Of a stretch of 64,000 nucleotides of DNA, positions 1 through 64,000 are shown in pieces. Position 1 is the stretch's first letter. Every line of letters begins with the position of its first letter. Position numbers and translations under genes: made by a program. Below the pieces are notes generated by a model. That model did no database searches. It saw only the letters and a program-made list of their open reading frames with translations, and was not told where the DNA came from. The stretch comes from Macrostomum lignano (lineage: Eukaryota), in contig NIVC01002793.1 in NCBI GenBank assembly GCA_002269645.1, positions 75,976 through 139,975 on the forward strand, given 5' to 3'.

Positions 1-526
1 TTAACTTTATTGATGGCTCAGCCAAATTTAACTGACTTTGACCTTGAGCTGATATTAAAGCAAAAGTTTACGCCTGTTCAATGAATTGCTAGATCACTAG
101 TGAGTCCGTGTATTTTATTAATTTAAATAGGCCATTCTGAGTAATATAACCCAAATAACTCGTCTCTTAGCACCTGATTGGTTGGGGCCATCCAGTCAAC
201 AAGCCGATTTTAGTGTACACTGATAGGATGTACACACCAACCGCCCCACCCCACTCTATAACCCTGTTGTGATAAAGGCTTTCTCTAACCCCACCCCAAC
301 CTTTTGTCCGCGACAATCCGCTTGCAACTGGCTGTTTACCACACCCACCCCTGATTTCCTTCCCCTCTCACCAACCACCCCAGCCGCAGTCAGGAGTTGC
401 CGGAGCAGCCAAAAATCATTAACTGAGAGATGTGTCAGATAGGGGGCATCGTAACTGAATCACATGTACTGCCTACAGTTGCTCATAGCTAGTTAGGAAT
501 TGGTCATGCAGAAGCCAGATAGGAGT

Positions 527-742
527 GTGTCAGCTAGTCATGGCAGTGAGTGGGATATTTGTGTCAGCTAGTCATGGCAGTGAGTGGGATATTTGTGTCA
601 GCTAGTCATGGCAGTGAGTGGGATATTTGTGTCAGCTAGTCATGGCAGTGAGTGGGATATTTGTGTCAGCTAGTCATAGCAGTGTCAGATATTGGTGTGC
701 AGTGAGGCAGATACTGATGTCAGCTAGTCATAGCAGTGAGTC
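527..742. repeat. 34-bp minisatellite (GTGTCAGCTAGTCATGGCAGTGAGTGGGATATTT), about 4 near-perfect copies plus degenerate copies
   Basis: Unit read directly; TGGCAG recurs at 541, 575, 609 (period 34). Confidence 0.9.
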
Positions 743-1288
743 AGACACCTTATAATATTCATATAGGATAGTATAGTACATATAGTGTTAGGAACTTCCT
801 GGGTAAATAAGCAATAAACCAAAGTTAGGAATCCATAACCAGCAACAAAATTATTTACCATTTGAAGGTACTTTCAATGACGCTCGTTAAGTTATTTGAA
901 AATTTGAAAACCAGATACGCGGAATAATTTTGTATTTCATACCGGCCACACCGCGGGGCAGTGTGCAATTAATAAAACAGACAGAATACGCCCCCGGTTG
1001 AACTGATAACAGCTAATTAATTTACGTTATCGTAGTTTGACAGGAGCATACTACTATAAGAGACGCGAACATTAATAAAAGAAATGGGTCACAGAGCTAG
1101 AGCAGTCGCAGGCTAAAACTGCATACAAAGACAGATGCGCATAGCGGATATAGCATGAAAGCTGACACTGTCAATCAAGAAGGTGAACTCGCGCTGAAAT
1201 CCACTACTTACTTAAAAAACATACTTTACAGGGCCTATTGCATGAATGCAATTTCTCGTCTAACTTCTAATTTTAGTAACTAGCATTG

Positions 1289-2590
1289 CGATCCTGGGAT
1301 TTGAGATGCTTGGATCCTGGGATTTGAGATGCCGGGATCCTGAAAGGTGAACCAACTGAGTGAATTGGGAACCAACTGAGTGAATTGGGAACCAACTGAG
1401 TGAATTGGGAACCAACTGAGTGAATTGGGAACCAACTGAGTGAATTGGGAACCAACTGAGTGAATTGGGAACCAACTGAGTGAATTGGGAACCAACTGAG
1501 TGAATTGGGAACCAACTGAGTGAATTGGGAACCAACTGAGTGAAAGGTGAACCAACTGAGTGAATTGGGAACCAACTGAGTGAATTGGGATCCTGGGATT
1601 TGAGATGCCGGGATCCTGGGATTTGAGATGCTGGGTTCTTGGGATTTGAGATGCCGGGATCCTGGGATTTGAGATGCCGGGATCCTGGGATTTGAGATGC
1701 TTGGATCCTGGGATTTGAGATGCCGGGATCCTGAAAGGTGAACCAACTGAGTGAATTGGGAACCAACTGAGTGAATTGGGAACCAACTGAGTGAATTGGG
1801 AACCAACTGAGTGAATTGGGAACCAACTGAGTGAATTGGGAACCAACTGAGTGAATTGGGAACCAACTGAGTGAAAGGTGAACCAACTGAGTGAATTGGG
1901 AACCAACTGAGTGAATTGGGATCCTGGGATTTGAGATGCCGGGATCCTGGGATTTGAGATGCTGGGTTCTTGGGATTTGAGATGCCGGGATCCTGGGATT
2001 TGAGATGCCGGGATCCTGGGATTTGAGATGCTTGGATCCTGGGATTTGAGATGCCGGGATCCTGAAAGGTGAACCAACTGAGTGAATTGGGAACCAACTG
2101 AGTGAATTGGGAACCAACTGAGTGAATTGGGAACCAACTGAGTGAAAGGTGAACCAACTGAGTGAATTGGGAACCAACTGAGTGAATTGGGATCCTGGGA
2201 TTTGAGATGCCGGGATCCTGGGATTTGAGATGCTGGGTTCTTGGGATTTGAGATGCCGGGATCCTGGGATTTGAGATGCCGGGATCCTGGGATTTGAGAT
2301 GCCGGGATCCTGGGATTTGAGATGCCGGGATCCTGGGATTTGAGATGCCGGGATCCTGGGATTTAAGATGCCGGGATCCTGGGATTTGAGATGCCGTGAT
2401 CCTGGGATTTGAGATGCTGGGATCCTGGGATTTGAAATGCCGGGATCCTGGGATTTTAGATGCCGGGATCCTGGGATCCTGGGATTTGAGATGCCGGGAT
2501 CCCGGGATTTTAGATGCCGGGATCCTGGGATTTGAGATGCTGGGATCCTGGGATTTGAGATGCCGGGACCCTGGGATTTGAGATGCTGGG
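1289..2590. repeat. Composite minisatellite: alternating blocks of a 20-bp unit (GAACCAACTGAGTGAATTGG) and a 23-bp unit (GGGATCCTGGGATTTGAGATGCC)
   Basis: Approximate blocks: 23-mer 1289-1340, 20-mer 1341-1589, 23-mer 1590-1730, 20-mer 1731-1920, 23-mer 1920-2061, 20-mer 2062-2190, 23-mer 2190-2590. ORF-track peptides repeat every 20 and 23 aa, as expected for these periods. Confidence 0.95.
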
Positions 2591-2786
2591 ATTACAAATG
2601 TAGGGATCTAGAATTTCGACTGTCGGGGTTTTGAAATTTTTAAATGGGATATGGGATGTGGTTTAAGCTGGCTGGGATTACAACTCGAATGGAACACTAT
2701 TCTCTGGAATTTTATACTACAGAAGCGCAGCCCAGCCTGGAAGCAGTTCCCTGATGATGCCAGTCAGCCTAATTACACAATCAAAC

Positions 2787-3824
2787 TCAAAACACCCGGC
2801 CAGAGCCCTTGGAACCCGCGGCAGGAGGCGGCGGCGGCGGCGGCCCCCCGGCGGGTCGCCAGGGCGCCAGCTGGCCGGACCGAGACACCGAAGGCAGGCT
2901 GACCGGCACTCGGGGCATCAGCGGCGGAGGCGCCGCCGGCGGCATCAGCGGCGGCGGCGGACGCGACAAAGATGAAGATGTCGACACCGCGGCAACGACA
3001 GGCTGCTGGCTGCCGCTGCCGGTCTTCTTGGCGGCGCCAGAAGCCAGCTTGAACTGGCCCAGACAGGCACGCCGCTCCTCCAGCGAGATGTCCTCGTCGG
3101 GGTGGACCAGCTTAGCCTGCAGGCCGCCGGCCGCCGCGGCCGCATTGGCAGCCGAAGCCCACGGCTTGGCAACCCGAGGATAAGTGCTCAAATCCGAGCT
3201 CAGGCCCAGGTTTGGCTGCTTGTGCACCGAAGACGAAGCGACCGAGGACGATGAAGGAACTGCCGCGGACGGCACCAGCGGATGCGGCGGCGGCGGGGGC
3301 GGGAAGTGCGGGTGCTGCACGGTGGTCGGAGCCGAGAACGGCTGCAGCAGCGGCGGAGGCGGCGGAGGCGGCGGCACGGATGAGCCAAACGGCATGGCCA
3401 CGGGCGGCGGGGGGAACGGCAGGCCTGGCGGAGGCATTGGGATGTTCGGCGGCAGCCAGGCGGCCTGATCCTGCGGCTGCTTTTTCTTCTTCTCCGGCGG
3501 CTGCTGCTGCTCAGCCTCGGGATCCTGGCCGCGCTTCATCAACCGCCTGGCCTCCTGGTCCTCCTCTGGCACGCCCTGCATACCGTAGATTTCAATTTCT
3601 ACGCTAGTCCTACCTTGCACAGCGTTGGGGATCTGCTCCACCTTCTCCTTGTGCACCTGGCCGCAGTGGATGACCAGGCCCGGCCCAGTGAACAGCTTCC
3701 TGTGGCACACGTGGCATTTGAAATGCTTCGCCTTCTGGTGATCGATGAGGATTTTCTCGTCTTCGAACTCGCGATTGCAGTACCAGCACCAGGGCTTCAG
3801 CTGCTTCTTCTTTTTGCGGCCCAT
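2787..3824 (-). CDS. ZNF207: BUB3-interacting GLEBS-motif zinc finger protein ZNF207/BuGZ orthologue, 345 aa, intronless
   Basis: N-terminus [60 protein letters not shown] (two C2H2-type fingers), Pro-rich low-complexity middle, C-terminal GLEBS motif [15 protein letters not shown]; single open frame from ATG to stop. Confidence 0.95.
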
Positions 3825-4070
3825 CGCGCCAAGTTCAGACCTGCTTTTTAGCTAGTGAATACTCGCTAGGGTCAGGCAAAGTGCTCAGCCAGACTCACTG
3901 ATCAATGCGTTTGCTCAGGGGCAGCCGGCAGCACGCGGGTTTAAGAGACAGCAGGTCGCGCCTGGCTGATCTGGAATAGTGGGACGGCGATTGCTCATTG
4001 GTCAGCAAGTTCGGGCTAAGTCTGCCTGGGACCAACTGGGGGACAACTACGGAACACTGACGGTGAATGA

Positions 4071-4595
4071 AAACCAACTGAGTGAATGAGGAACCAACTG
4101 AGTGAATTGGGAACCAACTGAGTGAATTGGGAACCAACTGAGTGAATTGGGAACCAACTGAGTGAATTGGGAACCAACTGAGTGAATTGGGAACCAACTG
4201 AGTGAATTGGGAACCAACTGAGTGAATTGGGAACCAACTGAGTGAATTGGGAACCAACTGAGTGAATTGGGAACCAACTGAGTGAATTGGGAACCAACTG
4301 AGTGAATTGGGAACCAACTGAGTAAATTGGGAACCAACTGAGTGAAAGGTGAACCAACTGAGTGAATTGGGAACCAACTGAGTGAATTGGGAACCAACTG
4401 AGTGAATTGGGAACCAACTGAGTGAAAGGTGAACCAACTGAGTGAATTGGGAACCAACTGAGTGAAAGGTGAACCATCTGAGTGAATTGGGAACCAACTG
4501 AGTGAATTGGGAACCAACTGAGTGAAAGGTGAACCATCTGAGTGAATTGGGAACCAACTGAGTGAATTGGGAACCAACTGAGTGAATTGGGAACT
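4071..4595. repeat. 20-bp minisatellite GAACCAACTGAGTGAATTGG (variant ...GAAAGGT), about 26 copies
   Basis: Same unit, variant and orientation as the 20-mer blocks at 1341-2190. Confidence 0.95.
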
Positions 4596-7469
4596 AAATG
4601 AGCAGCCAATTGACTGTAGAAACGATAAATTTTGGAAAATGTTTTTAATAGTAAAAATCCAAGTGCCATATGATGAGAAATAGATTGAATGCAGAGTACG
4701 GAGCCAGGTGTAGCCCAGAGACAAAGGGATTGATTCAATTTACATGATTTATAATTTAAATAAGCTGAGACCATTGACATAAAATAGAATCAATATACTA
4801 ATTTAATTAACTAATCAGTTAGCTTACTGCTCTCACATAATTATTGTCAAAGATGAAGTGTTTTGCGGGAGGTGACACTCTACGAAGATTCCCACACTGC
4901 AAAGAGTATATCAGTTATGAACATAATGATTAAACTGTGTTTCCAATGCAAAACACAATAAACTCTCACCAGAACTGATCTTCCAGCCTCGTCTACATGA
5001 GCAACTCCCTGATTACAACGGCTGTGCGATTTACTTTTTGATAAAAAATGTGACTTACCTATGAGAGAAACCTAAGCAAAAGTTTAAGTAATTTTGGGCA
5101 AACGGCAGGAGTAACTAAGAATATATTATTAAGGCTAAATACCTCGTCATCCAATTAGCACTACGGCCATATTTTTTCAGTGGCATTTTTGCAACTTACC
5201 TCGGCTAGGCCAGGTGTGGCGCACATATGTTTAAGGAGGAACTTACCAGGACAAGCAGCCTGTGGGTCAACTTCCTGGTTCAGAGAAATTCATTCACCTA
5301 CTAATTAAGAGAGTCACCTTAAGATTAAGAAGAAAAGTCCTAATGAAAAAATGATTTCTAGAGAATATTAGTCTTAGAACTAGAAAAAGTTGAAGGGATT
5401 AAAATTTTTCATATTAGGCAAGATGAGGATGCAAACTTTTGCAGGGATCCAAGGATTTCTGTGTTATGGGAATGGGGTTGAAATTTTTATGTAACATGTA
5501 ATATATTGAATAAGCAATATAGAGATGGGATAGAAGAAAAATTCATGAAACTCATAAAACAAAACCTTAATGTCTATTGCAGACTCAAATGAGAATACTA
5601 TTTCAAATTGAATCTTTCACTTACATTAGTATCCTTTCTTAACTGTCACAGATTGAAAACATCATATTAGTGCCACCTGTGGAAGAGAATGTGTTGGCAA
5701 AACATTTAATAAACCTAGCCTAATATTCAAGAGCTAAACTTGAACTAAAAGTTTTTAAATAGTTTATAAGGACAAACAAAGAGCATATAATTTTAGTTGA
5801 CTATAGAGTTTTAAGACCAAAAGCCATGACTTTTGACTTGATAAAAGTTGAATTTCATAACAAAGTAGAAAACTTCTTGATTATAGGCTAAAATATATAT
5901 TTAAAACTAGGGATTGACTGACTGTGATTTTTGTGCATGATTGGAACTAGACCATGCATGACTGTGAATTTTTATAACATACACTTTAATTTAAACACAG
6001 AACTATTAGTATTAATACTACCAAGTCTAGTAATTTTTATTGATTTTTAAGCTTTGTTTTATCATGTTTACTTCTTGACTATATTTTATTATGTGACTTT
6101 GTTACATCTGCACTGATTTGTTGCAATTTTGGTTTGCTTTTCACAATTGTATATTTCAGTATGTTGTGCTATGACTTAGAAAAGTAAATTTTAAGTCATA
6201 AAATTCATGAACTGTGATTATGGTTGATCTAGTTCAAACTAATTATAGTTACTAAAAATTTATAGCACTTATAGTCATAAAAATGATTGTTTTGTAGTAC
6301 CTAGCTATGTTTGAAAAGAAAGTGCTTTTTCTCTTGATGATATATTATTGCTAACATTAATTTGTACCCAGGAAATTTCTTTTTTTGATAGCTCTTTTTT
6401 TCTCCCTAAAAACCCACAATGCTATGATTATGATAGGTCTTTTGCCTATTCTGAGAGCATAAGTATATGTCTAGCCACATCTCAGTGTATTATTGGCCTA
6501 AGCAGTGTACTATGTATAAGTAGTACAAATGTATTACATTCATTTTTTGCTAGACTTAGGCATTATCTCCCATCTTACAGTCCTATCTTCTGTCTTAAGG
6601 ATCAGGAATACATATAAAAGAGTACATATAGTAGAAGTACATGCTAACAGCAAGTGCCATGACCCTCTAATCTTAGTAATGCCCAGATTAGAGAAGTAGT
6701 AAATATACCAATAAGACCACTTAGGCTACTAAGAATGCTACTACAATGCTACCAGAACACTACTAGAATGCTACTTAGACTCATACAAAGAAAGGATAGA
6801 ATATAGCAATGGGATTATTAAAAGAGAAGTTTAGCACCAGTACAACTTTGGTGGCCTTAAGGAGATTAAATTAAAGGCCTGCAGCTGTGAAAGATAGGGG
6901 AAAAAGACCTATTACAATATATAATATATTTAAATATTCTTGGAATCATTTTACTTTATATCTAATATTTTAATTTCTTTTTAAAGGCCTAATAATTACC
7001 TTTGAACTATTATTTTAAGCTAGGTCTAAGCTACCTAACAAAAATATTAGGCCTAACTTTAGCCTTTAGAAAAAAAACATATATATTTTTAAATTTTATT
7101 TGTCAACTTTATTATTTCACATAATTTTAATAATATATTATATTAATTTTTTGGTGTTTAATAATAATATTAATGGTTTCAATCCACTTTGGCAAAATAA
7201 TTTTTGGCAAAAGTCAATAATAGCAAAAAAAATACTTTTATAGCAACTAGCTATTTTGGCAAACAATTTGTTGAGATTGATCTAAGCTTCAGCAAAGAGC
7301 AAAGTCTTACTGTTTTAGAAAAAAAGTCAGAATAAAAAAGACAAACTCTAAAGACTATTTTTGCTATCCATTTTTATTCTATGGCGATTTTATTATTAGG
7401 TACTGTTCCTATGTGATCCATTATAGAGGGATTTCAAAGTACAATTTAGGAACTAGAACTTTGAATAAC

Positions 7470-7641
7470 CATGCTTGGGCGCAACCTTGGGATTCACCCG
7501 GCCGCTTCTATTGGCAACACACACATGTAAGTCGCTATTGGCTGAGAGCAGTCATGTGACTACTATTCTGTCCAATAGCAACACACATGTGTGTGTTGCC
7601 AATAGAAACGGCCGGGTGATTCCCAAGGTTGCGCATGTATG
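7470..7641. mobile_element. 172-bp hairpin MITE with CAT...ATG ends and 8-bp TSD (P- or hAT-type)
   Basis: 50-bp inverted arms from 7479 and ending at 7634 with 2 mismatches; flanking direct repeat TGAATAAC at 7462-7469 and 7642-7649; right end GTTGCGCATGTATG matches the TIR of the 13873-15677 element. Confidence 0.8.
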
Positions 7642-8126
7642 TGAATAACCACAGTCATCCCTAATCCATTTATTACACTTTGCATATATAACATAGCTAC
7701 TGGCTAAGTCATGAGTTTTTTACTTCCTAATATACTAAAAATGGTCTTTATAAACTGAAAATATATGCAAAGAAGTCAATAAGTAATTTTTTAAAAGCTA
7801 TAATCACAAAAATCATATATTTGCAATTGTTATAAGTAGCCTATTTTAATTGTAATAGGGTTTCTTAGAAAGTTTCAATCCAAACTTGCGCACGAAAAAT
7901 GTGTTGTTTTACTTTTCAAAATATTCTCAAATAATAGTCTTTTGTTAAAATACACTTGTTTCAGTTAGTATAAATAGGAGCAAAGTTTAGGGAAAAAGAT
8001 TCAACTTGCTCTCACAAATTAAATTGTTTACAGCTTGTTCAATACTTATTCTCAGCTCATTGCTTAAAGAAGTATTAAGAGTTGGGAATCAGGGATTCAT
8101 GCAAAGAGAGTACTAAAAGTAATCGC

Positions 8127-8520
8127 TATGACCCTCTAACCTTGGTAACACCCAGACTGGAGAGAGAAAGTATATATACCACTACCAGTAAGACGGCTCA
8201 GGCCATATTCTAAGAATGCTACCAGATCACATACTAAGAACGCTACTAGATCATATACTAAGAATGCTAACAGACCATATACTAAGAACGCTACCAGACC
8301 ATATACTAAAAACACTACCAGACCATGTACTAAGAACGCTACCAGACCATATACTAAAAACGCTACCAGACCATGTACTAAGAACGCTACCCAGAACTAT
8401 ATGAGATTCTAAGAAACAGTTAAAAACATTAAGGCAAGATTAAGTGTCAGCAGTAGAAATTTAAAAGAGGGAAATCAAAAGCCTATTACAACTTAACAAC
8501 TTTGGTTGGATTTAAAGAGA
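8127..8520. repeat. Dispersed repeat containing a 24-bp tandem array (GAACGCTACCAGACCATATACTAA, about 8 copies, 8214-8400); diverged second copy at about 6657-6900
   Basis: 8-aa periodic ORF 8216-8404. Both loci start ATGACCCTCTAA(T/C)CTT(A/G)GTAA and share AAGAATGCTAC motifs. Confidence 0.75.
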
Positions 8521-9748
8521 GCCAGAAAATGCCTGTGACAACTTGGTGGCTTAACTGGGATTGAAATATATAGAGTAAGAAGAAATACATCTGTCACAGC
8601 TGGTGGCAATTAGTAGGATAGTTGGAGGACAGAAGTAAGCCCTACAACAATCTTTTTGCTAAAATGTATATCTTATCTATCTAAATATACTTAAATTTTA
8701 AACTAAAAATCCACTTTTACTAAAGTATCTTTTGCTGAAAATTCCTTTGCCAAAATGGACTGCACCTATACTAACACTAAATAGCCATTTATACAAATTT
8801 TATTCAATAAAAATATCTTGATAAGGGCATAAGACCAAGGCCTAAGCCCCCCGACTCTAGAAGGTTACATGTATACTAGATAATTCTGGTATAAAAATGA
8901 CCCCCTTCAAATTTTGTGTATAAATTTTGGCATAAAAATTCATGCCAATTATTTCAACATACAAATTCATGCAGTTTTTTGGCATACAAATTTTAATGAG
9001 CAAACTAATGCTAGGAAAGAAAAATTTAATGTAAATAAATATGTTTATGCAAAAAGGGAAATTTATATATTCCAGAAAGACACTCATAAACTTTTTGCTT
9101 TTTTAACAGTTGGGCCTAATATAAAACAAAACTAATAAAAATTATTGCTAAAAACTTAAGTTAGGCATCATTTTTTATAGGTATGATTTAATTTTGTTCA
9201 AAATGAAAATATTTATAGTATTTTAAAAGGTGCATGGACATTTCATCTGCTGCCTTTTTTGTTTGCCAGCCAAAAAAAGATTTTTAAAAAGAAAATGAGA
9301 ATTTAGATACTTTAGCTTATAAAGCTAACTTTTCATGAGATATTACAAGTCATTCAAAAGGAGTTATAATTAGATGTCATTATTTGTAAATGTAATTTTG
9401 TTTAATACAATATTTTAAAGAAATATTATATAAAATTTAAATATCCATTAAGAAAAGAAGAGTTATAAGCTGCAGTTGAATTTGCCAGATTTTATGAGCA
9501 TTGTTATTAGCCCTATCCAATGATGATAATGCATTTGCTTTTTCTATTTCAAAATTTATTCATTTTAAACAAAAAATTAATATATATGCATAGACAACAT
9601 TAATATAACCTATATTATAGGTCAAAATTTTGGTCACTTGGGAAAAATCTATATTTTTAGATATGTGTTGTGTATGCTTGTGCTTCTAATGTAATGAGTT
9701 CATTATCTTTACTATAATATAAACTTTTTAAGATATACAGATATCACC

Positions 9749-10228
9749 TGTATAACTTTCGCCGACACATCCTCAGACAGGTCCTCCGACACTTTTTGCG
9801 ACAAAAAAGTGTCGCAAAAAAGTGTCGCAAAAAAGTGTTGGAAAATCTGTCTGAAAATGTGTCGGCGAAAGTTATACAGGTATAATGTAAGTTAACATTC
9901 ACTGACACATTTTCCGACACCTAAATTAATGCTGCAGTGTCTGATGCTTTACTTCTGCCAACACATCTTCCAACACTTAAAATGTCACTTCTTAGAGCGA
10001 GGTCATGTACATGTAGCTTGTACTATTCATGTTAGCTTCATGTAGGTTTGTTAAGGTACTGCAAAAGACTGCAGTGTTGCACATCATTTAGTTGCATTAA
10101 TTGATATACATGTACATGTAATAGTTGGCATTTTCTGATTACAAACAGTATGTATTGTAAATGAGGGCATGATATTTTCAGTGTTAAATTTATTTGCAGT
10201 CTAATTAATAAAATGCTATAAATTACTA
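9749..10228. repeat. Left member of a long inverted-repeat pair; includes a 130-bp self-palindromic unit (9749-9878)
   Basis: 9889-10228 is the reverse complement of about 20063-20408; TGTATAACTTTCGCCGACACAT...ATGTGTCGGCGAAAGTTATACA palindrome. Confidence 0.85.
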
Positions 10229-11854
10229 GGTACATGACAGATTCATTCAAATTAATCTTTAGTTGATCAGATAAATACAGTATATCAAACCATTAAATGT
10301 AAGTTTGTGATTTGAGAAACAGTTCTTGCTCTTTCAAGGGATCTTTTAAGATTCATGCATGTAAGAAGACTATACTACTACATATGTACATGTACATAAT
10401 ATATAGCAACAGATCACAAAAGTCTCCTATAGCAAAATATAATTGCAACTTTTTTGTTATGAAGCTTGCAACCCCAGTTGTGTTCTGCATATACATGATA
10501 GTTGTTCACATACATGATAGTATAATAGAGGTGCATGATGTAACCCTATAACACCAATAAGGACCATTGCAGCATATATTACCCATGAATAGCTGTGTTT
10601 AAACATGTATATTTATATACATGTGTATCTAAATCAACGCAATTAAATTTTAAGTCAAGTCAAAACTCACTTTATATAGCTCCCAGCTCTTTTTGTATTG
10701 TATAACAAAATTTTGTGAATCTAAGCAAAAATACATGGGGGCAAAAATACAGGGGGATTTGGGGTCCCGAGTCCCGGGACTTAATTTTCATTATTATATT
10801 TATATTTTTACAAAAAAATTTTTTATATGAACCATAATTAGGCCCACAAAAGTAGTTTATTATACTGCGCTAATGTCTGTTAATTGCCTCACGCTGCATG
10901 GCGCCTTTTTAAATGGACCACATTGCAGATTTTAATGTGAAATTTATTCCAATGTAAATGCAAATTTTGATAATATTATTTTCTTCTTTGTACTACTAAT
11001 TACTACTTTTTAAACTAAATACATTCACATACAAACAAATTAAAACCCCAGCCACGGCCCTAGAAGTTTTCTTTCAAACCTCCCCAACCTCAATCTGTTT
11101 AAAAAACAAACTTATGGATGGAAGAGCCTGCAGTTTACGAATTTTTAAGGCAGAGATAGAGTTTGCTGTTAAATATGAGCCTGATCTTATGAACTATGAA
11201 CTTAAACTATAGATAGAGATTTTATCATTTTAGTAAGGGCAAGTCCAGGGTCCCTACTCTATTCCCAGGGGCCTACTCCTTACTGACTGTCCTTTGACTT
11301 ACAATCATGCAAAAGACAAAGTGGAAAAAGTTGTTTGCAAATTTATAGGCTTATCTGGTTCAGGAAATTACAGAGACTAAAAAGCTAATGAAGAATTATT
11401 AAAGAAGGGAAAATATATTTTTATTAAGCCTAGAAAAGAACTTATGTAAGGGCATGAATATATGAATATATCTAGGCCTAGTTTTTGTTGGAGAAAAGTT
11501 TCAATGAATTTTTTTAGGATTAGGCCTAGGAATAGGTATATATTTTTTTATTTGTCTAATGACTAGGCAAATAGCCTTTTTGCTAGGCCTAGACTATTTG
11601 TCTAGGCCCTCCTAGTTAAATTGCTAACACAAGTGACAAGTATCTATTTTTTTAGTGATGAATATATTCTAGATTCTTAAGACCTTTCTTATATCCTGAT
11701 TAATGTTTCGTTATATACTAATCACTAATGCAAGCAAAGCAGGTATTTGTAATGTGTAATACAATTTGGCATAGGCCTAATTTGATATATAAGAGATATA
11801 GAGTCTGGCCTTTGGCTGTAGCTCAGGCGTTGCATCAGCATCAACTCATGATTG

Positions 11855-12510
11855 TCAACATTTGATGTTGACATACAGGTACCACTTTTCATTGCTTATA
11901 ATTATGGACTTCAGCCAGTTGTGTATGCACCTATAGGAGAGGAGAGAAGTGGCCACCTTAGCCCTGCACTCCTTGTCTCGATCTGACAATTTGTGGGATA
12001 TCCATTGTGCTAGCTTGTACACCTTGCCCAGCTGATGCAAATGACTGATAACCATTTTATGGTCTACATCAAAGACTTGCACTAGCTCAAGCATGGTTTG
12101 CCGTGGGTCAGCCTTTACAAGTGTGTGTAGCCAGTCGTCATTAACCTGAGAGGGACGACCTGACAGGGCATATCTTTGAGGTTAAAATTTCCCTAGCAAA
12201 ACCATGCAAACTAGTCCTGGGCAATGCGTTCAGACATAATACCTGCACCAAATGTAGCGTTGATGCGGCGGCTGGATTCTGCGGCTGACAGTCCAGATTC
12301 GAAGTTGTAGAGCAGGAGACTATGAATATAGGCTCGAGAGAGATCCATAATGTTGGTGACTAGTGAGTAATCACTGGTTTAAATAGTATATTAGAATCAT
12401 ACATACCTACCTTCAATATATACCCATATAGCCAGGATCTGGAATGTTGCAGAAAGTTCTTAGACGGAAAGTTTTAGAAACTGCGAGAACTTTTTTGCCA
12501 ACCAAATATA
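11855..12510 (-). mobile_element. Decayed mariner element, 5' half (TIR plus transposase N-terminal fragment)
   Basis: TA-TTTGGTTGGCAAAAAAGTTC terminus at about 12487-12510. From ATG 12348 (-) it reads MDLSRAYIHSLLLYNFESGLSAAESSRRINATFG...AQD*F..F.*GNFNLKD../GRPSQVNDDWL...DPRQTMLELVQVFDV...W.SHKL...SNEKW, with stops, a frameshift and 3' truncation. Confidence 0.85.
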
Positions 12511-13094
12511 TCTTTAGCTTTAGTATATCTTTGCATAATATAAAAGTATATTATATCATGCAAAGCAAATAAAATAATGTCTTTATACTTTAATGAATGT
12601 TTGTTTTTTTATTACTTAAAATTAAAACTTTGACAAAATCTGTTATCTTCTTTATAGGCTAGTAGGTTAGCTTAGTTATCACTACATAGAAGCAATTTTT
12701 TTATTTAGTCAAGATGCTAAATTATTTAATCATAAGTTTATAGAAATAATGAAATTAGAACAAATTTTTAAGGTTTAATAAATGTTTAAATAAGTTTCTT
12801 TGGAATCTTTTGCCATAATAATAGGATTGCAATATACTTGTAAAATAGGTTTTTATTTAAATATAGTTACCAATTAATAATCAAAATGCTAATTTTTTTA
12901 CTAGTAAAAATATATTATTTATACTTAAAATCTATGTATTCATCAAAATGAAGCACTTTGACCTAATTTCCTTTTAAGAACAATAGACAGAAGTTTTTTT
13001 GATACTATAGCCATAGGCATTGGTATGACCTATGCAAGATTACGGTAGAGAAGCACTCTTAACAGATAATAGTAAGACAAAACTCAATATTACT

Positions 13095-13132
13095 TGCGAC
13101 GCGTTTCGGCCAAAACTAGCCATCCTCAGGCA
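13095..13132 (-). ncRNA. Minimal type I hammerhead ribozyme
   Basis: Minus strand TGC-CTGAGGA-T-GGCT agtttt GGCC-GAAA-CGCGTC-GCA: CUGANGA and GAAA core, 4-bp stem II with a G-U wobble, palindromic ACGCGU stem III, GUC cleavage triplet, 3-bp stem I. Confidence 0.75.
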
Positions 13133-13249
13133 CTATCGAACAGAATTACAGATCTGTACATTGATCCTTTAGTCCTTTTATATCTTTTCAATACCTGATT
13201 TTGTCGTCTACACAGTATTTAATAGGTTGAAATAAATTCTGTTCGATAG

Positions 13250-13287
13250 TGCCTGAAGATGGCTAGTTCCAGCCGAAACGCGTCGCA
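13250..13287 (+). ncRNA. Minimal type I hammerhead ribozyme
   Basis: TGC-CTGAAGA(13253-13259)-T-GGCT agttcc AGCC-GAAA(13275-13278)-CGCGTC-GCA; predicted cleavage after C13284. Confidence 0.78.
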
Positions 13288-13872
13288 AACAATATTGAGT
13301 TTTGTCTTACTATGCAAGATTAGGTCTAGAATTATTTTATATAGTATATAGCTATCAATTTGCCTTTTTGGCTTTGCTTTATAGGTAATAATTTAAGGTC
13401 TTATTAATAGTGTATAAAATATATTAAAATTTGTTGAAAAATTGCAATAAATTCCCAAAAGTTATTGCAACTAAGAATGCTTTTTTGTATATACTTATAT
13501 GCCCAATACCCAGCCAGCCAGGTGGCAAGAGGTGTTGCCAAGTTAAGTGCAAAAATTTCAACTTAAAAATTGGACAAAGAGGAAGGGGATCTTAGCACGA
13601 GGGTGCTGCTTTTCTGATGCATTATGAAGTTGACCTACTTTTTCATGGAGCTGAACATCATTATACTGCTGAATTGCTAGAAAAGCTGCAACATGTAAGT
13701 ATAATTAAGTATGAATTCTATGAATAGTCTTTAGCTTTGGTCTTTCAAATAACATTACTGTTCTTTTCTGCTAAGGCTGCGTAACGGGAGCAGATGCAAT
13801 AATATTCCTTGCGAATAACAAAGCCATTTTTTAACATTATGATGTACCTTTGGGAATGTCTTAAGTCTAGTA

Positions 13873-15677
13873 CATACATGCGCAACTGCTGGCCAACCTG
13901 GCCAATCCGGCCACCGTAAATCGTGGCTGACCAGGGGTAAGTCGCAAAATTGAGTCAACCAAAAACAGAAAAACACAAGAACCAAGAAAGGCAAGAGGAA
14001 AGCGAAAGAAAGAGCAGTTCAGGGAAAATGGTGAAGCAAAAGAAAAACAATTCGCAAAAGAAGCAAACTAAGTTGTAAAAATAATCAGGTAAGTTGCAAA
14101 AAGGATTAGGTAAGTCACAAAAAGGATTAGGTAAGTCGCAAAAAGGATCAGCTAAGTCGCAATAAGAGGGAAGTAAGTCACAATCAGAGGCAATCAGGGG
14201 GTAGTAGGTGCAAGTGTGGCAGGAGAGCAAAAACAGAATAGAAGCCTTCAACAACAGACAAGATCTTTGAAATCAGAAGCCCGCGTCAACAGTTTCCCAT
14301 TGATTTCTTAAACTCTGGAGCAGGGGTTGGCAAACTCCGGCTCGCGAAGCCCCTCTATCTGGCCCTCGCCCCTCGGGTTCTTTGAAACTTCCTAACTACA
14401 AGTAGCAAGGTTGGTGTCTCTTCAACTCTCATCTCTCTCTTCTTCCCTACCTTGCCTCCCCTCTTCTCTCTCTCCCCCTTTTCCCTCTTCTCTCTCCTCT
14501 CATTTTTACTCTCCTCTCTTCTCGCCCTTTCTCTCTACCCTTTCTCCTCAATGCCCTCTTCTCTCCTCTTATTTTCAGCAAAAATATGTGCATATTTTCT
14601 TACTTCAAAGTAGAGGGAATAGAAGATTAGAGATAAGCAAACAGAGGAGAGGCGAGCGATGCGATGGGAGAAAAGATAGAAGAGGAGAGAAAAGCTAAGG
14701 GAGGAAAAAGATATGAGAGAGAAGAGGAGATGAGAGGAAAGAGGAAAGAAAAGATGATGGATGAGATCAGAAGAGAGGAAAGAGGAAAGAGGAGAGAGTA
14801 GATGAGAGAAGAGAGGATAAAGAGATGAGAGGAGAGTGAAGAGAGGAGAGATGAGAGAGTAGAAAAGAGAGGAGAGATAAGATGAGAGAGTAGAGTGGAG
14901 AGAGAGGAGAGGGAAGATAAGATGAGAGAGTAGAGTGGAATGGAGAGAGACGAGAGGAGAGATAAGAATGTAGAGAGGAGACAGAAGAGATAGGAGAGAA
15001 GAGGAAAGAGAGGAGAGAGGAGAGGAAAGAAAGAAGGGATAAGGGATGAGAGAGAAAAGAAAAAGAGGATAAGAAGATTGAGGAATGGAGAGAATTTGCA
15101 AAGGCCTCAAATCTTAGTTTAACATGCATTACTCCCATCTTTGCCTTTTTCCTAACTGTTAACAAGTTTTTGTTTGAGCATGACTTCAAATTTAGAATCT
15201 ATGCAAAAATAGTTCCAGGAATTAGAATTCAGTGGTTTAAAAATCTGTGGGTTTTCACAGCTTGTATCTCTACTGGATTCGTATTCTGCATCTGATGAGC
15301 CATCTGAATCAGGGCTCTCATCTTCCATGCCAAATTGTCTAGCAAATCGTTCTTGAGCTATAGGTCGCACTGTATTCACTTCACTTACTTCTGGACATTC
15401 ATGAATCATGACTTTTGTAGTATGCTCACTATACTGTTCTGACAATTTACTAATTGCTTCATGCCGCCACTAGATGACATACTGATTAGCTGTTATAAAA
15501 ACGCGAAATCTGCACGCAGCACTAATTAGCTGGCGAGGCATTTAGCTTTAAAATATGGTTATAGTTACTCCTGCCGTTTACCTAAAGTTTTTGCTTGGCT
15601 TTTTTATAGGTAAGTCGCAATTTTTATCGAAAACTAAGTCGCACGGCCAGCGTAATTTCAGAAGTTGCGCATGTATG
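13873..15677. mobile_element. 1805-bp non-autonomous DNA transposon, TIR CATACATGCGCAACT, 8-bp TSD (P- or hAT-type)
   Basis: Perfect 15-bp TIRs; TSD GTCTAGTA at 13865-13872 and 15678-15685; subterminal TAAGTCGCA motifs near both ends and an about 21-bp array at 14088-14200; no intact transposase. Confidence 0.88.
14410..15095. repeat. Low-complexity CT-rich tract followed by a GA-rich tract
   Basis: Pyrimidine-rich about 14410-14570, purine-rich about 14600-15095; produces the spurious Ser/Leu-rich ORFs. Confidence 0.9.
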
Positions 15678-15740
15678 GTCTAGTATGTTGGTACTGAGTA
15701 GCCTAGTTATATAACCAATTGCATTTCTGCTATATTTTAG

Positions 15741-17279
15741 GCGAAGAAAGCGATTATTGGTACAATTTATCAAAATGACCATTTTATGCTACTATTTGTT
15801 GACCTGCAACAGCACTATGTAGTAGTTGTAGATCTGGTGATGTCATCTCAGCAACTTGACCTTACATTCTGTTGTAACTTTAAGTAAGTAGGCTGCTTGA
15901 GCCACCTGATGTGTTTTAATAGTGAGCCTATACAATTATGTATTCCTCCTTTCTCCTTGACGTGCTGCAGTACCCGACCCAAAGTTATTGCCTTGTAAAA
16001 AGTGGTAATTGTGCCAATTTTGCCAAAACTGTGCCCTTTGGTGCAGTTATAAATGTATTTGACTGTCTTTTTGGCACACTTGGCACAATTATCCATTTTA
16101 ACTTAGTTGCCATTGAAATCCATGAAAATTCTTAATACCTAAACACAGCAACTATAATAACGCATTAAAAGGTACTTTTATACATGAAATTTAACTGCTT
16201 CAAATGGCAAATTTATTCATTAGGTGCGATGAATGAATCATTCCTTTGGTTTACAAGCACCGCAGAAAGTGACGACCACCAATTTAGAGAAAAGACTTTC
16301 AACACGCTTTGACAATTATTTTGCTCTTTGTTTACAATGGTTTTGTTCTGTCTGGAAGATTACTCCTTTTTTATAAACTATGTAGCTGATCAGACGCTAA
16401 ACTATTGTTTGCATGTTAAGTATTGCATATAATTGTTTTATTATACTAATTTCCTTTCATTATACCCTCAGCTCTATTTGACACTGCTTTGGCTAGCACG
16501 AGATGCATACTAGTACTATAAAGCATTCTATTCAGCAGGACAGTAATAGCTGCGGAATATTAGTGTGCATGTTTGCTGAGTTGCTGCTGTCAAACAGGTC
16601 ACTTAATGTAAACTCTGCCCCAAGAGTAATGTCACAGACTCATTTGAAGATGTGACAAAATTTGCTCCTCAAGGCACCTAAAAACGAAAATTTATGTTGG
16701 AAGTGTGGTGAGGAGGAGGCGGCTTCGCATGATAGTAACCCACGATGACTAGGTAAGTAGTCAGCTTTGACTTTTTTGTTAAGGTTATAAGGCATATATA
16801 TCCTTTGAACATAATATCTTGCTAGTTTAGGTTTGAAAGGTTCGAAACTTGCTAGTTTAGTTTAGGTTTGTAGCTTAAAGTTTACCATGGATAAGTAAGT
16901 AAACTCATCACAGTAACAATGAACAATGAACAATAACAATAACTGCCAACCTACAGCTACTAACCCAAAGGTTTTTGAAACTAAGTGAAAATTAAGTGAA
17001 AATGCAAAAAAAACATAAGAAAAAGCGGCAATGTTTTAAAAAGAAATGCCGATCATTTATTATTCTAGCTTATAATATCAAATGTTGTTCATTATACTTT
17101 TAAAATTCTTACAACAATTTTTGCCCATTGAAGTAGCTATTTTAAGACATTCCAACCACTCATTTTCATTGCATATTCCTTTTCAGATAGAGTGCGAAAC
17201 TTGCTCTCTCTGGTTTCACAAAGTGTGCGTCCAACAGTCCAGCACCCTGAGTTGTTTTTATTGTAGGATTCTGACTTAA
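15741..17279 (+). pseudogene. Fossil spliced gene: Ulp1/C48-type cysteine protease domain plus PHD finger, probably transposon cargo
   Basis: Exon from 15741 (after ttttag): AKKAIIGTIYQNDHFMLLFVDLQQHYVVVVDL (catalytic His/Asp), ending at gtaagt. Exon about 16470-16752: IQQDSNSCGILVCMFAE (Gln/Cys) ... LCWKCGEE...DD*, with stops and a frameshift. Exon from about 17187: IECETCSLWFHKVCVQQSSTLSCFYC (C4HC3 PHD). Confidence 0.75.
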
Positions 17280-17380
17280 TTTCATTTTCTGCAACTATGC
17301 TACAATATTTAGTATTTAGTATTTAGTATTTAGTATTTAATATTCAGTATTCCAACTGTAATTTTCTACCACATAGGAAC

Positions 17381-17400
17381 CATATATGCGCAACTTCCAA
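17381..17400. mobile_element. Solo terminus of the CATACATGCGCAAC TIR family
   Basis: CATATATGCGCAACTTCC matches the right TIR of 13873-15677 (reverse complement CATACATGCGCAACTTC); no partner end found. Confidence 0.45.
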
Positions 17401-18651
17401 AATTCGGTTTTTTCTTTTGTCGATTTTTTTCATTCGCAGCCACATGATTTTTTTTCTTTCAAACTCTTTACCAAAGCTGTCTAAACTTTAGCCAACTTTT
17501 TGGCAAAACACACTAAATTTGATACCAGTGCATTTCATTGCCCTTGCTTTTATGTATACATTTAAACATATTCAACTATTTTTGCTATTTACAGTGTCAA
17601 ATTAACAGCACTTAATTAGCATTTAAATATGGTTGGTAATTGGTATGTTTCTCTCACTGCTATGATGGGTTTTATGACTTATATACTTTAAAGGCAGTAA
17701 ATGCGGTTAAAATACTATCGTAATCTTGCTGTTGTTGGAAAGTGGCTTTATCACTCTATTTTATGGTGTGAGAATCATTTCATTTAATAAACTAGTTCAA
17801 CTAATTCATACTATCTCAATGGGAAACAATTGAAAGAGACACACAGAGGATGAATGACAAAAATGTTGGCTTTTCAGTGTTGTGCTCCTGGTGTCCAGTC
17901 TGTTTGCATAGCCAACAGTCCTCATTTAGGATATTAGGAATTTGATCAGCAAGAGCATTGGAGCCTAGAGCACATGGGTGGCCCAACCAAGGCAAATCAG
18001 AAAAAATTTGGACTGTGCTTCAAACTGCTCAACCTAGTTGTAAACGATCATCTCCTTTACCTCACTAGCCCCATTAAGAGTGACTAAATCGGCATGTATC
18101 ATTTAAATGCCTAAACGATTGTTTAAATGCCAAGCTTCTAAGGAATTGAATTAATCACACACTGTCTTTCCTTTGATTGCACGTCGTCTGTGGTGGACAA
18201 ACAAAATAATTGGTTTCCAATTTTGCTTAAAATGTGTAAAGCACTGTATTATAAATCGAAATTCTCAGTTAAAGTTTTAACAGTTTCCATGAATGTGAAG
18301 TTTAAGACTTATGCTACACCTCTCGTATTTAAATAATTACACTAAAAACAAATTTTCATTTCTTCCAGAACTTTTGGTCCTTTTTTCGCTCTTTTTAGTG
18401 GGATAATTGTTTAAATGATACTTGATATGCATAAATTATCTTTGCTTTGCAAATTCTGCCATATGTATCCAGGGCAAATAAAGTACTCATAAATTTACAA
18501 CAAAGACGATTGCATTTTTATATCAACTTGCTTTTTTAACGGATAAAGTAGACCAGGCATGCACTGCACCTGGTAGTCAGCCAGCTTGCACAGTGCCAGT
18601 ACATGTAGCTACATGTATGCACAAAGTATTTCGAAAAAGTTAGTATCTGTA

Positions 18652-19944
18652 CGAGGGGCACTATTAAAGTTCTGAGCCTGACCAAGATCTTATAGTGGCA
18701 AAGTGTTGAAACTTTAGGCTCTAAAAGCGCCACATGTTAATAGTCTATTGTCAACTTTTCAGAATTTTCTGCATTCCCTAAGTCCCACTGCACCATTTTA
18801 TTTCCAGCACCCCATGGCATTTTCTCAAGAATTGAAGCTTGAGCACAGGGCAGTGATTAAATTTCTGACTCTGGAGGGCTCAAAGCCTGCTGAAATTCAA
18901 AGCCGCATGGCTAGTGTGTACGCTGACGCTGCCCCCTCATACGCCACCATAAAGCGCTGGGCAGCCAAGTTCAAGCGTGGCCGCGACTCGCTCGAAGATA
19001 ACCCCCGATGTGGACGACCCCGGACTGCTGTCACTGCCGACAACATCCAGCGCATCCAGGCTCTGGTTGACAGTGACCAGCGGGTGAAAGTCAGGGAACT
19101 TGCGGCAGACACTGGACTCTCTGACCCGCAAGTCATTGAGATCCTGCACCAGCATCTTCATCTGTCCAAGGTTTCTGCCAGATGGATCCCACGAATCTTG
19201 ACAAGGGACCAAAAGACCGCACGGGTGCAGTACTCAAAGCTTGTCCTGGACTCCTACGATCCGGACCCTGCCAACTTTCTGTCCTGCTGCGTGACCGGGG
19301 ATGAGACGTGGATCCATCACCACGATCCCGAGTCCAAGCAGGAGTCCAAGCAGTGGCTGCCAGTTGGTTCACCTGCACCACTGAAGGCACGGACTGCATG
19401 CAGTGCGGGCAAGATTATGCTCACCGTCTTCTGGGATGCCAAGGGCCCGCTGCTGCTGGACTTTCTACCGCACAAGCAGACAGTCACAGGCGCCTACTAC
19501 ACTGACCTGATCGCCCGTCTGCGCGAAGCAATCAAGGAAAATAGGCGAGGGATGCTGAGCCAAGGTGTTGTGCTGCTGCACGACAATGCACCGGCCCACA
19601 CTAGCAGGATTGCCAAGGCTGCTGTCAGTGTCGCAGGGTTTCGAGAGCTGCCGCACCCAGCCTATTCACCAGACCTAGCCCCGAGCGACTTCCACCTGTT
19701 TCCACATCTCAAGCGGGCGCTCCGTGGACAGCGATTTGACACTGATGATGCGCTGAAGGATGCTGCAACTGCTTGGTTTGAGGGCTGCTCGGTGCAATTC
19801 TTCCAGAGTGGCATTGAGGCGCTGCGATCAAGATGCCATAAGTGCATCTTGGTTGGGGGAGACTATGTTGAGAAAAGCTGATCTCACTTTGCCCATATCT
19901 CCTCTCTTTCATATTAAGGCTCAGAACTTTAATAGTGCCCCTCG
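18652..19944 (+). mobile_element. Full-length mariner transposon (1293 bp), irritans/Hsmar2-like
   Basis: Perfect 28-bp TIRs CGAGGGGCACTATTAAAGTTCTGAGCCT; TA TSD at 18650-18651 and 19945-19946. Confidence 0.95.
18814..19881 (+). CDS. Intact DD34D mariner transposase, 355 aa
   Basis: First ATG 18814 (MAFSQELKLEHRAVIKF); motifs GRPRT, SARWIPRIL, TGDETW, LLHDNAPAH, YSPDLAPSDFHLF; 34 residues between the second and third Asp (counted). Confidence 0.95.
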   Translation: MAFSQELKLEHRAVIKFLTLEGSKPAEIQSRMASVYADAAPSYATIKRWAAKFKRGRDSLEDNPRCGRPRTAVTADNIQRIQALVDSDQRVKVRELAADTGLSDPQVIEILHQHLHLSKVSARWIPRILTRDQKTARVQYSKLVLDSYDPDPANFLSCCVTGDETWIHHHDPESKQESKQWLPVGSPAPLKARTACSAGKIMLTVFWDAKGPLLLDFLPHKQTVTGAYYTDLIARLREAIKENRRGMLSQGVVLLHDNAPAHTSRIAKAAVSVAGFRELPHPAYSPDLAPSDFHLFPHLKRALRGQRFDTDDALKDAATAWFEGCSVQFFQSGIEALRSRCHKCILVGGDYVEKS

Positions 19945-20062
19945 TAACGTTAGAAAATTTGGACATTAATTAGATCGAGCTTTTGATTCGAATTACTTTG
20001 GAGTGCCATACTACGATTATCTGATATTCTGATTTCACTGGCATTTAGTATTACATATTTAC

Positions 20063-20708
20063 TTAGTAATTATAGCTAGCATTTTGTATTAATTTGACTG
20101 CAAATAAATTTACCACTGAAAATATCATGCCCTCATTTACAATACAAATTGTTTGTAATCAGAAAATGCCAACTATTACATGTACATGTATATCAATTAA
20201 TGCAACTAAATGATGTGTAACACTGCAGTCTGCTGCAGTACCTTAACAAACATACATGAAGCTAACATGAATAGTACGAGCTATATATATGACCTTGCTC
20301 TAAGAAGTGACATTTTAAGTGTTGGAAGATGTATTGGCAGAATTAAAGCATCAGACACTGCAGCATTAATTTAGGTGTTGGAAAATATGTGTCGGTGAAT
20401 GTTAACTTTTACAACACCTTTTCCGACACTTTTTGCGACATTTTAAGGATCATAAAATGTGTCGGAAGATCTGTCTAAAAATGTGTTGGCAAAAGTTAAC
20501 CATTGCGACACTTTTTGCAACACTTTTTGCAACATTTTTAGTGTTATAAAATGTGTCAGAAGATCTATCTAAAAATGTGTCGGCGAAAGTTAGGCCTAAC
20601 TGGTGTGACACTTTTTTTGACACTTTTTGCAACATTTTAAGTGTTGCAAAAGAGTGTTGGAAAATCTGTCTGAAAATGTGTCAGCGAAAGTTATACAAGT
20701 ATAATGTA
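20063..20708. repeat. Right member of the long inverted-repeat pair, plus three degenerate tandem units of about 95 bp (20409-20700)
   Basis: Reverse complement of 9889-10228; GACACTTTTTGC(G/A)ACA subrepeats shared with 9749-9878. Confidence 0.85.
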
Positions 20709-21268
20709 CTAGTGTTATACTTAGTCTTAATATTCTGTGATAGAAAAATGATTGCATCATATTTTTGCTAACGAAAGAATAGCAGACAAACTAGCAGTAA
20801 ACAAAATGACCATCAATCTTTAAAAAAAACCTTTAGGCTTATAAAACCTTTTTTTTAAACTCAACTTATGAAAACCTGATGACCTATGGCTATACAATTT
20901 ATTGAAATTTTTCATTTTTGGTATATACTGGCATAGGCCATACATTTAGCTAGGATAGGATTTTTGTTCTGGCATACACTACTATACGATCCAGTCGAGA
21001 CCCTGGTTAAGCCCCTAGGCCTAATTAATAAATTTATAAAACTTAAATATTAAAAGTATTCATCATAGGGCCTATAAAAGTTTACTTTTTCTGCTATTTC
21101 AATTTTTAATTTGCCTTGCTACTATCGTTTGATCTACACATCTATGCAACTTAAGAATCATGAGATTTAATGGTTAGGCCTATGGCGAAGTTGGCTGGCT
21201 ATTTCAGTTGTAGCCTAGGCCCCTAATTTAAATAGGTTTCTAATAAAACATTGTGAATTTGATTGATG

Positions 21269-21841
21269 GGCAATCCTACACTTCCGTTCGGTAAATTGTT
21301 TTGACACTGAATTTTGAACAGGCGTGTTAAATAACAATGTAACCAAACAAAACTGAAACAGTGGAACATGGTAGCAGTCTGTTAGAGTGCATAGTCACTT
21401 AGAGTGTGTCTGCAGGTCATTAAGGTGTCTATAATGGATAGTAATGTCCAATCCAGTACAGGATAGCCCCAAATGGACATTGGGGATATAGTCTGACTAT
21501 AGACAATGCCAGAGGAATTCCTCAATGTGTGCATTGAAGAGAGCATCGCTCGTGCTATGCATGTTGCAGATCTTGCACTTTGCGTGGGCCTATGTGCCCT
21601 CCACGGTGTTGGTGTGGACTGTTGGGTCTGCTGGATCTACGAAGTGCAGCCGATGGGAAATGAGAAATTGAAGCTCAAAAAACAAGCAGCTCACAAGCAA
21701 CAGCTCCCTTAAACTGACACCCCCTTAAACTCTGTTCGCTCAAACTTTTGGCCATAGACACATTGCCAATTGACGTCATTTGACTCGGTGGTACGAATTC
21801 AAATGTTAAAATAATTTACCGAACGGAAGTGTAGGATTGCC
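21269..21841 (-). mobile_element. 573-bp Merlin (IS1595/IS1016-like) deletion derivative
   Basis: Perfect 29-bp TIRs GGCAATCCTACACTTCCGTTCGGTAAATT; 8-bp TSD GATTGATG (21261-21268, 21842-21849); minus-strand remnant HRLHFVDPADPTVHTNTVEGT*AHAK...HIEEFLWH matches the Merlin/IS1595 transposase C-terminal motif. Confidence 0.88.
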
Positions 21842-22225
21842 GATTGATGATATGATATGAAAATATGTAATATTTATTATTTACTTAGGCCTACTCCCCA
21901 CCTAGACTGAATTAGGCTTAATAACGACACTTGCTCACACAAGTTCTCTCTCGCACAAGTTAAATAAGAGCAAAAGCTAGACTTGATACAGCAAAAACAC
22001 AAACAGCAACACATGCTTTTGCCATCTCATTAATTAAAATCTGCATTTAGATTTTACCTGCCTGCTTTTCAGCTGGTGTTAATCATATCTTTAAATAGGC
22101 CTACACCTTTGTCGCATCATTTTTGTGTTGGAAATGCTTCTAGGTAGGAAATAGGAATTAGTTATGACCTGCGTCCTGCACTGTCCTGTCTGACAAGTTA
22201 TTTACGATAATTACCGATTTAAACT

Positions 22226-24984
22226 GGGTGTGTATAAAAGCTGGCACTGGCACATTGGACACATTGGACACCCCTTTTTATAACAAAATTAGATATGAAA
22301 ATGCAAAATAAACTTGCGGAGATACTTTTAAATAATTTAAAAAATTGATAATAATAGAAATGACATCCTTGCTTTCGTGATAGATGATTTGTTAAATATT
22401 CTTTGTATTATCGTTTTTTGTACATGTTTAATTTGGCATTCGATTTTTTAAAATAATCGCACATGCAAAAACTGCAGCTTGCAATGCTATTACACTGTGA
22501 TTTTACTACCCGAAGGTTCTGTACTACAGGCGTACCGATTTAATGCTAAATATGCCTGATATATGAAATGATCAAACTAATAGTCAGAACTCAATTTTCC
22601 ATAAAATGATGAAGCATTCTGCTCTTATCAAAAAACCACAACTTATTTTGTTAGGATTACTTCATGAAGAACGAACTTTGGATATTCCAAATTGCAAGTA
22701 TTTCTATATTAAAAAAGTTAATACATTGGCAGATTATTTGATGAAAAAATTGCACCCAAAAAGTTTTTTTTACTTTGTAAGATGATGATTAAATTAATAA
22801 TTTCCAAGCTTCTTCTTTTATTAGTTCAATTACTTTTTGTATGATTTCAACCAACAAAAAAAGGAATAGCTACTCAGTGAAAGTTCAAATTACAGTCTCT
22901 TCTTTATATACAATCCTTTTAAGAAAACATTATTATGAATAATTTGCCAAGTCATGATATTTAAGAAATTGTGCTAATCATTTAAATTATGAGTTAAAAA
23001 ATGCAAGCATATAAGTAAAAAATCTACCTCACAGACCAAGAAGTCTTTTTACTGAAAGTTTATATGTGACGCTTTGAAAAAACAACATATAAACCATCTT
23101 CACATAACATTTATTGTCATTTATTTCAGACCTAAATCCTTTAGCACATAAATATTCTGCACGTATGTTGCAGGGTATACTTCCTTCTTCTAAAATCCTA
23201 CAAATGCCACAAAGTTTTAATAGGCAAATTTATTCGTATTGTTTATATTAATATTTCTATATTTATGAGAAGTTTTCCAATAAGAACAAGTTCCCAATCA
23301 GTAAAACACTATATTTTAATTCTAATGTCCAAAATTATGGCATTCTAAGGGACCAAGTGATAGGTTTTAAGCTACTATTAGCACCTGCATGATTTATTTA
23401 TTTAATACCTACACATTCCTTAATGTCTATAGTTCGCCTAATTGCCTAATTGCTAACCCTAATTCTAGCCTTCTTGGCTTACAAGTTTGAGTCTTCACAG
23501 CATATTATTCAATTCAAGCCCTACTAATTTTATTAGCCTCTCTTAATTTTATAAAATAATAATTTTCTTTAGTGTAACTGCTCCAAAAATTTCAACTTTA
23601 ATTTAAGTGGTGTGCCGAAACACCACTTGCACCATTACAGCCGTCTATAATTTTTTTGTGCTAATTGGTTGACCACTTTCAATAATTTTCTTGGGTCAAG
23701 AGTGTGATATATGCATATTGCAGCATGAATTTTTTAAAGAATCCCTAATTTTATACAAGGAATCATATATATTTATAGAAAGTTAGCTCTTAGAGTAGAG
23801 ATAAAGTACATAAGACTATTAATAGCAACTTTTCATACAATTGCTTATGGTAATGATTTCTATTGTTATAAAGTTACAAATAAATAAAAAGTTACATTGC
23901 ATTTAAACTGTACTTTATGAGTTGTAAGCCTTTCAACTCAGAGTGCACTTCAATTGCTTTAATATACATTGCTAGATGTTATTTAGCATTTCTTTGTTAT
24001 TTATCATTTAACTCATTGCATTGTTTAATTGCTAATTTCATTTGCTCGGCTGCAATATTTATTACTTTTTATTAATGCCAATGTTTGTAATACTTTTTCT
24101 CCCCATTTTTAGTGTTTGTGGTATTCTTTTGTCAAATTTTAATTTTCCGCTGTATCTATCTTTACAAAAAATTGTACCTGTAAACTTATGGTTTTTTGCT
24201 TACAATGGTACTGTACTAAATTATATTTATTTCCTTGTTAGATTCTCTAAATTGAAAAAGTAATGCACTGCTTTATTATCATGCATATTGAATATTAAGG
24301 ATAGTTAGTATTCCTTCCTTGAAAAAGATTCTAGAGTTGGATTCTATTTGATAAGAGAATAAATAATTTATTGAGTTTAAATGTTTTTAAAACATTAATT
24401 AATTGCATTTTGATGGAAATCACAACTTAAAAAATTATTCGTTTTTTTATTTAAGACACGGGGGATTTTAAAAATCCATATTAACAGCAAATCAAACATT
24501 AACATTATGGGAGAGAGAGAGAGAGAAGGATTAGATTCACTTTCACCATTGCTGTTGATTTATGGAAAGGCAGTAAACAAGCCAGAGCAGCTGCAAATAG
24601 TCAAATATGCCATGTCCGGCAATAAAATTCTGCAACTAGTCTGCTGCTCACTTTTTCCAACGTTTATTGAGGACAAGAAACGGCATTTAATGTTTCTATG
24701 TTTTCTGTAAGTGCACCAACTAGGTAAATGAAAATGACGTACCGAAAGTAGTTCGACAATAAAGCAAGATAAGAAATGAATTTAAATGTAGAATAAAACT
24801 TGTTGATACTACCAATCTCATGGTTGTTAGAAGTATATGAAAAAGTGCAATTATAAATAAATATTTACATTTTTATTCGAAAGCCAAAGTATATTTATTC
24901 AAACAAAACAACGATCAAAACTCGATTTTTGTTAACATAAGGGGTGTCCAATGTGCCAATGGTGCCCTGCTTTTATACAGACCC
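22226..24984. mobile_element. 2.76-kb Mutator (MULE)-type non-autonomous or decayed element
   Basis: About 60-bp imperfect TIRs GGGT(G/C)TGTATAAAAGC...CATTGGACACCCC; 9-bp TSD ATTTAAACT at 22217-22225 and 24985-24993; GGG...CCC termini; AT-rich interior with no recognisable transposase. Confidence 0.7.
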
Positions 24985-27900
24985 ATTTAAACTGACTTCG
25001 TACATGTTGCTCAATATTATAACACAAATGGTACACTAATTAACACAAAAACGCATTAAACTTAGCCACTTAGGTCGTTCTTTTTTTACATCTAATGCTT
25101 ATTCAGTTGAATTAACTGTCTCAATATCATACATTTAAATACCGAAAAAATGAAAAACGCTACAAAAATTAGCAAGTCAATTGTCTTGATGAAGCATGCA
25201 TGGGATCAATCAAGATATTGAATATTTCTGTGAACAAATAGGCTTACTTCGATGGACTTTATTTCATGGAAAATGACCATGCCTTAATTTCTAGTTTTCC
25301 GTTGAAATTTAAGTCTATTTATCTCTAGTACATGCGCGCTCGTGTGGTGTACATGTACATGTAACTAATACCACATTTATTCTATATTAGTTTTGAATTT
25401 TGATTTATATGCATATATGCATTTTCACGTATACACAACGCATTTTTGCCCTTACATTCACAGTTTCACTGGAAGACTCGAAGAATTGAGTGTGATTTTC
25501 TGAATCAGTCGATCGTTTTTCGGCTATACATGTACATGACACGGTACGTTGCATGCAAGGACCATTGAAGTAGACAGTGGTCCTCTACAGATGGTGCTTG
25601 GTTGCATGTGCATGTCTTGGACAACTGGAGCAGATTATCTTTTAGAAATGAGCTTAAAGCCGGTTATACACTTTATTCGTATCTCTATAGTGCATTTTAG
25701 TAAGCTATATTGTAGCTCGTATAGCTGTCAAGAAATCGGCCGGATTCTTCTAGCGCGAACATGTTGATCGTCGTTTCACCCGACGTTTTTGTCAGTGGGA
25801 GAAGCCCCATTAAGCTCTCTACAATTCGCTAGCATACGAAATTCATTATAGTGATACGACAAATAATTCACACGTCCCTACCGGCCTCCAGCTCATTTAA
25901 GAGAAAATCCAGTAGTGTATACATGCATGTCGCGTCCTTCTAAAATGTACTTTTCAGGAGTCCATACGGTACATGTACATGTAAACCTATAGCTGTACTA
26001 CTGTACAATGTATCATGAGAACAAGGGCCGACTGTAGTACAACTACAGTTTATACTGTATATTATTCCACAGTGGTCTTTGTGTGAGAATTTAGCTGCAC
26101 ACCCAGTAAGTCCGAATTTTATAGCTTCAACTGTATCGTGCAGTGTGTGAGCACGCGAGCACAAAGCAGCGTACACCAGAATTTTCCATGGAATTAAAAT
26201 TAAATGGAAAATTAGAAAAACCCGCCATGTGTTTCGGCTTAAATTGTACATTCATTCCATTTAGTACTGTCTACACTGCAACATGGCCCGGCACCGACAA
26301 ATTAATACTTCTGCAAGTTCTTAATTGTACATTTCCTTTATCAGATCATTATTATTTCATGTTGAAAAGTACAGCCTTTCTGCTTCACTCAAGCACCGGC
26401 CTACTTTTGAACATGCAGGTTTTATCGTTCCCGAAGATTGAAAAGGATTTACAACACATGTTGCATTCAAAAAGCTGCATAAATAGGTCCATCTTCTTCA
26501 AAGCTCATTCCAGCTGTTTTTGCAGCTCCTCTCCAGAGGCATCCTTCAAGTCTTGACCTTCTCTTACCTTTTTAGCGCACCACGGACACACGGGACCAAT
26601 GCGGGACGTCCTTTCTCAACCGGATAGTTTGGGTGGCGCGCAGGCGCGTCCGCCTTTGCAGGCATCGCTACGAAGCTACGCAGCAGGAGGTGGGTTTTGT
26701 TCTGCGGGTAGGGGGCGGAACGGTCTGTGAGAACTCCGCACTGACTGACGGAGAAAACTGTCCCAGCCCCGAGCGACCCTGAGCTCTCCTGAACTGCACA
26801 GCACCATCCTCAATTCCCTTCTCTACCTTCTTTTTCCCGGCTCCTCTCTAATCCATTCAGTCGTATTTCTGTCTCTCGACGCGCAAACCATGCGTCTATC
26901 CGTGACATTCACTCCTGCCTGCCCACGTCTCCATTCTCGCAAAAATTATATTCCCCTCCATATACTGCTGCTCCCTGTCCACTTCCCACACACCAAAGCT
27001 CTGGCGGAGAAGCCGGTGCAAAGTTTGGCTCTATTTGGCGGGCGCACGAAAAACCGACAGTAGGAGAGAGTGCAGTGTAAGCAACTGTGCAACCAACTCA
27101 CGCAAACTAACTTGCGCTTATACCACTCACTCCTCTCTCTTTCTACAGCCGTATGTGCCAATTCTCAGTCCTCGCTATAAACCATATACTTTCTAGCACA
27201 TTTATTTCTTAAGCTGACCGAGTAAAATCCCCAAGGGGATCGCCAACACAACGTTATTACTAAGAAGGCGCTGTTACCTTTCTGCTGGCTGTGGCTGAGG
27301 AAATCCCGGGGAGACATTCTGTAAAAGCAATCCGAGAAGAAAAAGGAAGTGCAGAAGACTGAGACGCAGGAGGCCGAGGTTCCGTGGGAGGGAGACGGCG
27401 GGCTCCTGAGTGGGAAAGGATACGTGGAGGAAAAGTGAGTCCGGAGGGAGTAGAGGCTTGGCGTTGCAGCTGCCTGATCCCTTCTCTCCCTATTCGCGCC
27501 TCCAAATCTCGCTTTCATCTCCTCTTCCATTATGTCTCCTGAGAGCGACCCCCTCAGTCTAAATCCTTTTTACTGCTTCTCCCCTTTGGCAGACGGTTTT
27601 TTCTGACACCCTATTGCTTCTCATTTTGGCTATATCCTCGAGCTAACAAGGAATCTCTGAAGATTATCCATACATTTATCCTCTTACCCACCCCACTAGC
27701 TTTTTTCCCGTCTCCTTTTCTTTCCTGCCTAGACTGCACTTCTCCACCCTTCATTTTTTGCTTCCTCTACCCCCCGCTTATATCTGCTGTCCAATCCTTC
27801 ATCGGCTCGGTCCTATAGGCAGAATGGGAAGGAAGGATAGAATTACCCCGCGGCCGATTCAAAACCTGGACCGTCACTAAGAAGCCCCCCATCCGGGAGG

Positions 27901-28022
27901 AGAGAGAAAAGAGAATCAGCTTAGAACAGGACCTGGCAGGAACCCCGACAAGAATTGCTAATTGATAGCCGGCTCGTGTCTGTTATCCAACTAATTTTTG
28001 CCAGAATTTCCAAGACAGGTGC

Positions 28023-44016
<15,994 letters not shown>

Positions 44017-45189
44017 CAAAGACACGAGCTGCGGTTAAAAATTCTTTGCTTTTTTGTCTTTTTTCGGTCTTTTTTAACTTTTTGATACATCAAAGGTATG
44101 CATGTGGAATTTTTTATGATGTCACTTCAACCCAGATCTCAACCCAGTTGGATTCATACAGATATTTTCCCGTCAGTATGTCGATCCCACGCAGCTATCG
44201 ACGTCGCTGGAAAAATGTACTTTTAGATTGCAGCGAAGTTTTGCCGACGCATTGCCGTCATCATCCTTTCGAACAATGTAAAAAAACGATTTATATTTAC
44301 CAGCAACGTCAATCAACGTAGGTTACCTCGGCGGATGTCATAAGGTTGCACTGGAATTTGCGCCTGCCCAAATTGTCACGTGTTTTATTTTTTTGTCTTT
44401 TGGAGATTTGAAGCTACGTTTAACTTAACTTTTTAATTAAAATTTTAATTTTGAAGTTAATTTCATGCAATGTTTGCGATTTTAGTTTCATTCATGTAGA
44501 TTCAGAAGGTTTCACTGGTCTTCAGGATTTTCATCCGAATGTGTTATTACTGGCTACTTTTTTCAATTTGCACACGCACAATTCAATGATAGTGACTTTA
44601 TATTCGAGCTATATAAATGTCGTTTTTTATATTCGGATTTATTTATCTGACATTTTGTAACTGCGCGGATATTTTGAAAATCAGTTCTTAAAATTAGGCA
44701 TAGCGACTTGCGCCGTCAGTACAAATTATGGTAGTTTAATGTTTAATTGTTTATACTTAAAATTTTATTTTCAAAATCATTAAGTCTCGCCTTTCGTTTT
44801 TAAGTATAGGGTTGAATCGTTTTGAACGGCTTGTTCGCTTAAAAAGGAACTCCTACGCTTTAGTTGGGATCAAATCATAGCTGTACCGCCACAATTTGAA
44901 GAAAACCTCTAACTGACACGCAGTGAAGCTGTCTTGCATTCCTTACTATCTGTCTCCACTAGTCAGACTAAAGTCATCGAATGTATTTGATACCTGTTAG
45001 CCCCGATAACAGGCACGCAGTGTTCAGCAGCTCACTGCAACTGTGAATTAATAAATAAATAAAAGCACCAAGCTGCCGACCTGCGAATTCTGTCGTTGCA
45101 ACATCAGTGACTGGTTCTGCAAATAAATATTTTATTTCGAGCTACTTTTGGACTCGATCATTATTCAGCCAAGACTTGAGGTTTCCAGT

Positions 45190-47401
45190 TGTAGTTGAAA
45201 GTTAAGTGCCAGGTGTGCACAGTTTCTTTATTTATATTTTAGTCACCTTAGAAAAACTACACGATCGGTATATTAAAGAGCCAGAGATATCACGTGATCA
45301 ATAATACATTATCCAGATTATTTATCAACTACTCTACTGAAAGTAGCAGTATAAGTAAAAGACAAGAATAATATTAGTATAGTTAGCATTTACGTTGTAC
45401 CATAATTATACGAGCTAGTAGAAACATCAGCGTAACAATATTATCATCAAGTTGACCCTTTAAGTTACGACACAACATCTTACTCCTATCCAATTGAAAT
45501 CACCAGCCGTAGCGCTGCAGAGGACGTCGCGGACGAGTGGACCGTCGCAGAGCCCGAGCCGGTGGTCCATCGGCTGGACCAGGAGTCGGTGTTCGAGCCT
45601 TTCCTCCTCCGTCTTGCGTTGCCCACTCTTGGACATCCACGAGAGGATCAAACTCGCCAGCCGCAGATGCCTTGTAGTTTAGTCGCAGAGATGTCGGCAC
45701 CAGCGCTTGCTGGTTCCAGGTGCTGCCGTCCGCCAGTCGACAGGCCGCCTTGACGATCTGCAGCGGCGCAGAGAGCCGGCTGCCGAGCTTGCCAGGTCGT
45801 GTTGGCCGGCGGATCCGGACCCAGTCACCGGTGCGTAATGTCGGCTGCCGGGCTCCACGCCGTTGGTCGGTGTACGCTGAAGTCCGCTGTTGACGCTGCT
45901 GAATACGTTCGGCGATATCAGACTGCGCAGCAGTGCCCTTCTTGACCGGAGCGAGTAGAGACATGGGCGTGCGCCAACGGCGACCCAACATCAGTTCGGC
46001 CGGGCTCTTGACAGTCAGGGCGTGCGGCGTGCTGCGGTAGCTCTCGAGAAACTGCAACAGCGCGTCCTGCATCGGCACGTTGACGGCTCTAGACGCTCGA
46101 ATGCTGTCCATCAGGGACCGTTTGAGCCGCTTGGTTTGACCGTTGGTGCTCGGACCGTACAGACAAGTCTTTAGGTGTTGGATGCCCCGCTCTTGAAGGA
46201 ACCCGGTAAAGGCGTCGCCGAACTGAGGTCCGTTGTCGGCAAGGACCTTCTCGCAGAGGCCCCAGCGTGCGAACAGGTTGCGTAGCACCTTACAGACCGT
46301 GTCGGTGGTGATGCTTGAAGTCGCGAAGACCTCCAGCCCCTTGCTGTGCAGATCCGTGATGACCAGTAGGAATCGTGACGACGCCGGCGCTGCCTGCAGT
46401 TCACCCACGATGTCGATGGCGATCTCTGTCTAGTGGCACTGGCAGGGGCTGCAGCGGAGCCGATCGCAGCTTGAAATTTTTCTCCACAGTCTCGCAGGCG
46501 CCGCAGTCTCTGACGAACGTCTCGACGTCGGCGTCCATCCTCGGCCACAAGGTGAACTCGCGAAGCTGCTGCTTGGTACGCACCGCCCTCGGATGTCCCG
46601 CATGCGCGGACTTCAGAAGCTCACGCCGCAGGTCCTGTGGGATGACGGCGCGGTCTTGGAAGGCCAGACAGGAGCCGTCTTGCCAGGTGCTAAAATGCTC
46701 TCGGACTTTTAAGTACGGCTGCAACTCCGTGTCCTTGGCCAAACTCCAGTTGCCGGTGGGAACTCGCTGAATGACTTCGCGCAGGATCGTGTCCTCTGCT
46801 TTGGCCGTCGCTAGCCGCTGTGGCGTGACGATTCGGAGTCGAGGCATTGCGGTGTCTGGCAATTGGATGATGTTCATGTCGGACCCGCAGCTCCACCTGG
46901 ACAGCATGTCGGCCACCAAGTTGCGACTCCCCGGGAGGTAGCGCGCATGAAATTCGTACTGCTGAAATCGGTCACACATCGGTGAATGCGCAGCAGATTG
47001 CCGCTTTAAGCGCCTGGAAGGCTCGCTCGCATTCAGCTGTCCATTTGAACTCGGCATCGCCCTTGAGCAGAGGCCTCAGCGGCGTTGTGACCTCGGCAAA
47101 GTGGGGCACGAACCGCATCAGATAGTTTGCCGATCCAAGGAACGCCTGCAGCTCCTTGCTCGTCGGCGCGCGCAGCTCATTGAAAGCCTTGGTTTGAGAC
47201 TCGGACGGCCGGATGCCCTCCGCCGAGAAGACAAAGCCGAAGAACTCTAATCTCGGTCTGCCGTAGCTCGCACTTGTCCTTGTTGGCGGTGAGGCCGGCG
47301 TCCTCCAGTCGCTTCAGCAGAGCTCACAGCATCGAGTCATATTCGGCCTCAGTTGCTCCGAAGACATCCAGTCAGTTGACCCATCAAGTTACGACACAAC
47401 A
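45190..47401 (-). mobile_element. Internally deleted, degenerate Gypsy/Ty3 LTR retrotransposon (RT and RNase H remnant, integrase)
   Basis: Minus-strand RT end (LKRLEDAGLTANKDKC), NLVADMLSR, HHCC finger (GHPRAVRTK...CGAC), IAIDIVG, VLADNGPQF; catalytic Glu replaced (NGQTKRL). LTR start TGTTGTGTCGTAACTT at 47401 and 45477, the latter preceded by a purine tract GGATAGGAGTAAGA. The distal LTR boundary (about 45190) is approximate. Confidence 0.85.
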
Positions 47402-48061
47402 AAAAGTATCTAATTAATTGAATGGGTAGATTCCAAGTGAACAGTGACAGACAATACAAAAAACAAGCACACTGACACACGCGTATTAATGGGTGCATTG
47501 AGAACAAATTACCAACAAGATCAAGCCACAAACAAGTCTCTAAAGTGGTATAATGTTCATAAATTTGTTCCTGACATCAGCTGATTCATTTCGTGCAAAT
47601 GTCATGGCTGCTACCAGTATAGTTCAGGGCTAAGCGATTTTCTTTGACAATTATTTCTTTAAATCAAAATCTTTTTTAAATTTCAAGGCAATTGTTTCTG
47701 CGCAGTGAAAGAAGTGTCTTGTGATCCATTGATAACCTTTTTCCAGTCTTACCGCGCTTAAATTTGTGTGAAAAATGAGACTGGCTCCGATAGCTAACGA
47801 AATTCAAATTTTATGCTGTTGTTGTTAATGCCAATTGAGTTTGCGTCATCGGCGCTGTCAGACTAAATACCACTGAGTCACGCAATTAAAAAACGTATAT
47901 GGTTTTTACTACCACACTCAGTTCCAAACCATAGGAGCCGTCGCAACGAATATAACCCAAAAATTATTTTCGGAGAGGCCAGAAATAAAATTTCAATTCT
48001 TTTCTGAATTTTCAAACTCATATTTTAAACGACGAATGCAGTAAATTTACTGCAAATTGTA

Positions 48062-51000
48062 ATGGCAAGTTGGGGTGAGTGTGCTTGTAGCATTCATATA
48101 ATAATGGGCCGTTGTTACGGTCGAAAAGTAGTTTAAACCAAACAAAATAATTGGTCATTTTTAGCGCCCTGGAAATTCTTCGTAGTCCTGGTTGCCACTC
48201 AGGTGTGCTTGGGCAGCGGTGAAGTTAGCAGTAAGTTACACGTGAATATTTTTAAACGTCACAATCTTTAGCTTATTTTTTGTGACAGAAGGCACTGTAG
48301 CTGTAGGCTTTACTATAAGACTTCTTTATTATGGCAAACAGTTTTAAGACACAATAATACGTGTGCATGCACTTGTTCTTGAGTTGATTGCCACATTGTT
48401 ATCATAGATATAGCGTCATTGTTAGCAAAACCCTGGAACCGTAGTGTTACAAACGCATCAAGGTACAAACAATCTAGTAAAAATTCAACTAACTTAACTC
48501 GAGAAGGTACGAGAGAGGCATGAGAAAGAGTCCGCCGAGATTTTCCTGCAGGAGATTTGCCAGTCAGCTCTGAATATCTACATGTAAGGGTTGTTACAGA
48601 GTGTTGCTCATGCAGGAGCGTCATCTACCCAGATAGTATTCCGTGTTTGAACGTGGCATCCATGAATATGTTGTTATACAAGTGTATTGTTGCGCTGCTG
48701 GCGCAAAATCTATCAAGTTGTTCTCACTTTTTGTTTCAGATTGTCCAATATTTCAACTTCTAAATGTTAGCACTCATGGTGCCATTGAAAGCCACTCGAA
48801 CACTGATGATTACCTGAGCAGTTTGGCCTGCACCTGGCAGATCAACGCTCCTAGAGGCAAGAAAATTGCGGCCTGGTTCGATTTTGTTCATCTCAGTCCA
48901 GGAAATTATTCGTCCGTGACCGTAATCGACGGAGAGAAAGGGTCGCGAGCGATTGGCAGAGTCGATGGGCGTGACGGTCGACACTTCTTGTCGCCAAAGT
49001 ACATCTCTACTGGAAACGTTTTGTTAATCTATTTTCAAAATCCTGAAAGTAAATTTAATAGCGGTTTTCGACTTCACTACGAGGTTTCGGAAAGCTGTAA
49101 GTTTGCTAACTTGGTTTGATCTGTTAGAGATCACCGGACAAAAGCTATTGGTCAAAACCTCTGGAAAAATGCTGTTAGAGCCTTGGGTTTGCTCATCTCC
49201 ACTAAATTCCGCTCCTCCTGTGGATAGACAGCCTGTCCTGAAAAATCCTAACTGCTGATGTTTTTAGTGTATTGGGCGGAAGGGGATATGACTGGGTCAA
49301 AAATACTCTGTAGTACAGTTACTGCTTGCACCAATATTTATGGAGGGGTTTGCAGGATCTCCGAGGCTCTGGTGTCAGTCGCAGCAGTCTACTCCAAGAG
49401 GCAAGCGGACTGCTCGAACTTTTGCACAATCTCGGAAAACAGTGGCGAAATCGCGAGCCACTCCAACGGCTGCAGCCGCCAGCGCTACGGCAATAATTTG
49501 GTGTGCAGCTGGCGGATAGCTGTAGCCCGGGGCAAGAGGGTGATGGCCTGGTTTGCTTACGTCGACCTAGAAGAAGCTTTTGACTGGGTCGCCCTGCTGG
49601 ACGGTGACGGCGACAGTAAGTCAGGGCTGGTCGTGAAAGTCAGCAAATCTGCAGCTGCCAGATTCCAGTCGCCGATTTACGTTTCAACCGGTAGCAAAAT
49701 GCTGGTAAAGTTCAAATCCGACTCCAGCGTTTCAGGGTATGGATTCCGGATGCACTTCAAAACTACCGAGAGTAGTGAGTACAATTAAAAAATTTTAATC
49801 GAGAAAATATGCTTGTCTCTTGACGCTAGTTCAATAGACCCTGGAAAGACGGGACAGGCGGTTCCAAAAATATTGATAAGCTATTTGACTGATTGACACA
49901 AGCAGGTTTTCATAGCTCTGTTTGCTTTTTAATCAAACAGCAAGGCAATTCTTGGTGCTCTTTGTTTATTTTTATCAGCTTCAAACGGCTCGTGCCTGGA
50001 AAAGTCGTGGCTGGATGCAGGGCAGACAAGTGGCGTGATCTACAGCCACGGCCAAGTGGACACCGCTCCTTATTCACCCAATATGAGCTGCTCCTGGACT
50101 CTACCAGTAGTTTCGGATAGGTATATTCACCTGCTCGTGTTTAATCTGTCGATCGGATCGGGTGATGTGCTGAGTATGTACGGCCGCTGGAATGGAAGTT
50201 CATACAAGAGTTTAGACTTTCCCGGTTGGACTGCAAAGCGCGTACTTCAACTGTTCTCAACTGAGACGGTTAAAATTGACTTCAAGTCCGATGGCCTATT
50301 GGAGTCTACTGGTTTCGTCATACACTACCGATACGATGAGTGTAAGCGACTGCAAGGTCAAACTTGAGCCTTTGAATTTTGTTATTCTCTGAGTACCCTG
50401 CTGACTTGTCCTGAATCAAATTGACAGACTGTACCAGCAACAAGAGACTGACAGCTCCCAGTGGCCAAATTGAAGTTCATAGTGGAATCGGTTTCATTAA
50501 GCATGATTCAAGACGCCATCATCAAGACTGCAGGTGGACCATTGACCAGGCTGAAGGCAACCGCATCGCTATTCAGTTTGCAGAAATCAGTGTAGCCCCA
50601 TGGTATTTTTTCATAAAAGTACTGAATGCGTCAGGACATCAAGTGCTTTATCTGGACAATTCATCCAACTTGACTGATAATTTGCATCGGAAAATCCATA
50701 TAAATTCGAACCTAGTTGTCGTTGAATTCGTTTCTAACGACACTGATAGCACAGAAGCTGGCTTTAGACTTCTTTATAAAACGTCTGATCACTGTAAGAA
50801 GTCATTAAATTTCTTTTGTTTGTGTTGTTAAACATCGTAAAATAATGCACAGATTCTATTTCGCTTCTGTTTCAGTTTGCCACAACTTTCAAAATTTAAC
50901 TGTTAAAATGATGGCGAAATTGAAAGCCACGCAGGTGCTGGAGCTACACGTCACCGACACAATACGACATGCACGTGGCAGATCAACGCCCCAGTAGGCA

Positions 51001-54000
51001 AGAGAATCGCAGCCTGGTTTGTTTACGTAGACCTCGAGAAAACCTACGATACGGTCACTTTTTTCGACGGGAAAAACGGGTCTTTAAAGATTGCCAAAGT
51101 TAGCAGGCCTGCTTACACAAACTACAGCTGCGTGTCCCCGAAGTACATCTCCAGCGGCAATGTTTTATCAATGTTCTTCTCCACTGATGTATCCGTGGCT
51201 AATACAGGATTTCGAATCCGATACGAGGTCATAGAAAGTCGTTAGTATTTTTTATTTCTTACGCTGTATAATGTAAAATGCCTATCATCACAAGCAAAAA
51301 ATTCAAGAATCCCTACCCTCAGGGATGGTTTAGCTTTCTTGCCTTAAGTGTTAATGTCAATAATTATAATGATGCCTACTAATGCCAAATTTTAGCGGCA
51401 AGCAAATCCTGCGGATGCGTAATCTTCAACGACTCAACGAATCGAACCGGATCGATAACTAGTCACGCCTCCTTTGGAAAAACTCCCTATTCATCAAATA
51501 TGTCGTGCGAGTGGATTTTGCCCGCCGTGAAGGGGCACTTCATCGAGGTGACTCTGAGGAACATGTCTCTTGGCGGTGGCGACTGCTTTTCGTTTAGCGA
51601 CTACCAACGAGTCTGCGACTGGTATTGGCTCTGTAATCCATATGCTTACTGGGCTAGCAACGCAAGCACTCTACTACACATAAAGTTCCAGTCCGATATG
51701 CAGTTCGAATCGAATGGATTTCTGATAGAGTTTCAGTACACATCGGGTAAGTGGTGCGTTGTTGAATGTATGAACATTTTGCACCAGCAGACGTTGAAAC
51801 GAGCGTATTTCCTCTTGGCCATAAATTTATTTCTCCTCTCGTGAATAAGATATAGAACGTTAAAAACTAAAGCACCTCACATTTTTATTAGACCCCTAAA
51901 ACTCCTTCACCTCTTTCCAAATCTTTCAACGTAAAGACTTACTTAATTTTTCCTGATAAATTTGCCCTACAGTGTGCACTGCACTACAGTCGCAAACTTA
52001 AAAGCCAAAATAATTCAAGTTGAAGCCGAACTTGAGTAATTCTAATGAGTTTGCTCAATAAGAATCGATGCTCGTACCTGAAGGTACATTTTAAGAACAA
52101 CATGTTAGCCAATTAAATTAACATTAACTTGTAATTTTAACTACAGAATAGTACAGGAAGCCATAGTCTCTTTTAAAGTCTTAGCCAATACGAAAGCGGT
52201 TTAAACAAAACCAATTAATAGAAAGCGAGAGACTGACTACCCCTAATGGCACAATCGCGAGCCACTCGGGACACCGGATGGCGGCTGGCTACTGGATGAA
52301 CATGCAGCGCAGCTGGCAGATTGTGGCACCGCTGGGCAGACAGATTTCTGCTTGGTTCACCAATTCATTCGTCAGCCTCGGCTCGATTAACGACACCGTC
52401 GTTCTGTACGACGGTTGGCGAAATCAACTGGCGCTGCTGAGAGGCGGATTCTCACCTGAAGCGATTAATTCGGCGAACAGAATTTTCAGGACGAGCTCGA
52501 ATCGGATGCGGATCAGCTTTACCTCCGGGAATTTGCAGCATCCTCTCCATGCGCTAGGATTTGAGCTGGAGTACACTTGGTCCGAGAGCTGTGAGTCATT
52601 GGAAGTGGCTACTCGCATACGTAAAGACTATTGTTATTGTTGGATAGCTATAATTTTTGTGTGTTCAACCCGAGTAAAGTCCCTCAGCAACAAATGAAAA
52701 TATTGGATATGCTGAAACATTGTACGTATCCTGAACTCATTCCAGTCTGCCATGGATTCAAGCTGGTAACAGAAAGCAATGGCGAGTTGGTCAGCCACAG
52801 CGGTGCGGGTCGGTCGCGCTGCCTGAGCAACATGCGCTGCAGGTGGCAGATTTTGGCCCCACAGGGAACTCGAATTCAGGCCAGATTCAGTTTCTTGAGC
52901 GTGGAGTCTGACTCCGATTCGTTAGTAATACATGACAATTACCCTTCTCAGCTGATATTCAGGTCGAGTCGCGGAAACAATGCCCCCGACTGGACTGTAG
53001 AGTCAAGTTCAAACTTCATGTTCGTGTCCTATCTCACTGGGAGTAGCTTTGGCGCCAGCCACACCTCTTCGCTGGGCTTCCGACTGAAGTACCAATATCA
53101 GGACGCTGGGGATCGTGAGTTCAAACGCTGAAGTGTACTAAAAATTCAACCATAGCCACATCAACTGCAGTTGGCAGCAAGCAGACGTTCAAAGATTGCA
53201 TTACGAGCATCTAGCTTACATGTACTTTTCCCTTTGCCCTGTACAAAGTAAACTGACTGAAATAACTGCCACTTGTGGATACACCCATAAGTATTTTTCA
53301 ATTTCGTCTAAAAGACACATGGTTGATTTTTAATGCCGTAGATATACGAGAGTATTGTTTGTTTTTTTCAGGGGTTATTGTAGAACAATATATCAAAACT
53401 GTAGGCGTTCAACAAGACGATGACAGGTGCAAATAATTGTTCTAAAAATTCAAATCCCAGACTGCAGCGGAGTACGCATAATTAGGAATGAGTCGAAAGG
53501 AGAGATCTGCAGCCACACAAATGCCGGCAGAGAAATCTACGCGATACAGGCAAACTGCGAGTGGCAGGTTGTGGCGCCTAAAGGTCACAGGGTCGTTGTG
53601 CGATTCACCTACATGGGCGTGAGCGAGAAAGACCTGCTAGCGTATGTTAGAGTAAGCGATGGGAGCTATGCATCCAAAGTGCTGGCTTTCATTGGCGGAG
53701 CAGCTCCTAATAGTACTAAAAATATCACCTCCACCGATTTGGTTTCATCTGGCAACTTGCTGCAATTGGAATTCAGGGCCAGAGCACATTCAAATACGCT
53801 GGGTTTCCGATTGAGGTTCGACACGACACGATGTTGTGAGTTGGAATGCCTTTTTACCTGATGTTTATTACACTGCTTTATTCTCTGAGTACACATCATG
53901 GACACGCAAAAAGTAGATATGTACTAACTATACGCCCGACGCATTTCAGTTTGCCAGCGCTACCAGGTACTGCATTGTAACAGTGGTGAGATCTTCAGCC

Positions 54001-55350
54001 ACAGTGAAGTTGGGGTCAGGCCCTATCTGGACAACATGCTCTGTGAATGGCTGCTAGTTGCCAAAACTCGAGGCTATAAATTATGCGCTCAGATCTCTTA
54101 CGCTAGCCTGCAGTCCGCTAACGACACTGTGACGCTGCTGCACGGAAATAATGGCACGCTGATAACTGCTGTGAAAGGTGGGACCGCGTCGGCAGGGCAT
54201 CACAGACCGACGATATTTTGCGCAACATCCGGCACTATGGCTGTGATTTTCTCTACCGACGGCTCCGGAAGGGCGTTAGGATTTCGACTCCGATACGAAG
54301 CCTTTGCCCAATGGGATTCGCGTAAGTCTAATTGTTATATGGTCACTGTGGCTGTAGCTCTGCGAGTGACCGTTTTTGAAATAATAAAACAGATAGCATA
54401 TTGATCGAACAAATGAAGTTACATTTTAATCCACAATAAAAAGCGAAAATAAACTATTATTCTCCTTTCTTTGAAAAACAACTTATCAATATTTCTAGAC
54501 CATACAAAACAAAAGAATGGCTTCGCACCGTACAATATCTTCATAAGCTTCGACATACACATTTCCAGCATCATTGGATCGTTTCACAACGCGGGAATAC
54601 AGTGCGGATCCGATTACTACATCTTCTCTGGCAGTGAGGAGTACGATTGCAAGTGAGACTGAAAGTACAAGAGTCAATGAATTTCCAAATGGAAGTGCGA
54701 GTACAAGTTGGAGTACAACAATTGCGAATACAACTCCAAAAAACATTTCTGTTTCTCCATTGGCTAAACAGAGTGGTAATTATTATTTATCATGTAGCTT
54801 TCATGATAAAAAGTGTGTCAAGTCGTACAGTGGTATAGCCTTAAAGTTTAATACCGTTTTGCAGTCGACGCGAACGAATCGTCTGCCCTAAAAATTTCGC
54901 TGAGCACTTTGTCGGCCATTTTTCTCGTCGTTTCGGCTGCTATTGTGGCGGTGGTGATATATAAGGTACGTAAAGGTTTGCCAAACCGTATTTTAAACAA
55001 AAACACGTTGCTTTACTGGCGAAACTTCTCAGAGCGGAACCCTCTAACTTGATTCACTTCAGCGCAAATTTGGATTGAATATCAGACGAAACCCCTTCAT
55101 CAGCCGTTTCACTTCTGGTTCCAGACGTTTGGACGAGGTGAGGCAGACCTTGAGAAGTTACTTGATATCCCATAAGAGTTCAACCACACAAAATTTAGTA
55201 TCTGCGGTAGCCACTGTCGAGTTTTGCCGCCGAACTCTACTTTCATAACAGATCTGTTTGTTGGTCAAATAAATTCAAATTAATATACTCAAATTTATTG
55301 TCCAGAGATCAGGAAACAGAGACTATCAGCATTCATTCCGACCGATATGA
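48062..55350 (+). CDS. Type I membrane protein: signal peptide, 10 tandem CUB domains, Ser/Thr-rich stalk, TM helix, short tail; one apparent 1-nt frameshift in CUB5
   Basis: Exons: 48062-48074 and 48165-48218 (MASWAPWKFFVVLVATQVCLGS); CUB exons 48740-49096, about 49388-49774, 49979-50341, 50428-50793, 50876-51240, 51396-51746, about 52222-52590, 52746-53114, 53461-53835, 53950-54321 (all phase 1-1); stalk about 54569-54775; TM 54865-54965 (LSTLSAIFLVVSAAIVAVVIYK); tail 55063-55137 and 55306-55350 (terminal exon tentative). Confidence 0.8.
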
Positions 55351-55494
55351 CCTGCAGCAACTGTCGGTCTATCTCAGTTTTCACGTTACAAGCATTGTTT
55401 CCTCTGAAAAAAATCATAAAACTAAAATGCTATTAGCGAAAAAGTGACCCGAATATGGTTTAAAGGTATATTTAAACGTAAATTTAGATATTTA

Positions 55495-57237
55495 CCGTGT
55501 GCGCAAAAGGTATCCGGACAAAATCTTGTTGGCTTTGCTTTCCGAGAGTTTGACATACTCCGGGAATTTAAAGCATCATTTGTATAATATGTCTATGGCC
55601 CAACTTCTGCCTGGAATTTTAACCCTGATATGCAAAATGGACTCATGCTGTTCATCCTTTTATTTCGAAAGCTTCGTTTTCAATCCGCGATTTGCCATCC
55701 CAAGTTGTCACAAAATGGCAAGCTATTCCTTGGATCTCAAGAAGCGTGTCGCTACCGACTTGACTTCTGGAATGAGCGTGCGAATGTGTGCTGAGAAGTA
55801 CTCAGTAGGGAAGAGCACCGTCGGTGATTGGAAGAAGCTGCTGGATTCTGGCGACAGCCTGGAACCGAAGGAGAAATCGGGACGGCCGCGGACAGTCCGG
55901 ACACCAGACTTCATGGCCAACCTCGAAGCCAAGCGGGCAGAAGACCCAACGAAGACGATGAGGCAAATTGCCCGAGAGGAAGGAGTGCATGAGAGCAATG
56001 TCCGCAATGCATTTCGGGAGATGGGCGTCAGGAGCTTCGTGCAGAGGGAGATCCCCATGCTGAACGCGGATCAGCTGGGGCTTCGGGTTCAACGGTCACG
56101 GAGGCTCCTGAATGACCTCAAGGCCTCTCCCGGAGTTGAAGTCATCTTCTTCACGGATGAAAAGAACTTCACGCAGACACCCTACCGGAATCGCAGCTCT
56201 TCGCGCGTGCTGGCCAGGAGCAGTGAGGAGCGGGACGCCTTCAACTCGCCACAGATTAAGCACCCGGCAACCATCATGGTCTTCGGCCTCGTCGCTTCTG
56301 ATGGCAAGAAAATGCAGCCAATATTTTTTGACAAGGGTACCGACTGAATGGAGACGGGTACCTTGATGTGCTCCAGAAAGTGCTGCACTGGATTCGCAGT
56401 AACTATCCTGACAGGGTGCGGCCGGATGGCAGTTTTGCAGATGGCTGGAACTTTCGCTTCCAGCAGGACTCTGCTCCAGCACACACTCGCAATGACGTGC
56501 AGGCCTGGCTCAGCGCTCACTTCGGGCGCAAGCGCGTCTGGCTGAAGGAGGACTGGCCAGCCTACTCACCGGATCTAAATCCCCTGGATTTTTCGATCTG
56601 GAACCAGGTTGACAAGCGGGCCTGCAGAAGCTTCCACACGTCCCTGGACTCGCTGAGATCTGCCATTCATGAGGCTTGGGAATCAGAGCTGACTCCGGAA
56701 TATCTGGTGAGATGCTGCAAAGCGTTTCGTGGTCGTCTTGAGAAGGTGATTGCCCAAGGAGGTTCTCCAATCGTGGATTAAATCGAGTCTGGCATGCAGA
56801 GCCGCTTGTTGGAACCATTTGAGCAGCACATTTCAGCAAGTGGGCCAGGTGATTGATTCGAGGAAGTCTGACGATCTTGAACTCTGTTAGAAAAAGCGAC
56901 CGCTTCTTTAAATTAAGTTTCACTTTTGTTGCTCAATGCCCGCGTTACGTTTCTCTTGTTCGCATTTTAGAAAAAAATCGTTTTTACGTTGTTAAATCGA
57001 ACACGAGCTTGAAATTTCGCGATTTACGTCATCTACCTTTAATTAAGCCATTATCACCTTTCCAGGTGAAAATAGACCGACCTGTTGCATTGGCCACTTT
57101 GCTGAAAAACGAGCTACGACAATTTGTTGCATTAAATTGCGATGTGAAAATTCATTGATTTTGGGTACAACACGTGCATATTTATCTGTCCTTCTCTGCA
57201 ACACATGCAAGTGTCCGGATACTTTTTGCGTACCCGG
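55495..57237 (+). mobile_element. maT/Bmmar1-like Tc1/mariner transposon, 1743 bp
   Basis: 26-bp TIRs CCG(T/G)GT(G/A)CGCAAAA(G/A)GTATCCGGACA with 3 mismatches; TA TSD at 55493-55494 and 57238-57239. Confidence 0.9.
55715..56781 (+). pseudogene. maT-like DDD transposase split by a single 1-nt frameshift at about 56340
   Basis: MASYSLDLKKRVA...SGRPRTVRT...FFTDEKNF...HPATIMVFGLV...KG/RLNGDGYLDVLQK...FQQDSAPAH...EDWPAYSPDLNPLDFSIW; adding one C at GGTACCGA joins the two ORF-track frames. Confidence 0.85.
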
Positions 57238-59994
57238 TATAGATACGTATCTATAAGATTTACCAATATAAAAATAGTATTATAATAGTAATAATATATA
57301 ATAATATAATATAGATACCTTTATAGATACCCAGCAATGATGTAATGGATTGATCATGTTTTAACCCTTGAATGAGAGCAGAATTGCCATGTATTTTGAA
57401 CACTAAGCAAGCGCTATTCGATATGAAAACTTCATAATCATTTCTGTTTTTAGGAAGGCATTGTCAAATATTCGGGTACAAATTCTGTGGAGCTTCCTAA
57501 CGAAGCCGAGCACGACTCATAATTTCATTGAGTCCTGCAGCCCAGCACCGGTTGAATTTGTTATTATAGACAAAGCTGGAGACTGCAGCCAGTCAGCAAT
57601 ATGCTTAAACAGACGTCTAGAATTACACTTGTAGTATACTAATCAGATTGTTATGATTTATATAAGATTTCGTTTTGCTTCGAGAAGCGAAATTTAAGTA
57701 ATTAACTCATTTTACTTCCACCTTTATGCCAATCATTAGAACTGTTTTTGTTTAGATAAATTTCGTGTTATGTACAGAGCTTAGCAATTGTTACAGGCAA
57801 TGAATTCAAGGGCTTCCCTGATTAATCATACTCTAAATTAACTTTCAAATTTAGTTTTGAGAGACATTGAAATTTAGAAACTAATTTTATATGCAATACA
57901 ATTTATTGGCTATACGCTAATCGATATGAACTTCAACCATTGTTATGGCCACAAAATACTTCATTTTAGGGTCATTAACACAACAACCAATGTACGGTCA
58001 TAAAATACCGACTGAGTTTGAAATGAAAAAATGGCTTTTTGATTGACGTGTCTACGTTCTAACTTTTCTTTTTTCAGTAGAGAGAAAAGTCTACTCTACT
58101 GAAGGGTGTTTTATTCTAATTGAAGTATAACTACATTTAAAATTCGGAGTTCCTGGAAAGTACAATTAAAATTCTTTGAAAACATACTGATTTCCCGTTT
58201 TAAATAGTTTTCATGCATGCCTGGGATTGGAGCCTTGTGTAATTTGGTCTTCCAGATCGTTGCAGCCAGTGTTTCAGAAGTTGATTGTTGTCTGAACGCA
58301 CTTGAGAGTCCGCGTAGCGTTGTCTAAAATGCGTCAGTCTCACTGAAAATCGAAGAAATTATCGATGCCGTTCTGTGTAGTCACCTACTGTGTAGTGGCT
58401 ACTTGTACCGTACGAGCTTAGCTAAATGGAAAAGCTCTGATTAAAAAAGCTGTTTCTGTAATGTTGTTTTCTCAAATTAATTGTATATATTAAGGAATTT
58501 CTACAAGTATAGTAATTTAAAACCTACATGTACTTCGATAGAGAATCATTTTCAAGGATTCAGACTAACTTTTGCTTTAACAAAACTATTTAACATTCGA
58601 GCAATGGATTTCGTTTTAACAAAACCATTTTACCATTAAAGGTCCATGGGTTTTGTTTTAACAAAGCCATTTTGACATTCGAGCCATGGGGACTACTAAG
58701 CATACGAATGGCCACTACATCATGTATATAGTGCTACAGGACAACGCAATGTTGAATAGATTTCTGCAGGTCACGGGCAGCAAACCATACATGCATTACC
58801 TATTATATGTAGGCAGAAGCTCATATATTGACGTGCGCAATTAATTGAAATAATCGACTGAATTCCAGGAGAACAGAAAAGGGGAAGATTTCCCACAGAA
58901 GACGACTATCGATGAGGCAGAAAATAATCTCTCCCGCCACCCGCGGTGAGGATTTCAAAGCCTTGGGCCGGGGATTCGCAAAATCTGAGAGAGAATCTGA
59001 GACTGTGGGATCGAAAGGACTTTCCGTTAATTAGCGGTCGATTCTGAGCCCCTCGTGGCAGAATTCTGTAGCCTGAGTGAAAGCTGACTAGCTCGATTTT
59101 GCACTGGGAGCCAGTCGGAGAGACAGAAACCAAGCGAGGAGTTGTTGGTGATTGCTTAGCCCTCCATCCTATTCCCCAAGAATATGAACATTGTGGCAAC
59201 TTGCACATGTATAAATGAGAGAGCAAACATTCAATACTCGGCTAGCAAGTTTGACCAAGCGACATGCGATTTTGTTGTCAGCTGGAAAGACCGAAGGAAG
59301 CCAACTGTCACAGTCGGTACCAAAAATCATAGCCTCGCTTTTTGTAAGTTTTGATAAGATGGTATTGTTTGTAAATAAAGTTACATATAGGTACTTAAAG
59401 TAGAATTTTTAATGACAGGTAAATTGGAGTTTAACTCAGTGGGATTTTAAAAGGCGAGATTATCTACGGTAAGACCTCGATCCACGGTCGATCTAGCTCG
59501 TATAGACGGAGTGGTTATTAGATACGGTGAGAGTTCTATGGGAAAGACTTCCCGTGCAGAGATTGCTGACATAAATACGGTGAAATTCTTGAGATGTGCT
59601 ACGGCGAGATCGCTGTGAGATTGTGTTTTCTTTTAATGAAGCACCGAAAGGTAGTCTGAACTCTCGATTGCGTACACCCTCCAGCTTGTTTAGATGGGGA
59701 GATTCAGTTCACAGGACGGAAAGATTCTGAAGGGGTTTGCCCTTTTTGAGAGCGTTTATTTCATATATTTCACATGTGAGAGACAGAATCTCTCACAACT
59801 TCAAATCATCAAATTAGTTTCTGTTGTGAAATAGCGGAAGTAACCAACAAGAGTTTTCAACAAAATTTCGAGCTTGTGAAAGTGACCTGATGTTCTTTTA
59901 GCACAGAATTTGTAGCTTGTATTTGGACTTCGACAAACCAACAATTGGATCCCACAGATATCAACTACTGCAGCAAACAACCTTTAGCTATAGT

Positions 59995-61269
59995 ATGACT
60001 TTGAGCTACACTAGTACCGAGTCATCGCTGGAACAACTGCCTCCAGTCAATAACCAGCTATCTACGTTCGAGAAAATGCACAGTCACCACGGGAACTCTG
60101 AAATCTATCAGGCCTGGCGCTATGCCCAGTGCAGCCTCCTCATTATAGTGGGCCTTCTGGGCATCGTTCTGAACTCGGTCGTGGTGGCAGCCATACTTCT
60201 ATCGCGACGCTTGCGCAGGACCAGCAACGCATTCCAGCTGCACCAGTGCCTGCTGGACCTGCTCAGGTCTGCCTACTGCATCGTGTTCGCCAACAGCATC
60301 CTGGCTAACCGGGAGCCACCGTTCTGCAACCTACTCGGCGGCTCATTTATCCTGTGCGCCACCAGCTCAGCTTTCAACCTGCTTGCCATGGTGATGAGCG
60401 AGTCCTACGCCTTCACCGACCTGACCACTGGGCTGGGGGACAGCGGCAATTGCTGCTGCGTACTGTTTGGCATCGGCACCGTCTGGTTTGCCAGCTTCAT
60501 TCTTAACCTTGGCGTGGCCTTGCTGCCGGGCAATCCCAGCTACATGGAGCAGATCGGGCACTGCACCTTTCGCTACGGAGAGATGCGCAACTATGTGCTG
60601 CACGCACTCTGGGTGTTTGTAGTCACAGCCGGTTTGATCCTGACCGCCATGTACCTCAGGCGGCTGCACTCGGACATTGTAAACAGTCGGTTGCGCAACG
60701 ACAGCGAGTTAAGGCAGACAGCACGTCGACTAGCAGGCGGCGACGTCAGCACAGAGTCGGATCTGCTGTACAGGGTCGAGAGGTACGCCATCAGCCGCAT
60801 GTACAGCCTGCTGGCGCTCACTGCAGTGTTCGTGCTGCTCTGGTACCCGCTGTTCGCGCTGACCCTCGTTGACGCCGACTACAAAAGCCAGCCAGCGGCG
60901 TACAAGGCGCTCACAATGCTGGCTTGTCTTGGCTGCGCGGCCGACCCGCTGCTGTTGGCCTGCCTGTGTCGGGCCCAGCCACCCGCCGCGTTTGTAGCAA
61001 GGACTGCCGTTGTCATGGCAACGAAGACTGATAGAAAAATGCCAGCGCATCGCGGCAAGCCGGGGCGGCAGAGGCCGCTGATCGGAGGTTTCTGCTGCCT
61101 GTCGATGCCGCAGCTGCCAGCGCCGATGCCCCCGACTGACATATTTCAGCGTCATTCGGAAGCATGCCTCGATCAGCCGTCAGCAGTGGATGCCGCATGC
61201 AGTGCTGGGACTCTGCCGCCACCTCAACCTCCCCAGTCGTCTTCTTGGTCTCCGCCGAGTCGCCTATAA
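59995..61269 (+). CDS. Intronless class A (rhodopsin-like) orphan GPCR, 424 aa from the first ATG
   Basis: Seven hydrophobic segments: TM1 GIVLN, TM2 LLDLL, Cys at the start of TM3, TM4 Trp, TM6 LWYP, TM7 DPLLL; the DRY position reads ESY. The ORF-track start 59917 is a TTG codon. Confidence 0.88.
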   Translation: MTLSYTSTESSLEQLPPVNNQLSTFEKMHSHHGNSEIYQAWRYAQCSLLIIVGLLGIVLNSVVVAAILLSRRLRRTSNAFQLHQCLLDLLRSAYCIVFANSILANREPPFCNLLGGSFILCATSSAFNLLAMVMSESYAFTDLTTGLGDSGNCCCVLFGIGTVWFASFILNLGVALLPGNPSYMEQIGHCTFRYGEMRNYVLHALWVFVVTAGLILTAMYLRRLHSDIVNSRLRNDSELRQTARRLAGGDVSTESDLLYRVERYAISRMYSLLALTAVFVLLWYPLFALTLVDADYKSQPAAYKALTMLACLGCAADPLLLACLCRAQPPAAFVARTAVVMATKTDRKMPAHRGKPGRQRPLIGGFCCLSMPQLPAPMPPTDIFQRHSEACLDQPSAVDAACSAGTLPPPQPPQSSSWSPPSRL

Positions 61270-61929
61270 GTGCAGTGCGGCCGCAAACGACACTGTAATG
61301 ATGACCCACCGCATTGAATATCACCATCGATAATCTTGTAAGGATTTCACACCCAAAGTGTCCCAGCCATAACTTTAGTGCATACTTTTCCTTTGAGACT
61401 TCGACGGTTTTCGTTATGGCGTCTTGAAGTGGCTACGAGTAAGACGCTTATTTCAATTGCGTCATCTGAAACTTATATTTAAGTTTATACAGTAGATTGC
61501 TTTATCGTCATGCTTTAGGAACAGTTGAGTTGAGGCATATTTTGAGGATTTATTAGGAGGCTAGTAGGTAACTACCACAGACAACAGGTGACTTTCAGTA
61601 CCGCGGTCGAAGTGGTTTTTTAAGTGAACTTCCGGACCTTTAGAACAATGCATGTCTGTTATACTGCATAATTAGGCAATATGCAATTGTACCCTGGAGT
61701 TAGCTAAGTGGAATTTAGAAATCATTTAATGTCCATATATGGCAGTATTCATCATACAGGTATACCCAGTAAAATTCTTAGACTACAGTGTACATCTATT
61801 AGGATACGAAAACTGTTTATGCAGCACCAGGGGCGTCGCCATGTATTTTATGGTGGGGGCCACAAAGCCAAGAATTCAACATGTACATGACTAAATTCCT
61901 ACATATTTTAAGAATCGGTGTTGTCAGTG

Positions 61930-62180
61930 CGCATTTTGGGGCCGCAGGCACTCATATTGGGGCCGGATCGGCACTCATTTTGGCGCCGCAGGCACTCATA
62001 TTAGCGCCGCAGGCACTCATATTAGCGCCGCAGGCACTCATATTGGGCCGGATCGGCACTCATTTTGGCGCCGCAGGCACTCATATTAGCGCCGCAGGCA
62101 CTCATATTGGCGCCGCAGGCACTCATATTAGCGCCGCAGGCACTCATATTGGCGCCGCAGGCACTCATATTAGCGCCGCA
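61930..62180. repeat. 21-bp minisatellite GCGCCGCAGGCACTCATATT(A/G), probably inside a hAT-type MITE starting CAGGGGCGTCGCCA at 61828
   Basis: 7-aa periodic ORFs (APQALIL, AAGTHIS); the MITE context is tentative. Confidence 0.85.
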
Positions 62181-62708
62181 AGTAGTATAGGAAAAGTAGG
62201 TTTGAGCGCAACCCATTTTGAAAAATCACAAAAAACAGATAAAAATCGACTAAAAACAGGTGAAAATTGTCTGAAAACAGTGATTTTAGTGATTTTTCAA
62301 AAGTTTCGAAAAATTGCTTTTTGCGCGATTTCGTGAGTAAAACCACAAGAAATTTTTGATTCGTGTGGTTAAAATAACCTATTTTCAGGTTTCATCATTT
62401 CAAAACTAGCATCAAATTTAATAATAGTCTTTTCTCCCATTGCATAACGCCCTTCAATAAGCCAATCTTACTAGCTTTGCTTTTAACGATCAGTCAGCTA
62501 CCATCTATGCATAAAAATTGTCCACTCGAGGCATACAATGCTTTTACAAAAGTCAATAATTTGCTCCTGCACATTCGCTTTGTCCCGAGGCTTTGAAATG
62601 GCTTTAATGCTGTTCTAGATTTGTACTTAAAGATAATAGAAGACATTCAAGAACATGGAGCGCTAATTTAAATTTTTCGTGGCATGCATACTCGACTACT
62701 AGAGCACT

Positions 62709-63272
62709 AACCGCAGCACTCAACATTTCTATTGGCTGCCAAAATTTCTGCCAAAACCAAAATTTTTGCCAAAATTCTGCCAAAAAGTGTTTGGTTTTGG
62801 CATCCAATAGGAGTGGCTCGTGCAAATCTTTTGTGTTCACCCTCTATCTAGCTGTAAAAAAAGACATGAAGTGGGCCACGCAAGTTACAAACGAACAATG
62901 CTCTTCGCGACCCTACCTACGGACGATTTCACTAACCCTTTCTAAATTATGTATCTTAAAAATGGAACAAATAGCAGGAGAAATTCTCCTCAAAGCAATT
63001 TTTATATTGTGACTCAGCTTTAACGTCGTGCGAAACCCACACTGAGTGAAGCGTATGGTCAAATAGGCTCTCGCAGGAACTCACCAAACTAACTATACAT
63101 AAACCGCAGCACTGAACATTGCTATTGGCTGCCAAATTTCTGCCAAATCTTGCGACCAAAATTTCTGCCAAAAAAGTTTTGGTTTTGGCAACCAATAGGA
63201 GCGTCTCATGCTAGTCTATTGTGTTCACCCCCTTTCTAAAAAGACACGAAGCGCACCACGTTACAGAATCAT
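62709..63272. repeat. Diverged direct duplication of about 180 bp (62709-62903 and 63101-63272)
   Basis: Both copies read AACCGCAGCACT.AACATT.CTATTGGCTGCCAAA...GGTTTTGGCA.CCAATAGGAG...TGTGTTCACCC. Confidence 0.8.
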
Positions 63273-63473
63273 GCAAGATAAGAGACTATACAATAGGCGA
63301 ACCACTAGAGTATAATGGAGAAGGTCTTTTTTGATACTATAAGCACCATATCCAACTTAGTAAAAGACAAATCTACCTTTCATAGAACAGGCAGGTGCAG
63401 CAGACAGGCTCTATTGCTAACAGCAGTTAACGCAGCCTAAGTCTGTAGATTACTTAAATTTATTTTTATAAAA

Positions 63474-63988
63474 ATGGCCTTCAGTAAACCATTATTTCTA
63501 GGTTCTGCATTGGATATTCAGTCAGCTATAACAAAACTACCACCCATCTTCGCACTTGGAAAATATCCTGGCAATTTCATATTCCAGGGTATTCTTTCAC
63601 TGGCCCAGGTACAAATTTAGACAAGAGACTCAATCCAATTACAGACTGGCCTCGGTATGATAGTCTACCAATTAATCCAATTGATTGGACTGCTTACTAT
63701 TCATGACAAAAGCTATAGAGATGCTGAAAAGACGTCTTCAACTCCAGAGGAAGCCCTAGCAAAGAAGCATATTGCTGATGAAAAAATGATAGCTGATTTA
63801 GATGCTATTCCAACCAGCGACTTGTCGGTAAAGGAGAGACTCATTAGAAACTAATAAAGCGTATTATCAATGCTAAAGTTCGGTTTGGATTAGGAATTCA
63901 TACTCACAACCCCAACAATTGTATAGACTGTCTAACAATTTATGGTAAGGGTCTTAGCTATGAAGATGCCAGTAAAATTGCCATATAG
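63474..63988 (+). pseudogene. Decayed parvovirus-type phospholipase A2 domain ORF resembling Polinton/adintovirus PLA2X
   Basis: Across three frameshifts: MAFSKPLFLGSALDIQSAITKLPPIFALGKYPG/FHIPGYSFTGPGTNLDKRLNP...PINPIDWTAYY/HDKSYRDAEK...KKHIADEKMIADL...KERLIR/KLIKRIINAKVRFGLGI; Ca-binding loop (YxxxGPG) and HDxxY catalytic motif present. Confidence 0.72.
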
Positions 63989-64000
63989 GAATATAGAAAA

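Follow-up and report, generated by a model that had tools for sequence, protein, structure and literature searches.

A probable dead-on-arrival Penelope-like element stub with two opposed minimal hammerhead ribozymes in a flatworm genome

The sequence at positions 13030–13322 of the window (the whole 64,000-nucleotide stretch analysed here) is probably a dead-on-arrival, extremely 5′-truncated insertion of a Penelope-like element (PLE) in a flatworm genome, a reading to which we assign a probability of about 0.8. Two inverted, outward-facing arms, each with the core of a minimal type I hammerhead ribozyme, lie between the copies of a 13-bp target-site duplication (TSD), and a short tail separates one arm, and not the other, from its TSD copy. 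This anatomy is observed directly, as is its recurrence in PLE-linked loci elsewhere. Extreme truncation of a PLE insertion that carries inverted copies was one of the possibilities raised in an earlier note on this DNA, and it is now favoured by the hallmarks of the ribozymes, by the architecture of the insertion and by analogous loci linked to reverse transcriptase (RT) or GIY-YIG sequences.

The unit spans 293 bp. It opens with an exact 13-bp repeat, CTATGCAAGATTA, at 13030–13042, followed by a 26-nt tail at 13043–13068 and by the left arm, a 79-nt inverted repeat on the minus strand at 13069–13147. The tail stands on the 3′ side of the left copy (minus strand), and alignment found no counterpart of it past the right arm. 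A non-palindromic centre of 87 nt (13148–13234), without inverted similarity outside the arms, leads to the right arm on the plus strand (13235–13313), whose last 4 nt (CTAT) are common with the second exact copy of CTATGCAAGATTA at 13310–13322. The unit is thus asymmetric: the left arm is set off from the repeat by 26 nt, and the right arm overlaps the repeat by 4 nt. Counting the ambiguous CTAT, the tail measures 30 nt instead of 26 nt. The two arms, which we read as copies of a PLE 3′ terminus, are identical at 73 of 79 positions (92% complementary). A perfect 10-nt palindrome, ACAGATCTGT, occupies 13148–13157, abutting the left arm on its inner side. Both inverted 79-nt arms, and the complete hammerhead core that the earlier note had described in each, were matched base by base. 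The same note had spoken of a 270-bp insertion; a TSD-bracketed insert is indeed present, but its size is 267 bp, and the 26 nt between the left repeat and its arm had been overlooked.

The flanking 13-bp direct repeat, also reported earlier, proved exact. Across the 64 kb, CTATGCAAGATTA occurs at 13030–13042 and 13310–13322 and nowhere else, even when one mismatch is allowed. The duplication is perfect and ends in ATTA, in a neighbourhood with a GC content of 34%. When control flank pairings from other loci were compared, direct repeats of at least 13 nt appeared in 0.3% of comparisons. No second copy of the arm, of the element or of its flanks was found within the 64-kb window.

Each arm carries a minimal type I hammerhead, at 13098–13129 on the minus strand (CUGAGGA-U-GGCU(A)..GGCC-GAAA-CGCG-UC) and at 13253–13284 on the plus strand (CUGAAGA-U-GGCU..AGCC-GAAA-CGCG-UC). 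The pattern CTGANGA..GAAACGCGTC was found at these two places only in the window, with 0 expected from shuffles. A relaxed descriptor of the minimal hammerhead returned the same two sites only; with stems II and I held to minimum lengths of 4 bp and 3 bp, respectively, block shuffles yield 0.005 matches per window. The core is complete in both arms, comprising C3 U4 G5 A6 N7 G8 A9, G12 A13 A14, the A15.1-U16.1 pair and H17. An unpaired U stands between A9 and G10.1 in both, and a G10.1-C11.1 pair forms the base of helix II. This helix is GGCU/AGCC in the right arm (4 pairs) and GGCU/GGCC in the left arm (up to 5 pairs). Helix I consists of three contiguous pairs (UGC/GCA), beyond which an internal loop leads to a distal helix of 7 bp (UUCGAUA/UAUUGAG). 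Of helix III only A15.1-U16.1 and C15.2-G16.2 are left, closing a 2-nt loop. The strand concerned, ACGCGU, is a 6-nt palindrome, so helix III could form only between two ribozyme copies. Cleavage is predicted after C13284 on the plus strand and after the C complementary to G13098 on the minus strand, which places the cut sites 55 nt (left) and 25 nt (right) from the TSD. Thermodynamic folds of the arms as monomers and dimers did not recover the hammerhead; such folds are uninformative for this motif.

These features agree with the hammerheads of published PLEs. Hallmarks of the minimal hammerheads in PLE pseudo-LTRs are a nucleotide added between A9 and G10.1, pairing of G10.1 with C11.1 and a palindromic 15.2-16.2/loop 3 segment (Cervera & de la Peña 2014, PMC4209133). 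The arms share the CUGANGA and GAAA boxes, the extra nucleotide and the G10.1-C11.1 pair with that class, as well as the near-absent helix III, the palindromic ACGCGU and the occurrence of opposite-strand pairs in a flatworm genome (PMC4209133). The assignment made in the earlier note, a PLE-type minimal hammerhead with a palindromic stem III, is therefore upheld, as the published hallmarks are all present. In Schistosoma mansoni, dual minimal hammerheads on opposite strands, 100–700 bp apart, were attributed to truncated PLEs in 2014 (PMC4209133). The helices differ in length from the published ones: helix II has 4–5 bp in the window versus 7–8 bp in the main S. mansoni families, and contiguous helix I has 3 bp, with its additional distal helix, versus 4–5 bp in the published consensus (PMC4209133).

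The arms differ at six positions: N7, two positions in loop II, a stem II pair changed from A-U to G-U and, in stem I, two positions of the internal loop. The earlier note had placed all six at tolerated positions. The locations stand, but they carry little weight as a sign of selection. They are transitions without exception and fall into three clusters (1+3+2); six random changes would spare the core and the stems with a probability of 0.07–0.13 if only transitions are drawn, or 0.02–0.07 if any substitution is allowed. Because random transitions spare core and stems in 7–13% of cases, the tolerated differences are not evidence for selection on this copy.

A search with the Rfam hammerhead models (RF00163, RF00008 and related ones), proposed earlier as a check, gave no match in the window, either at the gathering threshold or at E ≤ 10. 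The same models, used as a control, also miss the PLE-linked or tandem minimal hammerheads in three metagenome loci described below (L082, L037 and L018). Since PLE-linked controls are missed too, the failure to match the arms is uninformative, and the proposed check is left without weight. This minimal hammerhead class lies outside the Rfam models.

The architecture of the unit was compared with that of known PLE insertions, which show strong 5′ truncation, often an adjacent inverted and 5′-truncated copy, and a tail of 30–40 bp at one end (Craig et al. 2021, PMC8557442). The 5′ truncation, the inverted partner, the tail at one end and the TSD are all found in the window. Compared with published insertions, truncation here is extreme, leaving 267 bp in total and no coding sequence. 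The tail of 26 nt (30 nt with CTAT) is at or slightly under the published range of 30–40 bp (PMC8557442).

Biochemical work on a PLE protein offers a framework for such structures. The purified Poseidon_Ac protein cleaves and extends both target strands in vitro, and its RT initiates at two neighbouring positions within the RNA, the tail being the sequence between them (Frangieh et al. 2024, PMC11167929). The ribozyme of this element depends on the element's protein, and insertion in vitro can do without the ribozyme (PMC11167929). Its open reading frame (ORF) starts at an AUG formed by hammerhead A9-U-G10.1 (PMC11167929, File S1). The window resembles Poseidon_Ac in two respects, an AUG formed from A9-U-G10.1 (13259–13261 in the right copy) and insertion ends that lie tens of nucleotides past the cut. 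These ends fall 25–29 nt and 55 nt after the cut in the window versus about 82–89 nt in Poseidon_Ac, as calculated here. The frame that begins at the ribozyme AUG is open to the ends of the arms, for 18 and 27 codons; with the chance of meeting no stop estimated at about 0.1–0.2, this is a weak lead only for a PLE N-terminus.

From these comparisons we infer an order of events for the insertion. A PLE endonuclease would have nicked the two strands 13 bp apart at CTATGCAAGATTA, and both nicked 3′ ends would have primed reverse transcription of a PLE RNA at neighbouring internal sites that lie 25–29 nt and 55 nt past the hammerhead cut. On the top strand, the 3′ end (...GATTA) would have primed a minus-sense copy at the distal start site, and on the bottom strand the 3′ end (...CATAG) a plus-sense copy at the proximal one, possibly by way of a 4-nt CUAU microhomology; the CTAT overlap of the right arm and the TSD may be the trace of such priming. 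Both cDNAs would have stopped after about 80–170 nt and been joined head to head. The 87-nt centre would derive from the longer of them; under two cDNAs it is most likely extra 5′ sequence of one copy. The outcome would be two outward-facing copies of the pseudo-LTR/ORF junction with its minimal hammerhead, a 26-nt tail and a 13-bp TSD. Joining the flanks gives a candidate pre-insertion site, ...GGTATGAC-CTATGCAAGATTA-GGTCTAGAA..., which would hold the 13-mer once.

A related scheme, reportedly put forward for LINE-1 by Ostertag and Kazazian in 2001 as twin priming, is said to let both nicked strands prime cDNA from one and the same RNA, so that the insertion is inverted, truncated and flanked by a TSD. 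In LINE-1 the second primer anneals internally and an inversion results, whereas the PLE cDNAs both start near the 3′ end and yield outward-facing terminal repeats. Snap-back of a single cDNA accounts less well for a tail on one side only, and no inversion is seen in the flanks.

Parentage of the unit is assigned by analogy, because the window contains neither PLE coding sequence nor a second copy of the arm. No RVT_1 or GIY-YIG domain was detected by Pfam among the 110 ORFs of at least 90 aa in the window, and tblastn of the Poseidon_Ac protein against the window gave no match. Absence of PLE coding sequence is expected of a stub of only 267 bp.

To place the unit among related sequences, metagenome contigs were scanned with a pattern derived from the window, CTGANGATGGC-N(4-12)-GCCGAAACGCGTC, and at least 120 loci were recovered. 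Because the pattern was derived from the window, the match of the core in these loci is circular; evidence independent of the pattern comes only from stem covariation, from linkage to RT or endonuclease (EN) sequences and from insertion architecture. The loci belong to other animals and have the ribozyme design in common with the window, but not the flanking sequence. Many bear animal genes or transposons, for example Mos1 HTH or Cep192 domains, and many come from samples named as insect gut, which we presume to represent host DNA. The same motif scan of viral contigs returned no match. A single match came from a bacterial genome, at 2702–2730 of L121 (JAVBJR010000484.1, a Dysgonomonas sp. metagenome-assembled genome, MAG), and this hammerhead is probably host-DNA contamination of the MAG bin.

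Two pairs of stem II, the first ones that the pattern leaves open, covary among the matches listed (G-C/A-U and U-A/C-G). Among the same matches these positions are paired in 81% and 76% of cases, versus 6% and 54% with a shifted partner. Helix I shows five paired positions in most of the listed loci (ACUCC/GGAGU), and a few families use other helices. Linkage to PLE enzymes was found in three loci. L007 matches the Poseidon_Ac RT with E=5e-24, L037 matches it more weakly, and in L082 a GIY-YIG ORF (27 bits in Pfam, over the cut-off) lies upstream of the hammerhead. A 692-aa ORF adjoining the motif in L060 had no Pfam domain and was hence dropped as PLE evidence.

The insertion architecture recurs as well. 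Neighbouring hammerheads within 600 bp form 32 outward, 6 inward and 13 same-strand pairs among the matches listed. Flanking direct repeats of at least 10 nt accompany 7 of 28 outward pairs among these matches, versus 3% in mismatched controls. Where distances from cut to TSD were measured, they came to 61 and 95 nt in L035, 58 and 98 nt in L057, and 64 and 94 nt in L085, which corresponds to one-sided tails of 30–40 nt.

The extra nucleotide after A9 is U in every PLE-type hammerhead inspected, so that A9-U-G10.1 reads AUG throughout; this U is fixed by the pattern in the pattern-fetched set and is not fixed in a second family (L007, L035, L056 and L085). In the insect-like hammerhead copies the frame opened by this AUG closes after 8–16 codons.

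The two ribozymes of the window were carried in with the parent element and do not form a device of the locus itself, which probably does nothing now, a lack of function that we infer from its anatomy. Self-cleavage of the predicted ribozymes is unlikely in this context. Each transcript would contain one sense and one antisense copy, whose arms would pair as a 79-bp hairpin, and the palindromic helix III (ACGCGU) would require a second sense copy. PLE minimal hammerheads are, moreover, weak in vitro and cleave poorly even as dimers (PMC4209133). Putative cleavage and small-RNA production at the locus are conjecture.

The most serious competitor to a truncated insertion, though in our view a rather improbable one, is a non-autonomous foldback, or "mini-PLE", that is copied whole, with outward 3′ modules at both ends and the PLE enzyme acting in trans. 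Several metagenome inverted pairs indeed have their entire interior in common at different flanks. L104 matches L114 at 81% identity across the full core, the flanks being dissimilar, and L114/L115, L105/L115, L056/L108 and L001/L100 likewise have their interior in common between unrelated flanks. Some of these pairs have similar spacings: 62–74 nt in L104 (2968–3103), L114 (4616–4757), L115 (1338–1467) and L105 (2787–2897), and about 290 nt in L001 (10625–10982) and L100 (2156–2512). Such common interiors suggest either a preferred junction point or a foldback copied as a unit. Non-autonomous hammerhead elements derived from PLEs, the tandem retrozymes, are also known (Cervera & de la Peña 2020, PMC7229834; Li et al. 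2026 preprint, bioRxiv 10.64898/2026.07.22.740005). However, the window's element is visible there as a single copy, and the spacing of paired hammerheads ranges from 40 to 539 nt across the listed loci, as random truncation predicts. The common interiors could also stem from a preferred template-switch point, and two independent priming events account for the one-sided tail more simply. It is a long shot that outward hammerhead foldbacks are non-autonomous elements of this kind, offering a valid PLE 3′ end on either strand and being remobilised whole. Hairpins of such elements might feed small-RNA pathways.

A retrozyme in the strict sense is excluded. Animal non-LTR retrozymes are head-to-tail tandem repeats of 150–450 bp with their ribozymes on one strand, an arrangement that permits excision and circularisation (PMC7229834). 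The window resembles them in its small non-coding unit, its type I hammerheads and its kinship to PLE pseudo-LTRs; unlike them, it has its two ribozymes on opposite strands and no tandem array at the locus. A tandem array was seen among the metagenome loci, where L018 (1449–1844) contains 4.5 copies of an 87-nt unit (96% matches) with a minimal hammerhead per unit, reaching the contig end. This array is retrozyme-like, but its unit is far shorter than the 150–450 bp of animal retrozymes.

Co-option of the unit by the host, either as a hairpin-RNA gene for miRNA or siRNA or as a ribozyme that actively cleaves itself within host transcripts, is improbable. The hairpin predicted for the whole unit is very stable (−134.5 kcal/mol, z = −15), and it gave sub-threshold matches to plant miRNA-precursor models, MIR8562 at 47.3 bits versus a gathering threshold of 211 and MIR393 at 26.3 versus 60. 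Generic miRNA matches of this kind recur on inverted pairs in unrelated loci, however, so they reflect hairpin shape only. Further arguing against co-option, the region is AT-rich and rich in transposable elements, with no gene evidence nearby, and the divergence pattern of the arms is compatible with neutral decay.

Still less credible is a MITE or other foldback DNA transposon whose terminal inverted repeats (TIRs) happen to contain hammerhead-like motifs. Inverted arms and a flanking direct repeat would fit such an element, but its left arm is not terminal, lying 26 nt from the repeat, which by itself makes a MITE unlikely. The arms moreover hold a full ribozyme core that is PLE-linked elsewhere, and PLE-type loci show the one-sided tail again. 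The common cut-and-paste superfamilies leave duplications shorter than 13 bp. Finally, the idea that an ordinary inverted repeat resembles a hammerhead by chance, in line with the absence of an Rfam match, can be practically dismissed given that 0.005 descriptor matches are expected per window, that at least 120 loci show the design, with covariation in their stems, and that PLE-linked controls are likewise missed by Rfam.

Other parts of the window contain several unrelated features. An uninterrupted ORF of 377 aa at 18748–19881 (plus strand) encodes a mariner/Mos1-type transposase with Transposase_1, DDE_3 and HTH_48 domains; its closest database relative, 92% identical, lies on a 1.3-kb ENA contig, and this mariner may have been active recently. 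Ty3/gypsy-type integrase remnants (rve, Integrase_H2C2) are split across adjacent ORFs at 45436–47313 on the minus strand. Minisatellite arrays with 20- and 23-nt units (GAACCAACTGAGTGAATTGG, GGGATCCTGGGATTTGAGATGCC and AATTTGGTCCAACAAGCATC) occupy 1290–2592, 4072–4602 and 38407–39357, show higher-order periods of 271–331 nt and adjoin an island of 60% GC at 2–4 kb. Ten CUB-domain ORF pieces stand in series at about 48600–57200 on the plus strand and probably belong to one large multi-CUB gene. An intronless rhodopsin-family GPCR is encoded at 59995–61266 (plus strand). Its best relatives are flatworm proteins with 50–53% identity, from Macrostomum lignano (50%), Protopolystoma and Cichlidogyrus. 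The GPCR, the CUB domains, the mariner and the integrase mark the window as animal DNA, and the relatives of the GPCR place it in Platyhelminthes, with a flatworm as the probable source. Look-ups of identical proteins for the mariner ORF (two start choices) and for the GPCR gave no match.

The PLE stub described here is of an already known kind, the opposite-strand pairs of minimal hammerheads reported from S. mansoni in 2014, and the window adds a further flatworm example. Its main value lies in annotation: PLE stubs resemble MITEs or miRNA hairpins to generic tools, and no Rfam model recognises them. Together with its relatives in other animals, the unit agrees with the picture of PLE integration obtained in vitro in 2024, in which both strands are primed, reverse transcription has two internal starts and a one-sided tail results. 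The finding thus gives comparative support to that picture of PLE integration and introduces no new principle.
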